From: Gammaproteobacteria bacterium
GTDB taxonomy: Bacteria; Pseudomonadota; Gammaproteobacteria; DRLM01
Reading direction: 5' to 3'
Length of the DNA stretch: 64,000 nucleotides
Assembly: GCA_037381915.1 (NCBI GenBank)
Contig: JARRQJ010000021.1
Coordinates: 14,634-78,633, forward strand
Below are positions 1 through 64,000 of the stretch, in pieces; within the stretch, counting starts at the first letter, position 1, and each line of letters starts with the position of its first letter. A program made the translations under genes and the position numbers. Below the pieces are notes generated by a model. That model was not told the DNA's origin. It searched no databases and worked only from the letters and a program-made list of their open reading frames with translations.

Positions 1-447
1 TTCGAAAGAGGGATTTTCCGTGGTGGCGCCGATGAGGGTGACCGTGCCATCCTCCACGTAAGGGAGAAAGGCGTCCTGCTGCGACTTGTTGAAACGGTGG
101 ACCTCGTCGACGAACAACACCGTGGCCGTGCCGTCGGCGGCCCGGGCCTGCTTGGCCTGTTCTACCGCGGTGCGCACCTCCTTGACGCCGGACAGTACTG
201 CCGACAGGCCGAGGAATTGGGCCGCCACACGGCGCGCCACGAGCCGCGCCAAGGTCGTCTTACCTGTGCCGGGCGGCCCCCACAGAACCATGGAATGGAG
301 CCGGCCCTTTTCGATGGCGATACGTAATGGTTTACCGTCCCCCAACAAATGGGTCTGCCCGGCGAATTCATCCAGATCACGGGGGCGCATACGGTCGGCC
401 AAGGGCTGACCACTCATATCCGGCGTGTTGAAAAGGTCGTCCTTCAA
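1..447 (-). CDS. rarA: Replication-associated recombination protein A (RarA/MgsA AAA+ ATPase), 5' part; runs off the window start
   Basis: Not in the ORF track; manual translation gives PLADRMRP...[14 protein letters not shown]...[19 protein letters not shown]...[11 protein letters not shown]. Start is TTG 447 or ATG 417. Canonical ftsK-lolA-rarA order. Confidence 0.93.
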
Positions 448-454
448 GACGGGC

Positions 455-1084
455 TCAGTCCCCTACCACATCTACACCGGGAGGCGGCGTAAATTCAAAC
501 AGCGAGGGATCCAGGCGGGAATTGCGCTGCAGATGGGAAAATTCCAGGCGGGTGGTGTGGCCGAAATTATCCTGCAATTCCATGATGCGCAGATCATGGC
601 GGTCGAAACCCAGGCGAATATACTCGAAACTGCTGTCCTTTTGCCGGGGGGTCAGTTCCACCCATTCCAGTTTATCGATGGCGCCGAGTTCCCTTATGGT
701 GAAGCTGCTTTCCAGGGAGTCGCCGCTGCTCAACAATTGTGCCGGAGTGTTGCCTACCGCCTCACCGAGTTTTTTTACGGTGACCTGCTCCAATTCAGCA
801 TCGTACAGCCACACCTTTTTGCTGTTGGCGACGATCAACTGGTGATAGGGTGAGGTGTAGTCCCAATGAAATTTTCCGGGTCGTTGGATGGCGAAGGTCC
901 CGTGCGCCCGCTGGCTCACGTGGTTGTGCTGATCGAAGGTGGTTTGCGAGAAATCGCCCCGCAGCGAATGCACATCGTTGAAAAAGGCATGCAAGCGTTC
1001 CATGGCGATGCCGGCGTGCGCGGCAGGAACCACCACACACCACATGGAGGCGATAGCGTATACCAATTGTCTGGAAAATTTCAT
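455..1084 (-). CDS. lolA: Outer-membrane lipoprotein carrier LolA
   Basis: Signal peptide, [31 protein letters not shown]; lies between ftsK and rarA. Confidence 0.95.
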
Positions 1085-1189
1085 TATGGATGTATGGCAA
1101 TCAATATCGAAAATAAAGGTGGCGAAGAGCAGCCGATCCCGGGACCCTATGCGACCGTGCTGGATATGCCTTTGCCGATGCGATCCAGC

Positions 1190-3508
1190 TCAATTTTCCA
1201 CTGGTGCCGGTGCCAGCACCTCTCGCATGCCGTTCGCCTGTAATGGCCCCACCACCCCGGCGCGCTCCATCTGTTCCACCATGCGCGCCGCGCGGTTATA
1301 GCCGATCTTGAAGCGCCGCTGCACCGCCGATACCGAGGCACGGCGGCTCTCGGTGACCAGCGCCACCGCCTGATCGTAGAGGGGATCGCTCTCGATGTTA
1401 TTGTCGCCTTCGCCCAGATAGCCTCCGGCGTTGCCGTTAGCGTCATTGGCGTCGCCTTCCAGGATCTCGTCCAGGTATTGGGGATCACCCTTTTGCTTGA
1501 GCTCCGCTACCACCTTGTGGACCTCCTGATCGGCCACGAAGGCGCCGTGCACCCGCACCGGCACCCCGGTGCCGGGCGCCAGATACAGCATGTCACCGTG
1601 TCCCAGCAGCTGCTCCGCACCCATTTGATCGAGAATGGTACGGGAGTCGATCTTGGAGGACACCTGGAAGGCGATACGGGTGGGGATATTGGCCTTGATC
1701 AGGCCGGTGATGACGTCTACTGACGGGCGCTGGGTGGCCAGCACCAAATGGATGCCTGCCGCCCGAGCCTTCTGCGCGAGACGGGCGATGAGCTCTTCCA
1801 CCTTCTTGCCCACCAGCATCATCATGTCCGCCAATTCGTCGATGATCACGACGATGAACGGCAGGTGCTCCAGGCTGGGCGCGGTCTGCCCTTCCAGCGG
1901 TTTGAACAGGGGATCCGGGATCGGCCGGCCGGCGTCGGCGGCCTCCTTCACCTTGCGGTTGTATCCGGCTATGTTGCGGACCCCCAGGGCCGACATCAAC
2001 CGATAGCGGCGATCCATCTCCCCCACGCACCAGCGCAGCGCGTTGGCCGCCTCTTTCATGTCCGTGACCACCGGGGCCAGCAGGTGGGGAATCCCCTGGT
2101 ATACCGACAGCTCCAGCATCTTGGGATCGATGAGGATCATGCGCACGTCCTGGGGTGAGGCCTTGAACAGGATGCTGAGGATCATGGCATTGACCGCCAC
2201 CGATTTCCCCGAACCGGTGGTCCCCGCCACCAGCAGGTGCGGCATGCGGTCCAACTCCGCCATCACCGGCTGTCCGCTGATGTCCTTGCCCAAGGCCAGA
2301 GTGAGGGGTGAGGCAGCATGATCATAGTCCTTGGAGGCCAGCAGCTCGCTGAGGCGCACCGTTTCGCGGTATTCATTGGGCACCTCCAGCCCGATCACCG
2401 ATTTGCCGGGGATGACCTCCACCACTCGCACACTGATGGCGGACAAGGCCCGCGCCAGGTCCTTCGCCAGATTGGTAATCTGGCTGACCTTGACACCAGG
2501 GGCCGGCTGCAGCTCGAAGCGGGTGATCACCGGGCCGGGGTGCACCGCCACCACCTGGGCCTCCACGCCGAAGTCACTGAGCTTCGATTCCAGCAGGCGC
2601 GACATGGCCTCCAGGGCATCGGGCGAGATGCGGTGGGCGGACGGTTCGGCTGCATCCAACAAGGACAGGGTCGGCAGGCTTCCCGGGTCGCCCACCGCCT
2701 TGAACAACGGAATCTGCCGTTCCTTCTCGACGCGGCTGCTGGGCGGGAGCTGACGGATGGTCGGTTCAATGCGCGGCGGGGCATGCGCCTTCAACTTTTT
2801 CCTTTTTGCCGCGACCCTGGGCAGCGCCTCCCGGGCGGCATCCCGGCGGGCGCGGCGTTCGACGATATATTCGCGCAGGCTCTGCCAAGCGTGCGTGAGC
2901 CACGCGACAACGTTCAAGGTGACGCGGCCGGTGGTGTCCATGAGCCATATCCATGACAGGCCGGTAAACAGGGTAACGCCAGCCAGGAACAGGGCCAGAA
3001 GAAATAACGCGGTGCCCGCCGCATTGAAAGACCTGACCAGGCCGTGGGTCACCACCTCGCCGAGCACGCCGCCGCTGTTCACCGGCAAGGACAAGGGATC
3101 CATGCCATACAAGGTGGCCAACCCGGCGCCTGCCGCCACTGTCAGGGCGAATCCCGCGCCGCGCAACGCCATCTCACGGCCGTTGCCCCGGCTCTCAGCG
3201 CCGCGACCGCGGTACAGCAACCAGGCGCTATAGCCCACCATGACGGGAAACAGGTAAGCCAGATATCCGAAGAGGAACAAAAAGGCGTCGGCGAACCAGG
3301 CGCCGGCCACGCCGCCGATATTGGCGATCTTGTCGCCGGAGCCGCTGCGCGACCAACCGGGATCGGCGGGGTTGTAACTGCTCAGGGACATCAACAGGTA
3401 GATGGCGACGGCGCCCAACACCAGCAAACCACCTTCCCGTAATCCACGGCTCATGTGACTGCTGAGAGCCATGTCGCGACCTTCCTTTTTCGATGAAGTA
3501 GTTGCCAA
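1190..3508 (-). CDS. ftsK: DNA translocase FtsK
   Basis: N-terminal TM region, [36 protein letters not shown]-terminal gamma domain (IGYNRAAR). Confidence 0.97.
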
Positions 3509-3714
3509 TACCCTGGTCCTGGTTACTCTCTTTCGGTTCCGACCGCTGTCAACTGAGCTAAACCGCTGCTATTTTAATGAATATCACGCGAATAGTGAAC
3601 GGCGGCGGGGACGTCCGCAGGGCGCGGCCCCCGGTTGCGGCTTTACCATGCCCCGGGCTTTGCGTAACATGAGCGGCCTTCCGCATCGTCCCCTGGTGCC
3701 CTGGCCGAATATGA

Positions 3715-4698
<984 letters not shown>

Positions 4699-4779
4699 CG
4701 CCGCGCACTTGCCGCTGACCAACAGCCCCTTGCCCTGCCGCCCCGGCATCACCGGAATAACGGCATGCCGCACCGCCGA

Positions 4780-5610
4780 TCACGGCACGATACTGTCCTT
4801 CCCCAAGCGCATGGTGCGCGCCGAAAATACTTCGTCCTTCAACCCGGAGTTCAGCTTGATATCGGTGATATCCAGGACGGTGCGCTCGTCGGTGATGAGA
4901 TTTTCCCCCACCACCTGTTTCCATACCCAGTCCTTGCCGATCCGTTTCCATGTGATGGTCTGGCGCTTTATGAGCAGGCCCGTCGGATCGTAATAATCGA
5001 TACGTTCGGGAAGAAAATTATCCCGGGTGATCCAGCGCCGGGTCTTCTGATAGGGGTAATCTCGGCTGACGCTCTTAGGTACGCTCTCCACGACAAAATC
5101 ATCATGACCGTTGAATACCTCGTCTTTTAACAGGGTATGCTCGTCCAGGTCGGGTTTCCGTGGAGCCAGATCCACTTCGGTCAGGACCGAATGGGCAAAA
5201 TCGTCATTCTGATCGTGATGACTGTGACGCTCGCTTGGGGTTACTTTGCGCACCATGCGCAGCTCCGGCAAGTACATCCACTCATCGGGTCTTTTGTGCG
5301 CATACATCCAGATCATAAAGGATTTCCCTCTGTCATCCGGCGGGTATTCGCTGAAGAAGATCACCTTGTCGTTCACACCCTCACGGCCACCGTATTCCTT
5401 CCATGCCATTGTGTATACAAGCTTTCTTTCCGTGCCGTCGGATTTTTTGAAGCGAAAGCTCAGGCGCGATATGCTGTCGTCACCACCCTCAATTTCCGAT
5501 GACTTTTTGACGATCTCGGCGGCGGTGGGCCCGGCCCCGGCATGCACAGGGATACTCCATAGCGATATTGCGATTAAAATACCTGCTATGCTAAGCATTG
5601 ACCGCGACAT
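4780..5610 (-). CDS. LolA-like outer-membrane lipoprotein-sorting family protein (secreted)
   Basis: SD GGAGGG before ATG 5610, signal peptide, WMYLPELRMVRKV, YYDPTG.LIK and D..FS motifs typical of the LolA_like family. Confidence 0.7.
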   Translation of the reverse strand: MSRSMLSIAGILIAISLWSIPVHAGAGPTAAEIVKKSSEIEGGDDSISRLSFRFKKSDGTERKLVYTMAWKEYGGREGVNDKVIFFSEYPPDDRGKSFMIWMYAHKRPDEWMYLPELRMVRKVTPSERHSHHDQNDDFAHSVLTEVDLAPRKPDLDEHTLLKDEVFNGHDDFVVESVPKSVSRDYPYQKTRRWITRDNFLPERIDYYDPTGLLIKRQTITWKRIGKDWVWKQVVGENLITDERTVLDITDIKLNSGLKDEVFSARTMRLGKDSIVP

Positions 5611-5738
5611 TCCCTTCCCTCCGCTGCTGTAAGGCTCGATGATTGTTGTGAAAGATATCGAAGGCATTATGCGCTGTTTGTTAAGAATGGACACCGCCCC
5701 CTGACACCACTTTCTCACCAGAGATATACAATACCAGC

Positions 5739-6878
5739 ATGCGTATAACGTCTTTGAGTTGCATTGACGAAGTCAGCCAGGAATCCTGGAACGCCTTAAC
5801 TAGTTTATCCAACCCGTTTATAAGGCACGAATTTTTGTGCTCGCTGGAACATGCCGGCTGCGTGGTCCCCGAAACCGGTTGGGCCCCCTGCCACCTCGTC
5901 GCGACGGAGGGAAATCGCTTGTTGGGCGCCTTGCCGCTCTATCTCAAGCACCACTCCTGGGGAGAGTTCGTCTTCGATTTCGCCTGGGCAGAGGCCTATG
6001 AACGCAGCAGTAAGGCGTATTATCCCAAAATCATCAATGCCGTCCCCTATACGCCGGCCACGGGGCCGCGCTTCTTGGTAGGGTCTTCCCCCGACGCCGC
6101 CCGGGTCAAACAGGCCCTGTTAGAAGCGGCCCGGGAGCTGGTGGTGGAGCGCAAGGCCTCCTCGCTGCACTGCCTCTTCACCACGACCGACGACAGCGAA
6201 TTCCTGGCGTCCCATGATTTCCTGCTACGCCTGGGGTGCCAGTATCATTGGCAAAATCAGAATTACGGCGACTTCGACGACTTCCTCGGCGACTTTACCG
6301 CGGACAAACGCAAGAAGGTGAAACGGGAACGACGCCGCATTCAGGAGGCCGGCATCGAGACCCTCATGCTCGAGGGCGATGAGATAAGCCCCGATCTGTG
6401 GGAGGTGTTCTATCGCTTCTATTATGGAACGGTGTTGCGCAAGAGCGGTTACGCGCCGCTGTCCTTGGAATTCTTTCTCAGCCTGGGACGGGCCATGCCG
6501 GAGAACGTGGTATTGGGGTTGGCGCGCCACCGGGGAGACTATGTGGCGGCGGCCCTCAGCTTACGTGGCGAGGATAGTCTGTACGGCCGCTATTGGGGGG
6601 CGTCCAATGATTTTCACAGCCTGCACTTCGAATTGTGCTATTACACGGGAATCGAGTATTGCATCCAACACGGTCTGCAACGCTTCGAACCGGGCGCCCA
6701 GGGAGAACATAAGATCAGCAGAGGTTTTCTACCGACCCCTACCTATTCCAACCACTGGCTTGCGGATCCCATTTTTCAGCGAGCCATCGGCATCTCCCTG
6801 GAACGGGAACAGGAACAGATGCGTTACCGCATCAGGGAACTCAGCAGCCATGCCCCATATAAAACTATTCACTCTTGA
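5739..6878 (+). CDS. FemAB-like GNAT-fold protein (COG3146 type)
   Basis: HSWGEFVFDFAWA, LYGRYWG, LHFELCYY, FEPGAQGEHK.RGF motifs. Confidence 0.85.
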   Translation: MRITSLSCIDEVSQESWNALTSLSNPFIRHEFLCSLEHAGCVVPETGWAPCHLVATEGNRLLGALPLYLKHHSWGEFVFDFAWAEAYERSSKAYYPKIINAVPYTPATGPRFLVGSSPDAARVKQALLEAARELVVERKASSLHCLFTTTDDSEFLASHDFLLRLGCQYHWQNQNYGDFDDFLGDFTADKRKKVKRERRRIQEAGIETLMLEGDEISPDLWEVFYRFYYGTVLRKSGYAPLSLEFFLSLGRAMPENVVLGLARHRGDYVAAALSLRGEDSLYGRYWGASNDFHSLHFELCYYTGIEYCIQHGLQRFEPGAQGEHKISRGFLPTPTYSNHWLADPIFQRAIGISLEREQEQMRYRIRELSSHAPYKTIHS

Positions 6879-6890
6879 GCGTCGTCAATA

Positions 6891-7604
6891 ATGGTATCTC
6901 CGCATCCCTTGCTATGGTTGGATTCCAAGGGCGGCGCCACGGCATTCCCCGATGTCGAACTTGCCCTCAAGGAACCTAACGGTCTCTTGGCCATAGGCGG
7001 CGATCTATCGCCGCCCCGGCTGCTGCATGCCTATCGCCATGGAATCTTCCCCTGGTACAGCCATGATCAACCTATCTTGTGGTGGTCGCCCGAGCCGCGC
7101 AGCGTGCTCTACCCACAGCGGTTGCGGATATCGCGCAGCCTGCGCCGGACCTTGAAGAAGAATATCTTCACCGTGACGACCGACATCGCGTTTCGTCGCG
7201 TCATAGAGGCTTGCGCCGAACCGCGCGACGCCGCTGGAGGCACCTGGCTCACCGCTGAAATGATTGAGGCCTACAGCCGCCTGCACACCATGGGGTACGC
7301 CCACTCGGTGGAAGCGTGGTATGAAGGCGAATTGGCGGGAGGGATCTATGGCGTCAGTCTTGGAAAAATATTCTTCGGTGAGTCCATGTTCACCCGGCGC
7401 CCCGATGCATCGAAGGTGGCCTTTGTCCGGCTGATCCAGTACTTGCAGCGGCAGGGGTTCGCCTTGATCGATTGCCAGGTACCGTCCGCGCATCTGGCCA
7501 GTCTGGGAGCGGAGACTATCCCGCGCCGCGACTTCGTTGCATGCCTAAACCGTTATTGCGACCAGCCGACACCCTGGGCGGCATGGAGTGATGCCGATGG
7601 ATAA
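6891..7604 (+). CDS. aat: Leucyl/phenylalanyl-tRNA-protein transferase
   Basis: [42 protein letters not shown]. Confidence 0.96.
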
Positions 7605-8352
7605 CGCCAACGAACAGCGTCCCTTCGACGGCAATAGTCACACGATCCGGCTGTATGCCAGCCCGCCGCATGCCTGCGCCTACCTGGAGCAACGGGAAGC
7701 CGTCACCCAATTCATCGATCCTTCCCAGACCATGCATACGCAGTTATACGGCCAACTCGTCGAGCTCGGTTTTCGCCGGAGCGGAGAGTATGTCTACCGT
7801 CCGCGTTGTTATACATGCCAAGCCTGTCTGCCGGCACGGATACCCACCGGCGCGTTTCAACCGTCCCGGAGCCAACGCCGCGTCTGGAAGCGCAACCGGG
7901 ATCTTGACGTAAGGCTGGTGCCCGCCACCTTTCAGGAACGGCATTTCAGCCTCTACCGCCGCTATATCAGCACCCGTCACGCCGGCGGGGATATGGACGT
8001 CACCAATCCGGAACAGTACCGGGAATTCTTACTGAGCAGCTGGGCCGACACCTGGTGCTATGAATTCCTGGTGGGCCCTCGATTGGTGGCGGTGGCGGTG
8101 ATTGATCGCCTCCCGGCGGGGCTTTCGGCGGTGTACACCTTTTTCGATCCCGACTATGCCGATCGGGGCTTGGGAACCTACGCCGTATTGTGGGAAATTT
8201 CCGAAGCCCGCAAGAGCGGCCTGCCTTGGCTGTACCTGGGGTATTGGATCGAAGAGTGCCCTAAAATGAGCTACAAGAACCGCTTCCGTCCCCTGGAAAT
8301 CTACCAAGACGGGCTGTGGCGGGCCCTGCCAGCCGATGACAGGCCGGCCTGA
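7597..8352 (+). CDS. bpt: Aspartate/glutamate leucyltransferase (ATE1-like, arginyltransferase family)
   Basis: [40 protein letters not shown]; overlaps the aat stop. Confidence 0.92.
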
Positions 8353-8464
8353 CGGGCGCCGTTTCCCTGCCGCCGCAAAATCATCCCCATACCTTTGAAA
8401 AATTCCTCAAGTTGGGGCAATATGCGCCTTCTGAATTTAGCGACTCGAGGAGCAAACCTAAAAC

Positions 8465-8683
8465 ATGGCCAAAGAAGACCATATCGAGATGGAGGGCACG
8501 GTAATCGAAACCTTGCCCAATACGATGTTCCGCGTAGAACTAGAAAATGGTCACATAGTCACCGCACATATTTCAGGTAAGATGCGCAAGCACTATATCC
8601 GTATCTTGACCGGCGACAAGGTCACCGTGCAGCTGACCCCCTATGACCTCACCAAGGGCCGTATCAGTTTTCGCGCCCGCTGA
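8465..8683 (+). CDS. infA: Translation initiation factor IF-1
   Basis: [11 protein letters not shown]...[14 protein letters not shown]...SGKMR; 72 aa. Confidence 0.99.
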
Positions 8684-8770
8684 CCCACTTATCGACCTTC
8701 AGTCATCTGCCGCCGCGGCGCCGATCCCCACTCCCCTCCCCTGGACCCGCATGATGGGAGCGACCAGGGA

Positions 8771-11041
8771 TTAAGCGTGAGCGATCTCTTCGTTGGGTTG
8801 GAACTCGAACGCGAGCTGACCATCTCTAATGGTGATAACCACATGCCCGCCGCTGGCGAGTTTCCCGAAGAGTAACTCTCCCGCAAGCGGCTTCTTGATG
8901 TGCTCCTGAATCACGCGCGTCATGGGCCTGGCGCCCATCTGCGGATCAAACCCGTGTTGCGCCAACCAGGTCCGTGCCTCCTGATCGACTTCCACCGTGA
9001 CGTTCTTCTCTTCCAACTGGGCTTCCAACTCGGCGATGAATTTGTCGACCACATGAGCGATCGTGCCAGCATCCAGGGACTTGAATTGGATAATACCGTC
9101 CAGGCGATTGCGGAACTCCGGGGTGAAGGTCTTTTTAATCACTTCGATGCTGTCGCTGACATGATCCTGTTGGGTGAAGCCCATGGAACGGCGGCTAATC
9201 TGCTCGCTGCCGGCATTGGTGGTCATGATCAGGATCACGTTGCGGAAGTCCGCCTTGCGCCCGTTATTGTCGGTAAGGGTGCCGTGGTCCATGACCTGCA
9301 GCAACAGATTATAGACATCGGGATGGGCTTTCTCGATTTCGTCCAGCAGCAGCACCGCGTGGGGTTGCTTGTTCACGGCCTCGGTGAGGAGGCCGCCCTG
9401 ATCGAATCCCACATAACCGGGTGGGGCACCGATCAGGCGCGACACCGTATGGCGCTCCATATATTCGGACATGTCGAAACGGATCAGTTCGATCCCCATC
9501 ACCTTGGCCAGTTGCCGCGAGACCTCGGTCTTGCCCACGCCGGTAGGGCCGGCGAACAGGAATGAGCCGATGGGTTTCTGCGTGTTGCCTAAACCGGAGC
9601 GGGACATTTTGATGGCGGAGGACAGCGCCTCGATTGCCTCATCCTGGCCGTACACCACCAATTTGAGATCCCGTTCCAGGGTCCGCAGGGCATCCTTGTC
9701 GGAAGCGGAGACGTTCTTGGTGGGGATACGGGCGATTTTCGCCACGATGTTCTCGATATCCACCACACCGATGGTCTTCTTGCGCCTGGAGGCCGGCAAC
9801 AGATGCTGGGTGGCACCGGCCTCGTCGATCACATCGATGGCCTTGTCGGGCAGATGGCGATCGTTGATGTAGCGGTCCGACAATTCCACAGCGGCGCGCA
9901 GGGCGGCACGGGAATACTTCACCCCGTGGTGTTCCTCAAAGCGGGATTTCAGGCCGCGCAGGATATGCACCGTGTCCTCCACCGACGGTTCACCCACGTC
10001 GATTTTCTGAAAACGCCGCGCCAACGCGCGGTCCTTCTCGAAAATTCCCCGGAATTCCTGGTAAGTGGTAGAACCGATGCAGCGCAGCTTGCCGGATGAC
10101 AACACCGGTTTGATGAGATTGGAGGCATCCATGACGCCGCCCGAAGCGGCGCCGGCGCCGATGATGGTATGGATCTCATCGATAAACAGGATACTGCCCG
10201 ACTCGCGGGCCAATTGCGCCAGTACCGCCTTCAGCCGCTTCTCGAAATCGCCGCGATATTTGGTGCCGGCCAGCAACGCGCCCATATCCAGAGAATATAT
10301 CGTGGCGTCGGTCAGTACGTTGGGGACCTTGCCCTCCACGATCCTCCTGGCCAGACCTTCCGCCAGCGCGGTCTTACCGACTCCCGCCTCCCCCACCAGC
10401 AGGGGATTGTTTTTGCGCCGGCGGCACAGGATCTGGATGATGCGCTCGATTTCATAATCGCGGCCAATCAGGGGATCGATCTTGTCCTGACGGGCCAACT
10501 CATTGAGATTAGAGGCAAAATTCTCCAAGGGGGACCGGGATGGCGATTCGATGTTTTCTTCTTCGTCCCCCGTGAAGGAGATACTTTCCGGTTCGTCCTC
10601 TTCCCCGGGGATCTTGGAAATACCATGGGAGATATAGTTCACGATATCCAGGCGGGTAACGTTCTGCTTATGCAGGAGATACACGGCTTGGGAATCCTGC
10701 TCGCTGAAAATCGCCACCAGGACATTGGCGCCGGTCACCTCTTTCTTGCCGGAGGATTGCACGTGAAAGACCGCCCGCTGCAGTACCCGCTGAAACCCCA
10801 GGGTCGGCTGGATTTCCCTGCCATCATTGGGGGCGAGATGCGGGGTAGTCTCGTCGATAAACGCGGTCAGTTCCTTTTTTAGCTGCTCGAGATTGGACCC
10901 GCAGGCCTTCAGCACTTTCACCGCGGCGCTGTTATTGAGCAGGGCCAATAGCAGGTGCTCCACGGTTACGAATTCATGAAGGTTTTCCCGCGCATCGCGA
11001 AAAACGGTATTCAGTGTTTGCTCTAAATCTTGACTTAACAT
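8771..11041 (-). CDS. clpA: ATP-dependent Clp protease ATP-binding subunit ClpA
   Basis: MLSQDLE start at 11041; two Walker A motifs (GEAGVGKT, GPTGVGKT); downstream of clpS. Confidence 0.98.
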   Translation of the reverse strand: MLSQDLEQTLNTVFRDARENLHEFVTVEHLLLALLNNSAAVKVLKACGSNLEQLKKELTAFIDETTPHLAPNDGREIQPTLGFQRVLQRAVFHVQSSGKKEVTGANVLVAIFSEQDSQAVYLLHKQNVTRLDIVNYISHGISKIPGEEDEPESISFTGDEEENIESPSRSPLENFASNLNELARQDKIDPLIGRDYEIERIIQILCRRRKNNPLLVGEAGVGKTALAEGLARRIVEGKVPNVLTDATIYSLDMGALLAGTKYRGDFEKRLKAVLAQLARESGSILFIDEIHTIIGAGAASGGVMDASNLIKPVLSSGKLRCIGSTTYQEFRGIFEKDRALARRFQKIDVGEPSVEDTVHILRGLKSRFEEHHGVKYSRAALRAAVELSDRYINDRHLPDKAIDVIDEAGATQHLLPASRRKKTIGVVDIENIVAKIARIPTKNVSASDKDALRTLERDLKLVVYGQDEAIEALSSAIKMSRSGLGNTQKPIGSFLFAGPTGVGKTEVSRQLAKVMGIELIRFDMSEYMERHTVSRLIGAPPGYVGFDQGGLLTEAVNKQPHAVLLLDEIEKAHPDVYNLLLQVMDHGTLTDNNGRKADFRNVILIMTTNAGSEQISRRSMGFTQQDHVSDSIEVIKKTFTPEFRNRLDGIIQFKSLDAGTIAHVVDKFIAELEAQLEEKNVTVEVDQEARTWLAQHGFDPQMGARPMTRVIQEHIKKPLAGELLFGKLASGGHVVITIRDGQLAFEFQPNEEIAHA

Positions 11042-11070
11042 GAAGTTACTCCAACTTCCTAATGTAACTC

Positions 11071-11397
11071 CTAAGCCTTCTCCATAGTGCACAGGAGCGG
11101 GTGTTGATTTTCCCTGGAATAATTATTTACCTGATGGACCTTGGTTTCCGCCACATCCCGGGTATAGACACCGCATACACCCATCCCTCGGGTATGCACG
11201 TGCAACATGATCTCAGTGGCCTTCCCCATGTCCATTCCAAAAAACCTCTGTAATACCTCCACTACGAAATCCATGGGCGTAAAGTCATCATTCACGATAA
11301 TAACCTTATAGAGGGGGGGTTGCTTCAGCTTCGGTTTTACCGCCTCAACCGCTAAGCCGTCCCCGTCCTGCCCTCCACCCGGACGATGAGTGCTCAT
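11071..11397 (-). CDS. clpS: ClpAP adaptor ClpS
   Basis: [33 protein letters not shown]. Confidence 0.97.
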
Positions 11398-11661
11398 AGT
11401 TCCCACCTACTATAACGAACCAAAAACCAAATCCCTTGAGCCATAGGCCCCATTATTGAGACATCTGCCGCCCCAAGGCATTCCTAACACCATAAAAATA
11501 CCAGGAATCTTGACAATAATACTAACTTCGACGACAGTGTCCAATGTAAAGTTCTGTTGCTCATGACGTATCGAGCTGGGAGGGAGGTCCGATGCGGTAC
11601 GAGGATCTCTAGCGATGTGGTAACGGCGGAGGGGCCGTCGCAATGCAAGAGAGGGTCAGCA

Positions 11662-11877
11662 ATGAAAACCGCGACCGGGGTCGTTAAATGGTTCAGCAAT
11701 GTAAAGGGTTACGGCTTCATTACTCCTGATGAGGGGGAAGAGGAGATATTTGCCCATTTCTCCGCGATAGAAATGGAAGGATATCGAACTTTAAAACAGG
11801 GCCAGAAGGTGGAATTCCAAATACAGCAAGGGCCTAAGGGTTGGATGGCCTCGAGCATCCGTCCCGCTAGCAACTGA
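11662..11877 (+). CDS. cspD: Cold-shock domain protein CspD
   Basis: TGVVKWFSNVKGYGFI, FAHFSAI; divergent from clpS as in the usual cspD-clpS-clpA arrangement; SD GAGGG before ATG 11662. Confidence 0.9.
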   Translation: MKTATGVVKWFSNVKGYGFITPDEGEEEIFAHFSAIEMEGYRTLKQGQKVEFQIQQGPKGWMASSIRPASN

Positions 11878-11912
11878 CACCTTCAGAGGCTAGCCCCTTT
11901 TCCGATCAATTG

Positions 11913-11948
11913 CCGGTCCATTTTCATGGCGACATGGAAATGGACCGG
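11913..11948. terminator. Hairpin between convergent cspD and icd
   Basis: CCGGTCCATTTTCATG-GCGA-CATGGAAATGGACCGG near-perfect inverted repeat; no long U tract. Confidence 0.5.
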
Positions 11949-11973
11949 GATGGAGCGTTACGTGTTCTACTAA

Positions 11974-13230
11974 CTAACAGTGGCCGATGATGGCGTCCCC
12001 AAAATCGGAGCAGCTGAGCTGGGTGGCGGATGGCATTAACCTCGCCAGGTCATAGGTCACCGTCCCGGCCGAGATGGAGGCCGCTAGCCCTCTGACAATC
12101 AAATCGGCCGCCTCCACCCAACCCAGATGGCGCAGCATCATCTCCGCCGACAGGATCAATGAGCTGGGGTTGACGATGTTCTTGCCCGCGTACTTCGGGG
12201 CGGTGCCGTGGGTCGCCTCGAACAATCCCACCGTGTCGGACAGATTCGCGCCCGGTGCGATGCCGATCCCCCCCACCTGCGCCGCCAGCGCGTCCGAGAT
12301 GTAGTCACCATTGAGATTAAGCGTGGCGATCACGTCAAATCCCTCGGCCCGCAGCAGGATTTCCTGAAGAAAGGCGTCGGCGATGACATCTTTAACCACG
12401 ATCTCCCGCCCGGTCTTGGGGTTGACGAAACGGCACCACGGTCCCTTATCGATTTCCTCCGCCCCGAATTCCCGCTTGGCCAGGGCGTATCCCCAGTTCT
12501 TGAAGGCCCCTTCGGTAAATTTCATGATGTTACCCTTGTGCACCAGGGTGACCGAGGCGCGGTCGTTGTCTATGGCGTATTGCAGGGCCTTGCGCACCAG
12601 GCGTTCCGTGCCTTCGCGGGACACCGGTTTGATACCGATACCGGAGGTAGCGGGGAAACGGATCTTTTTTACCCCCATTTCCCCTTGCAGGAATTGAATG
12701 AGCTTGCGCGCCTCAGGGGTCTCCGCCGCCCATTCAATACCGGCGTAAATGTCCTCCGAATTCTCGCGGAAGATGACCATATCGACCTTTTCCGGCGCCT
12801 TGACCGGGCTGGGTGTCCCCGGGTAGTAACGCACCGGCCGGAGGCAAAGGTAGAGATCCAAATCCTGGCGCAAGGCCACGTTGAGGGAACGAATGCCGCC
12901 GCCTACCGGCGTAGTCAAGGGACCTTTGATGCCCACCGCAAATTGACGCAAGGCCTCCAGGGTTTCGCCGGGCAGCCATACATCCTCTCCGTAAATCCCC
13001 GTGGCCTTCTCCCCCGCGTAAACCTCCATCCATGCGATGCTTCGCCGGCCGGCATAGGCCTTGGCCACCACCGCGTCGACGACCTTGCGCATCACCGGGG
13101 TGATGTCGACACCGATCCCGTCGCCTTCTATAAACGGAATGACGGGACGATCGGGAACGCTAAGCGTGCCGTCGGCGGCAGCCGCGATCGCTTCGCCGTC
13201 GTGGGGAACCTGAATCTTGTCGTAGGCCAT
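11974..13230 (-). CDS. icd: NADP-dependent isocitrate dehydrogenase
   Basis: [40 protein letters not shown]. Confidence 0.98.
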
Positions 13231-13309
13231 GCCGGTCTCCTAAGATGCTTGATGCGCTAAACGCACCATTCTAGCAGTATGTGCCAATGCGCAGCTAATT
13301 CGGCACACG

Positions 13310-13873
13310 ATGATGACGCAGATCGTTTTATTCAATAAGCCCTATGATGTCCTTTGCCAGTTTACCGACGCCGCGGGGCGGGCCACTCTGGCGGATTATA
13401 TTCCGATCAAGGGAGTCTATCCCGCCGGACGTCTGGACCGCGACAGCGAAGGCCTGCTGGTGCTGACCGATTGTGGACGGCTGCAACATCGCATCGCCGA
13501 CCCGCGCCACAAGCTGACGAAGCATTACTGGGTCCAGGTGGAGGGAGAACCGGACGACGAAGCGCTTGGCCGCTTGCGCGCCGGGGTAATGCTCAAAGAC
13601 GGGATGTCGGCGCCCGCCGCTGCGGCCTTGATCCCTCCACCGGCAATCTGGCCGCGCAGCCCGCCGATCCGCCACCGCGCCCATATCCCCACTGCATGGC
13701 TGGAACTCACTATACGTGAAGGCCGCAATCGGCAGGTGCGGCGTATGACCGCGGCGGTCGGTCATCCCACCCTGCGCTTGATCCGTTACCGTATCGGAGA
13801 CTGGACACTGGGGACGCTCAAGCCGGGAGAATATCGCGTATCCGTCTATCGCCAATCCCGTCGCAAGTTCTGA
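13310..13873 (+). CDS. rluE: 23S rRNA pseudouridine synthase RluE
   Basis: [29 protein letters not shown]; divergent from icd. Confidence 0.9.
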
Positions 13874-13891
13874 TCATGTTATAGTTTTTCG

Positions 13892-14344
13892 ATGAACGAC
13901 AGACATCACATCACCGTCGCCGCACTGATCGAACGGGAGGGGCGCTATTTGCTGGTGGAGGAACGCAGTGGTGGACGGATCGTGTACAATCAACCGGCCG
14001 GACACGTGGAGATGGGAGAGGATTTGCTTGAGGCGGTGGTCCGCGAGACTTGGGAAGAAACCGCATGGCGGTTCCAACCACAAGCCCTTTCCGGCGTCTA
14101 CCACTGGACCAATCCGGAAAATCGCAACACCTATCTGCGATTCTGTTTCACCGGGTCGTGCCATGACCATGATCCACATCAAGCCTTGGACACCGGCATA
14201 ATCGGCACCTGGTGGCTGACGCGGGACGACTTGGTGGCGCGCGCCGGACAACAGCGCAGCCCCATGGTGTTACGTTGCATCGATGATTATCAAGCCGGGA
14301 AACGCTATCCTCTGGAGTTGTACACGGACGTTTCAAAGATTTGA
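13892..14344 (+). CDS. nudJ: NUDIX hydrolase NudJ
   Basis: NQPAGH, AVVRETWEET Nudix box; rluE-nudJ-mnmA synteny. Confidence 0.88.
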   Translation: MNDRHHITVAALIEREGRYLLVEERSGGRIVYNQPAGHVEMGEDLLEAVVRETWEETAWRFQPQALSGVYHWTNPENRNTYLRFCFTGSCHDHDPHQALDTGIIGTWWLTRDDLVARAGQQRSPMVLRCIDDYQAGKRYPLELYTDVSKI

Positions 14345-14371
14345 AGCGTCATTATCACCGATTCGACCCCC

Positions 14372-15505
14372 ATGAACAGTCCTTCGCCCACGACCGAGCA
14401 TAAACACCATTTTCCCGTCGCTACCCAAAAGGTGGTAATCGGCATGTCGGGCGGCGTGGATTCCTCAGTGGCCGCTTATCTGTTGAAACACCAGGGTTAC
14501 GACGTCTGCGGCATCTTTATGCACAATTGGCGGGAGACGAATCCGGAATTTCCCTGTACCGCCACCGAAGACGCCCATGACGCCCTGGAGGTGTGTGACA
14601 GCCTCGGCATCGAACTCGACGCCATCGACTTTTCCAGCGAATACTGGCAACGCGTGTTCGCCTATTTCCTGGACGAATATCGCCGCGGGCGTACGCCTAA
14701 TCCCGATGTCCTGTGTAACAAGGAGATCAAATTCAACGCCTTTCTCGATCACGCGCTTGCCCAGGGCGCGGACTGCATCGCGACCGGCCACTATGCGCGC
14801 ATCCAGGAGACGGATGGATGCTATCGCCTGCTGAAAGCGCGGGACCCTGGCAAGGATCAGAGCTATTTCCTTTATACCTTGGGCCAGGCGCAACTGGCGC
14901 GCAGCCTGTTCCCGGTGGGTGGGCTCCACAAATCCGAGGTCAGGCGCATCGCCCGCGAGCAAGGTTTCGCCAATGCCGCGAAGAAGGACAGCACCGGCAT
15001 CTGTTTCATCGGCGAGCGGGACTTCAACAAATTCTTGTCGCATTATCTGCCCGCGCAGCCGGGCGAAATCCGCACAGCCGACGGCCGGCATCTGGGTTCC
15101 CACGACGGCCTGATGTACTACACCCTGGGACAACGCAAGGGGATCGGCATCGGCGGGCGGAAAGGGATGGACGAAAGTCCCTGGTATGTGGTGGACAAGG
15201 ATATGGCGAATAACATTCTTGTCGTCGCCCAGGGCCACGACCATCCCCTGCTTTACCACCGCGGTCTCCGGGCCGGCGCCGTGCATTGGGTGGCGGGCGA
15301 ACCACCCGCCATCCCGCTGCGCTGCCGGGCCAAGACCCGCTATCGCCAAACCGAGCGGGACTGCGTGGTGTCGCGCGATGGGAGCGACGCTTATCTCGTT
15401 CACTTCGATGAGGCGCAACGTGCCGTGACCCCGGGTCAGTCCGTGGTGTTTTATCAGGGAGAGGTGTGTTTGGGCGGCGGCATCATAGAAAAAATCGTCA
15501 GTTGA
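14372..15505 (+). CDS. mnmA: tRNA 2-thiouridylase MnmA
   Basis: [39 protein letters not shown]. Confidence 0.98.
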
Positions 15506-15526
15506 GCCTCGATCCGGCTGCGGCAG

Positions 15527-16153
15527 ATGGCAGAGCATACTATTACCGATCGCACCCTGGCCCTCGCCGGGATCTTTCAGGCCGCCAGCCTGGTACAGGA
15601 ATTGGCCGATCGGGGCAGCGCCGATCCCCAGGCCCTGCAGGCAAGTCTGGGAAGTATCTTCCAGGTCGACCCGCCCACGACCGAGGCGATCTTCGGCGGC
15701 ACCGCCGGGCTTCGTCGGGGCTTACAAGACTTGCTGGAACATCTGTCGGGAAACCAGGACTCCCACAAGGCTCAGGTCGTCAAATATGCCATCGGCGTGC
15801 TTTACCTGGAGCGGCAACTGGCCAAACGACCGGAATTGCTGCGCCAGATCCGTGTTGGCATCGAACGCGCCCGCCTGCAGAGCGAGCATTTCTCCCTGAC
15901 CCATGCAAACATACTGGCCAGTCTCGCCGGCTGTTACAGTGACACGGTCAGCACCCTGACACCGCGGATTATCGTATCCGGACAACAAGGCCATTTGTCC
16001 AATCCGGAAGTCGCCAATACCGTGCGCGCCCTGTTGTTGGCGGCGATTCGTTCCGCGGTCTTGTGGCGTCAGTGCGGCGGTAATCGCATCCAGTTGCTGT
16101 TCGGGCGGCGGCGGCTGATCGCCAAAGCGCAGCGCCTATTGGACACCATCTGA
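15527..16153 (+). CDS. hflD: High frequency lysogenization protein HflD
   Basis: LALAGIFQAA, PRIIVSG, RALLLAAIRSAVLWRQ.GG; mnmA-hflD-purB synteny. Confidence 0.95.
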   Translation: MAEHTITDRTLALAGIFQAASLVQELADRGSADPQALQASLGSIFQVDPPTTEAIFGGTAGLRRGLQDLLEHLSGNQDSHKAQVVKYAIGVLYLERQLAKRPELLRQIRVGIERARLQSEHFSLTHANILASLAGCYSDTVSTLTPRIIVSGQQGHLSNPEVANTVRALLLAAIRSAVLWRQCGGNRIQLLFGRRRLIAKAQRLLDTI

Positions 16154-16198
16154 TACCGGCGCTCGCGGTTTACTCAAGGCCATCCATTCCGGCAATAG

Positions 16199-17608
<1,410 letters not shown>

Positions 17609-17684
17609 CGTAGCGCGCGCGAGCATCTCCGGAACGGACGGGCGGCGACGCTCTTCGAGACGGGCCGCTGATTTATTCTGAGTT

Positions 17685-17884
17685 GTATCAGCGCTGGGCG
17701 CCGACGCCGGCGCCTCCATTAAAGTTCGGCCTGCGAAATCCGATACGTCCCTTGACACAGGTAGCGGCAACTCTCATCCCCCAACCCCCCTGTCGCTACC
17801 TGAGCCACCCACTGAGCCCCAATCACGCATTGGGCCGTCTCGGCCACCCTGAGCCCCGGCATGCCAAGTGCCGGGGCTTTTTTT
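17685..17884 (+). ncRNA. Candidate structured small RNA in the purB-rnd intergenic region
   Basis: Several hairpins (17697-17714; 12-bp stem 17758-17802 with C-rich loop; 17818-17834) ending in an intrinsic terminator; possible -10 TATTCT at 17674. Confidence 0.45.
17852..17884 (+). terminator. Rho-independent terminator
   Basis: AGCCCCGGCA-TGCCAAG-TGCCGGGGC followed by T7. Confidence 0.85.
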
Positions 17885-18001
17885 GTCTGTTACGCAACGG
17901 TGAATTCTCCAGGCACGGCCCAGCCGCCGGCTATAGCGGCGGAGCTATCCCATAGCTAAGCGAGGTGGCCGCCCAGCCCGTTGCTTGCTATGCTGCGCGC
18001 C

Positions 18002-19165
18002 ATGAAGGATTTCAACGACTATTTGCTGATCGATACGACCCCCGCCCTGGCAGAGCTTTGTTCCCGGCTTCAGGATGCCACCTGGCTGGCAGTCGACACG
18101 GAATTCCTGCGTGAAAGCACTTATTATCCCAAACTCTGCTTAGTGCAGATCGCTACCCCGGAGTTGGTCGCCTGTATCGATACCATCTCCATCGGGGATA
18201 TAACGCCATTCCTCGATCTCGTCTACGATACAAAGATCACCAAGGTCATGCACGCCGCCCGGCAGGACCTGGAAATTTTTCATCGTCTGCGCGGAAACCT
18301 ACCTCGACCGCTCTTCGACTCGCAATTAGCGGCGCCGTTAGTGGGCTATCCCGAACAAATGGGTTATGCTCCCCTGGTAGACGCCTTGCTCGGCGTACAT
18401 CTGAGCAAGGCCCATACCCGCACCGATTGGTCCCATCGTCCGCTCAGCGACGCTCAACTCCATTATGCCGCCGATGATGTACGTTATCTCGCGCAACTCT
18501 ATCCCCTGTTGCGCGACAAACTGGAACAGTTACACCGCCTTGATTGGCTCTCCGGCGACTTCGCCGCCTTGATCGATCCCGGCCAATACGAACGGCCGCC
18601 CGAACAGGCCTGGCTGAGGATAAAAGGCATTCAACACCTGCGCGGCCACCGCCTCGCCGCCCTTCAGTCGCTTGCCGCCTGGCGCGAGCGAACCGCCCGC
18701 AGCGAAGATCGGCCACGTAACTGGCTGCTGCGCGACGACACTCTCATCGACTTGGCGAAAATACAACCCGGGGATAAATCCGCCTTATTGCGCATCCGCG
18801 GCGTCAACGCCCAGGTGGCGCATAGACACGGCGAGGTTTTGTTGAAGCTCATAGAAAAGAGCAAAGACCTCGAACCCGAACCTTTGCCGGCTGCGGCCGT
18901 GCATACCCGCCCCGGCGCCGGACAGGAAACCGTCGTGGAATTGTTATTAACGGCGGCGAGCCTGCTGGGGGAACAGCATCGCATCAATCCAACGCTCATC
19001 ACCAACCGCAAGGAACTGGCACGCTTGATCCAGGGTGATCTCCAGCTCAATCTCCTGCAGGGCTGGCGGCGCAAACTCGCGGGGGAATCCTTGCTGGCGG
19101 TACTGCGGGGCGAGTATGGCCTGCGGGTGATCGACGGTAAGGTGCACCTGGAAAAAACGGCTTAG
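18002..19165 (+). CDS. rnd: Ribonuclease D
   Basis: AVDTEF..E.TYYP.LCLVQI, HAARQDL, DWSHRPLS.AQLHYAADDV, HRDC region. Confidence 0.95.
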   Translation: MKDFNDYLLIDTTPALAELCSRLQDATWLAVDTEFLRESTYYPKLCLVQIATPELVACIDTISIGDITPFLDLVYDTKITKVMHAARQDLEIFHRLRGNLPRPLFDSQLAAPLVGYPEQMGYAPLVDALLGVHLSKAHTRTDWSHRPLSDAQLHYAADDVRYLAQLYPLLRDKLEQLHRLDWLSGDFAALIDPGQYERPPEQAWLRIKGIQHLRGHRLAALQSLAAWRERTARSEDRPRNWLLRDDTLIDLAKIQPGDKSALLRIRGVNAQVAHRHGEVLLKLIEKSKDLEPEPLPAAAVHTRPGAGQETVVELLLTAASLLGEQHRINPTLITNRKELARLIQGDLQLNLLQGWRRKLAGESLLAVLRGEYGLRVIDGKVHLEKTA

Positions 19166-19536
19166 GCCTGTTCGACGAACTCCAGGGCGTTGCCGTCGGG
19201 ATCGCGGCAAAACAAGGCCTTCCTTCCCGACCGGCTGCGCGTATACGCGATGCCCGCCGCGTCCAGAGCCATTCGCAGTTCCTCCACGTCGGAAACGCCC
19301 AGGGCGACATGCCGGTCGCGCCCACCGTGGGCGGGACGTCCCGTCACCGGATCGGGATTGGGCAATTCCATGAGGTGGATCTGCTGGCGACCCATCCGCA
19401 GCCAGGCGCCGGGATAGCCCAGGTCGGGACGCCTGGCATCCCTCTCCAGGCCCAAGACCCCTTGATAGAATTCCAGGGAACGCGCCGTGTTCTCCACCAG
19501 CAAACCGGCATGCAAGACATCATTGATCGTGAACAT
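19162..19536 (-). CDS. VOC/glyoxalase family protein
   Basis: LHAGLLV...FYQGVLGL, GRDRHVAL, FCRDPDGNALE. Confidence 0.88.
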   Translation of the reverse strand: MFTINDVLHAGLLVENTARSLEFYQGVLGLERDARRPDLGYPGAWLRMGRQQIHLMELPNPDPVTGRPAHGGRDRHVALGVSDVEELRMALDAAGIAYTRSRSGRKALFCRDPDGNALEFVEQA

Positions 19537-19649
19537 AGTGTCCTATTCTTAAAACGGCGCCGCCATGCCGCTGTCGTGACCCATCGAGGCGGCGACGATC
19601 CGCGCCGATGTACAATTCCCCCTGGCCCGTCGTCCAAGCAGGAGCGCAG

Positions 19650-21080
19650 TTGAACCCGAATACTCCCCTATACCTGGCCATCGATCAAGGCGGACACGCC
19701 AGCCGTGCCTCGCTGGTCACGGCGGACGGCGCCGTCATCGGCAGCGCCCGTGTCCCTGTTCAGACCCGGCACAAAGCAGCGGAACAAGTCGAACATGACC
19801 CGGAGGACATGGTGGCATCGGTCCGGGCGGCGATCAACGAAGCCGTGGCCTGCACGGGCCCCGCACCCATTATGGCCGCCGGACTGGCAACGCAGCGTTC
19901 TTCGGTGGTGTGCTGGGAGCTCGACAGCGGCGCGGCGCTGTCCCCGGTCCTCAGCTGGCAGGACCGCCGCACGGCCGGCTGGCTCGAGCAGCTTGCGGAA
20001 CATGCCGCGGAAATCCGGCAACGCACCGGCCTGCCCCTATCACCGCATTATGGCGCAAGCAAGCTACGCTGGTGCCTGGATCACCTTCCCGCTGTGAAGG
20101 AGGCCTGGAAAGACGGGCGACTCGCCTGGGGACCCTTGGCCAGCTTCTTGACATACCGTCTTACGGAGGAAAAGACCCTGGCCGCTGATCCGGCCAACGC
20201 CTCACGCACCTTGTTATGGAGTCTTGACGACGGTGACTGGGACCCGCGTCTTGCGGAGCTGTTCGGCGTGCCGACCGGAGCATTACCCCCGTGCGCCGAC
20301 ACGCGCCAGGCCTGGGGGCATATCGCTGTCGAGCAACGGCGCATCCCGCTCGCAGTGGTGACCGGCGACCAATCCGCCGCCTTATTCGCCGCCGGTCAGC
20401 GCGAATCCAGGGTAATGATCAATCTCGGCACCGGAGCCTTCCTGCAACAAGGTCTGCCGCACCGTCCCCCGCCCTCCCGCCTGCTCGCCGGTTTGGCGTT
20501 CCAGGCTGCGACACGGCGGGTCTACGCCCTCGAGGGCACCGTCAACGGCGCGGGCAGTGCCTTGTCCTGGGTGGCCGGGGAGTTGGACCTGGAACAGGGG
20601 GAACTCTTTCGGCGCCTGCCGGGCTGGCTGAACAGCTGCAAACGACCGCCGCTATTCCTCAACGGCATCGCCGGGCTGGGAACGCCGTACATGCGCCCGA
20701 TCTTCGCATCGCGTTTCATCGGAGAGGGATCGTCTGTGGAAAAGTGCGTGGCGGTGTGCGAGAGCATCGTCTTCCTGTTGCAGATCAATCTGGAGGAGAT
20801 GGCCGCTGGCGGCTGTCCCGCGCGGGAAATCATCATCAGCGGCGGACTTTCCGAACTGGACGGCCTTTGTCAACGCCTCGCCGATCTGAGCGGTCTGCCC
20901 GTGTACCGTCCGCAGAATCACGAGGCCACCGTCCAAGGCTTGATCCATTTGCTGGCACATGGTGCAAGGCCCATGACGGATGCAGATATGGGAACGGGCT
21001 TCCTGCCCCGGAATCACCACGACCTGCACAGCCGTTATCGCGCGTGGCACGGCGTACTGGACGCCGCACTGCTTAAATAA
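19650..21080 (+). CDS. FGGY-family carbohydrate kinase (glycerol kinase-like)
   Basis: LAIDQGG, ATQRSS, WQDRR, D..NASRTLL, GDQSAA, N.GTG.F; SD GGAG before TTG 19650. Confidence 0.85.
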   Translation: MNPNTPLYLAIDQGGHASRASLVTADGAVIGSARVPVQTRHKAAEQVEHDPEDMVASVRAAINEAVACTGPAPIMAAGLATQRSSVVCWELDSGAALSPVLSWQDRRTAGWLEQLAEHAAEIRQRTGLPLSPHYGASKLRWCLDHLPAVKEAWKDGRLAWGPLASFLTYRLTEEKTLAADPANASRTLLWSLDDGDWDPRLAELFGVPTGALPPCADTRQAWGHIAVEQRRIPLAVVTGDQSAALFAAGQRESRVMINLGTGAFLQQGLPHRPPPSRLLAGLAFQAATRRVYALEGTVNGAGSALSWVAGELDLEQGELFRRLPGWLNSCKRPPLFLNGIAGLGTPYMRPIFASRFIGEGSSVEKCVAVCESIVFLLQINLEEMAAGGCPAREIIISGGLSELDGLCQRLADLSGLPVYRPQNHEATVQGLIHLLAHGARPMTDADMGTGFLPRNHHDLHSRYRAWHGVLDAALLK

Positions 21081-21186
21081 ATCGCTCGAATTGAATAAAA
21101 TGCTGTTAAAACATCACAAATACATTGCCAAGCCCGGCGACTAACGTGTACATTTTTTCGGGCTCGACAGCAGAAAGGATAGAGGC

Positions 21187-21942
21187 ATGGAGGCACCGCA
21201 ACTCATCGCCCACCGGGGATATCCCCGGCGATACCCGGAAAACACCCTGGAAGGGATGGTCGCTGCCATCAAGGCGGGGGCATGTTTTGTGGAGTTCGAC
21301 GTGCAATTCACCGCTGACAGCGTCCCCGTGCTGTTGCACGACGCCAGCCTGATGCGGACCACCGGGACCCGGGGACGCATCGTCAATACCGACCTGGAAA
21401 AACTCGCCAACCTGCCGGCCAATGAACCGAGCCGCTTCGGTAAACGCTTTCGCACCTTTACCATCCCGACACTCGCCGCGGCGGTGGAGCTGCTGCGCGA
21501 GTATCCCCGCGTTGTACCCTTCATAGAACTCAAGGAAGAAAGCCTGGAGAAACTCGGACGGGAAATCGCGGTGAAAACCGCCCTTGCCGTGTTGAACCCG
21601 ATCCAATCGCGCTGTGTCGTCATTTCCTATGACATCCTGGCCCTGCGTTGTGCCCGCGCCATGGGCGCCAAGCGCATCGGCTGGGTGATGAAGAATTGGA
21701 CCCAGGACGCCCTGACCCGCGCCACCGAACTGGTGCCGGACTTCCTCATCTGTAATCACACCAAACTACCCAAGGCCCCGGCGCCGTTGTGGCACGGCCC
21801 ATGGAAATGGGTGTTTTATGACGTAACCCAGGCCAAGCTGGCCTTGCAGTTGGCCGCGCGCGGCGCCTCGTTGATCGAAACCATGGCCATCGGTGAAATG
21901 CTGAAGAACCCGCAGCTGAAGCGCGGGGGATGCTTTGATTGA
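21187..21942 (+). CDS. Glycerophosphodiester phosphodiesterase family protein
   Basis: IAHRG....PENTL, VEFDVQ, LLHD, IELK. Confidence 0.9.
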   Translation: MEAPQLIAHRGYPRRYPENTLEGMVAAIKAGACFVEFDVQFTADSVPVLLHDASLMRTTGTRGRIVNTDLEKLANLPANEPSRFGKRFRTFTIPTLAAAVELLREYPRVVPFIELKEESLEKLGREIAVKTALAVLNPIQSRCVVISYDILALRCARAMGAKRIGWVMKNWTQDALTRATELVPDFLICNHTKLPKAPAPLWHGPWKWVFYDVTQAKLALQLAARGASLIETMAIGEMLKNPQLKRGGCFD

Positions 21943-23122
21943 GCGTTATGACGTCGTAGTCATCGGTGGCGGCATACACGGGGTGGGGGTAGCACAGGCC
22001 GCGGCGGCGCAAGGTTACTCCGTACTGGTTCTGGAACAGACGGCGCTCGCAGCCGGGACTTCCAGCCGCTCCAGCAAACTGATTCACGGCGGGCTGCGTT
22101 ACTTGGAAAGCGCGCAATTCTCCCTGGTGCGCGAGTGTTTGCACGAGCGTGCCCTGCTGCTCAAGCTGGCGCCGGAACTGGTGCACCTGCGGCCCTTTTA
22201 CCTGCCTGTGTACCGCCACACCCGGCGTCGTCCCTGGAAGGTCCGCGTGGGTTTGACGCTCTACGATCTGCTGGCCGGCGGCAGCAAGGTATCGCCGTCT
22301 TCCACGCTGTCCCGTCACCATTGGGAGCGCTTGGACGGCCTCATCACCGATGATCTGGAGGCGGTATTTTGTTATCCCGATGCCCAGACCGACGATGTCG
22401 CCCTCACCCGCGCGGTGATGCAGTCGGCCCAGGAACTGGGAGCGGAGTTGTGTATGCCCGCGTTGTTACAGCGCGTGGACTGTCATGCCCACGGTGCGAC
22501 CGTCCACTATCAAATGGGAGAGCAAGGCCATCAATGTGAATGTTTCGCGGTGGTAAACGCCGCCGGGCCTTGGGTCAACGAGGTCCTGAGCAAGGTCAGT
22601 CCCAGTCCACGGCAAATCAAAATCGAGCTGGTGGCGGGCACCCACATCGTGGTCCCGGAACCCTTGACCCAAGGCATCTACTACCTGGAGGCCCCGCGGG
22701 ATCATCGCGCGGTGTTCGTGATGCCCTGGCGCCGTAAGACTCTGGTCGGCACCACGGAAACCATTTATCAAGGCGACCCTTCGCTGGTCCGACCCCTAAA
22801 CAGTGAGATCGATTACCTGTGGGAAACCTTCAGCCATTATTTCCCCCACTATCGCCAGACCCCGCCAAATATTTTCGCGGTATTCGCCGGCTTGCGGGTA
22901 CTCCCCGCCAAGGGGGGCAGTCCGTTCGGTCGCTCCCGGGAAACCATCCTCCATCCTGATCATCCCGCCAAGCCCCGGGTGCTCACCGTCTACGGTGGCA
23001 AACTGACCGCTTACCGCGCTACCGCCGCCGCGGTCATGGCGCGGCTGCGTCCCAGTCTCCCGTCACGCAAGGCCGTTGCCACCACTGATACCCTGCCTCT
23101 AAAACCGGCTCCCTCTGCCTGA
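21935..23122 (+). CDS. FAD-dependent glycerol-3-phosphate dehydrogenase/oxidase (short GlpD-like)
   Basis: IGGGIHG, GTSSRSSKLIHGGLRYL, VNAAGPWV, GGKLT.YR; overlaps the GDPD stop. Confidence 0.85.
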   Translation: MIERYDVVVIGGGIHGVGVAQAAAAQGYSVLVLEQTALAAGTSSRSSKLIHGGLRYLESAQFSLVRECLHERALLLKLAPELVHLRPFYLPVYRHTRRRPWKVRVGLTLYDLLAGGSKVSPSSTLSRHHWERLDGLITDDLEAVFCYPDAQTDDVALTRAVMQSAQELGAELCMPALLQRVDCHAHGATVHYQMGEQGHQCECFAVVNAAGPWVNEVLSKVSPSPRQIKIELVAGTHIVVPEPLTQGIYYLEAPRDHRAVFVMPWRRKTLVGTTETIYQGDPSLVRPLNSEIDYLWETFSHYFPHYRQTPPNIFAVFAGLRVLPAKGGSPFGRSRETILHPDHPAKPRVLTVYGGKLTAYRATAAAVMARLRPSLPSRKAVATTDTLPLKPAPSA

Positions 23123-23207
23123 ATCCCGGCCGACTGCGGATTGAAGCCTCGCGCCCATCCGCCGATAAAGAGACAACCTCAGTTCAACCGGGAACAGGTA
23201 AATTTTC

Positions 23208-23657
23208 ATGTCCACGATTCGCAAGCTACCGTTACTGGGGATGATTCTGATCCTCGCACCCTTGTCGGCCCAGGCCGTCTTCTACAAATGGGTCGACGAA
23301 AACGGCGTGACTCAATACACGCAAAGCCCACCGCCGTCCGGCGGCTACCAGGAGATGTCCTCGCCCCCTCCGCCGGCCTCGACTTCGGAACAGCAACCGG
23401 CGGCGACGGCTTCCCCTCAGCAGGATTCCACGAGCGCGCCGGCAAAGACGCCATCTCCGGATCCGCAGATGCAAGCCAAGCGCCAACACGCGCTAGAACA
23501 AAATTGCCAGATCGCCCGACAGAACCTCGACCTGCTGGAAAATCATGCCCGCTTACGTGTCAAGGCTGCGGACGGCTCCCTCCGGGTCATGAGCGAACAA
23601 GAAAAACAGGCCAAGCTGGAGGAGACCCGCAAGATGCTAGACGAGAACTGCCGGTAG
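23208..23657 (+). CDS. Secreted DUF4124-type protein
   Basis: Signal peptide then YKWVDENGVTQYTQSPP, P/S-rich linker, two C-terminal Cys. Confidence 0.8.
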   Translation: MSTIRKLPLLGMILILAPLSAQAVFYKWVDENGVTQYTQSPPPSGGYQEMSSPPPPASTSEQQPAATASPQQDSTSAPAKTPSPDPQMQAKRQHALEQNCQIARQNLDLLENHARLRVKAADGSLRVMSEQEKQAKLEETRKMLDENCR

Positions 23658-23733
23658 GAACACCGCGGGCCCGGTGCCGCCGTCGATCGCCTCCTTTTCC
23701 CTAGCAACCCGGAAAACTCGTTTCAGAAACCGT

Positions 23734-23820
23734 TATAATCCCGCCACTGACGAACACCAGCTCTCCCCCGCACCAGGCTTGCGATTCCTCCGCAGCCGGC
23801 CGGTGCGGAGAGCATTGTTC
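23734..23820 (+). promoter_or_regulatory. -10 box followed by a long 5'-leader hairpin
   Basis: TATAAT at 23734-23739; multi-segment stem 23752-23820 upstream of the aldolase/SDR gene. Confidence 0.4.
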
Positions 23821-23849
23821 ATTATTAGGCCGGCAATCGGACAAACTCC

Positions 23850-25823
23850 ATGAAAAGCCTGTGGAACGATCAAGAAGCCGCGCAATACAAAGATGACTTG
23901 GGATTGCGCGTCTATAGTTCGCGGCTGTTGGGCCGCGACCCGTCACTGGTGCTGCACGGCGGTGGCAATACCTCCGTGAAGATCACCGAGAGGAATATCT
24001 TCGGCGAGCCTGTGGAAGTGCTCTACGTCAAGGGCAGCGGCTGGGACCTGGAGACCATCGATACACCGGGGTTCGCGCCGGTGCAATTGCACCACCTGGT
24101 CGCCCTGTCCAAACTGGAGCGCCTCAGCGATCCCCAGATGGTCAATGAATTAAAGACGCATACCCTCGATGCCGGCGCCCCCACGCCGTCGGTGGAAGCA
24201 ATCCTGCATGCGGTGTTGCCCTACAAATACGTGGACCACACCCACGCCGACGCCATCGTCACCATTACCAATACCGCCGACGGTCCGGCGCGAATCCGGG
24301 CAATCTACGGCGATAGCGTGGTGGTGCTGCCTTATGTGATGCCGGGCTTCGACCTGGCACGCGAGTGCGCGCGGTGCTTCGCCGCAGAGGCGGGCCCGCA
24401 GACTATCGGCATGGTGCTGCTGAATCACGGCATCTTTTCCTTCGGCGCCACGGCGCTGGAATCCTATGAGCGGATGATCGCGCTGGTAAACCGTGCCGAG
24501 GAATACCTGGCCGCAAACAACGCCTGGCAGCTTTCCAGCAGCGCCCCGCATCTGCCCGACCAGGCACTGCGCTCTGATCTGGCCGTATTGCGTCGTAAGC
24601 TGTCGCAGCAGGCGGGCGCACCCCTGCTCTTGGCCACCTGTACCAACGACAAGACCCTGGCCTTCGCCCGCCATCCCGAGGTCGTCCGCATCGCCCAACA
24701 GGGCCCCGCGACGCCGGACCATGTGATTCGCACCAAGCGCCTGCCCATGCTGGGCCGCGATGTGGACGCCTACGTCGAGTCCTACAAGGCTTATTTCGAC
24801 CAATATGCCCCTCACGTCCGCGAACCCAAGACCATGCTCGATCCCACACCACGGGTCATCCTGGACGACGCCTGGGGAATGAGTACCGTGGGCCCGACTG
24901 CACGTGACGCGGCCATTGTGGCGGATATCTACGACCATACCATGGACGTGATTTTGCGCGCGCAGGCCCTGGGCGGCTACCGCGCCCTGTCCGCCCGGGA
25001 ACTGTTCGACATGGAATATTGGGACCTGGAACAGGCCAAATTGCGGAAAGGCGGGAAACCGCCGCTGTTTAGGGGTGAAATCGCCCTGGTCACCGGCGCC
25101 GCCTCCGGCATCGGCAAGGCCTGTGTCCACGCCCTGCTTGCCCGCGGCGCCGCCGTAGCCGGTCTGGATATCGATCCCGCCGTCCTGACGATGTACGACA
25201 AGCCCGCGTTCCATGGGATTCACTGCGACGTAAGCGAGGAAGCGCAACTTGGCGGCGCGCTGGAAGCTGTCGTGCGTCGTTTCGGCGGCCTGGACATGCT
25301 GATCCTCAATGCCGGCGTCTTCCCCCCCGGGCGCCGCATCGCCGACCTGGACAGCGGCGAATGGCGGCGCGTGATGGCCGTCAACCTTGACGCCAACCTG
25401 GCCCTGATGCGCGAGGCCCACCCCCTGTTGAAGCTGGCACCGCGGGGCGGCCGGGTGGTGGTCATCGGTTCAAAAAACGTCCCGGCCCCCGGCCCCGGGG
25501 CCGCCGCCTATTCCGCCTCCAAGGCCGCGCTCAATCAGCTGGCGCGCGTGGCCGCCCTGGAATGGGGGCGCGACCATGTTCGCGTTAATTCGCTCCACCC
25601 CAACGCGGTGTTCGACACCGCCTTGTGGAGCGAGGAGGTCTTGCAGGCCCGCGCCACCCACTATGGGTTGAGCGTGGAACAATACAAGACCAATAACGTA
25701 CTCAAGGTGGAGGTCAGCAGCCGCGATGTCGCCGAGCTGGCGGCGGAAATGTGCGGTCCCCTGTTCGCCAAGACGACCGGCGCACAGGTCCCCGTGGACG
25801 GCGGTAATGACCGGGTGATCTGA
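23850..25823 (+). CDS. Bifunctional class II aldolase / short-chain dehydrogenase
   Basis: GGGNTSVK, KGSG.DL, PSVE..LH, HTHAD, NHG (aldolase); VTGAASGIG, NAG, YSASK (SDR). Confidence 0.9.
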   Translation: MKSLWNDQEAAQYKDDLGLRVYSSRLLGRDPSLVLHGGGNTSVKITERNIFGEPVEVLYVKGSGWDLETIDTPGFAPVQLHHLVALSKLERLSDPQMVNELKTHTLDAGAPTPSVEAILHAVLPYKYVDHTHADAIVTITNTADGPARIRAIYGDSVVVLPYVMPGFDLARECARCFAAEAGPQTIGMVLLNHGIFSFGATALESYERMIALVNRAEEYLAANNAWQLSSSAPHLPDQALRSDLAVLRRKLSQQAGAPLLLATCTNDKTLAFARHPEVVRIAQQGPATPDHVIRTKRLPMLGRDVDAYVESYKAYFDQYAPHVREPKTMLDPTPRVILDDAWGMSTVGPTARDAAIVADIYDHTMDVILRAQALGGYRALSARELFDMEYWDLEQAKLRKGGKPPLFRGEIALVTGAASGIGKACVHALLARGAAVAGLDIDPAVLTMYDKPAFHGIHCDVSEEAQLGGALEAVVRRFGGLDMLILNAGVFPPGRRIADLDSGEWRRVMAVNLDANLALMREAHPLLKLAPRGGRVVVIGSKNVPAPGPGAAAYSASKAALNQLARVAALEWGRDHVRVNSLHPNAVFDTALWSEEVLQARATHYGLSVEQYKTNNVLKVEVSSRDVAELAAEMCGPLFAKTTGAQVPVDGGNDRVI

Positions 25824-25849
25824 CACCCGCTCCGTCCGCCGCTGGCAAT

Positions 25850-25880
25850 AAAAAAGCGGAGCGCCTTGCGGGCACTCCGC
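25850..25880 (-). terminator. Rho-independent terminator (minus strand)
   Basis: Minus strand GCGGAGTGCC-CGCAA-GGCGCTCCGC-TTTTTT. Confidence 0.8.
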
Positions 25881-25937
25881 CAAACAGGGAGAGGGATTAT
25901 GTGACTCAAGCAGACGAGAAGTCTAGATTGAACCACA
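25850..25937 (-). ncRNA. Candidate sigma54-dependent small RNA (~90 nt)
   Basis: Lies between a -24/-12 motif and a terminator on the same strand; no ORF in the track; contains CCCTCTCCC. Confidence 0.5.
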
Positions 25938-25947
25938 CCCTATGCAA

Positions 25948-25963
25948 TGCATGGGTCATGCCA
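25948..25963 (-). promoter_or_regulatory. Sigma54 (-24/-12) promoter motif
   Basis: Minus strand TGGCATGACCCATGCA, with GG-N10-GC spacing (consensus TGGCACG-N4-TTGCW). Confidence 0.55.
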
Positions 25964-26084
25964 GTTACTTGTGTCTATGAAGAACAATTAGTTAACTGGG
26001 GTCGCTGGAAATTTGACATGGTCCGTGCCCCCTCTTAATGCATTTTCGCCGGAAGTGCGTCACGAATGGCCAGAAGGCGACAAT

Positions 26085-26627
26085 TCAGAATTCCCATTCC
26101 AATTGCCCGTCTCCGCCCCCGTCGTAAATGAGTCGGTCCCGCGCCCAGCGCACCCCGGTATTGAGGTGATGGGGGAAAGCCTGCGAGGGATCCAAGACAT
26201 GGATCACCGGGACGCCGTGTGCCGTCAAGTAATCGGCAATCATGGCGCGGTGGCAATGCTGGGGTTGTCGTTCGCCACAGAGCATGGCGGTGGGTCTCGC
26301 ATGCGCCAAGGCGAGCAACTCCGTTATCCCCGCCCGAAACGGCGCGGTGTTCATGTGGTCGGCATAGGCGCGTAAGGGCGCCGACGCCAACGCAGTATGC
26401 ACGGAGGTGCTCGCAGCCCGGCGAAATCCGCCCAATGCCTCGCCCAACCAGCGATAGCCCATACCGGCCTCGTCCAAGAACGGCGCGAACGCCTGTCGGG
26501 AAAAGTGGGGATGGCGGCGCGACGCCGGGTAGGCGCGAACGTCCGCGACACATTCGATCCCGAAGGCGCGCATGGCATCCAAAAACGCCGTTGCGGAACG
26601 GGCGCCGTGGCCGACGGTGTACAGCAT
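26085..26627 (-). CDS. DUF488 family protein
   Basis: LYTVGHG, VADVR.YP.SRR.PHF, LGG.R, MLC.E....CHR..IAD.L. Confidence 0.85.
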   Translation of the reverse strand: MLYTVGHGARSATAFLDAMRAFGIECVADVRAYPASRRHPHFSRQAFAPFLDEAGMGYRWLGEALGGFRRAASTSVHTALASAPLRAYADHMNTAPFRAGITELLALAHARPTAMLCGERQPQHCHRAMIADYLTAHGVPVIHVLDPSQAFPHHLNTGVRWARDRLIYDGGGDGQLEWEF

Positions 26628-26845
26628 CACGGGGGATCGGGTGTTTCCGAGTAGCTCGTCGCTGCGTGCAACCACGTGTCCTGCCGAGTTGCGTACCAAA
26701 ACAATACGGGAAAAAGCATAGCAGGCCTTACCCGCGTCCTGTCAAATCATAAGGAGTCTTTTTGTCACCCTGCTATTGCTTGCTATACTTGGCCGACGCC
26801 AAAACCGGCGGCTACCGTCGCAACTCGTTACAGGACGCATTCAGT

Positions 26846-28513
26846 ATGGCCCAGTACATCTACACGATGAACCGGGTGGGCAAGGTCGTTCCACCCAAGC
26901 GCGAAATTCTCAGAGATATCTCCCTGTCTTTTTTTCCGGGGGCCAAAATCGGCGTCCTCGGTTTGAACGGCGCCGGCAAGTCCACCCTGCTGCGCATCAT
27001 GGCCGGGGTGGATACGGAATTTCTCGGCGAGGCGCGCCCGCAACCTGGCATCCGCATCGGATACCTGCCTCAGGAACCGCAGCTGGACCCTGCTAAGAAC
27101 GTGCGAGGCAACGTGGAAGAGGCGGTGCAAGCGATAAAGGACGCCCTGGAACGCCTGGATGCACTCTACGCCGAGTACGCCGACCCTGACGCGGATTTCG
27201 ACGCCCTGGCCAAAGAGCAAGGCGAACTGGAGTCCTATGTTCAGACCGTCGACGGCCATAATCTCGAACGGCAGCTGGAGGTCGCCGCCGACGCCTTGCG
27301 TCTGCCGCCTTGGGAGGCCGACGTCAGCAAACTGTCCGGTGGTGAGAAACGCCGAGTCGCCCTGTGCCGCTTGTTGTTGTCCGGTCCGGACATGCTGCTG
27401 CTCGACGAACCCACCAATCACCTGGACGCCGAATCGGTGGCCTGGCTGGAACGTTTTCTCCATGAATACAACGGGACGGTGATCGCCATCACCCACGACC
27501 GCTACTTCCTCGACAACGTCTGCGGCTGGATCCTGGAATTGGACCGCGGCCACGGTATTCCCTGGGAAGGCAATTATTCCTCCTGGCTGGAGCAAAAGGA
27601 GAAGCGCCTCGAAGTCGAGGAAAAGCAGGAAAGCGCCCGCCAACGCGCTATGAAGGCGGAACTGGAATGGGTACGTTCCAACCCAAAGGGGCGCCACGCC
27701 AAGAGCAAGGCGCGCCTCACCCGCTTCGAGGACCTGTCCTCGCAAGAGAGCCAGCAACGTAACGAGACCAAGGAGATCTTTATTCCCCCCGGACCACGCC
27801 TCGGTGATACGGTGATCGAGGCCGAAGACCTGCGCAAGGCTTACGGCGACCGGCTGCTCATCAACGGTCTGAATTTCAATCTCCCGCGCGGCGGCATCGT
27901 CGGTGTGATCGGCCCGAACGGCGCCGGGAAAACCACCTTATTCCGTATGCTCTCCGGACAGGAAAAGCCGGACGGCGGCGAACTGCGCATCGGCGAAACG
28001 GTGCAGCTCGCCTACGTGGATCAATCCCGGGACACCCTGGACAATGACAAGACCGCCTGGCAGGAGGTCTCCGACGGGCAGGACATCATCAGCGTAGGCA
28101 AATTTCAGATGCCGTCCCGCGCCTATCTCAGCCGTTTCAATTTCAAAGGCACCGATCAGCAGAAGTTGGTAAAGGAATTGTCCGGGGGAGAACGCAATCG
28201 CCTCCATCTGGCCAAGCTCCTGAAAAGCGGTGGAAATGTATTGCTGCTCGACGAACCGACCAACGATCTGGACGTGGAAACCCTCCGCGCCCTGGAAGAG
28301 GCCATCCTGGACTTTCCCGGATGCGTGGTGGTGATCTCCCACGACCGCTGGTTCCTGGACCGCATCGCCACCCACATGCTGGCCTTCGAGGGCGACAGCA
28401 AGGTGACATGGTTCGAGGGCAACTACGCCGACTACGAGGCCGACCGCCACCGCCGCCTCGGCACCGACGCGGATCAGCCCCACCGTATTAAATACCGTCG
28501 TCTGGACGCCTGA
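26846..28513 (+). CDS. ettA: Energy-dependent translational throttle ABC-F protein EttA
   Basis: MAQYIYTM start, 555 aa, two ABC cassettes, C-terminal PHRIKYRRL. Confidence 0.97.
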   Translation: MAQYIYTMNRVGKVVPPKREILRDISLSFFPGAKIGVLGLNGAGKSTLLRIMAGVDTEFLGEARPQPGIRIGYLPQEPQLDPAKNVRGNVEEAVQAIKDALERLDALYAEYADPDADFDALAKEQGELESYVQTVDGHNLERQLEVAADALRLPPWEADVSKLSGGEKRRVALCRLLLSGPDMLLLDEPTNHLDAESVAWLERFLHEYNGTVIAITHDRYFLDNVCGWILELDRGHGIPWEGNYSSWLEQKEKRLEVEEKQESARQRAMKAELEWVRSNPKGRHAKSKARLTRFEDLSSQESQQRNETKEIFIPPGPRLGDTVIEAEDLRKAYGDRLLINGLNFNLPRGGIVGVIGPNGAGKTTLFRMLSGQEKPDGGELRIGETVQLAYVDQSRDTLDNDKTAWQEVSDGQDIISVGKFQMPSRAYLSRFNFKGTDQQKLVKELSGGERNRLHLAKLLKSGGNVLLLDEPTNDLDVETLRALEEAILDFPGCVVVISHDRWFLDRIATHMLAFEGDSKVTWFEGNYADYEADRHRRLGTDADQPHRIKYRRLDA

Positions 28514-28593
28514 TCCCGCCGGCACCCGATTCAAGCGGGTGCCCCGCCAACCGCTATAACTTATATCCCTTTGGGAAATAAGCCCCTTAATAA

Positions 28594-29796
28594 ATGCAAC
28601 AAATCTATATCGGCCGCCAGCCGATCTTCGATCGGAAGCAGGATCTGTTCGCCTACGAACTATTGTATCGCGCGAATAATGTGCACAATGCCGCCGGGGT
28701 GATAGATCAGGATCACGCCACCACCCAGGTGGTGATCAACGCATGCCTGGATTTCGGCCTGAAACAGTTGGTGGGCGAGAAAAAGGCCTTCATCAATCTG
28801 CCGCGCAGCTTCATCGTGGGTGATAAGCCCATACTGCTTCCCAACGATCAGGTGATCCTGGAGATCCTGGAAGACATCGAAATAGACGACGCCTTGTTGC
28901 GTTCCCTTCGCCAACTGCGCACCCAAGGATATCAAATTGCGCTGGACGATTTTACCTATCATGCCGAGCTGCGGCCTCTGATCACGCTCAGCAAAATCGT
29001 AAAAATCGATTTCCGGGCCTTGTCTCCCGAGCAAATCCGCGAACATGTGGAGGTGCTGAAGGACTATAAAATCGATTTACTCGCGGAAAAGATTGAAACC
29101 CATCAAGAGTTCGAATTCGCCAAGGAACTGGGATTTCATTATTTCCAAGGCTATTTTTTATGCAGACCCCACATCGTTACCGGGCGCAGCCTCGCGTCCA
29201 ACCGCATGGCCATCCTGCGCCTGCTGTGTGAGTTGCTCGATCCCAATAAGAACATCACGGAGTTGGCCGAGTTGGTCAGTCACGATGTCGCGCTCAGTTT
29301 CAAGCTACTGCGCAGTTTAAACTCGCCCTTTTGTGGATTGCCCGAACGTATCGATTCCGTTCACCACGCCATCGCCTATTTGGGACTGCAACAAATCAAG
29401 CAATGGGCGTCCCTCATCGTCCTGGCGAATATCACCGACAAACCTTCGCAGCTGATGGTAATGGCGCTCACGCGCGGGAAAATGTGCGAACTTGTCGGAG
29501 AGGCAATGGGTGTCGAGAATACGGCAAGTCTATTTACGGTGGGAATGTTGTCGCTGTTGGATGCGCTCATGGACAACAGCTTGGAGACCGTCTTGCTCGA
29601 GCTGCCGCTGGCGGCCGAACTCAAAGCGGCCATCCTGAATCGGGAAGGCGCCATGGGCGGCATCCTGCGGGCCGTCCTGGCCTATGAGCAGGGTCATTGG
29701 GAGGTAATCGATATTTGTTTGCCGGAAGCGGGCAAGTTCACCGAAGCCTATATGCAGGCGGTAGCCTGGTCCGATCAGGTTTACCGGCATATCTAG
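28594..29796 (+). CDS. EAL/HDOD domain protein (YuxH/CdgJ type)
   Basis: RQPIFD, YELLYR, FIN, IALDDF, LAEKIET, FQGYF, then HDOD (KLLRSLNS, AIAYLG). Confidence 0.9.
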   Translation: MQQIYIGRQPIFDRKQDLFAYELLYRANNVHNAAGVIDQDHATTQVVINACLDFGLKQLVGEKKAFINLPRSFIVGDKPILLPNDQVILEILEDIEIDDALLRSLRQLRTQGYQIALDDFTYHAELRPLITLSKIVKIDFRALSPEQIREHVEVLKDYKIDLLAEKIETHQEFEFAKELGFHYFQGYFLCRPHIVTGRSLASNRMAILRLLCELLDPNKNITELAELVSHDVALSFKLLRSLNSPFCGLPERIDSVHHAIAYLGLQQIKQWASLIVLANITDKPSQLMVMALTRGKMCELVGEAMGVENTASLFTVGMLSLLDALMDNSLETVLLELPLAAELKAAILNREGAMGGILRAVLAYEQGHWEVIDICLPEAGKFTEAYMQAVAWSDQVYRHI

Positions 29797-29821
29797 GATC
29801 GTCGGGAACGACCGCTGACTT

Positions 29822-30511
29822 TTAAACCTTGCCGTGACTACCGGTAAGCGGCACGAAGGCCACGGGCAATACTTCCGTCGTGGCAATGCTTCCTTGCTCG
29901 TCCTTGTCTATCACACTCAGTACCTGCCGTCCATATGGCATCCCGACCGGGATCACCATGCGCCCGCCGCATTTGAGTTGTTCCAGCAAGGGTGGCGGCA
30001 GCGCAAGCGCCGCCGCCGTGACGATAACGGCATCGAACGGGGCATGTTCCTCCCATCCGAGGTAACCGTCACCGCAGCGCACGGAGACGTTGTCGTAGCC
30101 CAGTCGCCGTAACCGTGCCGTGGACTCTTGCGCCAGCGGCGCCACGATCTCGACGCTATAAACCTGCTTGACCAACAAGGACAGTACCGCCGCCTGATAC
30201 CCGGAACCGGTCCCCACTTCCAACACTACATCCCCGGCCTGCGGCCGCAGCAGATCGGTCATCAGCGCCACGATATAGGGCTGTGAGATGGTCTGGCCAT
30301 GGCCGATGCCCAGCGGACCATCGCTATAGGCAAGATAGTCAAACTCTTGCGGCACGAATTCATGGCGCTGCACCTTCGCCATGGCCGCCAGCACCCGCGG
30401 ATCCAGTTCTTCTTTGCCGATCCAGGATCTGGTCAGCTCCACTTCCCGGCGGATATCCCGCAGCATACGCGCTATATCGTCACTCATAAGCCCCGTTCCT
30501 GTATTAGTCAT
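29822..30511 (-). CDS. pcm: Protein-L-isoaspartate O-methyltransferase
   Basis: GQTISQPYIVA.M, VLEVGTGSGYQAA, APFDAVIVTAA, FVPL. Confidence 0.93.
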   Translation of the reverse strand: MTNTGTGLMSDDIARMLRDIRREVELTRSWIGKEELDPRVLAAMAKVQRHEFVPQEFDYLAYSDGPLGIGHGQTISQPYIVALMTDLLRPQAGDVVLEVGTGSGYQAAVLSLLVKQVYSVEIVAPLAQESTARLRRLGYDNVSVRCGDGYLGWEEHAPFDAVIVTAAALALPPPLLEQLKCGGRMVIPVGMPYGRQVLSVIDKDEQGSIATTEVLPVAFVPLTGSHGKV

Positions 30512-30585
30512 GCTACTCGGCGTCGAAGTACGGTATCATTAGCCGCCGGCCTTTTGGTTAGTATGCATTATCCAGAAACATTGTT

Positions 30586-31824
30586 ATGCCCAATCTTCGC
30601 ACCCCCGTGCATAGACAATCCACGGTAGCAGTTAAGGTACAGCACGTCACCATAGGCGGCCGGGCACCCATCGTGGTGCAGTCCATGACCAATACCGATA
30701 CTGCAGACGTAAGCGCCACCACCCGGCAGATCCTGCAACTCGCCCGGGCGGGCTCCGAACTGGTACGCATCACCGTGAACAGCGACGAAGCGGCGCGCGC
30801 CGTGCCCCACATCCGGGAAGAACTGGACAAGCGTGGATGCAACACCCCGCTTATCGGCGATTTCCACTTCAACGGCCATAAGCTGCTAACTAGTCATCCG
30901 GCGTGCGCCGAAGCGCTGGCCAAGTATCGCATCAATCCCGGTAATGTGGGACGCGGCAAGAAGAAGGATGAGCAATACGCCACCATGATCGAGATCGCCT
31001 GCCGCCATGACAAACCGGTACGGATAGGCGTCAATTGGGGCAGCCTTGACCAGGCCCTGGTGGTGACACTTATGGATGAAAATGCCCGGCGGCCGCAGCC
31101 GCGCGATTCGGCCTACATCATTCATGAAGCCATGGTAAGCTCCGCGCTGCAAAGTGCCCACAAGGCGGAAGAATGGGGTTTGGCCCACGATAAGATTGTA
31201 TTGTCATGTAAAATGAGCGGCGTCCAGGACCTGATCGCCGTCTACCGCGACCTGGCCGCACGCTGCGATTACCCGCTTCACTTGGGCCTGACCGAGGCCG
31301 GCATGGGCAGCAAGGGCATCGTGGCTTCCAGCACCGCCTTGGCGGTGCTTCTGCAGGAAGGAATCGGCGATACCATCCGCATCTCCCTGACACCGGAGCC
31401 CGGCGGTGACCGCAGCCAAGAGGTCATCGTGGCTCAGGAAATCCTGCAGACCATGGGCCTGCGTTCTTTCACCCCCATGGTTATCGCCTGTCCCGGTTGC
31501 GGGCGCACCAGCAGCACCTATTTCCAGCAATTGGCGCAGGACATCCAAGGCTATCTTCGCCATCAGATGCCCGTTTGGCGTCGGCAATACCCCGGGGTGG
31601 AAGAAATGACCGTGGCAGTGATGGGCTGCGTGGTCAACGGCCCGGGCGAAAGCAAGCACGCCAATATCGGCATCAGCCTGCCCGGTACCGGTGAAATACC
31701 CGTGGCACCGGTCTATGTGGACGGCGAAAAGACCGTGACGCTAAAGGGCGACCGCATTGCTGAGGAATTTCAGCGCATCGTCGACGACTACGTCCGGCGC
31801 AGCTACGGCGAGCGCCGGTTCTAA
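30586..31824 (+). CDS. ispG: HMBPP synthase IspG
   Basis: [47 protein letters not shown]. Confidence 0.97.
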
Positions 31825-31888
31825 CCGCCCGGGACCGGTATTCACCCCCCGGGATTGCCGAATCTCCCGCCCCTGCCCAGCCCTCGCA

Positions 31889-31902
31889 TTGATCAAGATC
31901 CA
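31889..31902. promoter_or_regulatory. FNR/Anr-like site
   Basis: TTGAT-CAAG-ATCCA, one mismatch to TTGAT-N4-ATCAA. Confidence 0.35.
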
Positions 31903-32372
31903 TCCGCAACCAATTAATGAATAAGTTCCTAGGCTATAACTTTTTTCTTCCGCGCCGATAGTACGTTGCGGTGGGCGCCGCCACCGGCTCCGCCAAGGAT
32001 CAAGCATAAAACACAGGTCCGGGCGCCCCCTTTTTGAAAACTAGACTCAATCTTAAAGGAAAGCTGCAGCCGGCAAGGGGAAAATATTTCTTCCGCTACG
32101 GTCAAACTTTCGTATAGAGTGAGTTGGGCGTTGGGCGTGCTGAGAGGTAACGTCGCCCCACCCCCATGATATCCGGAGCGTCGGACATTATGAGAGGCAA
32201 GAGAATGACGGACTATATGTGGACGCCGTCGGTAATTTCTCATTCGATCAGCCAAGCGACAAGGACAGCCGCCGGTCGTGGACGCAGAGCCTTGTGCTAT
32301 CCTTTTTTAAGGACTGGCGAGTTTAACTCTTGTAGCGGCTATAAATAGGTCAACGCAAAAGGAAACGCTGAT

Positions 32373-32684
32373 ATGGCAGACGTTAGAGCAAGTACTACCA
32401 CGGGCGCCTCCAAGGCTCCCGCGAAAAAAGTAACTGTAAAATCAAGAGGGAAAAAGGCAGCCGCAACGGGTGCGCGCAAGACCATCGCCAAGGCCAAAGC
32501 CAAGAAGACCAATACCCCCAAGGAAGCGGCTCCCAGCCAAACCGTGACTCCCGAAGAACGTTGGAGAATGGTGGCGGAAGCGGCCTATCTGCGGGCCGAA
32601 CGACGCGGTTTCAGCGGTGGGAATCCCACCGACGATTGGCTGGCGGCCGAAGCGGAGATCGAAACGCTACTCACCAAGAGATAG
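32373..32684 (+). CDS. DUF2934 domain protein with Lys/Ala-rich N-terminus
   Basis: ERWRMVAEAAYLRAERRGF.GG....DWLAAEAEI; SD AAGGA. Confidence 0.85.
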   Translation: MADVRASTTTGASKAPAKKVTVKSRGKKAAATGARKTIAKAKAKKTNTPKEAAPSQTVTPEERWRMVAEAAYLRAERRGFSGGNPTDDWLAAEAEIETLLTKR

Positions 32685-33055
32685 GCGCTAGGCGGCATAC
32701 GACCGTCAGCGATGCCGCGCGGCAGAGCGCTCCTTTTGCCGCCTGTCCCGCTTCACACCCCTAAAGCTGCTGCCCAGGGCATCCCGATCGCCACATCACC
32801 GCTTCCCTATTCCCTTCCTGCCTTCCCCCTCACGGAGCCGACCTTCCTAAATGCTATTGCCCGGTCCCTTACATAGACTCCCGCAAATTGGCTATCGCCC
32901 CTGGTGGTGAAGAGCTTCGCTCCGCCGCCGCCTAGCTAGAACTCCATGAATGTCAGCCGATTCCCGGCTAAAACGGTACAATGCGTCCTGACGCAGAGTC
33001 TGGTGGATGGAGATCTTCAAATGACCCGGCAAGACAAACCGCATGTAATAGCGCA

Positions 33056-34216
33056 ATGAAAAAAACCGTTTATCGCCTTACCCTGGTTGCTCTGGTCATC
33101 ATCGCAGTCATTGCGGGCGGCTGGTATCTCTCCCGTCCCAAACCCATAGCCGTCGCCGTCACAGCGGTGGAACGCGGGACCGTCGAGGCCACCGTCTCCA
33201 ACACCCGCGCCGGCACGGTCAAGGCCTGCCGCCGCGCCCGGCTCGCCCCGGCCATCGGTGGCCAGATCGCCAAACTGGCGGTCAAGGAAGGGGATCGGGT
33301 CAAGACCGGACAGGTGCTGTTGTCCCTGTGGAACGACGACGTCACCGCGCAACTGCAACTCGCGCAACGGGAAACCACCGCCGCGCGCGCCACGGCCGAT
33401 CAAACCTGTCTCCTGGCAAACAATGCGGTCCGCGAAGCGAAACGTCTCGATGCCCTGCGCAAGAAGGGCCAGGTATCGGAGCAGCAGGCGGATAACGCCC
33501 AGGCCCAGGCCCAGGCTGGTCAGGCCAGTTGCCGCGCCGCCCGCGCCAATGTGGAGGTCAGCGCGGCACGGGTCAGCGTCGCGCGCGCCGCGGTGGAGCG
33601 CACGCTGCTGCGTGCCCCCTTCCCCGGTGTCGTGGGGGAGGTCAACGGCGAACTCGGCGAGTTCGTCACCCCCTCGCCCACCGGCGTGGCGACCCTGCCC
33701 GCCGTCGATCTGCTCGATACCAGTTGCCTGTACATCGCCGCGCCCATCGACGAGGTGGATGCGCCGCAGATCAAGACCGGCATGACGGCGCGCATCAGCC
33801 TCGACGCCTTCCCCGATAAACATTTCGCCGGGCGGGTCAGCCGCATCGCCCCCTATGTCCTGGAAGTCGAAAAGCAGGCACGCACCGTAGACGTCGAGGC
33901 CAAGTTCACCGACCCCGCCGACTATCGTAGCCTGCGCCCCGGTTACAGTGCCGACCTGGAGATCATCATCGCCGTGAAACACGACGTGCTGCGCATCCCC
34001 ACCGAGGCGGTCCTGGAAGGCCATCGGGTCCTGGTCTACAACCCCGCCACCCATATTCTGGAAGAGCGGCACTTCAAGGCCGGGCTCTCCAATTGGAAAT
34101 ATACCGAGGTCCTTTCCGGCCTGTCCGCCGGCAATCTCGTCGTCTTGTCCATCGATCGCGAAGGGGTGAAGGCCGGCGTCCGGGCCACGCTTGAAAAATC
34201 ACAAACGGCGCCATGA
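33056..34216 (+). CDS. Efflux periplasmic adaptor (MacA/HlyD-like)
   Basis: N-terminal TM anchor, lipoyl motif (V.EGDRVK.GQ.L), coiled coil, LRAPF.G. Confidence 0.9.
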   Translation: MKKTVYRLTLVALVIIAVIAGGWYLSRPKPIAVAVTAVERGTVEATVSNTRAGTVKACRRARLAPAIGGQIAKLAVKEGDRVKTGQVLLSLWNDDVTAQLQLAQRETTAARATADQTCLLANNAVREAKRLDALRKKGQVSEQQADNAQAQAQAGQASCRAARANVEVSAARVSVARAAVERTLLRAPFPGVVGEVNGELGEFVTPSPTGVATLPAVDLLDTSCLYIAAPIDEVDAPQIKTGMTARISLDAFPDKHFAGRVSRIAPYVLEVEKQARTVDVEAKFTDPADYRSLRPGYSADLEIIIAVKHDVLRIPTEAVLEGHRVLVYNPATHILEERHFKAGLSNWKYTEVLSGLSAGNLVVLSIDREGVKAGVRATLEKSQTAP

Positions 34217-34899
34217 TCGAGCTCCGCCACATTCACCGCCGCTTTCAAGTCGGTGATCAACAGGTGCACGCCCTCAACGACGTAACCCTCACCATCGAAC
34301 GCGGCGAATACGTCTCCATCATGGGTCCGTCCGGGTCGGGTAAATCCACGCTGCTGCACGCGCTCGGCCTGCTCGACCGCCCCGACAGCGGCACCTACCT
34401 GCTGGAAAACCGCGACGTTACCGCCTTGAGCGATCAGGAACAGGCGCGGATCCGCAGCGAGACCATCGGCTTCGTCTTCCAGTTTTTTCACCTGGTGCCG
34501 CGTCTCAGCGCCGCCGACAATATCGGCCTGCCCCTGCTGCTGGCGGGCGTACCGGCCCATGAACGGCAACAACGCGTGGGGCGCGCCCTCGCCGCGGTCA
34601 ACCTCGCCGATCGCGCCGAGCACCGCCCCGAACAGCTCAGCGGCGGCCAGCGCCAGCGCGTCGCCATCGCCCGCGCCACCATCATGCGACCCTCTCTGAT
34701 CCTCGCCGACGAACCCACCGGCAATCTGGACCACGCCTCGGGCCAGGACGTCATTGCCCTCCTGGAAAAATTGCACGCCGAGGGCCTGACCCTGATCATC
34801 GTCACCCATGACGGCGAGATAGGCAGACGCGCCCGGCGCTGCGTGCGCATGCTCGACGGGCGCATCACCGAAGACACGCAACAGGCATCCGCATCATGA
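34213..34899 (+). CDS. ABC transporter ATP-binding protein (MacB/LolD-like)
   Basis: GPSGSGKS, LSGGQRQR, LADEPTGNLD. Confidence 0.95.
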   Translation: MIELRHIHRRFQVGDQQVHALNDVTLTIERGEYVSIMGPSGSGKSTLLHALGLLDRPDSGTYLLENRDVTALSDQEQARIRSETIGFVFQFFHLVPRLSAADNIGLPLLLAGVPAHERQQRVGRALAAVNLADRAEHRPEQLSGGQRQRVAIARATIMRPSLILADEPTGNLDHASGQDVIALLEKLHAEGLTLIIVTHDGEIGRRARRCVRMLDGRITEDTQQASAS

Positions 34900-36104
34900 A
34901 GGTCCTGGACAACCTCGGCTTCGCCCTGGGCACCTTGCGGGCCTACCGCCTCCGGGCGGGGTTGATGCTGTTGGCCATGGCCATCGGCGTCGCCTCGGTA
35001 GTGGTATTGACCTCCCTGGGCGAGGCGGCACGGCGCTACGTCACCGGTGAGTTCTCGGCCCTGGGCACCCATATGATCATCGTCCTGCCCGGCCGGTCCG
35101 AGACCGCCGGCCTCGGCCCCTCCATGTTCACCGCCGAGACGCCGCGCGACCTGACCATCGCGGACGCCGCGGCCTTGAGCCGCAGCAACACAGTGGCGAG
35201 GGTGGCGCCCATCAACGTCGGGGCGGCGCCGGTCTCCTGGGGCGGGCGGGAACGGGACGTGGTGATCCTCGGCACCACCGCCGAGTTTCTCGACATCCGC
35301 CATTTCAAAATGAAGCAGGGCCGCTTCCTGCCGCCCGGCGACCCGGAACACGCCAATGCGGTTTGCGTCCTGGGCACCAAGGTGCGGGACGAATTGTTCG
35401 GCGCGACACCGGCCTTGGGGGAATGGATTCGCATCGGCGATCGCCGCTTTCGCGTCATCGGCATCCTCGCCTCGGAGGGCCAATCCATCGGGGTCGATAC
35501 CGCGGACCTGGTGATCATACCCGTCGCCTCGGCGCAGAGCCTGCTCAACACGTCTTCCTTGTTCCGCATCCTGGTGGAGGCGCGCAGCCGCGACCTGATC
35601 CCCGCCGCAAAACGCCACGTCATCAACACTATCAAGGCGCGTCATCAAGGCGAAGAGGATGTCACGGTCATCACTCAGGACGCGGTGCTCGCCACCTTCG
35701 ACAAGATTCTCCGCGCCCTCACCTTCGCCGTGGCCGGCATCGCCTCCATCAGTCTGGTGGTGGCCGGCATACTCATCATGAACGTGATGCTGGTGGCGGT
35801 CACCCAACGCACCGCTGAAATCGGTTTACTGAAGGCCTTGGGCGCGACCGCGCAGCAGATCCTGCGCCTGTTCCTGGTGGAGGCGGCTTTGCTCTCGCTC
35901 ATCGGCGCACTCCTGGGTCTGGCGGTGGGCCAGGCCGGCAGTCTGCTCATCGGTCATCTCTATCCCACACTACCGGTAGGTGCCCCGTGGTGGGCCTTCA
36001 CCGCCGCCATAGGCGTCGCCCTGGCCACCGGATTGCTGTTCGGCGTCCTGCCTGCCAGACGCGCGGCGCGGCTCGATCCCGTGCGCGCCCTGCAGAGGCG
36101 ATAA
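34896..36104 (+). CDS. ABC transporter permease (MacB/FtsX type)
   Basis: 4-TM topology with periplasmic core; MNVML.AV.QRT.EIG..KALGA; PARRAA.LDP. Confidence 0.92.
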   Translation: MKVLDNLGFALGTLRAYRLRAGLMLLAMAIGVASVVVLTSLGEAARRYVTGEFSALGTHMIIVLPGRSETAGLGPSMFTAETPRDLTIADAAALSRSNTVARVAPINVGAAPVSWGGRERDVVILGTTAEFLDIRHFKMKQGRFLPPGDPEHANAVCVLGTKVRDELFGATPALGEWIRIGDRRFRVIGILASEGQSIGVDTADLVIIPVASAQSLLNTSSLFRILVEARSRDLIPAAKRHVINTIKARHQGEEDVTVITQDAVLATFDKILRALTFAVAGIASISLVVAGILIMNVMLVAVTQRTAEIGLLKALGATAQQILRLFLVEAALLSLIGALLGLAVGQAGSLLIGHLYPTLPVGAPWWAFTAAIGVALATGLLFGVLPARRAARLDPVRALQRR

Positions 36105-36108
36105 CCTC

Positions 36109-37308
36109 ATGTTGCTCGGGGACACCATCCGCTTCACCTTCACTTCCATCACGGCGCATCGCCTGCGCAGCGGCCTCACCGGTCTCGGCATCGCCATCGG
36201 AATCACCGCCGTGGTCCTGCTGACCTCCATCGGCGAGGGCATCCGCCATTATGTCTTGAGTGAGTTCAGTCAGTTCGGCACCCATCTCATCGAGGTCAAT
36301 CCCGGCAAGACCACCACGCATGGCACGCCCGTGGGCACCATCGCCACCGTGCGCCCCCTGACCCTGGACGATGCCGAGGCCCTGAAGGGGCTCTCCCAGG
36401 TGCGCGCCGTGGTGCCCGTGGTGCAGGGCAATGCGGATGCGGAATATCGTGGCAAGCGCCGGCGGACCATGATCTACGGCGTGGGTCCGCAGATGCCCGA
36501 GGTGTTCAGCCTCAAGGTTGCCAGCGGCCGTTTCCTGCCCGCGGACAACCCCCGTGCGCCGCGCGCCTTTGCCGTTCTGGGCAGCAAGGTGCGCAGCGAA
36601 CTGTTCGGCAACACCAATCCCCTGGGCGAACATATCCGCATCGCCAACAGCCGTTTCACCGTCATCGGCACCATGGAATCCAAAGGCCAGATCCTGGGCT
36701 TCGACATGGACGACGCCGTGTATATCCCCACCGCCAAGGGCCTGGAGATGTTCAATCGTAACAGCCTGGTGGCGATCGATGTCCTCTACAAGGATACCGC
36801 CGAATCCGCTGAAGTCAGCGCGACGATCCGCCGGGTGCTCACCGCCCGCCACGGCAGCGAGGACTACACCGTCACCACGCAGGAACAGATGTTGGAAACC
36901 CTGGGTTCGGTGCTCAATGTCCTGACCTTCGCCGTCGGCGCCCTGGGCGGTATCTCACTGCTGGTGGGCGGGGTCGGCATCCTTACCATCATGACCATCA
37001 CCGTCAGCGAACGCACCGCAGAGGTCGGACTGTTGCGCGCCCTCGGTGCGCGCCGTTCTCATATCCTCGCGTTGTTTCTCGGCGAGGCTATCATCCTGGC
37101 CGCACTGGGCGGCGGCGCCGGTCTGGTCATCGGCATCGGCGGCGGCCAGGCGCTGCACCTCCTGGTGCCCGCCATGCCGGTGCACATCTCCTGGTTCTAC
37201 GCGGCGGCGGCGGAGGTCCTGGCGGTCGCCATCGGCTTGCTCGCCGGCGTGCTTCCGGCGCGCCACGCGGCGCGGCTCGATCCTATCGAGGCATTGCGCG
37301 CCGAATGA
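36109..37308 (+). CDS. ABC transporter permease (MacB/FtsX type), second paralog
   Basis: Same motifs (ERT.EVG..RALGA, LDPIEALRAE). Confidence 0.92.
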   Translation: MLLGDTIRFTFTSITAHRLRSGLTGLGIAIGITAVVLLTSIGEGIRHYVLSEFSQFGTHLIEVNPGKTTTHGTPVGTIATVRPLTLDDAEALKGLSQVRAVVPVVQGNADAEYRGKRRRTMIYGVGPQMPEVFSLKVASGRFLPADNPRAPRAFAVLGSKVRSELFGNTNPLGEHIRIANSRFTVIGTMESKGQILGFDMDDAVYIPTAKGLEMFNRNSLVAIDVLYKDTAESAEVSATIRRVLTARHGSEDYTVTTQEQMLETLGSVLNVLTFAVGALGGISLLVGGVGILTIMTITVSERTAEVGLLRALGARRSHILALFLGEAIILAALGGGAGLVIGIGGGQALHLLVPAMPVHISWFYAAAAEVLAVAIGLLAGVLPARHAARLDPIEALRAE

Positions 37309-37475
37309 GGGTTGGCGGCATGGATGCCGCATAGGCGTGCTGAGTACCAAGGACCAGGCGGTATAAAGCCGGGGCAATGGCCCGTACGGGTTTGAGCACA
37401 GCCTCATCACGCCTGTCTGTGGAATATTTCAAGTTCAGAAAGTCTGTGGGCTTAGCCCATATGGACAAAGGCATA

Positions 37476-38390
37476 TCATGCCGGTACCGCACGGCTTATC
37501 CTGCGCTGCATGCGCGGACGGACGCGTTGCTCGACGTATTGAATCATGACGGCGGCGATATCCTTGCCGCTGGTCGCTTCGATGCCTTCCAATCCGGGAG
37601 AGGAGTTCACCTCTATCACCAGGGGACCGCGCGCGGAACGCAGGATGTCCACTCCCGCCACATCGAGCCCGACGGCCTTGGTGGCCCGAACGGCTATCGC
37701 CCGCTCCGCGGGACTCAGTTTTATCTTCACGGCTCTACCGCCACGGTGCAGGTTAGAGCGAAATTCGCCTTCCCGCGCCCGGCGGAGCATGGCGGCCACC
37801 ACCTTGCCGCCAATCACGAAACAACGCAGATCCGATCCTCCCGCTTCCTTGATATATTCCTGGATTAGGATGTTCGCCTGCAATCCCCAAAAGGCGTCGA
37901 TGACACTCTCCGCCGCCTGACCGGTCTCCGCCAGCACCACCCCTATCCCCTGGGTGCCCTGCAGTAACTTGATGACCAACGGCGCGCCGCCTACCATCTT
38001 GACGGCACCCTTGATGTCGTCCGGCGCATGGGCGAAGCCGGTACGCGGCATGGCGATGCCCTTGCTGGCCAGCAATTGCATGGAACGGAGCTTGTCCCGT
38101 GCGCAGCTGATGGCAGCGGACGTGTTGAGGGTAAAGATTCCCATGCTTTCGAATTGCCGCACCAGCGCCGACCCGTAAAAAAGAATGGAGGCGCCGATGC
38201 GCGGGATCACCGCGTCGAGATCGGTCAACAATTTTCCCCGGTAATAGATGACCGGTTGCTGCGAATTAATACTCATGTAGCAGCGCAAGGGATCGACCAC
38301 CCTCACCTCATGCCCGCGCTGCTTCGCTGCCTCCACCAGGCGGCACGTCGAATAGAGGCTCTTCCTTTGTGACAAAACCGCTATCTTCAT
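37476..38390 (-). CDS. rimK: Ribosomal protein S6 glutamate ligase
   Basis: MKIAVLS start at 38390; [37 protein letters not shown]. Confidence 0.93.
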
Positions 38391-38461
38391 GAGAGAGGCA
38401 TTCCTTGAAGCTTGACGATTGTTCCGGCCGGAGTGCCGCCGATGAAAGGCCGCACTGCTTA

Positions 38462-39382
38462 TCACCAATATGCGGTCATGATGACATAGCCGGCATAGAG
38501 CGCAAGCAACAACAGCCCGCGACCACGGCCGATTTGACCATGAGCCGGCGGCCAAACCACGAGTAAGGTAACCAGACCGAAGGCCAGGACCGGGAGCACT
38601 TCGCCAAGTCTGATCTTAATAGGATAGATGATCGCGGCGACCGCAATGATGAACAGGCCATTGAAGATATTGCTGCCTACTATGGTACCCAGCCCCACCT
38701 CGTCGTGACCACGCAACTTGGAGATAATGGCGGTCGCGAGTTCGGGAATCGAAGTGCCGATGGCCACGATAGTCGCCCCGATAATGAATTCATCGATACC
38801 GAAGGACAGGGCGATACCCTTCGCGCCGATGACGATGAAGCGCCCGGCCGCGACCAGACACAGGAATCCGGCCACGGACAAAAGCACCGCGACCCGGCCG
38901 TGTCTTTCTCCCAATACCTTCTCGGACGCGCTTCTTTGCCTGCGCACCTCCAGCATCACGATCACCAGCCAGAATATGAATGCCGCCATGAGCAGTATGC
39001 CGTCCACTCTGGACAGTTCGCCGTCCAACGCCAGAACGGCGGTCAGGAGGGGCGCAAATAATGCAAAAGGGTAATCGCGCTGGACGCTGTCCGGAGAACT
39101 CTTGATCCCGGCCATGATCACCGGAATGGCGAGGATCAAGGCGACATTGAGGACATTGCTTCCCAGGGCGTCGCCCAAGGAGATCTCCGGTTGCTTGGCC
39201 AGGCCGGAACTGATCGCTACCGAAAGCTCGGGGCTGGAGGTGGCGAAGGCCGCCACCGTGGCACCCACAATCCCCGCGGATATCCGCGCCCATAACGCCA
39301 CGCCCACCACGCCCCGGACAAACAGCTCGCCGCCCGCTCCCGCGCACAGCACGCCCAGCGCCAGAATCAAATAGTCGCTCAT
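38462..39382 (-). CDS. Calcium/sodium antiporter (YrbG, CaCA family)
   Basis: Two alpha repeats (ATSSPEL...GSN, GTSIPEL...GSN); highly hydrophobic. Confidence 0.9.
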
Positions 39383-39624
39383 CGCCGTCGCTCAGTCGTA
39401 AAACCGCTGCACCGCAGTATATGCCCATTACCCGGACGCCGCTCGACATTCCAGGGCTGAAAATCGCTCACGATCCTCCTTAGCTTCCCCGACTTCCGCG
39501 CAACCATTCGGGATATCCGGGTATGGGCCGACGACGCGTTTTTTCCTCCGCGTGGAGAGGCACTCTACTTAGCGGTAGGCGTTATAGCACAGCCTTGCAG
39601 AGCATCGGCGCCAGGATTCGGCGA

Positions 39625-40995
39625 TTACTTGATGATGTGATAACAGGGGGTGTATTTTTTGCCGGACAACTTCATGCGATGCTGCGCGACTAAAGAATTC
39701 AATAACGAATCCACGGGACTCATGATGCCGGCGGCGCCGCGAAGCTCGAAGGGACCGAATTCCTCGATGGCGCGGATCCCCGCCTCCTTGACATTCCCCG
39801 CCACCACGCCGGAGAAGGCGCGCCGCAGCTGGGCGGCAAGCAGGTGGCGTTCCTGATCCCCGTGCAATTCCAGTTTGCGCATATTATCGTGACTGGGAAC
39901 AAAGGGTTTTTGAAATTCGCCATCGATCCGCAACAGCCAATTGAAATAATAGGCATCTCCCCGCTCGGTGCGGAAACGCCGCACCTGTTCGATGCCCGTT
40001 AGCACCTCGCGCGCCACGCCCACCGGATCATCGATAATGATCTGATAGTGACGCCGTACCTCCTCGCCCAAGGTGGCGGCGATGAACAGATCGATCTCCT
40101 TGAAATAATCCCGGGCGCTTTCGGGTCCGGTGAGGATCAGGGGGAAAGGTATGTCGGCATTATCCGGGTGCAAGAGAATGCCCAGAAAATAGAGAATTTC
40201 CTCCAAGGTTCCCACGCCGCCGGCAAAGACGACAATGGCATGACCGGTACGCACGAAGGCCTCCAGGCGTTTCTCGATATCGGGCATGATCACCAGATCG
40301 TTGACGATGGGATTCGGTGACTCCGCGGCAATGATCCCCGGTTCCGAGATACCGAGATACTGGCCCCCGACGATGCGCTGTTTGGCGTGCCCGATCGCGG
40401 CCCCCTTCATGGGACCCTTCATCGCCCCCGGCCCGCAGCCGGTGCTGATGTCCAGACCGCGCAGGCCCAGTTCATAGCCCACCTCCTTGGTGTAATCGTA
40501 TTCCCTACGGTGAATCGAATGCCCGCCCCAGCACACTACCAGCTTCGGATCGCTCAGCGGCCGCAGGATATTGGCATTGCGCAGGATATGAAAGACCGCA
40601 TTAGTGATGCCATCCGAGGTGGCAAGGTCGAACTTGGGATTGTCGTTGATCTCGTCGCTGACATAGACCACGTCACGCAACACCGCAAACAGGTGTTCGT
40701 TGATGCCTTTGATCATCTGGCCGTCGACGAATGCGCTGGCCGGCGCGCCGCTGACCGCCAATTTGATGCCCCGCTCCTCCTGAATGACGCGGATGTCGAA
40801 GGATTTGTAGCGCTCCAGCAGTTCCTTCCCGTCATCGAGAGAATTGCCGCAGTTGAGAACCGCGAGTGAACAGTTGCGAAAGATGTTGTACAAGCCGCCC
40901 TGGCTGGTGTCGAGCAGCTTGCCCACTTCCACCTTGGAAAGAACATCCAGGCGGCCGGCCGGCGAGATACATGCATCGACGACTTCGTATTTCAT
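39625..40995 (-). CDS. ppnN: Nucleotide 5'-monophosphate nucleosidase PpnN (YgdH)
   Basis: VVCWGGHSI, TGCGPGAMKGPMKGA, PDIEKRLEAF, RRAFSGVVAGNVK. Confidence 0.93.
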   Translation of the reverse strand: MKYEVVDACISPAGRLDVLSKVEVGKLLDTSQGGLYNIFRNCSLAVLNCGNSLDDGKELLERYKSFDIRVIQEERGIKLAVSGAPASAFVDGQMIKGINEHLFAVLRDVVYVSDEINDNPKFDLATSDGITNAVFHILRNANILRPLSDPKLVVCWGGHSIHRREYDYTKEVGYELGLRGLDISTGCGPGAMKGPMKGAAIGHAKQRIVGGQYLGISEPGIIAAESPNPIVNDLVIMPDIEKRLEAFVRTGHAIVVFAGGVGTLEEILYFLGILLHPDNADIPFPLILTGPESARDYFKEIDLFIAATLGEEVRRHYQIIIDDPVGVAREVLTGIEQVRRFRTERGDAYYFNWLLRIDGEFQKPFVPSHDNMRKLELHGDQERHLLAAQLRRAFSGVVAGNVKEAGIRAIEEFGPFELRGAAGIMSPVDSLLNSLVAQHRMKLSGKKYTPCYHIIK

Positions 40996-41066
40996 GGGGC
41001 GCAAAAGGGTAATGGACCGGCGGGTCTGGTTAGATGGATAACCTTGTTGCTAAGAATAGGCTGCAC

Positions 41067-42107
41067 TTATTTGTTATCGGCAAAACTGATCAGAACTGCA
41101 CGCAGATCCCCCTTCAAGATCTTATTTACCTGATCCAGGGCACGGTGCTGGGCGTCGTTCGGCGACAAGGCGGAGCTTTTGATATTCCAACGGTGCGTGC
41201 CGCGAACCTTGTTGTTGGTATCGCTGAGAGAGATTTCCAGGGTGCCTTTCTTCCAATACCAGCCTTCCCGTTGCTCCAGATCGCCGAGATCGAAGGCGGC
41301 GTTGAGCGTGAACTTGGCCTGTCCCGCGTTCTTGAGCGTGAATCCCGCCGCCGATACGGCGCCATCGAGGATATCGCGGATGGCGCCGCCGTCCTGACCC
41401 GAGGTATGGGTCGCCAGGCTGAGATCCTGGATCAGGGCCTCGCGTTCGCTGCGCAGCTGCGCCAAGGGCCAGGGCGGCGGTACGCCGCGGCCGGTGATAT
41501 CGACGACCTGCAAGGACTGCTGGGCGCTGGCCCGTTCAATCTGCGCCTCCACGGCACGGCTGGCGGCGGCGATGCGCCTCAATAGATCTTTGTCGGTATT
41601 GACCTTGTCGATGTAGAGACGCGTAGCCTCATCAAGACGGTCGATGTCGTCACGCAAGGTCGCAGCGGCCTGCAGGCGGCGCAACACCGCCAACGCGTAA
41701 TGAGTCCCCGTCTGCGGGTCCTGCCACAGATCGGCGATCTCGATACCGCGGATGACGCGGTCGGTACGGGTCTGGATGTTGCGCGAGATTTGCAGCTGCC
41801 CCTTCGAGGACCCTTCACCGTTGTTCCCCGTGGACACCCGCTCGAAGGTCTGGATATCGCTGCTTTCCGCCTTGATCCCTACCTCGAAGACCTTCGCCAG
41901 GTCGGCGCGGGCACGGTCCTTGGCATCGTCCAGATCCGCCGCCGCCCCGCGTCCGATCAGATACTGGCTGGCGGGATAGCGGGACGACACGCCGTTGACC
42001 CAGTCCGGCGGCTGTTTGCCCTTGTCCGTGGTTGTGGCACAGCCCGCGAGCAACAGGACCATCATCACGGGAATTAAGCGGATCGCTGTCTTGAATTTTG
42101 CCGTCAT
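41067..42107 (-). CDS. LPP20-family lipoprotein
   Basis: Lipobox LLAGC; PDWV...YLIGRG...A.DRARADLAK. Confidence 0.75.
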   Translation of the reverse strand: MTAKFKTAIRLIPVMMVLLLAGCATTTDKGKQPPDWVNGVSSRYPASQYLIGRGAAADLDDAKDRARADLAKVFEVGIKAESSDIQTFERVSTGNNGEGSSKGQLQISRNIQTRTDRVIRGIEIADLWQDPQTGTHYALAVLRRLQAAATLRDDIDRLDEATRLYIDKVNTDKDLLRRIAAASRAVEAQIERASAQQSLQVVDITGRGVPPPWPLAQLRSEREALIQDLSLATHTSGQDGGAIRDILDGAVSAAGFTLKNAGQAKFTLNAAFDLGDLEQREGWYWKKGTLEISLSDTNNKVRGTHRWNIKSSALSPNDAQHRALDQVNKILKGDLRAVLISFADNK

Positions 42108-43411
42108 CGTGTCCTCAAGGGGTTAACGGGAACCAGATCGTTCGCCATGACCCAGTTCAGCGTGATGAAGTGTTTGTCGCCCGCGGCGATATCGATATCG
42201 TAGTCCCGCCTGGCCACCGGATTTTCCAGGCGGTCAAAAAGATCGACCTGAAGCTTATATTTGCCTGCCGGCAAGGGCAGGCGCGCCAGGCAGATCCGAT
42301 TGGGCAACGTCGACCAGCTGCGGGTATCGGCGCGATCGGTAATGGCATTGGCCAGATTGACCACCAGCCCGAGGGCATCGTTACGCCGCTGGGCTTCCTT
42401 GCTCTCCTTGGTTTTTATCACGGCTCGGGCGACGGCGCGGGCCAATATCGCCGGCTTTTGCTTTGCCAAGGCGTCCGTCGCCAGGGTGTCGACATTCTCG
42501 AATAGATCGGTGGTAACTCTCTTGCCATCGGCATCGAGACGCGCCGAGGTAACCGTCGGTTGGCGATCTTCGTAAGCGGGCATGGACACTGTCACCAATT
42601 GTCCCGACTGGGTGATCGCCCTGACCTCGATGGAGCGCTTGAGCGGCGCCAGACCGGTGTTGAGCAAGAATATAACCTCTCCATCACTCTTAGGAATCTG
42701 CGCCACCTTGGAGATATCGAATTTCTCCCGGTAGCGCCTTGCCTCCTCGTTGAGACCGACTTTGTCGGCAAGGCGGATCAAATCGGATTTCAGTTGTTGC
42801 GGCACCGGCATTTTGAGTTGCGGCGGATAGCGCCGGTAGGCGTCGTAGGCCTGTCGGTATGCGATCATGGCGTCATCCCATTCACCCAGGTCTTCATAAA
42901 TTATCCCCGTCAAGTAACGCGCAAAGCCATCCTCAAAATTTGAATTGTCACCGTGCTGTTTCAGCTTCACGTCCAGCTGCAGGGCCTCCACCCGCGCCTG
43001 GCCGGGCTGATGCATCGCCAGGTAATTCAACGCCTCAAAGACATGGATCAGGACCTGCTCGTAATAATCCCCCGTATAGCTGCGCATCATGTCATTGACG
43101 GTCAACGCCCCGCCCTGCTCGGTGACGCTGATGGCGGAAAGGCGGCTGATCATGGCCTTGGCCGACTCGAACGAGGCGTTGCTCGCCTCGTAATCGCCCG
43201 CCATCCGCAACAGCATGGCCCGATTGAGCAGGTAAAGCACCTGGTCCTTGCTCGAGGCGTGCTTCTCCAGGACCTGCAGGGCCTTGTCCGGCTGACCGCG
43301 ACTGATGTCGGACTCCATGTGGCCCACCCAGTCGCTGTAGGTAGCACAGCCTCCCAGGCCCGCCACCAGCAACAGCGCGCCGCACAGCGCCGCTATCTTG
43401 TTACCTGCCAC
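42104..43411 (-). CDS. COG3014-type helical/TPR lipoprotein
   Basis: Lipobox LGGC; Y.G.YYE...H...ALNYL, ARVE, ADTRSWSTLP. Confidence 0.78.
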   Translation of the reverse strand: MAGNKIAALCGALLLVAGLGGCATYSDWVGHMESDISRGQPDKALQVLEKHASSKDQVLYLLNRAMLLRMAGDYEASNASFESAKAMISRLSAISVTEQGGALTVNDMMRSYTGDYYEQVLIHVFEALNYLAMHQPGQARVEALQLDVKLKQHGDNSNFEDGFARYLTGIIYEDLGEWDDAMIAYRQAYDAYRRYPPQLKMPVPQQLKSDLIRLADKVGLNEEARRYREKFDISKVAQIPKSDGEVIFLLNTGLAPLKRSIEVRAITQSGQLVTVSMPAYEDRQPTVTSARLDADGKRVTTDLFENVDTLATDALAKQKPAILARAVARAVIKTKESKEAQRRNDALGLVVNLANAITDRADTRSWSTLPNRICLARLPLPAGKYKLQVDLFDRLENPVARRDYDIDIAAGDKHFITLNWVMANDLVPVNPLRTR

Positions 43412-43441
43412 GGTTATCCTTCAACCGTTGAAGGTCCGTTG

Positions 43442-44056
43442 TCAGAAACGTAAACTCGCCTTGGTAACGAATTTCTTGATCTTCTTCTGCCCTACCCACA
43501 CGATGCGGTTGTCCGCCAGACTGATCAAGCTGAGGTCCACCTGGTAGTACCGGACCTGTCGCTTGCCCTCGGTATCGAGGATGGTGTTGATCTGGCCTTT
43601 GAGCATGAAATCGGCGCCGAGCTCCCTGCCCATGGCCTTGCGCGTATCCTCGCGGGCATTGATGTCCTGGTCTTTGCGCTCCTCGCGGATCTCCTGACGC
43701 TGTTCCTTGGAGGCAACGAACTCCACTTTCCCCGAATTGATCAAGGCGCGCTCGATGTCGCTGACGAAGGTATTCACATTGATATGCTCATGGCTGAGAT
43801 TGCGGACCTCACCGACGATCACTGCGGGCTGCTTCGAGTGGGCCCGCTGGAAATTGCCCAGCCAGGCCTGGGAAAGCGCGTCCGAGATCATCTCCTTGGA
43901 GACCAGCTGTGAATCGGTATCATTCCACTCGCCGCTGAGATCGCGAACCTGATCGGGGGAAATGCGTTCCACCTTGGTAGCGCAGGCGCCGAGCGCCGCT
44001 ACCATCGTGAGCAAGAGCAGGCCCTTAAAAGATCGACGAATATTGTTTTTTATCAT
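43442..44056 (-). CDS. LpoB-like (penicillin-binding protein activator family) lipoprotein
   Basis: Lipobox LGAC; DLSGEWNDTD, VRN.SHEHI, GADFML.G.I, IVW.GQKKIKK. Confidence 0.8.
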   Translation of the reverse strand: MIKNNIRRSFKGLLLLTMVAALGACATKVERISPDQVRDLSGEWNDTDSQLVSKEMISDALSQAWLGNFQRAHSKQPAVIVGEVRNLSHEHINVNTFVSDIERALINSGKVEFVASKEQRQEIREERKDQDINAREDTRKAMGRELGADFMLKGQINTILDTEGKRQVRYYQVDLSLISLADNRIVWVGQKKIKKFVTKASLRF

Positions 44057-44622
44057 TTGCGCTCCTCAAGCATGCGATCGAAGATGCGATCGCCGTCGGT
44101 AGTAAGATGATTCTTGAATCCTTCGTTCATATCCTGAACCTTTTGCATAGTGGTTTTCAGCTGATTCATGTCGATTTCCGCCAGAGCATAAATTACATTG
44201 GACTTTTGGTCGCGCCAATGGCCGATGATGCGGCTCCCGGTCAGATTAATGCGGCTGACATTCTTGATCTGGCGTGAGATGCTGGATTCCAGGTTCTGGT
44301 CGTTGCCGCCCTTCACCGCCGCCGTGTAATCACGGGATACGACCTGCATATAAGAGGTCAGGATTTTCGCCACCTCCGCCCGAGCCCGATCGTCGGCCGT
44401 TGAGGTCTGCAGGGACATGTCCCCCATGGCGGGCGCCATGCCCACACCATGAAACAGGCGGTCGTTGTCGTGCTTGAGAATATTGGTGCCCTCGTTCACC
44501 CAGTCCGGCGCGCCTTTGATATGGAGATCGCTCTCTACCTTGGTCCTGCCGGCGCATGCCGTGAGGATCAGGATTGTGCTGACCACGGTGATAAAAGCTA
44601 ACAGATTGCGAGATGTCGTCAT
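44053..44622 (-). CDS. LPP20-like lipoprotein
   Basis: Lipobox LTAC; APDWV...FHGVG.A...ADDRARAEVAK. Confidence 0.72.
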   Translation of the reverse strand: MTTSRNLLAFITVVSTILILTACAGRTKVESDLHIKGAPDWVNEGTNILKHDNDRLFHGVGMAPAMGDMSLQTSTADDRARAEVAKILTSYMQVVSRDYTAAVKGGNDQNLESSISRQIKNVSRINLTGSRIIGHWRDQKSNVIYALAEIDMNQLKTTMQKVQDMNEGFKNHLTTDGDRIFDRMLEERK

Positions 44623-44894
44623 GACCGTCCTACTCCCTCAAAACGGAGAAAAGAGGAACTAAAGATACAAGATACCGGAAAAAAACGTAAGATGCGTCGC
44701 CGAAAATCACGGTAGAACATAAGTCTGAGAAATCATTATGCAAAGCCGCGATTCCGCTTCCCAACGTCGGGGGCACCCTCCTTCGTTCATCGCCCGCGTC
44801 GGCAAACCACAATCCGGGACTATGGTGAGCTTCGATCTCCCCCGGTCGGGACCGGCCGAGGAAGGACGTCAATCCTGCCGCGGCGCGGCGGCTG

Positions 44895-45095
44895 CTACTT
44901 CTTCCGGGTCGACAACTTCAAAGGGACATACAGCGGACAGAACGCAACGGCACTGGTCAACAGGAAAATGGCGGCAATCACTCCCAAAATGATCGCGGCC
45001 ACCCCGGATATCTGCCCGGTAAAATACAAGGCGACCACAACCAGGGCCAACACCGTTCTCACCAGACGATCCACGCTACCCATATTCTTGATCAT
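44895..45095 (-). CDS. DUF2892 (YgaP-like) small membrane protein
   Basis: KNMGSVDRLVR, two TMs, FCPLY...LST. Confidence 0.88.
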   Translation of the reverse strand: MIKNMGSVDRLVRTVLALVVVALYFTGQISGVAAIILGVIAAIFLLTSAVAFCPLYVPLKLSTRKK

Positions 45096-45312
45096 ATGAT
45101 TCCATCCTTTGCAGTCCCGGAAAAGCCCGGTGCCACACTCATCGGGTAAACAGCCTATCACTCAAGATTATCAGCCCATCGGCTCTGCAGAGGCAAGACT
45201 ATTAATTGAGATGGAAAACGCACGATTTGCGGGAGGCACCGCCCGAGCGGTTCTGGCCCGATCGGCCATTGAGGTCAAGCGCGTCGCCTATGAAAGGTGT
45301 GAACTATTGACG

Positions 45313-45627
45313 CTATGCATGCCCTGTCAACACGGATACCACGGCGCCCTCGCAGGGGGATCGAGGCGGATCATCGTTTTCCTGGAAACGTGGCGCCTCG
45401 CCTATCGAGCGCATTACCGGCAGCACGCTCACCACCGGATGGGGCAGTTCATCTTCCGGAACGACGCTGATGCGAAATCCAAAAGGGAAAGGTTCATCAC
45501 TCCGTACCAGATCAGGACATTCCTTCATCAGATATTTTATATGCCGGTCGTTCAAGCTCACCAGGACCGGAACCCGGCCATGAATCCGTTCAAACTCCTG
45601 TATCAAACCGAGTAGATAGCTGAGCAT
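45313..45627 (-). CDS. Hypothetical protein (104 aa)
   Basis: Strong SD AAGGAGG 8 nt before ATG 45627; plausible amino-acid composition. Confidence 0.6.
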   Translation of the reverse strand: MLSYLLGLIQEFERIHGRVPVLVSLNDRHIKYLMKECPDLVRSDEPFPFGFRISVVPEDELPHPVVSVLPVMRSIGEAPRFQENDDPPRSPCEGAVVSVLTGHA

Positions 45628-46006
45628 AATGGGCACCTCCTTACCGGATCAGGCATGCACTCAATCAATGTAGCTGGGCCAAGGGGGAGGCGCCGCTTGG
45701 GCAGTGACGCTCGGCATCGCGCCCGCCGTTGTCGCGTTGGCGGCGGGGAAAATGAAAGTGCCGCACTTCATTCCCTCCTCGAGCCCGACGGAATGACCGT
45801 GTATTTTATAGACGCTAAATGTGACAGCCTTGTGACTTGATCCGGAAGGGCATGGCGAGGCACCCTGCGCGCAAGCTGCAAGGCGGCGCACTGGGTAAAA
45901 AGGGCCTCGCTTCTTCGCATCACGGACGCCGAGTCGCTCGATCCCCCATCCGGCATCCGGTGTTTCAAGGTGCCGTGAGGATCCCCCAGACGCAGACGGC
46001 GCTTTC

Positions 46007-46058
46007 TCAAGTATATGATCACCATATACTTGACAATAGAACGATCGTTCCATATATT
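46007..46058 (+). promoter_or_regulatory. Sigma70 promoter with SOS-type operator and upstream palindrome
   Basis: TTGACA 46030-46035, 17-bp spacer, TATATT 46053-46058; GAAC-GATC-GTTC at 46039-46050; 11-bp-arm inverted repeat 46007-46033. Confidence 0.8.
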
Positions 46059-46064
46059 TGTTTG

Positions 46065-46637
46065 ATGGGTAACGATCGCGACTATCTCAGGAAACTCCAG
46101 GATTATTACGCCGCCCACGGCGTGGTACCCCCCTACTCCACCCTCATGCAAGTGGTGGGATTTCGCTCCAAGAGCCCCGTGGCGGCCTTGGTCAACCGTT
46201 TGAAACTGGCGGGTTATCTGGAATCCACGCCGGACCGCCGCCTGCGACCGGGTAAGCGCTTCTTCGAGCGACCTATCTACGAAAGCGTTCAGGCGGGCTT
46301 TCCCAGTCCCGCCAGCGACACTCAGCACGATGCCCTGACCATCGATGAATATCTGGTGGTGCACCCGTCGAAAACCGTGCTGGTAACTGTGAAGGGGGAC
46401 TCCATGACCGGTGCCGGCATTCACGGCGGGGACATCGTGGTGGTGGAAAAACGCGGCGATGCCAGAGTGGGCGACATCGTCATCGCCATTGTCGAGAACG
46501 AATTCACGCTGAAGTATCTCGACAAGGAAAAAGACGGATTCATACTGCGCCCGGCCAATCTCGCCTATCCCGTAATCCGCCCCAAGGGCAGCCTGGAAAT
46601 CTTCGGCGTTGTAGTCGGTTTGTTCCGCAAGTATTAG
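46065..46637 (+). CDS. lexA: LexA-family repressor (winged HTH + S24 peptidase with UmuD-like cleavage site)
   Basis: HTH region PPYSTLMQVVGFRSKSPV...L...GYL; Ala-Gly site VQAGFPSPA; catalytic Ser VKGDSM; catalytic Lys FTLK. Confidence 0.85.
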   Translation: MGNDRDYLRKLQDYYAAHGVVPPYSTLMQVVGFRSKSPVAALVNRLKLAGYLESTPDRRLRPGKRFFERPIYESVQAGFPSPASDTQHDALTIDEYLVVHPSKTVLVTVKGDSMTGAGIHGGDIVVVEKRGDARVGDIVIAIVENEFTLKYLDKEKDGFILRPANLAYPVIRPKGSLEIFGVVVGLFRKY

Positions 46638-46657
46638 CGCTGACCCGGCAGCGCCTC

Positions 46658-46915
46658 ATGACACTGACCGACTGGCCCAATGTGGTAGCCTATGTGGGTG
46701 CCGACTGCTTTTTCGCCGCCTGCGAACTCGCTCGGGCCCCAAATTGGGCCGCCGGTCGCTATGCGCGATGTCCACTGCATCGTGGCCAAGACCTATGACG
46801 CCAAGACGATGGGCATCTACGTCGGTATGCCGGTATAGGAGGCGAAGAAGCGCCTCCCCCATGCCCTATATCTTTCCGCGATTGCAGTCTTTACGGACAA
46901 ATGTCGGATAAGTAG
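46658..46915 (+). pseudogene. Decayed Y-family DNA polymerase (dinB/umuC-like) N-terminus
   Basis: MTLTDWPNVVAYVGADCFFAACE, frameshift, CIVAKTYDAK.MGI..GMPV*EAKKRLP.A.YL (TAG 46836-46838), further frameshift, truncated. Confidence 0.8.
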
Positions 46916-47100
46916 TGTGCCGATTGCCCTCAACAAGAAATACGACAATCACACGGTTTTAATGCCGGGGGTCATGCCCGTTGCAACACGAAAAAAGGAG
47001 TGCGCTTCCGTTTGCCCATGTATGAAGCAGGATGACCATCCCACGCGATTCGTTACGCCACTGGACCGTGCTTATGGTTAACGCCTGAGTCTGATAAATA

Positions 47101-47179
<79 letters not shown>

Positions 47180-47284
47180 ATTAGATTGAAACTGAAAGAT
47201 GGATGCCGCGACCGCTCCGCGTCTATACAGGCGCGCTATGATACTCGAGATAAGCGTCGAACACCAAAGCTATTTCAGCTTGGC

Positions 47285-47650
47285 TCAGCCTTTGAGCAAG
47301 GTCGCCAGCTTTTCCAGGTCCACACGCAACTGGCGAATGATATCCTTGCTGTTGGTAGCGGTGACGGGAATTTTGGTCTTGGTGCTCGTCCCCAATTGTT
47401 GGCGTGCCCCGCCGATGGTAAATCCTTGTTCATATAAGAGGCTGCGGATCTCGCGCACCATCAACACGTCATGCTGTTGATAGTAACGACGATTCCCGCG
47501 TCGCTTGACCGGTTTCAACTGAGGGAATTCCTGCTCCCAGTAACGCAGGACGTGCGGTTTCACCAAGCACAGATCACTGACTTCACCGATGGTAAAATAA
47601 CGCTTCCCCGGAATCGGGGGTAATTCATTGTTATTCGCTGCTTCCAGCAT
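47285..47650 (-). CDS. MerR-family transcriptional regulator (ihfA-linked)
   Basis: [25 protein letters not shown]...GNRRYY...GFTI.GA. Confidence 0.93.
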
Positions 47651-47930
47651 AGGCCTCTACCCGCGCTTTGAGTTTTTGTCCAGGATGAAATGTCACCACG
47701 CGTCGCGCCGTGATGGGGATTTCTTCACCGGTTTTAGGGTTGCGGCCAGGCCGTTGTTTCTTGTCTCGCAAGTTAAAATTGCCGAAACCGGACAATTTCA
47801 CCTGCCTCCCCTCCGCCAGTGCCACACGGATTTCCTCGAAAAAGGCTTCGACAAAATCCTTGGCCTCGCGTTTGTTTAACCCCAGTTCTTCAAAAAGTTT
47901 TTCTGCCATTTCGGCCTTGGTTAGCGCCAT
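47631..47930 (-). CDS. ihfA: Integration host factor alpha
   Basis: [26 protein letters not shown]. Confidence 0.98.
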
Positions 47931-47933
47931 AGC

Positions 47934-50372
47934 TCAGTCTCTCAAAGTAGCCCCGAAGGTGTCCCTCAATCTCGCCAATACCCTTTCCATAACGATATCG
48001 ACGTCTCCGTCCGTAAGAGTGCGCGAAGAATCCTGTAACGTCAAGCCCAACGCCAGACTTTTTTTCCCCGAATCAATGCCTTTGCCCTTGTAGACATCAA
48101 ACAACTGTAGTTCCTCTAGCCACTCCCCCGCCGCTTCCCGAATACTGCCTTGCAGCGCGGCACTGCTGACCGTATCGTCGACGATCACGGCCAGGTCACG
48201 ACGAATGGCCGGATACTTTGATGCCTCCCGGAAGCTGGGCAGTTGCGCCTGAGCTATTTCCTCTAGCGCCACCTCAAATAATACAGTTAATTTGCTGATA
48301 TTTAAAGAATTAGCAATACGCGGATGTAGCGTGCCCAGAATACCCGCCTCCCGCCCGTGGGGAGAAGTGAATTGTGCGGTTTGTCCCGGATGCAGCGCCG
48401 GGTGCGATGCCGCGTTAAACAGATAGTCCTGGGCAAACCCGGTCATGGCCAGTAACGTCTCCACATCCTTTTTGACATCGAAGAAATCCGTTTCCCGCTC
48501 GGTTTCCGCCCATTGCTCCGGCATCAGACTGCCCGCCACGATGCCGGCAATCACGGTCTCCTCCCGCACCTGCCCCTCCCTCCGCCGGAAGCGCGTCCCG
48601 ATCTCGAACAGGCGTATCCGATCTTGTCTTCGATTTAGATTATAGAGCAAGGCCTGCACCAAGCCAGGCCAAAGACTGGTCCTCATTACCGCCATGTCGG
48701 CGCTGATCGGGTTGGCCAAGCTCACGGGCGCATGTTCGGGATCAAGCAGTTCCTGCAGGCGAGGATCGACGAAACTATAAGTGATCGCCTCTTGATAGCC
48801 GCGCTCGATCAGACGTCGCCGCAGAACCGCTGTCCCGACCTTGCTTTCGGACCGGCGTTGCATCGTAGCGGGAACGGGTGGGCTGTGGCTCGGCAGACGG
48901 CTGTAACCGTAGATGCGGGCGAGTTCCTCGATCAGATCGGCCTCGATGCTGATATCAAAACGAAACGAAGGCGGTGTCACTTGCCAGCAGTCATTTTCTT
49001 CCATCACGTCCATCCCTAAACGCTTCAGGATACTCATTACCTGCGCGCGCGGAATGTCGGCACCCAATAAACGTCCCATTCGGGCAATACGCAACGGAAC
49101 CTGGGCGGGTTGCGGGAGATGGGACCGGCTGCTCTGCTCCATGATGGGACCGGGCCTTCCGCCGGCAATGTCCAGCAGCAAGCGCGTGGCGCGTTCCATG
49201 GCGCGGCGCGCCGACTCAGGATCCACGCCTCGTTCGAAACGATGGGACGAGTCGGTATGCAGACCATAACGCCGCGCACGGCCGGCCATGGCCGCCGGTG
49301 CGAAATAGGCGCTTTCCAGCAGAATATGTCGGGTCGCGTTGGCCATGGCCGCCGGTGCGAAATAGGCGCTTTCCAGCAGAATATGTCGGGTCGCGTTGCC
49401 GACGGCGCTCGCGGCGCCGCCCATGATGCCGGCCATGGCCACCGCGGCAGCGTGATCGGCGATCACCAGGGTATCCTTGTCCAAATCGACTTCCTGATCA
49501 TCCAACAAGCGCAGGCGTTCATTCGCCCGCGCCAGCCGCACATGAATCCCGCCCTTGAGGCGTTCCAGGTCGAACGCGTGCATGGGCTGACCCAATTCCA
49601 GCAGGACGTAATTGGTGACGTCTACCACGGCGTTGATGCTGCGCAAACCGCTGCGGCGCAATCGCTCCTGCATCCACATGGGTGTCGGCGCATCGACCGC
49701 TACGTCCCGGACGATACGCGCTGTATAGCGGGGACAGGCTTCGGGGGCGCTGACCTCCAGCGGGACTTGTTCGTCTATCTCAGCCGCGACGGGCGCGACC
49801 TCCGCGTCGCGCAGCGGAACGCCGTTGATAACGCTCACTTCGCGGGCAATCCCGGCCACACTCAGGCAATCACCGCGGTTGGGGGTCAAGCCCAATTCGA
49901 GGCTGACATCATTGAGCAGCAGATAATCGCGCACATCCTGTCCCGGCTCTGCGTCGTTGGAAAGGATCATCAGGCCTTCCGAGCTGTCCGCCAGGCCCAG
50001 TTCCTTAGCCGAACACAACATTCCTTCCGATGTCTCGCCGCGCAGCTGGGATTTTTCTATATTGATCCCGCCCGGGAGTTTCGCGCCGACCACGGCGACC
50101 GGCACCCGTACGCCCTTCGCCACGTTGGCGGCGCCGCAGACGATGCTCAAAGCTTCCGCCGCACCGACGTTGACCTGGCAGACGCGCAATCGATCAGCGC
50201 CGGGATGGGGTTCGACACGCAGCACCTCACCCACGACCACGTTGCTGAAGTACGGCGCCACCGGCTCCACGGCATCCACTTCCAGGCCGGCCATGGTGAG
50301 TTGCTCCGCCAGGTCGGTCGTGGAGATGTCGGGGTTCACCCATTCCCGCAACCATTGTTCGCTGAATTTCAT
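47934..50372 (-). CDS. pheT: Phenylalanine-tRNA ligase beta subunit (with internal 19-aa duplication)
   Basis: MKFSEQWLREWV start at 50372; TPNRGDCLS, GQPMHAFD, RFERGVDP, FDVY.G. Confidence 0.97.
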   Translation of the reverse strand: MKFSEQWLREWVNPDISTTDLAEQLTMAGLEVDAVEPVAPYFSNVVVGEVLRVEPHPGADRLRVCQVNVGAAEALSIVCGAANVAKGVRVPVAVVGAKLPGGINIEKSQLRGETSEGMLCSAKELGLADSSEGLMILSNDAEPGQDVRDYLLLNDVSLELGLTPNRGDCLSVAGIAREVSVINGVPLRDAEVAPVAAEIDEQVPLEVSAPEACPRYTARIVRDVAVDAPTPMWMQERLRRSGLRSINAVVDVTNYVLLELGQPMHAFDLERLKGGIHVRLARANERLRLLDDQEVDLDKDTLVIADHAAAVAMAGIMGGAASAVGNATRHILLESAYFAPAAMANATRHILLESAYFAPAAMAGRARRYGLHTDSSHRFERGVDPESARRAMERATRLLLDIAGGRPGPIMEQSSRSHLPQPAQVPLRIARMGRLLGADIPRAQVMSILKRLGMDVMEENDCWQVTPPSFRFDISIEADLIEELARIYGYSRLPSHSPPVPATMQRRSESKVGTAVLRRRLIERGYQEAITYSFVDPRLQELLDPEHAPVSLANPISADMAVMRTSLWPGLVQALLYNLNRRQDRIRLFEIGTRFRRREGQVREETVIAGIVAGSLMPEQWAETERETDFFDVKKDVETLLAMTGFAQDYLFNAASHPALHPGQTAQFTSPHGREAGILGTLHPRIANSLNISKLTVLFEVALEEIAQAQLPSFREASKYPAIRRDLAVIVDDTVSSAALQGSIREAAGEWLEELQLFDVYKGKGIDSGKKSLALGLTLQDSSRTLTDGDVDIVMERVLARLRDTFGATLRD
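49284..49397. repeat. Exact 57-bp tandem duplication within pheT
   Basis: GGCCATGGCC...GGTCGCGTT at 49284-49340 and 49341-49397; encodes NATRHILLESAYFAPAAMA twice. Confidence 0.97.
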
Positions 50373-50386
50373 CGAAGCTCCACAAA

Positions 50387-51412
<1,026 letters not shown>

Positions 51413-51497
51413 TTATATAAATCTGTCTGCCCCTTCCCGCCCTCGCTGCGACAGAGCGACGGCAGAGAGGGATCAGCCCCGGGCAGCCGAAAAATTC

Positions 51498-51564
51498 GTC
51501 ATTCCGGTGTCCAGTGTTTTTAACGCTATTAGCGTTACCGGATTCCGGCTTGCGCCGGAATGAC
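51498..51564. repeat. Palindromic miniature element (RPE/dRS3-like GTCATTCC...GGAATGAC)
   Basis: 10-bp terminal inverted repeats GTCATTCCGG/CCGGAATGAC; inner palindrome TAACGCTA-T-TAGCGTTA; right hairpin ATTCCGGC-TTGC-GCCGGAAT. Confidence 0.7.
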
Positions 51565-51599
51565 ACCATGGAGATGGTTCGAACTTCTCCCGATAAAAT

Positions 51600-51631
51600 A
51601 AAAAAGGGAAAGGTCACCAGGCCTTTCCCTT
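51600..51631 (-). terminator. Rho-independent terminator after rplT
   Basis: Minus strand AAGGGAAAGG-CCTGGTGA-CCTTTCCC-TTTTTT. Confidence 0.75.
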
Positions 51632-51684
51632 CTATTGAGTCGATTGATTCGTCCCGCTCAATATACGCGGGGCGAACTGCGTCC

Positions 51685-52044
51685 TCAGGACGAAAGACCG
51701 GCTTTAGCCTTCTCCGCCAGTGCGGCGAACGCCAACTTGTCGAACACGGCCAAATCGGCCAGCACCTTGCGGTCGACCTCAATTGCCGCCTTGTGCAGTC
51801 CGTTCATCATGCGGCTGTAGGACAAACCGCATTCCCGGGCGGCGGCGTTGATGCGCACGATCCACAAGCCGCGGAACTGGCGCTTGCGTTGACGACGGTC
51901 GCGATAGGCATATTGACCGGCCTTGGTCACCGCCTGGGTGGCCACCCGGAACACGTTCTTGCGTCGCCCGTAGTAGCCCTTGGCCTGCTCCAGCACCTTC
52001 TTATGGCGGGCACGGGCCATGACACCTCTTTTTACTCTTGGCAT
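51685..52044 (-). CDS. rplT: 50S ribosomal protein L20
   Basis: [35 protein letters not shown]. Confidence 0.99.
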
Positions 52045-52081
52045 GACTGCATCCTCAAATAAATAAATCTTTATTCCTACT

Positions 52082-52165
52082 CCCTCTCGGAGAGGGTTAG
52101 GGGTGAGGGTTAGTTGATAATCAATCTTACTCCCTCACCCTGTCCCTCTCCCAAAGGGAGAGGGG
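52082..52165. repeat. Inverted pair of REP-like elements (CCCTCACCC..CCCTCTCCC-loop-GGGAGAGGG family)
   Basis: Reverse, partly deleted copy at 52082-52109 and forward copy at 52132-52165, between rpmI and rplT. Confidence 0.75.
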
Positions 52166-52237
52166 ATGTTCCGCTAAGCTATTTGCTCCACAAATTCCGA
52201 TCACGAGTCCCGAAAGTAATAAGGACTTCCCTGCACA

Positions 52238-52435
52238 TCAAGCGTGCGGCAACATCCGCCGCACAGCCGCGGTGTCCGAGTCATGAACCAGGATCGCGGA
52301 CCGCAATTGGCGCTTCCGCTTGGCACTCTTTTTGGTCAGGATGTGCCGCCTGAAGCTCTGGGCGCGCTTGAACCTGCCGGAACCGGTACGGGCAAAACGC
52401 TTCGCTGCACCCCTGTTGGTCTTCAATTTAGCCAT
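52238..52435 (-). CDS. rpmI: 50S ribosomal protein L35
   Basis: [29 protein letters not shown]. Confidence 0.98.
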
Positions 52436-52489
52436 TGATACTTACTCCGCTGCATTATCATTGCCGACGCTCGCGCCGACTGTGTTCCG

Positions 52490-53047
52490 TCAAGTCCCGG
52501 TTTGCTTGCCAGTTGCAGGCACGGTGGCCTTCTTCGGCGCCAGAACCATGACCATTAATCTTCCTTCCATCCTCGGAAACTGCTCTACCACACTGCATTC
52601 AGCCAGATCCGCCTCGACCCGTTTCAACAGCTTCATTCCCAGTTCCTGATGCATCATCTCGCGACCGCGGAAACGCAAGGTAACCTTGGTCTTGTCGCCT
52701 TCCTGCAAAAACTTCATCAGCTTGCGCAGCTTCACCTGATAATCCGCCTCTTCGGTGGTGGGGCGGAACTTCAATTCTTTAACCTGAATCTGCTTCTGCT
52801 TTTTCTTGGCGGCGTGGCGCTTCTTACTCTCTTCGAAGAGAAACTTGCCATAATCCATGATCCGGCATACCGGCGGCGCTGCCTGTGGGGCGACTTCCAC
52901 CAAATCGAGATCGCTCTCTTCCGCTGTTTCGAGGGCTTGCTTGGTAGGCACGATGCCGATCATCTCACCGTTGGAACCGATCAACCGCACCTCCGGCACG
53001 GTAATTTCCTCGTTGATACGAGTATCTTTCTTATCCGCGCTGATAAT
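52490..53047 (-). CDS. infC: Translation initiation factor IF-3 (non-AUG start)
   Basis: RINEEI...[26 protein letters not shown]; ATT 53047 (or ATC 53044) in frame directly after the thrS stop, with GGAGG upstream. Confidence 0.95.
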
Positions 53048-54973
53048 TCAATCCTCCAAAATAGCGCGGCCGCGACGCGCGATATCCGCGGCTAGGCGTT
53101 CCTGGAAGGCATTGACGGTCATGCTTCCCAAGTCCTTGCCGCTTCGCGTGCGTACGGCCATGGTCTGTTCATTCATCTCCCGATCCCCTAAAACCAGGAG
53201 ATAGGGAACACGTTGCAACGTGTGCTCGCGAATTTTAAAGCTTATCTTCTCGTTTCTCAAGTCCGCCTTGATCCGGAATCCCTTTTCTTTCATAACCTTC
53301 TCTAGAGATTGGGCATAGTCGGCCTGTTTGTCGGTGATGGTGAGGAGCACCGCCTGGGTGGGGGCCAGCCAGGGGGGGAACAGCCCCGCATACTGCTCGA
53401 TGAGGATGCCGATGAAGCGCTCCAGGGAGCCGAGGATCGCGCGGTGGAGCATGACCGGGATCTTTTTGCTGCTGTCCTCGGCGACGTATTCCGCTCCCAG
53501 GCGTTCCGGCATGTTGAAATCCACCTGGATGGTGCCGCACTGCCACACCCGGCCCAGACAGTCCTTGAGGGAAAATTCGATCTTGGGGCCGTAGAACGCC
53601 CCTTCCCCGGGCTGCAGATCCCAGGGTAAGCCTTTATTGTTCAATGCCTTTTCCAAGGCATGCTCCGACTTGTCCCAGATCTCGTCCGAACCCACCCGCT
53701 TGGGCGGCCGGGTGGAAAGCTTGATGATCACCTCGTCGAAGCCGAAATCGGCGTAGACCCGGTACAGCAGGTCGATGAAGGCCGCCACCTCTGCCTGGAT
53801 CTGGTCCTCGGTACAGAAGATATGGGCGTCGTCCTGGGTAAACCCCCGCACCCGCATCAGGCCGTGCAGGGCCCCGCTGGGCTCGTTGCGGGTGCAGGAG
53901 CCGAATTCCGCCATGCGCAGGGGCAGGTCACGGTAGCTCTTAAGTCCTTGATTAAATATCTGCACATGGCAGGGACAATTCATGGGCTTGATGGCGTAAT
54001 CCCGGTTTTCCGAGTGAGTGGTGAACATCTCCTCGCCGAACTTCTCCCAGTGACCGGATTTCTCCCACAGCACCCGGCCCACCACCTGGGGGGTGCGCAC
54101 CTCCTGATAGTCATGGGCCTTGAGAGCGCCACGGATATATTGTTCGACTTCCTGATAGATGGTCCAGCCATTGTCGTGCCAGAACACCATCCCCGGCGCC
54201 TCTTCCTGGGTATGGAACAGGTCCAGGTGCTTGCCGATTTTGCGGTGATCCCGTTTCTCGGCCTCTTCCAGGCGGTGCAGATAGGCCGCCAGGGCCTTCT
54301 TGTCGGTCCAGGCGGTGCCATAGATGCGCTGCAACATCTCATTATTGGAGTCGCCGCGCCAATAGGCGCCGGCCACCTTCATCAGCTTGAAGGCCTTGAG
54401 CTTGCCGGTGGACGGGATATGGGGGCCGCGGCACAGGTCGATAAACTCACCCTGCTGATATAAGGACAGGGTCTCGTGGGCGGGAATATCCTCAATAATC
54501 CGCGCCTTGTACTCCTCGCCCATGTCACGAAAGAATGGGATGGCCTCCTCGCGCGACATTTCCGAGCGCGTCACCGGCAAGTCCTGGGCGGCCAATTTCT
54601 GCATACGCTTCTCGATGGCGGCCAGGTCCTCGGGGGTGAAGGGGCGCTTGAAGGCAAAGTCGTAATAGAAGCCGTCCTCGATCACTGGACCGATGGTGAC
54701 CTGGGCCTCGGGAAACAGTTGCTTGACCGCCTGAGCCAAGAGATGGGCGCAGGAATGACGGAGAATCTCCAGACCCTCGGCGTCACGCTCGGTGATGATG
54801 GCCAGCTTGGCATCCCCCGCGATGACATAAGAGGTGTCCACCAGCTTGTCGTCCACCCTGCCGGCCAGGGCGGCCTTGGCCAGCCCCGGACCGATGGCGG
54901 CGGCAACGTCACGGACGCTGACGGCTTGGTCGAACTGGCGTTGGCTTCCGTCCGGAAGGGTTATTGTTGGCAT
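53048..54973 (-). CDS. thrS: Threonine-tRNA ligase
   Basis: [44 protein letters not shown]. Confidence 0.99.
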
Positions 54974-55084
54974 GCTTGTGTTCCGCGGGTTCCTGCTTGA
55001 CTCTCTTTATCGGCAACCCATGATACAAAAAGAGCACTGTGCTCACATCACAGCGCCTTATCAAATTATCACGCTCTCGATCCG

Positions 55085-55119
55085 CCCTCACCCCATCCCT
55101 CTCCCGGAGGGAGAGGGGG
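55085..55119 (+). repeat. REP-like element (same family as 52132-52165)
   Basis: CCCTCACCCCATCCCTCTCCC-GGA-GGGAGAGGGGG, between tRNA-Val and thrS. Confidence 0.75.
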
Positions 55120-55150
55120 AGCAAGTTTCGCTGCGCGAATCGAATAGATT

Positions 55151-55227
55151 TGGTAGGCGCGATTGGACTCGAACCAACGACCCCCACCATGTCAAGGTGG
55201 TGCTCTAACCAACTGAGCTACGCGCCT
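55151..55227 (-). tRNA. tRNA-Val(GAC)
   Basis: 77-nt cloverleaf AGGCGCG...CCACC-TTGACAT-GGTGG...GTTCGAGTC...CCA. Confidence 0.97.
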
Positions 55228-55380
55228 GTCGAAGAAGCCGCGAAAGATACCATAAAGCCCCGCCGGGGAACAAGTTTATCGTCAATCCGGCCGGACCTCA
55301 TGAAAGGCAATCTGATTTCTATGAAAAAATTGCCGCGCCCCCTTCCCGTCATATCCAATTTCGACGGCGGCCGGCCTCCT

Positions 55381-57399
55381 CTAGCCGACGGCGGGCAACT
55401 TGAAACTGCTCTCCTGGAGACGATGAATCTCGTCGCGCAGGCGCGCCGCGGCCTCGAACTCCAGGTTGCGGGCGTGCTCGTACATCTGCTGTTCCAGCCG
55501 TTTGATCTTCTGCGCCAGTTTGTCCGGCGGCAGCGCCGCGTAGCGCAGGCTCTCTTCCGCCACCCTGGCGTAATGGGCCGCGGTGTCGGGCGCGCCGGCG
55601 TGGGCGCCCTCCATGATATCGGTGATCGCCTTCTGGATGCCGCGGGGCGTGATGCCGTGCGTTTGGTTATAGGCGAGTTGTTTGTCGCGACGCCGCGTGG
55701 TCTCGTCCATGGCGCGTTGCATGGAACCGGTCACCCGATCCGCGTACATGATGGCGGTGCCGTTGATATTGCGCGCGGCACGGCCGATGGTCTGGATCAG
55801 CGAGCGATCGGAACGCAGAAAGCCCTCTTTGTCCGCGTCGAGGATGGCCACCAGAGACACCTCGGGGATATCCAGCCCTTCACGCAGCAGATTGATCCCC
55901 ACCAGCACGTCGAATGAACCCAGGCGCAGGTCGCGGATGATCTCCATACGCTCCACGGTATCGATATCCGAATGCAGGTACCGCACCCGCACCCCGTGCT
56001 CGGCCAGGTATTCGGTGAGATCCTCGGCCATGCGCTTGGTGAGGGTGGTGACCAGGACCCGTTCCTGGAGCGCAACGCGCTTGCGCACCTCCGACAGCAA
56101 GTCGTCCACCTGGGTCAGGGCGGGACGCACGATGATCTCGGGATCCACCAGCCCGGTAGGACGCACCACCTGTTCCACCACCTGGCCGGAATGGGCGCGT
56201 TCATAGTCGGCGGGCGTCGCCGAGACATAGATGGTCTGCGGTTGGCGGCGCTCGAATTCCTCGAAACGCAGCGGCCGGTTGTCCATGGCCGAGGGCAGGC
56301 GGAAACCGTACTCCACCAGGTTTTCCTTGCGGGAACGATCGCCCTTGTACATGGCCCCCAGTTGCGGCACCGCCACGTGGCTCTCGTCGATGACCAGCAA
56401 GGCGTTGTCGGGAAGGTAGTCGAACAGGGTCGCCGGCGGTTCGCCCGCGGCGCGCCCCGCCAAATGCCGCGAATAGTTTTCGATGCCGGGACAATGGCCC
56501 AGCTCCACCAGCATCTCGATATCCAGACGGGTGCGCTCCTCCAGGCGCTGCGCCTCCACCAGTTTATTGAGGCTGCGCAGTTGTTCCAGCCGTTCCTTGA
56601 GTTCAGCCTTGATCAGCTCCACGGCCTTGAGCACCCGGTCGCGGGGCGTCACGTAGTGGCTTTTGGGATAGATGGTGATGCGCGGCAACTTGCGCGTCAC
56701 CTCGCCGGTGAGGGGATCGAATAGGGCGATGGATTCGATCTCGTCGTCGAACAGTTCCACCCGCACCGCCTCGGCATCGGAATCCGCCGGATAGATGTCA
56801 ATGACCTCACCGCGCACCCGGTAGGTGGCACGGCGCAGTTCCATATCGTTGCGCGTGTATTGCAGCTCAGCGAGGCGGCGCAGAATGCCGCGCTGGTCCA
56901 CCAGGTCGCCGCGGCTGAGATGCAGCACCATGCTGAGATAGGCCTCGGGATCCCCCAGACCGTAGATGCAGGACACCGTGGCAACGATGACCACGTCGTG
57001 CCGTTCCATCAGCGCCTTGGTGGCGGACAGGCGCATCTGTTCGATATGATCGTTGATGGAGGCGTCTTTCTCGATATAGGTATCCGAGGACGGCACATAG
57101 GCCTCGGGCTGGTAGTAATCGTAATAGGAAACGAAGTACTCCACGGCATTGTGGGGGAAGAACTCCCGCATCTCGCCGTAAAGCTGCGCCGCCAGAGTTT
57201 TGTTGGGCGCCAGGATCAAAGTGGGGCGTTGCACTGCCTGAATCACGTTGGCGATGGTGAAGGTCTTGCCGGAGCCGGTGACGCCCAACAGGGTCTCTCC
57301 CGCCAGGCCGTCGTTCAGACCGGACACCAGCGCCTGGATGGCCGCGGGCTGGTCGCCGGTGGGGGCGAACTGGGCGGAAATTTCGAAAAATTTACTCAT
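55381..57399 (-). CDS. uvrB: Excinuclease ABC subunit UvrB
   Basis: [41 protein letters not shown]-terminal FE.AA.LRD. Confidence 0.98.
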
Positions 57400-57469
57400 T
57401 GGGGATTCTGCGCAAAACGGCATTCAAGTATAGTACGCAACCGGCGAGAACTTAAAACGGAAAGCGCAA

Positions 57470-58651
57470 TTGGACGTTCAACTATCTACCCGCGTACAAC
57501 GCATCAAACCCTCTCCTACCCTTGCCGTAACCGCCCGCGCCGCCGCCCTGCGTGCCGCGGGCAAGGACATCATCGGTCTGGGGGCGGGCGAACCGGACTT
57601 CGACACGCCGGGCCATATCAAACAGGCCGCCATTAAGGCCATCCAGGACGGCTTCACCAAATATACCGACGTGGGCGGGACACCGCAGCTGAAGCAGGCG
57701 GTAATCGACAAATTCGCCCGCGAGAACGGCCTGCAGTATACGCCGGCACAGATCCTGGTATCGGTAGGCGGCAAGCAAAGCTTTTTCAACCTGGCCCAGG
57801 CCCTGCTCAACCCCGGTGATGAAGTCATCATTCCCGCACCCTACTGGGTATCGTACCCGGACATGGTGATGCTCGCCGACGGCGTGCCGGTGGTGATCTC
57901 CGCCGGCATCGACCAGCAGTTCAAGATCTCTCCGGCCCAACTGGAGTCTGCCATCACCCCCCTCACCCGGCTGGTGGTGATCAACAGCCCCTCCAATCCC
58001 ACCGGCAGCGCCTACACCCGCGATGAATTGGCGGCGCTGGGCGAGGTGCTGCGGCGCCACCCCCGGATACTCGTCGCTACCGATGACATGTACGAACACA
58101 TCCTGTGGACGGCGGAACCCTTCGTCAACATTCTCAACGTCTGCCCGGATCTGTTCGAGCGCACCATCGCGCTCAACGGTGTATCCAAGGCCTATTCCAT
58201 GACCGGCTGGCGTATCGGCTATGCCGGCGGACCGGCGCCGCTGATCGCGGCCATGAAAAACATCCAGTCCCAGAGCACCTCCAATCCCTGTTCGATATCC
58301 CAGGTGGCGGCCGAAGCGGCCCTAAATGGCGACCAGTCCTGCATCACCCGCATGTGCAAGGCCTTCAAGGAGCGCCATGATTTCGTGGTCAAGGAACTCA
58401 ATACCATTCCCGGGATCCGCTGCATCCCCGGTCAGGGGACCTTTTACTCCTTTCCCAATGTGGAGGGGATGATCGACCTCCTCGACGACGTGCAAACGGA
58501 CGCGGAGCTGGCGGAATTCCTCATCAATGAGGTCGGCGTAGCCCTGGTTCCCGGTTCGGCCTTCGGCGCGCCGGGGCATTTGCGCCTGTCCTTCGCCACC
58601 GATCTGGACACGTTGCGCGAGGCCACGAGGCGCCTCAAGAATGTGAAATAG
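57470..58651 (+). CDS. PLP-dependent class I (aspartate-type) aminotransferase
   Basis: GEPDFDTP, PYWVSY, NSPSNPTG, DDMYE, SKAYSMTGWRIGY. Confidence 0.93.
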   Translation: MDVQLSTRVQRIKPSPTLAVTARAAALRAAGKDIIGLGAGEPDFDTPGHIKQAAIKAIQDGFTKYTDVGGTPQLKQAVIDKFARENGLQYTPAQILVSVGGKQSFFNLAQALLNPGDEVIIPAPYWVSYPDMVMLADGVPVVISAGIDQQFKISPAQLESAITPLTRLVVINSPSNPTGSAYTRDELAALGEVLRRHPRILVATDDMYEHILWTAEPFVNILNVCPDLFERTIALNGVSKAYSMTGWRIGYAGGPAPLIAAMKNIQSQSTSNPCSISQVAAEAALNGDQSCITRMCKAFKERHDFVVKELNTIPGIRCIPGQGTFYSFPNVEGMIDLLDDVQTDAELAEFLINEVGVALVPGSAFGAPGHLRLSFATDLDTLREATRRLKNVK

Positions 58652-58698
58652 AGTTGAGGAAGGTATAAAATTAGTCATACGGTCGAGGGGGGAATACC

Positions 58699-59247
58699 AT
58701 GGGTTTCAGCGAGAACTCACGATTCGCGCAGAAACGCCGAGAGAGGGGCTTCACCTTAATAGAAGCACTGACCAGCCTGACGGTCGCCTCCATCCTGGTC
58801 ACCGCCGCCGTTCCCGCCCTGCAGAATTTCATCATCCGCAATCGCATGTCCACCGAGGTCAATAGCTTCGTCGGCTCCCTGTACCTTGCGCGCAGCGAAG
58901 CGGTGAAACGGCTGCATAACGTCAGTCTCTGCACAGTGGACGCCTCGGGAAATTGTGATGCCTCCCAAACGGATTGGGCCCATGGCTGGAAGGTCTATTA
59001 CACCGACCCCGCCACCGGCAACCCGGTCACCCTCCAGCAGACCCCGGCGCTGCCGGGCCGCTTCACGGTCAACGCCAACCAATCCGCCTTCGCCTACGAC
59101 CCCACCGGCAAGCTCGCCAGGGCCGCCACCAACGGAACCTACGTCTTTTGCGATACCGGCAACATCGCCCGGCCGCGCGACGTGATCGTCTCCGCCGAAG
59201 GCCGGGTTCGCTCTCATGTCGCCACTGACTGCACAGCCGGCGGCTGA
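58699..59247 (+). CDS. GspH/FimT family minor pilin
   Basis: Prepilin site RGFTLIE, hydrophobic helix, ARSEAVKR, W.HGW.V, GTYVFCD, GRVR. Confidence 0.9.
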   Translation: MGFSENSRFAQKRRERGFTLIEALTSLTVASILVTAAVPALQNFIIRNRMSTEVNSFVGSLYLARSEAVKRLHNVSLCTVDASGNCDASQTDWAHGWKVYYTDPATGNPVTLQQTPALPGRFTVNANQSAFAYDPTGKLARAATNGTYVFCDTGNIARPRDVIVSAEGRVRSHVATDCTAGG

Positions 59248-59491
59248 ATAATGGTCGGTGCGGGGAGCGGTAGGGATCGCCGCTTCCTCGGATTTAATCT
59301 ACAGCTGCCTAAGCGTGGCGCAGATACGGCGGGCGCTCACCGAAGCCGCCCAAGCCATGCGCATGTGCCTGAACTGATTCACACGCCACGACGCCGCTGA
59401 TGCAGCTGGAGATAAAAAATGGTAGGCTTTTGAAGAAGGGCCGTTTTATTTGGATTTTCTCCATACAAAACGGCCTCTAACTTATTGAATT

Positions 59492-59567
59492 TGGCTCCCC
59501 AGCGCGGACTCGAACCACGGACCCGGTGATTAACAGTCACCTGCTCTACCAACTGAGCTACTGGGGA
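59492..59567 (-). tRNA. tRNA-Asn(GTT)
   Basis: 76-nt cloverleaf TCCCCAG...GGTGA-CTGTTAA-TCACC...GTTCGAGTC...CCA. Confidence 0.97.
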
Positions 59568-59690
59568 TCGGACGAAACGCAGTGGCTGCGTAGTCTACTG
59601 AGCCCGCCGGGGCGGGTCAATAGTAAAGTCCGCTTTTGTAAGGCTTTATGGTAAACAGTTATCGCAAGCCCATGAGTGAAAATAGTCGAT

Positions 59691-60236
59691 ATGCCGCGCA
59701 AAAATAAACTTTCCCCTGAAGATATCGAGCTTTTTCGCCGGGAAGTAGGGCCGGTCAACCCTATGCGCGCGACCAACCGGGCGACCCTGATCAAGAAACC
59801 CAGGCCGCCGCGGCGTCAGCCGTCCCTGGACCAGGATCGCGACGCAGGCCGGGGTCCGGCGTTCGATACATTTGCCCCCCTGGACGGGGCGGCGGACGAG
59901 GAATTGTCCTTCGTCCGACCCGGCGTGCAGCACGCGCAATTCCGCAAGCTGCGCAAAGGCCGCCGCGCCATTCGCAGCGAGCTGGATCTGCACGGATTGA
60001 CCGCGGCGCAGGCACGTGAGGAGCTGATCGCCTTTCTCCGCGAAAGCCAGGCGCGAGGCGAGCGTTGCGTCCGCATCATTCACGGCAAGGGTTATAACTC
60101 CCCCGATCGCCGGCCGGTCCTCAAAACCAAGCTCAATATCTGGCTGCGCCAATGCGATGAAGTCCTGGCATTCTGTTCGGCGCCGCTTCACGACGGCGGC
60201 ACCGGTGCCGCCTACGTCCTACTCAGCACCCGTTGA
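59691..60236 (+). CDS. Smr/MutS2-domain protein (SmrA/SmrB-like)
   Basis: ELFRREV, LRKG, LDLHG, IIHGKG, VLAFCSA...GGTGA.YVLL. Confidence 0.9.
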   Translation: MPRKNKLSPEDIELFRREVGPVNPMRATNRATLIKKPRPPRRQPSLDQDRDAGRGPAFDTFAPLDGAADEELSFVRPGVQHAQFRKLRKGRRAIRSELDLHGLTAAQAREELIAFLRESQARGERCVRIIHGKGYNSPDRRPVLKTKLNIWLRQCDEVLAFCSAPLHDGGTGAAYVLLSTR

Positions 60237-60353
60237 TCGTTTTTTTCAGTGACTGCAGACTGTCTCCGCCGGCGGTGATATGGGAAAATAGGCGCGCGTC
60301 CCCGGCACACGCCGTGGGATGTCATGCACATTGGTTCTTATCGTGGAAAATTC

Positions 60354-63300
60354 ATGAGTTCACCCACCCAGGCGCACGAGTCCCAAGCCCTTTTGCAACC
60401 CTTGCTCCCGGATAAGCCGGGACACGTCGTTCACTGGCTGGGCCTGTACGGCAGCGCCCTCGGCCTGGCGGCCAATCAGGCGGCGCAGCGCCATCGCGCA
60501 CCGTTGCTGCTCCTTACCGCCGATGCGCAGGAAGCCAATCGGCTGGAATATGAAGCACGCTTTTTCGGCAGTGGTAAGGAAGGTTTGCCGGTACTCAACT
60601 TCCCGGACTGGGAAACCCTGCCCTACGACAGTTTTTCTCCTCACCAGGACATCGTCTCCCAGCGTCTGGAAACCCTGTATCAACTGCCCGCCTTGCAGCG
60701 TGGCGTGCTGGTAGTACCGATTTCCAACCTGATGAACCGACTGCCGCCGCGCCACTACCTGCAATCCCACAGTCTGATCCTGAGCAACGGCGATCGACTC
60801 GACCTGAACGACATGCGTTCACGCCTCGAAGCGAGCGGCTACCGCTGCGTGTCCCAGGTGATGGAGCATGGGGAATTTGCCGTGCGCGGCAGCCTGCTCG
60901 ATCTCTATCCCATGGGCAGCCGCCTGCCCTATCGCATCGATCTCTTCGACGATCAAGTGGACAGCATCCGCACCTTCGATCCCGAGAATCAACGCTCGCT
61001 GGACAATGTGGAACACATTCGGCTCCTGCCGGCGCACGAGTTTCCACTGACCGCGAACGCCGTCACCCACTTCCGCCAGGCCCATCGCCTGCGCTTCGAA
61101 GGCAATCCGCAGCACAGCACCATCTACCGCGACGTCAGCGACGGGCTGGCGCCGCCGGGCATCGAATACTATCTGCCGCTGTTCTTCGAGCAAACCGAAG
61201 GCCTGCTCGATTATCTCAATCCCGACACGCTGATCATCGCCACCGCCGGCGCGACCGCCGCCGCCGAAGGTTTCTGGCGGGAGATCAACGAGCGCTACGA
61301 ATCGCTGCGCCACAATCCGGAACGGCCACTGCTGGCGCCGGACGAGGCCTTCGTGGCGCCTGAACCGCTCCATGCGGCGCTGGCGCGCTTTGCCCGGGTG
61401 GACGTTGATCCCTTCATGGACGCCACCCCGCCGCCGCACACCCGGCGCTTCGCAACCCATGCCCCGCCGCCGCTGCCCATCGTCGCCCGTGCCGAACAGC
61501 CTGCCGAGATCCTGATGAATTTCCTGCAAGGTTTCAGCGGCCGGGTGCTGTTCGCCGCGGAGACGGCGGGACGCCGTGAAACCCTGTTGGATCTGTTGAA
61601 GGGCCATGGACTGCATCCCGTGCTGTTTGAGGACTGGCAAGGCTTTCTTGCCGGCGACGCACGGCTGGGGCTGACGGTGGCGGCCCTGGAACAGGGGCTG
61701 CTGCTGGACGACCCGCGCATCGCCATCATCAGCGAGGTGCAACTGTTCGGCGAACAGGTCCTGCAGCAGCGCCGCCGCAAGACGGCGCGCGGCCGCGACG
61801 CCGATGCCGTCATCCGCGATCTCACTGAACTCAACCTCGGCGCACCGGTGGTACACGAGGACCACGGCGTGGGGCGCTACCGGGGCATGCAGACCCTCAA
61901 CGTCGGCGGCATCACCACCGAGTTCATCACCATCGAATACGCGGGCGGCGACAAGCTTTATGTGCCGGTCGCCTCGCTGCATCTTATCAGCCGCTACAGC
62001 GGCGCGGCACCGGAACAGGCACCCTTGCACAAGCTCGGCTCGGATCAATGGGTCAAGGCCAAACGCCGCGCCGCGGAGAAGGTCCGCGACGTGGCGGCGG
62101 AATTGCTGGACATCTACGCACGCCGCGCTGCCCGCAAGGGCTTTGCCTTTTCGCCGCCGGATGCACAGTACCGCGCCTTCACCGCCACCTTTCCCTTCGA
62201 GGAGACGCCGGATCAGCAGACTGCCATCGACGCCGTCATCGAGGGCGTAACACAAACCCAGCCCATGGATCGCCTGATATGCGGCGATGTGGGTTTCGGC
62301 AAGACCGAAGTGGCCATGCGCGCCGCCTTCATCGCGGTGCAGAACAACAAGCAGGTGGTAGTCCTGGTCCCCACCACTTTGCTGGCCCAGCAGCATTATC
62401 AGAACTTCCAGGACCGCTTCGCGGACTGGCCGGTCAAGGTGGCGAGCCTGTCGCGCTTCCGTTCTGCCAAGGAACAGGAGACAGTCCTGCAGGGCCTGCG
62501 CGACGGCAGCGTGGACATTGTCATCGGCACCCATAGACTTCTGCAAGCCGGCATCCAGTTCAAGCGCCTCGGCCTGGTGATCGTCGACGAGGAGCATCGT
62601 TTCGGCGTCCGCCAGAAGGAATGGCTGAAAAGCCTGCGCAGCGAAGTCCACGTGCTCACCCTCACCGCTACCCCCATCCCCCGCACCCTGAACATGGCCC
62701 TGTCGGGTATGCGCGATTTGTCCATCATCGCCACCCCGCCGTCTCGGCGCCTGGCGATCAAGACCTTCGTGCGCCAATGGGACAACGGTCTGATCCGCGA
62801 GGCCTGTCTGCGCGAACTCAAGCGCGGCGGCCAGGTGTTTTTTCTGCACAACGAGGTCAAGACCATCGACAAGACCGCCCGCCAACTGGCGGCGCTGCTC
62901 CCGGAGGCGCGCATCCGCGTCGCTCACGGCCAGATGCGTGAACGGGAACTGGAACAGGTGATGCTGGACTTCTATCACCATCGCTTCAATATCCTGGTGT
63001 GCACCACCATCATCGAGACCGGCATCGACATCCCCAACGCCAATACCATCATCATCCACGACGCCGATCACTTCGGCCTGGCGCAGCTCCATCAATTGCG
63101 CGGCCGGGTCGGGCGCTCCCATCACCAGGCCTACGCCTATCTGGTGGTGCCGCCGCGCAAATTGATGACCGCCGATGCGGTAAAACGCCTGGAGGCCATC
63201 GAATCGCTGGAAGACCTGGGTGCGGGCTTCACCCTCGCCACCCATGACCTGGAGATCCGCGGCGCGGGGGAATTGCTGGGCGACGAGCAAAGCGGCCAGA

Positions 63301-63848
63301 TGCATGAGATCGGCTTCACCTTGTATACGCAATTGCTGGAGCGTGCGGTCCAGGCACTGAAGTCCGGCCGCGAACCCGACCTGCAGGCGCCTTTGAGCCG
63401 CGGCGGCGAGATCGACCTGCGCATCCCGGCCTTGATCCCGGAGGACTACCTCCCCGATGTCCACGCCCGCCTGGTGATGTACAAGCGCATCGCCAGCGCC
63501 GACAACGACGAGGCGTTGAAAGAACTGCAGGTGGAGATGATCGACCGCTTCGGCCTTCTGCCGGAGCCCGCCAAGAACCTGTTTCGCCTGACTCAGATCA
63601 AGCTCAAGGCCCAGGGCCTGGGCATCCGCAAGCTGGAGGCCGGTCCCAACGGCGGCCGTATCATCTTCGACAAGGAACCCAAGATCGACCCCACCACGGT
63701 GATCCGCCTGATCCAGACCCAGCCCAAGACCTACAAGCTCGACGGTCAGGACAAGTTGCGCTTCATGCAGGACATGCCGGAGCGGGAACAACGCTTTCAG
63801 GCGGCGGAAAAGCTATTGGACATGCTCGCGATCAAGCAGGCGGCGTGA
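60354..63848 (+). CDS. mfd: Transcription-repair coupling factor
   Basis: FPDWETLPYD, VVH.DHGVGRY, GDVGFGKT, DEEH, QLRGRVGR, DLEIRGAG. Start is 60354 or 60324. Confidence 0.98.
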   Translation: MSSPTQAHESQALLQPLLPDKPGHVVHWLGLYGSALGLAANQAAQRHRAPLLLLTADAQEANRLEYEARFFGSGKEGLPVLNFPDWETLPYDSFSPHQDIVSQRLETLYQLPALQRGVLVVPISNLMNRLPPRHYLQSHSLILSNGDRLDLNDMRSRLEASGYRCVSQVMEHGEFAVRGSLLDLYPMGSRLPYRIDLFDDQVDSIRTFDPENQRSLDNVEHIRLLPAHEFPLTANAVTHFRQAHRLRFEGNPQHSTIYRDVSDGLAPPGIEYYLPLFFEQTEGLLDYLNPDTLIIATAGATAAAEGFWREINERYESLRHNPERPLLAPDEAFVAPEPLHAALARFARVDVDPFMDATPPPHTRRFATHAPPPLPIVARAEQPAEILMNFLQGFSGRVLFAAETAGRRETLLDLLKGHGLHPVLFEDWQGFLAGDARLGLTVAALEQGLLLDDPRIAIISEVQLFGEQVLQQRRRKTARGRDADAVIRDLTELNLGAPVVHEDHGVGRYRGMQTLNVGGITTEFITIEYAGGDKLYVPVASLHLISRYSGAAPEQAPLHKLGSDQWVKAKRRAAEKVRDVAAELLDIYARRAARKGFAFSPPDAQYRAFTATFPFEETPDQQTAIDAVIEGVTQTQPMDRLICGDVGFGKTEVAMRAAFIAVQNNKQVVVLVPTTLLAQQHYQNFQDRFADWPVKVASLSRFRSAKEQETVLQGLRDGSVDIVIGTHRLLQAGIQFKRLGLVIVDEEHRFGVRQKEWLKSLRSEVHVLTLTATPIPRTLNMALSGMRDLSIIATPPSRRLAIKTFVRQWDNGLIREACLRELKRGGQVFFLHNEVKTIDKTARQLAALLPEARIRVAHGQMRERELEQVMLDFYHHRFNILVCTTIIETGIDIPNANTIIIHDADHFGLAQLHQLRGRVGRSHHQAYAYLVVPPRKLMTADAVKRLEAIESLEDLGAGFTLATHDLEIRGAGELLGDEQSGQMHEIGFTLYTQLLERAVQALKSGREPDLQAPLSRGGEIDLRIPALIPEDYLPDVHARLVMYKRIASADNDEALKELQVEMIDRFGLLPEPAKNLFRLTQIKLKAQGLGIRKLEAGPNGGRIIFDKEPKIDPTTVIRLIQTQPKTYKLDGQDKLRFMQDMPEREQRFQAAEKLLDMLAIKQAA

Positions 63849-63911
63849 AGACATGACTAATCACCCGGCCGCGAAAAGATCCATGGCCATCGAATCACTG
63901 CTGTCCCCAAG

Positions 63912-63951
63912 CCCCTCTCGCTTCGGGAGGTAAGGCGGAATAGGGATAAGG
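63912..63951 (-). repeat. Degenerate REP-like copy downstream of mfd
   Basis: CCCCTCTCGCTTCGGGAGG...AGGGATAAGG resembles the reverse orientation of the 52132/55085 family. Confidence 0.4.
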
Positions 63952-64000
63952 TCGGTGGAACTTTTCCCCGCCAAAGGGGGCACCGTGTTCAAGTGCGCCC

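Follow-up and report, generated by a model that had tools for sequence, protein, structure and literature searches.

The closest described counterparts of the repressor considered here are the noncanonical LexA proteins of Sideroxydans lithotrophicus and Gallionella, which Sanchez-Alberola et al. are said to have reported in 2015 (J Bacteriol 197:2622). In S. lithotrophicus the protein reportedly governs a six-gene regulon that includes core SOS genes, and the DNA-binding domains of these proteins are said to be little similar to that of Bacillus subtilis LexA, so that the motif they share with it would be convergent. The proteins are reportedly ~190 aa long, use a GAACG-N2-CGTTC operator like the B. 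subtilis motif, range over the Gallionellales and Nitrosomonadales, and bear signs of lateral spread; in all these respects the locus described below is the same.

Other systems offer more distant parallels. The lexA-dinB operons of Geobacter and the lexA2-imuA-imuB-dnaE2 cassette of Pseudomonas putida each assign a second or unusual autoregulated LexA to an adjacent mutagenic polymerase and leave recA uncontrolled; the present locus shares this logic, but the operator motifs and the protein clades are others. The cI mRNA that phage lambda makes from PRM is leaderless and begins at AUG: here too an S24-family repressor comes from an mRNA that would start at AUG, although the likeness is one of analogy only. 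UmuDAb of Acinetobacter, which cleaves itself, represses its own gene along with genes for error-prone polymerases and governs a small regulon (PMC4807011, PMC8565304). It resembles the present protein in being an S24 protein with UmuD-like sequence and an N-terminal helix-turn-helix, a likeness that is functional only, but its SOS box is large and atypical and it acts with DdrR as corepressor, in contrast to the simple 12–18 bp palindrome found here.

The 64,000-nt stretch of DNA analyzed here (the window) comes from an uncultured marsh lineage that carries the label Gammaproteobacteria and belongs to a small order (12 genomes); in this its host differs from S. lithotrophicus. We put at roughly 0.78 the probability that its repressor gene encodes an intact, self-cleaving LexA-type protein of the noncanonical Gallionellales/Nitrosomonadales clade acting on a Bacillus-like GAACG-N2-CGTTC operator, where binding, cleavage and the start of transcription are predictions. 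Features of the locus are collected in Table 1; G000 denotes the window's genome, and G001 and G002 are sister genomes of the same genus.

Table 1. Features of the repressor locus, with positions in the window.
Feature	Position	Strand	Basis
Second inverted repeat TTCTCAAGTATATG / CATATACTTGACAA, overlapping the -35, lineage-specific	46004..46036	.	repeat search
-35 hexamer TTGACA	46030..46035	+	promoter scan; clade conservation
Predicted operator ATAGAACGATCGTTCCAT, core palindrome GAACGATCGTTC at 46039-46050	46036..46053	.	repeat and conservation
-10 hexamer TATATT	46053..46058	+	promoter scan; clade conservation
Gene for 190-aa noncanonical LexA-type repressor (P0001)	46065..46637	+	domain, alignment, fold, dN/dS
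Winged-helix domain, residues about 1-62	46065-46250	+	
Degenerate copy TAACGATCGCGA of second operator	46070..46081	.	-5.2 bits
Cleavage site A77-G78	46293-46298	+	alignment to UmuD
S113	46401-46403	+	predicted catalytic dyad
K150	46512-46514	+	predicted catalytic dyad
Stop codon of repressor gene	46635-46637	+	
Y-family DNA polymerase gene remnant (DinB-like core, UmuC-like length and tail)	46658..47030	+	tblastn, IMS match
tRNA-Pro(GGG), directly after polymerase remnant	47103..47179	-	context only

The repressor protein and its relatives

The original prediction had joined a LexA-type winged helix-turn-helix to a UmuD-like cleavage region, and fold, domain scores and alignment agree with it. 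In the AF2 model (pLDDT 90.1) a three-helix, two-strand winged helix (H2–18, H24–31, H36–48, E52–54, E60–62) is followed by an S24 fold. The top Foldseek matches are full-length LexA structures, aligned over 189–202 columns (3k2z, E 1e-13 over 193 columns); UmuD' reaches TMt 0.85–0.88 and the LexA DNA-binding domain 1lea TMt 0.71. Pfam finds Peptidase_S24 at residues 70–184 (E 3.4e-28) and, weakly, LexA_DNA_bind (PF01726; E 5.9e-4, 20 bits, below the 23.7-bit cut-off). The protein scores 108.7 bits on the NCBIfam UmuD model NF007621, under its cut-off of 110, and only 93.4 bits on the lexA model TIGR00498, under the equivalog cut-off of 110.95; its S24 domain thus fits the UmuD model a little better than the lexA one. 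The protein is no close relative of B. subtilis LexA (DinR), although the core operator half-sites and their spacing are the same as in the GAAC-N4-GTTC box of DinR.

Among solved structures the best sequence match is E. coli UmuD/UmuD', the Pol V accessory (8gmt, E 3.9e-20). The cleavage region VQ-A77-G78-FPSPA aligns to VQ-C-G-FPSPA of E. coli UmuD, sharing the xG-FPSPA context and the Ser/Lys dyad, and A77, G78, S113 and K150 are invariant or nearly so in alignments of 15, 54 and 37 homologues. The differences are equally plain: UmuD has 139 residues, no DNA-binding domain and a Cys-Gly site, as against 190 residues, a 62-residue winged helix and Ala-Gly in the window's protein. With dN/dS of 0.06 against the G001 orthologue, and 0.06–0.13 among the three genus orthologues, the gene is intact and under selection, though this low ratio mostly reflects history before the decay of the neighboring polymerase gene (below).

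Relatives of the protein are encoded at 401 genome loci. At 77 of them, mostly in Gallionellales and Nitrosomonadales, the product is 65–76% identical over its full length, among records that do not include the characterized S. lithotrophicus protein. The relatives in this range include Nitrosomonadales proteins and, from Gallionellaceae, Sulfuricella and Nitrotoga, proteins of 191 aa annotated as "LexA family". A Sideroxydans metagenome-assembled genome (MAG) encodes a protein 73% identical. The group fits, and probably is, the GAACGaaCGTTC (GAACG-N2-CGTTC) LexA clade of the 2015 study. To the LexA-like proteins of its host's relatives, on the other hand, the window's protein is 31–41% identical, and it stands in a tree group separate from canonical LexA, as the original prediction expected when it set the protein apart from canonical gammaproteobacterial LexA. 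In a quick, unrooted tree of 48 rows canonical LexA and short UmuD each form a 99% branch, and UmuD sits in a polytomy with distant full-length relatives; because of this polytomy and the lack of a root, descent of the S24 domain from UmuD cannot be read from the tree. The word "hybrid", used in the original prediction, is fair for the scores; as a statement of UmuD descent it goes beyond the tree. The repressor is not a new kind: it belongs with the LexA type known from iron-oxidising Betaproteobacteria.

Promoter, operator and start codon

The promoter TTGACA-17-TATATT, the palindrome in its spacer, the ATG without a Shine-Dalgarno sequence and the second inverted repeat are all located as first claimed. 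The promoter (46030–46058) matches the consensus at 11 of 12 positions. A 1.6-kb scan returned two promoter-like sites and shuffled sequences gave 1.0 +/- 1.2, so the match alone is not significant. What takes the promoter and operator features beyond chance is their conservation across the genus and the related loci: GGAACGATCGTTCCATA is an invariant island in the three genus genomes, while the rest of the upstream DNA has diverged. The 12-mer palindrome occurs once in the 3.46-Mb genome, and the full operator fills the spacer between -35 and -10. A search with the spacer 45637–46064 found no further copy elsewhere in the genome, and an Rfam scan of 45000–47600 returned the tRNA only.

The same geometry recurs throughout the clade. 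GAAC-N4-GTTC, the Bacillus-type box named in the original prediction, lies within 50 nt of the ATG at 75 of 79 related loci (26–31 nt ahead of it in 74, at -49 in one more), and in 74 of the 79 a -35 precedes it and a -10 follows. Of 80 promoters, 75 have a -10 with A2 and T6 at 17–18 nt spacing; these 75 combine TTGAC, box and -10, with a spacer of 17 nt in 67 and of 18 nt in 8. Among the 75, TTGAC stands 3 nt ahead of the palindrome in 72, the first in-frame start is an ATG 6–9 nt after the -10 in 73, and a Shine-Dalgarno-like sequence occurs in two. In the matrix of 58 distinct clade sites, G and C adjoin GAAC and GTTC in 57.

Such an arrangement strongly suggests both autoregulation and a leaderless start, as originally proposed. 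A repressor dimer on the single spacer palindrome of its own promoter would exclude RNA polymerase; upon DNA damage, RecA filaments would induce the protein to cut itself at A77-G78 through its S113/K150 dyad, relieving repression of the operon. The predicted transcript begins at, or within 0–2 nt of, the ATG, and the mRNA would consequently be translated without a leader. The sequence has the marks of leaderless genes – an AUG, no Shine-Dalgarno sequence ahead of it, and a -10 that ends 6–9 nt before it; in the window the distance is 6 nt (TGTTTG), and a TTG lies 3 nt past the -10, directly ahead of the ATG. Among papers listed for leaderless, LexA and SOS box, none, judged by the listing, concerned the noncanonical LexA clade.

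Alternatively, transcription could start from a promoter further upstream, and the ATG would then be used without Shine-Dalgarno pairing, or translation would begin at another codon. The reading frame is indeed open upstream of the ATG back to 45837, and gene callers often picked upstream starts in related records, giving products of 202–232 aa. Yet the N-termini of the family align on the Met of ATG 46065, and most members have 190–192 aa; the in-frame codons ahead of it are translated operator (ERSFH), without conservation beyond the operator; and the ATG keeps its 6–9 nt from the -10 in nearly all promoters of the clade. We consider a start other than the leaderless one unlikely.

The second inverted repeat, in which the original prediction had seen the site of a possible second regulator, fares less well. 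With its 14-nt, 93% complementary arms (46004–46017 and 46023–46036, 5-nt loop) overlapping the -35, it could in principle bind a factor that co-controls the promoter. It is, however, missing from the orthologous promoters of G001 and G002 and falls within a stretch of ~240 nt by which the spacer exceeds that of G001. It is polymorphic in close strains (46017 G>A and 46021 A>C in marsh-metagenome contigs from three runs), and no other copy was found in the genome, so that there is no regulon-like repetition. Control by a second regulator bound here strikes us as very improbable.

In a Sulfuricella-type subclade the operator itself is doubled: a perfect GAACGATCGTTC occupies +6..+17 in 10 of 80 promoters and a near-perfect one the same place in two more. 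The window has only the degenerate copy listed in Table 1, which is probably not functional since it scores a mere -5.2 bits.

The downstream polymerase and the reach of the repressor

In relatives the operon would run on from the repressor into a Y-family translesion polymerase, which would make of the two a small repressor-plus-mutagenic-polymerase module. Intact 410-aa polymerase orthologues follow the repressor in G001 and G002. A tblastn search with the G001 protein found only a remnant in the window: residues 1–~89 and ~368–408 are left, in three frames and with an in-frame stop, and ~280 codons are deleted; the IMS domain match contains one TAG. A 2258-nt metagenome contig from an independent run covers 45800–47127 without gaps. 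Synteny of the window contig with G001 stops at 46920. The tRNA gene beyond the remnant had raised the idea of integration at a tRNA, which we rejected because G001 and G002 have no tRNA gene within 3 kb of their orthologous loci.

The company of a polymerase invites a further reading, in which the protein is at once LexA and UmuD: cleavage would derepress the operon and also free a UmuD'-like GFPSPA fragment to serve the co-transcribed, UmuC-like polymerase. The S24 domain with its 108.7 bits on the UmuD model (the canonical LexA of G000 has 74), its 37–39% identity to E. coli UmuD' in a structure-based alignment, and a cleavage context the same as that of UmuD are all in keeping with this. 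So is the polymerase orthologue, which can be aligned to E. coli UmuC along 409 residues and whose tail gives a weak match to DUF4113, a domain typical of UmuC, and so is a lexA-model search (E<=1e-5) that picked up UmuD-length matches in other genomes and returned no separate UmuD in G001 and G002. The catalytic core of the polymerase, however, is nearer DinB (36% over 226 residues; 210 bits on Pol IV models versus 154 on UmuC), unlike the partner of E. coli UmuD, and DinB-type enzymes are not known to require UmuD. Moreover, a polymerase related to that of G001 lies downstream at 32 of 79 loci and not at the other 47; at two loci the repressor gene and a UmuC-like gene are separated by a distinct, true umuD, the true UmuDs adjoining clade members scoring 167–170 bits on the UmuD model (cut-off 110); and the window has kept the repressor and lost the polymerase. 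The analogous UmuDAb provides no UmuD function (PMC4807011). A double role is thus improbable. If true, it would mean a one-gene fusion of both control layers of mutagenic polymerases, with a leaderless operator-in-spacer promoter that reduces the whole switch to ~35 bp, and with the polymerase half since decayed here.

How far a purely repressing LexA reaches was assessed with a position-weight matrix. In G000 its own site scores 26.2 bits and the next best 17.3; as the matrix derives from promoters of the same clade, this top score is partly circular, and information comes only from the lack of other sites. There is no second strong site in the genome; the next 19 distinct sites fall within long open frames or in gene-poor spacers where no repair gene is found. 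No box of the repressor's type was found ahead of recA, uvrB or dinB in G000. The earlier remark that uvrB (55417–57387, minus strand) has neither the GAAC nor the CTGT type upstream is correct, and holds for recA and dinB as well. A site at C43:17148, between Crp-like and CheV-like genes, was dismissed (13.2 bits, a broken half-site), as were two exact-pattern sites inspected in G001. In G002 a second perfect ATGGAACGATCGTTCCAT lies 18 nt ahead of another Y-family polymerase gene.

These results bear on the possibility that the protein is a master SOS repressor, as reported for Sideroxydans, whose wider regulon has degenerate sites that the scan missed. It would fit the protein being the only LexA homologue in G001 and G002, and a Sideroxydans MAG has a related TGGTACGATCGTACTA 80 nt upstream of recA. 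Against it, the 450 nt upstream of recA hold no site above 7 bits in any of five genomes (G000, G001, G002, a Sulfuricella and a Nitrotoga); uvrB and dinB of G000 lack a site too; and the exact pattern is not enriched, with 2–4 occurrences per genome versus 5–9 for a reversed control. We hold such a role to be distinctly unlikely, and the term "SOS module" of the original prediction to be overstated. In the window's strain the LexA-type repressor appears to control only itself, its polymerase having decayed; compared with the six genes reported for S. lithotrophicus, the regulon is apparently down to its own operon. Since G000 is a 94%-complete MAG in 129 contigs, some targets are possibly unassembled. 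What a cell would gain from a repressor that controls itself alone is not obvious: either the scan overlooked targets whose sites are degenerate, or the module is heading for loss.

The original prediction also implied an extra module beside a normal LexA, but the evidence points in the opposite direction. In G001 and G002 (99–100% complete) the lexA-model search gave one match each, the P0001-type protein, and in three betaproteobacterial genomes the clade protein is likewise the only LexA. The search for a second, canonical lexA in G000 did succeed: a lexA-imuA-imuB cassette (LexA at 236 bits on TIGR00498) was binned with the genome, a further difference from S. lithotrophicus, and imuA-imuB is thereby attached to the canonical lexA and not, as in the P. 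putida cassette, to the unusual repressor gene. It stands on contig C19, however, whose composition is atypical and of which the sister genomes share hardly anything; this contig may be an island or mis-binned.

Distribution and significance

The repressor is present in three of the five genomes of its genus, in none of the seven from the order's other genera, and in three of the 400 genomes of a class-wide sample that takes in the unpublished genome G156. In composition the window contig is typical of its genome (tetranucleotide r 0.995), and it shows synteny with G001. The distribution supports the lateral acquisition originally proposed, at the level of the genus; as to direction, the module was probably acquired by the genus ancestor from a betaproteobacterial lineage. 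Two other sources were considered and rejected. Plasmid records hold only relatives below 60% identity, mostly enterobacterial umuD, the best full-length matches being 39% identical 'S24 family peptidase' genes of Rhodanobacter plasmids; and phage records contain no relative above 35% identity, which also distinguishes the protein from lambda cI.

Together these analyses mainly add to what is known already: the Bacillus-like LexA of Betaproteobacteria that oxidise iron and sulfur is found also in an uncultured marsh genus labelled gammaproteobacterial. Of specialist interest, if not already in the 2015 paper, would be the compact clade-wide promoter, whose ATG sits where the transcript is predicted to begin, the frequent linkage of a UmuC-tailed Y-family polymerase to a UmuD-like protease domain, and the second operator within codons 2–6 in one subclade. 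In G000 itself the locus amounts to a small module in partial decay and not to a functioning alternative SOS system; in the two sister genomes, where this repressor is the sole LexA, it offers another example of SOS regulators replaced by lateral transfer.

The protein and its clade

The open reading frame encodes P0001, a LexA-type protein of 190 aa that falls between two families: in NCBIfam it scores 108.7 bits against UmuD (cut-off 110) and 93.4 bits against lexA (cut-off 110.95). Pfam places Peptidase_S24 at residues 70–184 (E 3.4e-28) and gives a sub-threshold match to LexA_DNA_bind (20 bits, cut-off 23.7). In sequence, E. coli UmuD is the closest of the solved structures (E 3.9e-20), with Thermotoga LexA behind it (8e-13), and the cleavage context VQ-A77-G78-FPSPA aligns with VQ-C-G-FPSPA of UmuD. 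In the AlphaFold model (pLDDT 90.1, 54 homologues) three helices with a two-strand wing precede the S24 fold; the model's top Foldseek matches are full-length LexA structures (189–202 columns), UmuD′ aligns at TMt 0.85–0.88 with 37–39% identity, and the LexA DNA-binding domain 1lea at TMt 0.71. Homologues keep A77, G78, S113 and K150 with little or no variation. Taken together these data identify the architecture as that of LexA, with a protease domain somewhat more UmuD-like in sequence. The gene is under purifying selection: dN/dS is 0.06 against G001 and 0.08 against G002, two genomes of the same genus.

A quick tree of 48 rows, unrooted and with a polytomy around the short UmuDs, shows that P0001 is not a canonical LexA, as the original prediction had held: the canonical LexAs (those of E. 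coli, of the genome itself and of relatives) form a 99% branch of their own. The short UmuDs share their polytomy with distant full-length relatives of P0001, and the same unrooted tree does not show descent from UmuD.

A protein search returned 3833 homologues (E ≤ 1e-10); those 70–76% identical to P0001 are 191 aa long and carry the source name ‘LexA family transcriptional regulator’, from Gallionellaceae or Nitrosomonadales. At one genome per species, relatives are encoded at 401 loci, the best 79 of which (65–76% identity) come mostly from Gallionellaceae, Sulfuricella, Nitrotoga, Sideroxydans and Nitrosomonadales. Two MAGs labelled ‘uncultured Gammaproteobacteria’ (85% and 93% identity) belong to the window's own genus. 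Sanchez-Alberola et al. in 2015 reportedly described a noncanonical, laterally spread LexA of Sideroxydans lithotrophicus and relatives that binds GAACGaaCGTTC; the P0001 clade matches it. The locus adds a new member to a LexA clade described before, in a host lineage that is new.

Promoter and operator

The promoter, the palindrome within its spacer, the ATG lacking a Shine-Dalgarno sequence and a second inverted repeat all lie where the original prediction had placed them; the observation is confirmed and its interpretation largely right. The −35/−10 pair matches 11 of 12 consensus positions, which by itself is not striking: 1.6 kb holds 2 such sites, and shuffled sequence 1.0 ± 1.2. The 12-mer palindrome is present in a single copy across the 3.46-Mb genome. 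Six nucleotides (TGTTTG) separate the −10 from the ATG at 46065, and no Shine-Dalgarno sequence precedes that ATG.

Coordinates of features (window positions unless a contig or locus is named)
Feature	Coordinates	Strand	Remark
−35 TTGACA	46030-46035	+	17-nt spacer to −10
−10 TATATT	46053-46058	+	
Perfect palindrome GAACGATCGTTC	46039-46050		within promoter spacer
Extended form ATAGAACGATCGTTCCAT	46036-46053		
Second inverted repeat	46004-46017 / 46023-46036		overlaps −35
Second operator, degenerate	46070-46081		
Second operator, perfect	+6..+17		L055, L057, L073, L077, L078, L081, L089, L092, L095, L100
Y-family polymerase pseudogene remnant	46658-47030		frameshifts, one in-frame stop, ~280 codons deleted internally
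107-aa ORF	45313-45636	−	divergent
MerR-family regulator gene	47285-47650	−	
pheT-like ORF	47934-50597	−	
Canonical lexA-imuA-imuB-like cassette	C19:12950-18780		loci L003, L106; two CTGT-N8-ACAG boxes
recA	C8:10003-10965		orthologues L130, L131
Second palindrome of G002	L125:1499-1516		

The −35 and ATG positions are preserved in three genomes of the genus, where GGAACGATCGTTCCATA forms an invariant island amid diverged upstream DNA. GAAC-N4-GTTC lies 26–31 nt before the ATG in 74 of the 79 loci and 49 nt before it in one; the remaining four have no exact box, L046, L062 and L102 carrying one-mismatch or GTAC variants and L101 being boxless. When the window is added (n = 80), TTGAC, the box and a −10 (A2 and T6) are found together in 75 promoters. 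In 72 of these the box begins 3 nt past the −35; spacers measure 17 nt in 67 promoters and 18 nt in eight, and just two have a Shine-Dalgarno-like sequence. The ATG is the first in-frame start, 6–9 nt past the −10, in 73 of the 75 (6 nt in six, 7 in 33, 8 in 31, 9 in three), the two departures being L103 and the window, in which a TTG stands directly before its ATG at 6 nt. That this geometry is kept clade-wide, over 65–100% protein identity, is strong indirect evidence that the operator would occlude the promoter and that the transcript, predicted from the outset to be leaderless, would begin at the AUG or at most 2 nt from it.

In a Sulfuricella-type subclade a second perfect GAACGATCGTTC lies within codons 2–6 (S-N-D-R-S), ~33 nt away from the operator in the promoter; in the window this second site is degenerate.

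A second regulator acting at the inverted repeat, also proposed originally, is unsupported: the repeat is missing from the G001 and G002 promoters and falls in a stretch of spacer that has no counterpart in G001; three metagenome runs show variants at 46017 and 46021, and the genome has no further copies.

Distribution and the canonical lexA

The window's order comprises 12 genomes in 5 genera. P0001-type proteins occur in three of the genus's five genomes (the other two are 83–84% complete) and in none of the seven from the other genera, which encode different LexA-like proteins (31–41% identity to P0001). An even sample of 400 genomes of the class yielded three (E ≤ 1e-60), a count that includes the unpublished G156. 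Synteny between the window's contig and G001 extends over 42828–46920. The simplest reading, in which we infer the direction, is that the ancestor of the genus acquired the repressor from a betaproteobacterial lineage.

Three neighbouring features were also recorded. The 107-aa ORF is conserved, being present beside the G001 orthologue too, and has zero NCBIfam matches. The small MerR-family regulator, between ihfA and tRNA-Pro, looks to be in an ordinary pheT-ihfA context. The pheT-like ORF repeats ~19 residues exactly and in tandem (ATRHILLESAYFAPAAMAN twice), the result either of a recent duplication in frame or of faulty assembly.

The original prediction had raised the question of a second, canonical lexA, and the window's genome has one (236 bits), on contig C19. 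Upstream lie CTGTTATTTTTAACAG and a second box with one mismatch; downstream are imuA (225 bits), an imuB-like gene and a 1052-codon open frame, presumably a candidate dnaE2. Each of the two lexA-type promoters contains its own box type only. Among the genomes from the other genera of the order, G007 and G011 have a lexA ~60% identical to this one with imuA beside it; no canonical LexA was found in G001 (100% complete), G002 (99% complete) or three betaproteobacterial hosts. Because the C19 flanks have just short scattered matches to G001 and G002, and its composition is atypical (tetranucleotide profile third most atypical of 53 contigs ≥20 kb; r 0.933, GC 0.554; r 0.995 for the window's contig), C19 either is an island that was acquired or was binned wrongly, and it is uncertain that a single cell has both LexAs.

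Polymerase partner and regulon

In G001 and G002 an intact gene for a 410-aa Y-family polymerase (IMS, IMS_C, weak DUF4113 tail) directly follows the repressor gene. It scores ~210 bits against Pol IV models and 154 against the UmuC model, all under their cut-offs; over 226 residues the core shares 36% identity with E. coli DinB, and identity to UmuC is 26% in an alignment spanning 409. By tblastn this polymerase has matches at 32 of the 79 loci; at several loci the downstream flank is too short to judge. Twenty-nine matches lie directly 3′ of the repressor gene (three fragmentary: L031, L057, L074), that of L042 is 2.5 kb off, and those of L029 and L034 are distant UmuC-like genes with a true umuD (167–170 bits) before them. 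At these last two (L029:3576-5219, L034:982-2868; Sulfuricella/Gallionellaceae) the order is LexA-like gene, umuD, UmuC-like gene, with no DinB-core polymerase. The repressor gene has no other conserved neighbour.

A further role for the C-terminal fragment after cleavage, as UmuD′ for the adjacent polymerase, is quite improbable: the polymerase core is DinB-like, many loci are without this polymerase, and UmuDAb, a self-cleaving S24 repressor of Acinetobacter, does not supply UmuD function (PMC4807011).

In the window the polymerase survives as residues 1–~30 and 44–78 (in different frames, with a stop), ~83–89 and then directly ~368–408. The remnant is real, since an independent run on the marsh metagenome yielded a contig of 2258 nt that covers 45800–47127 with five substitutions and zero gaps, which rules out an assembly artefact.

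A weight matrix built on 58 distinct clade operators scores the window operator at 26.2 bits and the runner-up in the genome at 17.3; the next 19 distinct ranked sites all lie within long open frames bar one, a weak 13.2-bit site with a broken half-site in the spacer that separates a Crp-like from a CheV-like gene. Neither box type occurs upstream of recA, dinB or uvrB in this genome, the last as already seen in the original prediction. The strong box at the repressor's own promoter agrees with the autoregulation envisaged there; the name SOS module overstates the case. For recA and its two orthologues no canonical or GAAC-type box lies within 450 nt upstream; a GAAC-type box before recA is likewise missing in G001, G002, one Sulfuricella and one Nitrotoga genome, and in a Sideroxydans MAG a GTAC variant precedes recA by 80 nt. 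In the window's genus recA may therefore be outside LexA control, judging by these upstream regions.

In G002 a second perfect 18-bp palindrome, ATGGAACGATCGTTCCAT, stands 18 nt upstream of a further gene for a DinB-like polymerase (409 aa), which the repressor probably controls as well. On this evidence the repressor seems devoted to the control of its own gene and of translesion polymerases; in the strain that carries the window the polymerase partner has decayed, and the regulon appears to have been reduced to the repressor itself.

Follow-up and report, generated by a model that had tools for sequence, protein, structure and literature searches.

An exact 57-base repeat in pheT

We analysed a 64-kb window, that is, the whole stretch of DNA under study (G000:C21:14634-78633), from a 3.46-Mb draft genome in 129 contigs with 94% completeness and 2% contamination (G000). 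The window carries the operon for the two subunits of phenylalanyl-tRNA synthetase (PheRS), in which pheS lies upstream of pheT, and an exact repeat falls within pheT. The features discussed below are as follows:

47934..50372 (including stop), minus strand: pheT, phenylalanyl-tRNA synthetase beta subunit, 812 aa as assembled
49341-49397, minus strand: 57-base unit, first copy in the protein, PheT residues 326-344, containing Glu334
49284-49340, minus strand: 57-base unit, second copy in the protein, PheT residues 345-363, containing Glu353
50387..51403, minus strand: pheS, alpha subunit, upstream of pheT in the same operon

Exact comparison within the 64-kb window revealed two identical units of 57 bases, at 49284-49340 and 49341-49397. 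They are directly adjacent, with no N between them, and their base-for-base identity extends by 1 base more, the G at 49398. Tandem Repeats Finder reported the same element at 49284-49398, with a period of 57, 2.0 copies, 100% matches, 0 indels and a score of 230, and in the tandem repeat scan it was the only repeat in the window scoring at least 60. The reading frame remains free of stops across both units, and NATRHILLESAYFAPAAMA is present twice in the protein, as residues 326-344 and 345-363. These results confirm the initial annotation in its description of the locus as assembled, namely an exact, in-frame 57-bp tandem duplication at 49284..49397 and a PheT of 812 aa containing 19 duplicated residues. 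Same-genus relatives indicate an expected length of 793 aa, corresponding to a surplus of 19 residues in the assembled protein. Labelling either copy as the extra one is arbitrary; 49284-49340 is the stretch that the bridging contigs of the four metagenome runs described below leave out.

Two simple origins were rejected at this point. Chance cannot account for an exact 57-base repeat in 64 kb, and a phase-variable or microsatellite repeat does not match an element with two copies only, a complex unit and border homology of just 1 base.

Position of the repeat relative to the editing site

PheT showed matches to the Pfam domains tRNA_bind, B3_4, B5, tRNA_synthFbeta and FDX-ACB, all above cut-offs, and full-length matches to the PheT structures of E. 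coli (3pco_B, E 7e-248) and P. aeruginosa (4p71_A, E 5e-274). The repeat falls inside the B3_4 domain, which is matched as two stretches because of it, in agreement with the earlier placement of the site in the B3/B4 editing domain. In ungapped alignments to 3pco_B, the copies align with residues 324/327-342, Glu334 and Glu353, one in each copy, both fall on E. coli E334, and Thr373 of the GLHTD motif falls on T354. Passages of PMC3553970 and PMC12268091 give E334 and T354 as editing residues of PheRS. Glu353 in the second copy and Thr373 are 20 residues apart, as are E334 and T354 in E. coli, so the alignments also bear out the spacing proposed in the initial annotation. The protein is therefore the same as its E. 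coli and P. aeruginosa counterparts in full-length match and in all five domains, and as the E. coli enzyme in the spacing of the editing-site Glu and Thr, and differs from 3pco_B and 4p71_A in just 19 extra residues, which are absent from every other PheT examined.

We then considered the predicted structure of the 812-aa form. An AlphaFold2 model of PheT residues 200-420 kept the domain fold (mean pLDDT 88.2, pTM 0.84), with copy 2 modelled as the native strand (model positions 151-157, residues 350-356) and copy 1 as a low-confidence loop (model positions 129-145, residues 328-344, pLDDT <50). The underlying alignment comprised 19 relatives, all carrying one copy, so just one query copy had aligned partners (copy 2 in the relatives' alignment) and the model is biased. 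At most, the model suggests that duplicated PheT could fold while the insert is looped out. Looping out of the insertion, here seen as the copy 1 loop, is the outcome that the initial annotation had named as speaking against an effect on editing.

PheT of relatives

PheT matches were found in the genomes of 27 relatives, 19 of which were compared as loci (49-77% identity), and a single copy was present at the site in all 19. Complementarily, we evaluated PheT relatives from metagenomes, comprising 80 loci with a best identity of 74%. The segment was matched in 74 of them, two of which do not extend across the site, and all 72 sequences covering it were single-copy, with 19 gap positions opposite the query, arranged as one gap in 70 cases and as a split gap in two. 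The sequences of the solved PheT structures also contain one copy. Alignment with relatives hence speaks against the duplication claimed for PheT, as one copy was found in all 91 other PheT checked.

The single-copy junction in metagenome runs

Parts of the stretch are contained in 18 public metagenome runs from marsh, salt-marsh and mangrove samples, all of them available as Logan contigs, with at most a fraction of 0.94 of the sampled words found in any one run. We compared the contigs of four marsh runs from three studies (X1, X2, X6 and X7), which may or may not include the source sample of the genome, with positions 48700-50000 of the window. In all four runs, 49283 was joined directly to 49341, so that exactly 57 bases were skipped, with 58 letters fitting either side of the joint. 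Apart from this, the bridging contigs showed 0-1 differences from the window over the 1244 remaining bases:

X1: 2157 bases, depth 31.2; 0 differences left of the joint and 1 right of it (49445 C>G); shorter side of the joint 255 letters
X2: 2422 bases, depth 8.9; 0 differences left of the joint and 1 right of it (49445 C>G); shorter side 255 letters
X6: 157 bases, depth 4.9; 0 differences; shorter side 53 letters
X7: 296 bases, depth 10.4; 0 differences in the listed piece 49341-49574; shorter side 62 letters

Among the contig pieces listed for these four runs, none covered 49284-49340. Binned depths across 49272-49359 equalled the contribution of the bridging contig alone in X2, X6 and X7, and lay slightly above it in X1 (11.4 versus ~8.5 and 15.1 versus ~13.5), where the surplus comes from a further record, which could be foreign or could carry the junction. 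In a de Bruijn graph with k=31, the duplicated sequence yielded four unitigs, broken at the repeat, and the one-copy sequence yielded a single unitig; the bridging contigs therefore mean that words spanning the duplication junction are absent or rare in these runs. Single-copy pheT occurs in the sampled runs and is their dominant form. As Logan contigs drop rare variants, these runs do not establish the absence of the duplicated form. A search of metagenome_contigs returned 0 exact matches to the 57-base unit, and hence no independent assembly of the strain from that source.

The runs also revealed some strain variation: at 49445, X1 and X2 carry G instead of C, and an additional contig of lower depth, present in each of X1 and X7, shows 11 differences across 49086-49243/49251.

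Exact duplications elsewhere in the assembly

To place the pheT repeat in its genomic context, we scanned the whole of G000 for exact tandem repeats with periods of 12-1000. Fifteen had a period of at least 30, comprising two arrays of an 18-base unit and 13 two-copy duplications of 88, 82, 75, 72, 57, 45, 45, 44, 43, 37, 33, 33 and 31 bases. No two-copy exact duplication longer than 88 bases was found up to a period of 1000. Besides the one in pheT, 12 more such duplications of 31-88 bases are thus spread across the genome (contig coordinates, with locus coordinates in brackets):

C30:75100 (L022:1601-1690): 45 bases, 16S rRNA, universally conserved region near Rfam model position 960
C30:75664 (L022:2165-2328): 82 bases, last 82 bases of 16S rRNA repeated
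C36:21915 (L023:2416-2591): 88 bases, PIN/PhoH gene split into two frames
C5:23588 (L025:2089-2176): 44 bases, UvrD-like helicase gene split into two frames
C61:20506 (L024:2507-2580): 37 bases, M48 peptidase gene frameshifted
C30:5388 (L026:1889-2032): 72 bases, in frame within COQ7
C55:14654: 33 bases, in frame in a Ser/Thr kinase ORF
C69:362: 31 bases, end of an asparagine synthase gene
C12:1594: 43 bases, outside every called ORF of at least 50 aa
C8:853: 75 bases, ORF without a Pfam family
C53:4813: 45 bases, ORF without a Pfam family
C4:135987: 33 bases, ORF without a Pfam family

Both 16S duplications sit in the only 16S rRNA found in G000, and at the 45-base duplication the gene has 46 bases where the Rfam model has 1. 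None of the duplications of 88, 44 and 37 bases is a multiple of 3 in length. With one copy removed, the open frame grew from 457 to 515 aa in the PIN/PhoH gene, from 264 to 330 aa in the UvrD-like gene and from 545 to 633 aa in the M48 peptidase gene. The assembly further contains runs of N at C4:42422 (7 bases), C11:29354 (4), C51:5752 (24), C82:2644 (51), C106:3741 (5) and C129:1388 (7). Such runs, of 4-51 bases in six contigs, indicate that it was scaffolded with estimated gaps.

Two better-assembled genomes of the same genus served as a control for exact repeats, G002 (2 contigs, 800 kb searched) and G001 (8 contigs, 400 kb searched). No exact repeat of at least 30 bases turned up in the searched part of G002. 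Those in the searched part of G001 were 7-base microsatellites, long repeats in giant repeat proteins and a single 44-base repeat located at the edge of a gene. Across the 1.2 Mb of both genomes, no exact repeat of at least 30 bases lay in a housekeeping gene. The controls thus held one comparable repeat in 1.2 Mb, where ~4.5 would be expected at the rate of G000, as opposed to 13 in 3.46 Mb; this difference in density is suggestive, weak when taken alone and not significant. It is the location of the G000 duplications, which fall in rRNA and housekeeping genes whatever harm they would do there, and not their number, that carries the argument.

Origin of the pheT repeat

In light of these findings, we regard the 57-base repeat in pheT as a false tandem duplication introduced by the draft assembly rather than a feature of the organism, with a probability of roughly 0.85. 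A scaffold join is the likely route. Two contigs would have ended inside the conserved part of pheT, their ends overlapping by 57-58 bases, less than the assembler would have needed for a merge; scaffolding or gap closing would then have abutted both contigs, so that the overlap was written twice. The duplications in G000, all shorter than 89 bases, fit overlaps below the word or read length of an assembler. Assembly graphs branch at conserved stretches shared between organisms, so that contigs tend to end there. The 16S sites are universally conserved, and contigs of other organisms, 90-95% matching, occur on short stretches near the pheT duplication, so the sites fit contig ends. Most likely, the real gene is an unremarkable pheT that has one copy only and encodes 793 aa, and its editing site is intact.

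The conversion of overlapping contig ends into tandem duplications by scaffolding is described in passages of Rhie et al. (10.1101/2020.05.22.110833). The 'homotype' duplications reported there share with the present case one locus written twice in tandem at overlapping contig ends, identical copies and a size bounded by read or word length. Those cases come from vertebrate long-read assemblies and usually have a gap between the copies, whereas the copies in G000 abut without N, the overlaps measure 31-88 bases and the draft is of a bacterial, metagenome type. Our literature search for tandem-duplication assembly artefacts returned eukaryote genome papers only and no microbial precedent.

Alternatively, the repeat could be a real and very recent in-frame duplication in a strain or subpopulation, placing a 19-residue loop beside the editing pocket, with one strand copy in its native place, the other looped out and editing unchanged or mildly altered. 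We consider this unlikely. The repeat is in the assembly and keeps the frame, as a tolerated real event would (57 bases are 19 codons), although so would one in three random lengths; the metagenome contigs are compatible with a minor allele; and the AlphaFold2 model, in keeping the domain fold, suggests that such a protein could fold, a support weakened by the bias from 19 aligned one-copy relatives. Against it stand the single-copy form in 4/4 runs, with identical or near-identical flanks, and the lack of the duplication in all relatives. It would also have to be reconciled with equally exact repeats that would cripple the 16S rRNA and frameshift three genes, which is implausible biology. In its more far-reaching form, this reading holds that a very young allele truly exists in a gammaproteobacterial population of the marsh, and that the extra strand with the Tyr-recognising Glu, looped out beside the editing pocket, could change Tyr-tRNA(Phe) proofreading; this form appears improbable. 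The duplication junction was not seen as a population allele, either among the contig pieces listed for the four runs or through the 57-base unit in metagenome_contigs. If the duplication were real and editing impaired, the nearest biological precedent would be the editing-defective PheRS of Mycoplasma mobile, in which, according to the relevant passages of PMC3553970, editing residues and motifs were substituted over evolutionary time. Unlike that enzyme, the PheT studied here keeps every editing residue, one of them twice, in an exact repeat without divergence.

An artefact could also have arisen before assembly, from a chimeric molecule formed during amplification or library preparation or from a read-merging or polishing error, rather than from a scaffold join. 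Such events would equally yield exact duplications that are absent from other samples and scattered regardless of function. However, reads from a chimera would be rare and would not often prevail in the consensus at as many as 13 sites, scaffolding is evident from the runs of N, and all 13 duplications are below 89 bases, as expected for short overlaps. We therefore judge this origin highly improbable and favour the false duplication by scaffold joining. Taken together, the 4/4 single-copy runs, the 91 other PheT and the dozen similar duplications strongly favour an artefact over a real event, two readings to which the initial annotation had given equal weight, and they lend no support to its suggestion of impaired editing with Tyr mistranslation.

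Implications for the use of the genome

Most likely, the organism has a normal PheRS, and the repeat carries little biological weight. Its value is that of a quality flag, as G000 is a species-representative genome with about a dozen probable false exact duplications. A 16S sequence taken from it would be wrong at both duplication sites, and an annotation would list the PIN/PhoH, UvrD-like and M48 peptidase genes as split or as pseudogenes. Before any insertion, 'pseudogene' or odd rRNA feature of this genome is interpreted, it should be checked against reads.

Two further irregularities were observed. The 23S rRNA (L022:2851-5342) is cut by the contig end and lacks Rfam LSU model positions of about 272-305 as well as a stretch around 600-711 of that model, where 83 model positions are represented by 1 base. 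At the 3' end of pheS (50387-50444, minus strand), homology to relatives continues up to LRYG and stops near 50444, followed by 18 unrelated residues; the conserved 19-residue PheS ending, VNDLRLFFENDLRFLxQF, is found in 5/5 relatives compared. The ~52 replacing bases are GC-rich and were not found elsewhere in the genome by a whole-genome search, and this odd pheS end may be another assembly fault.
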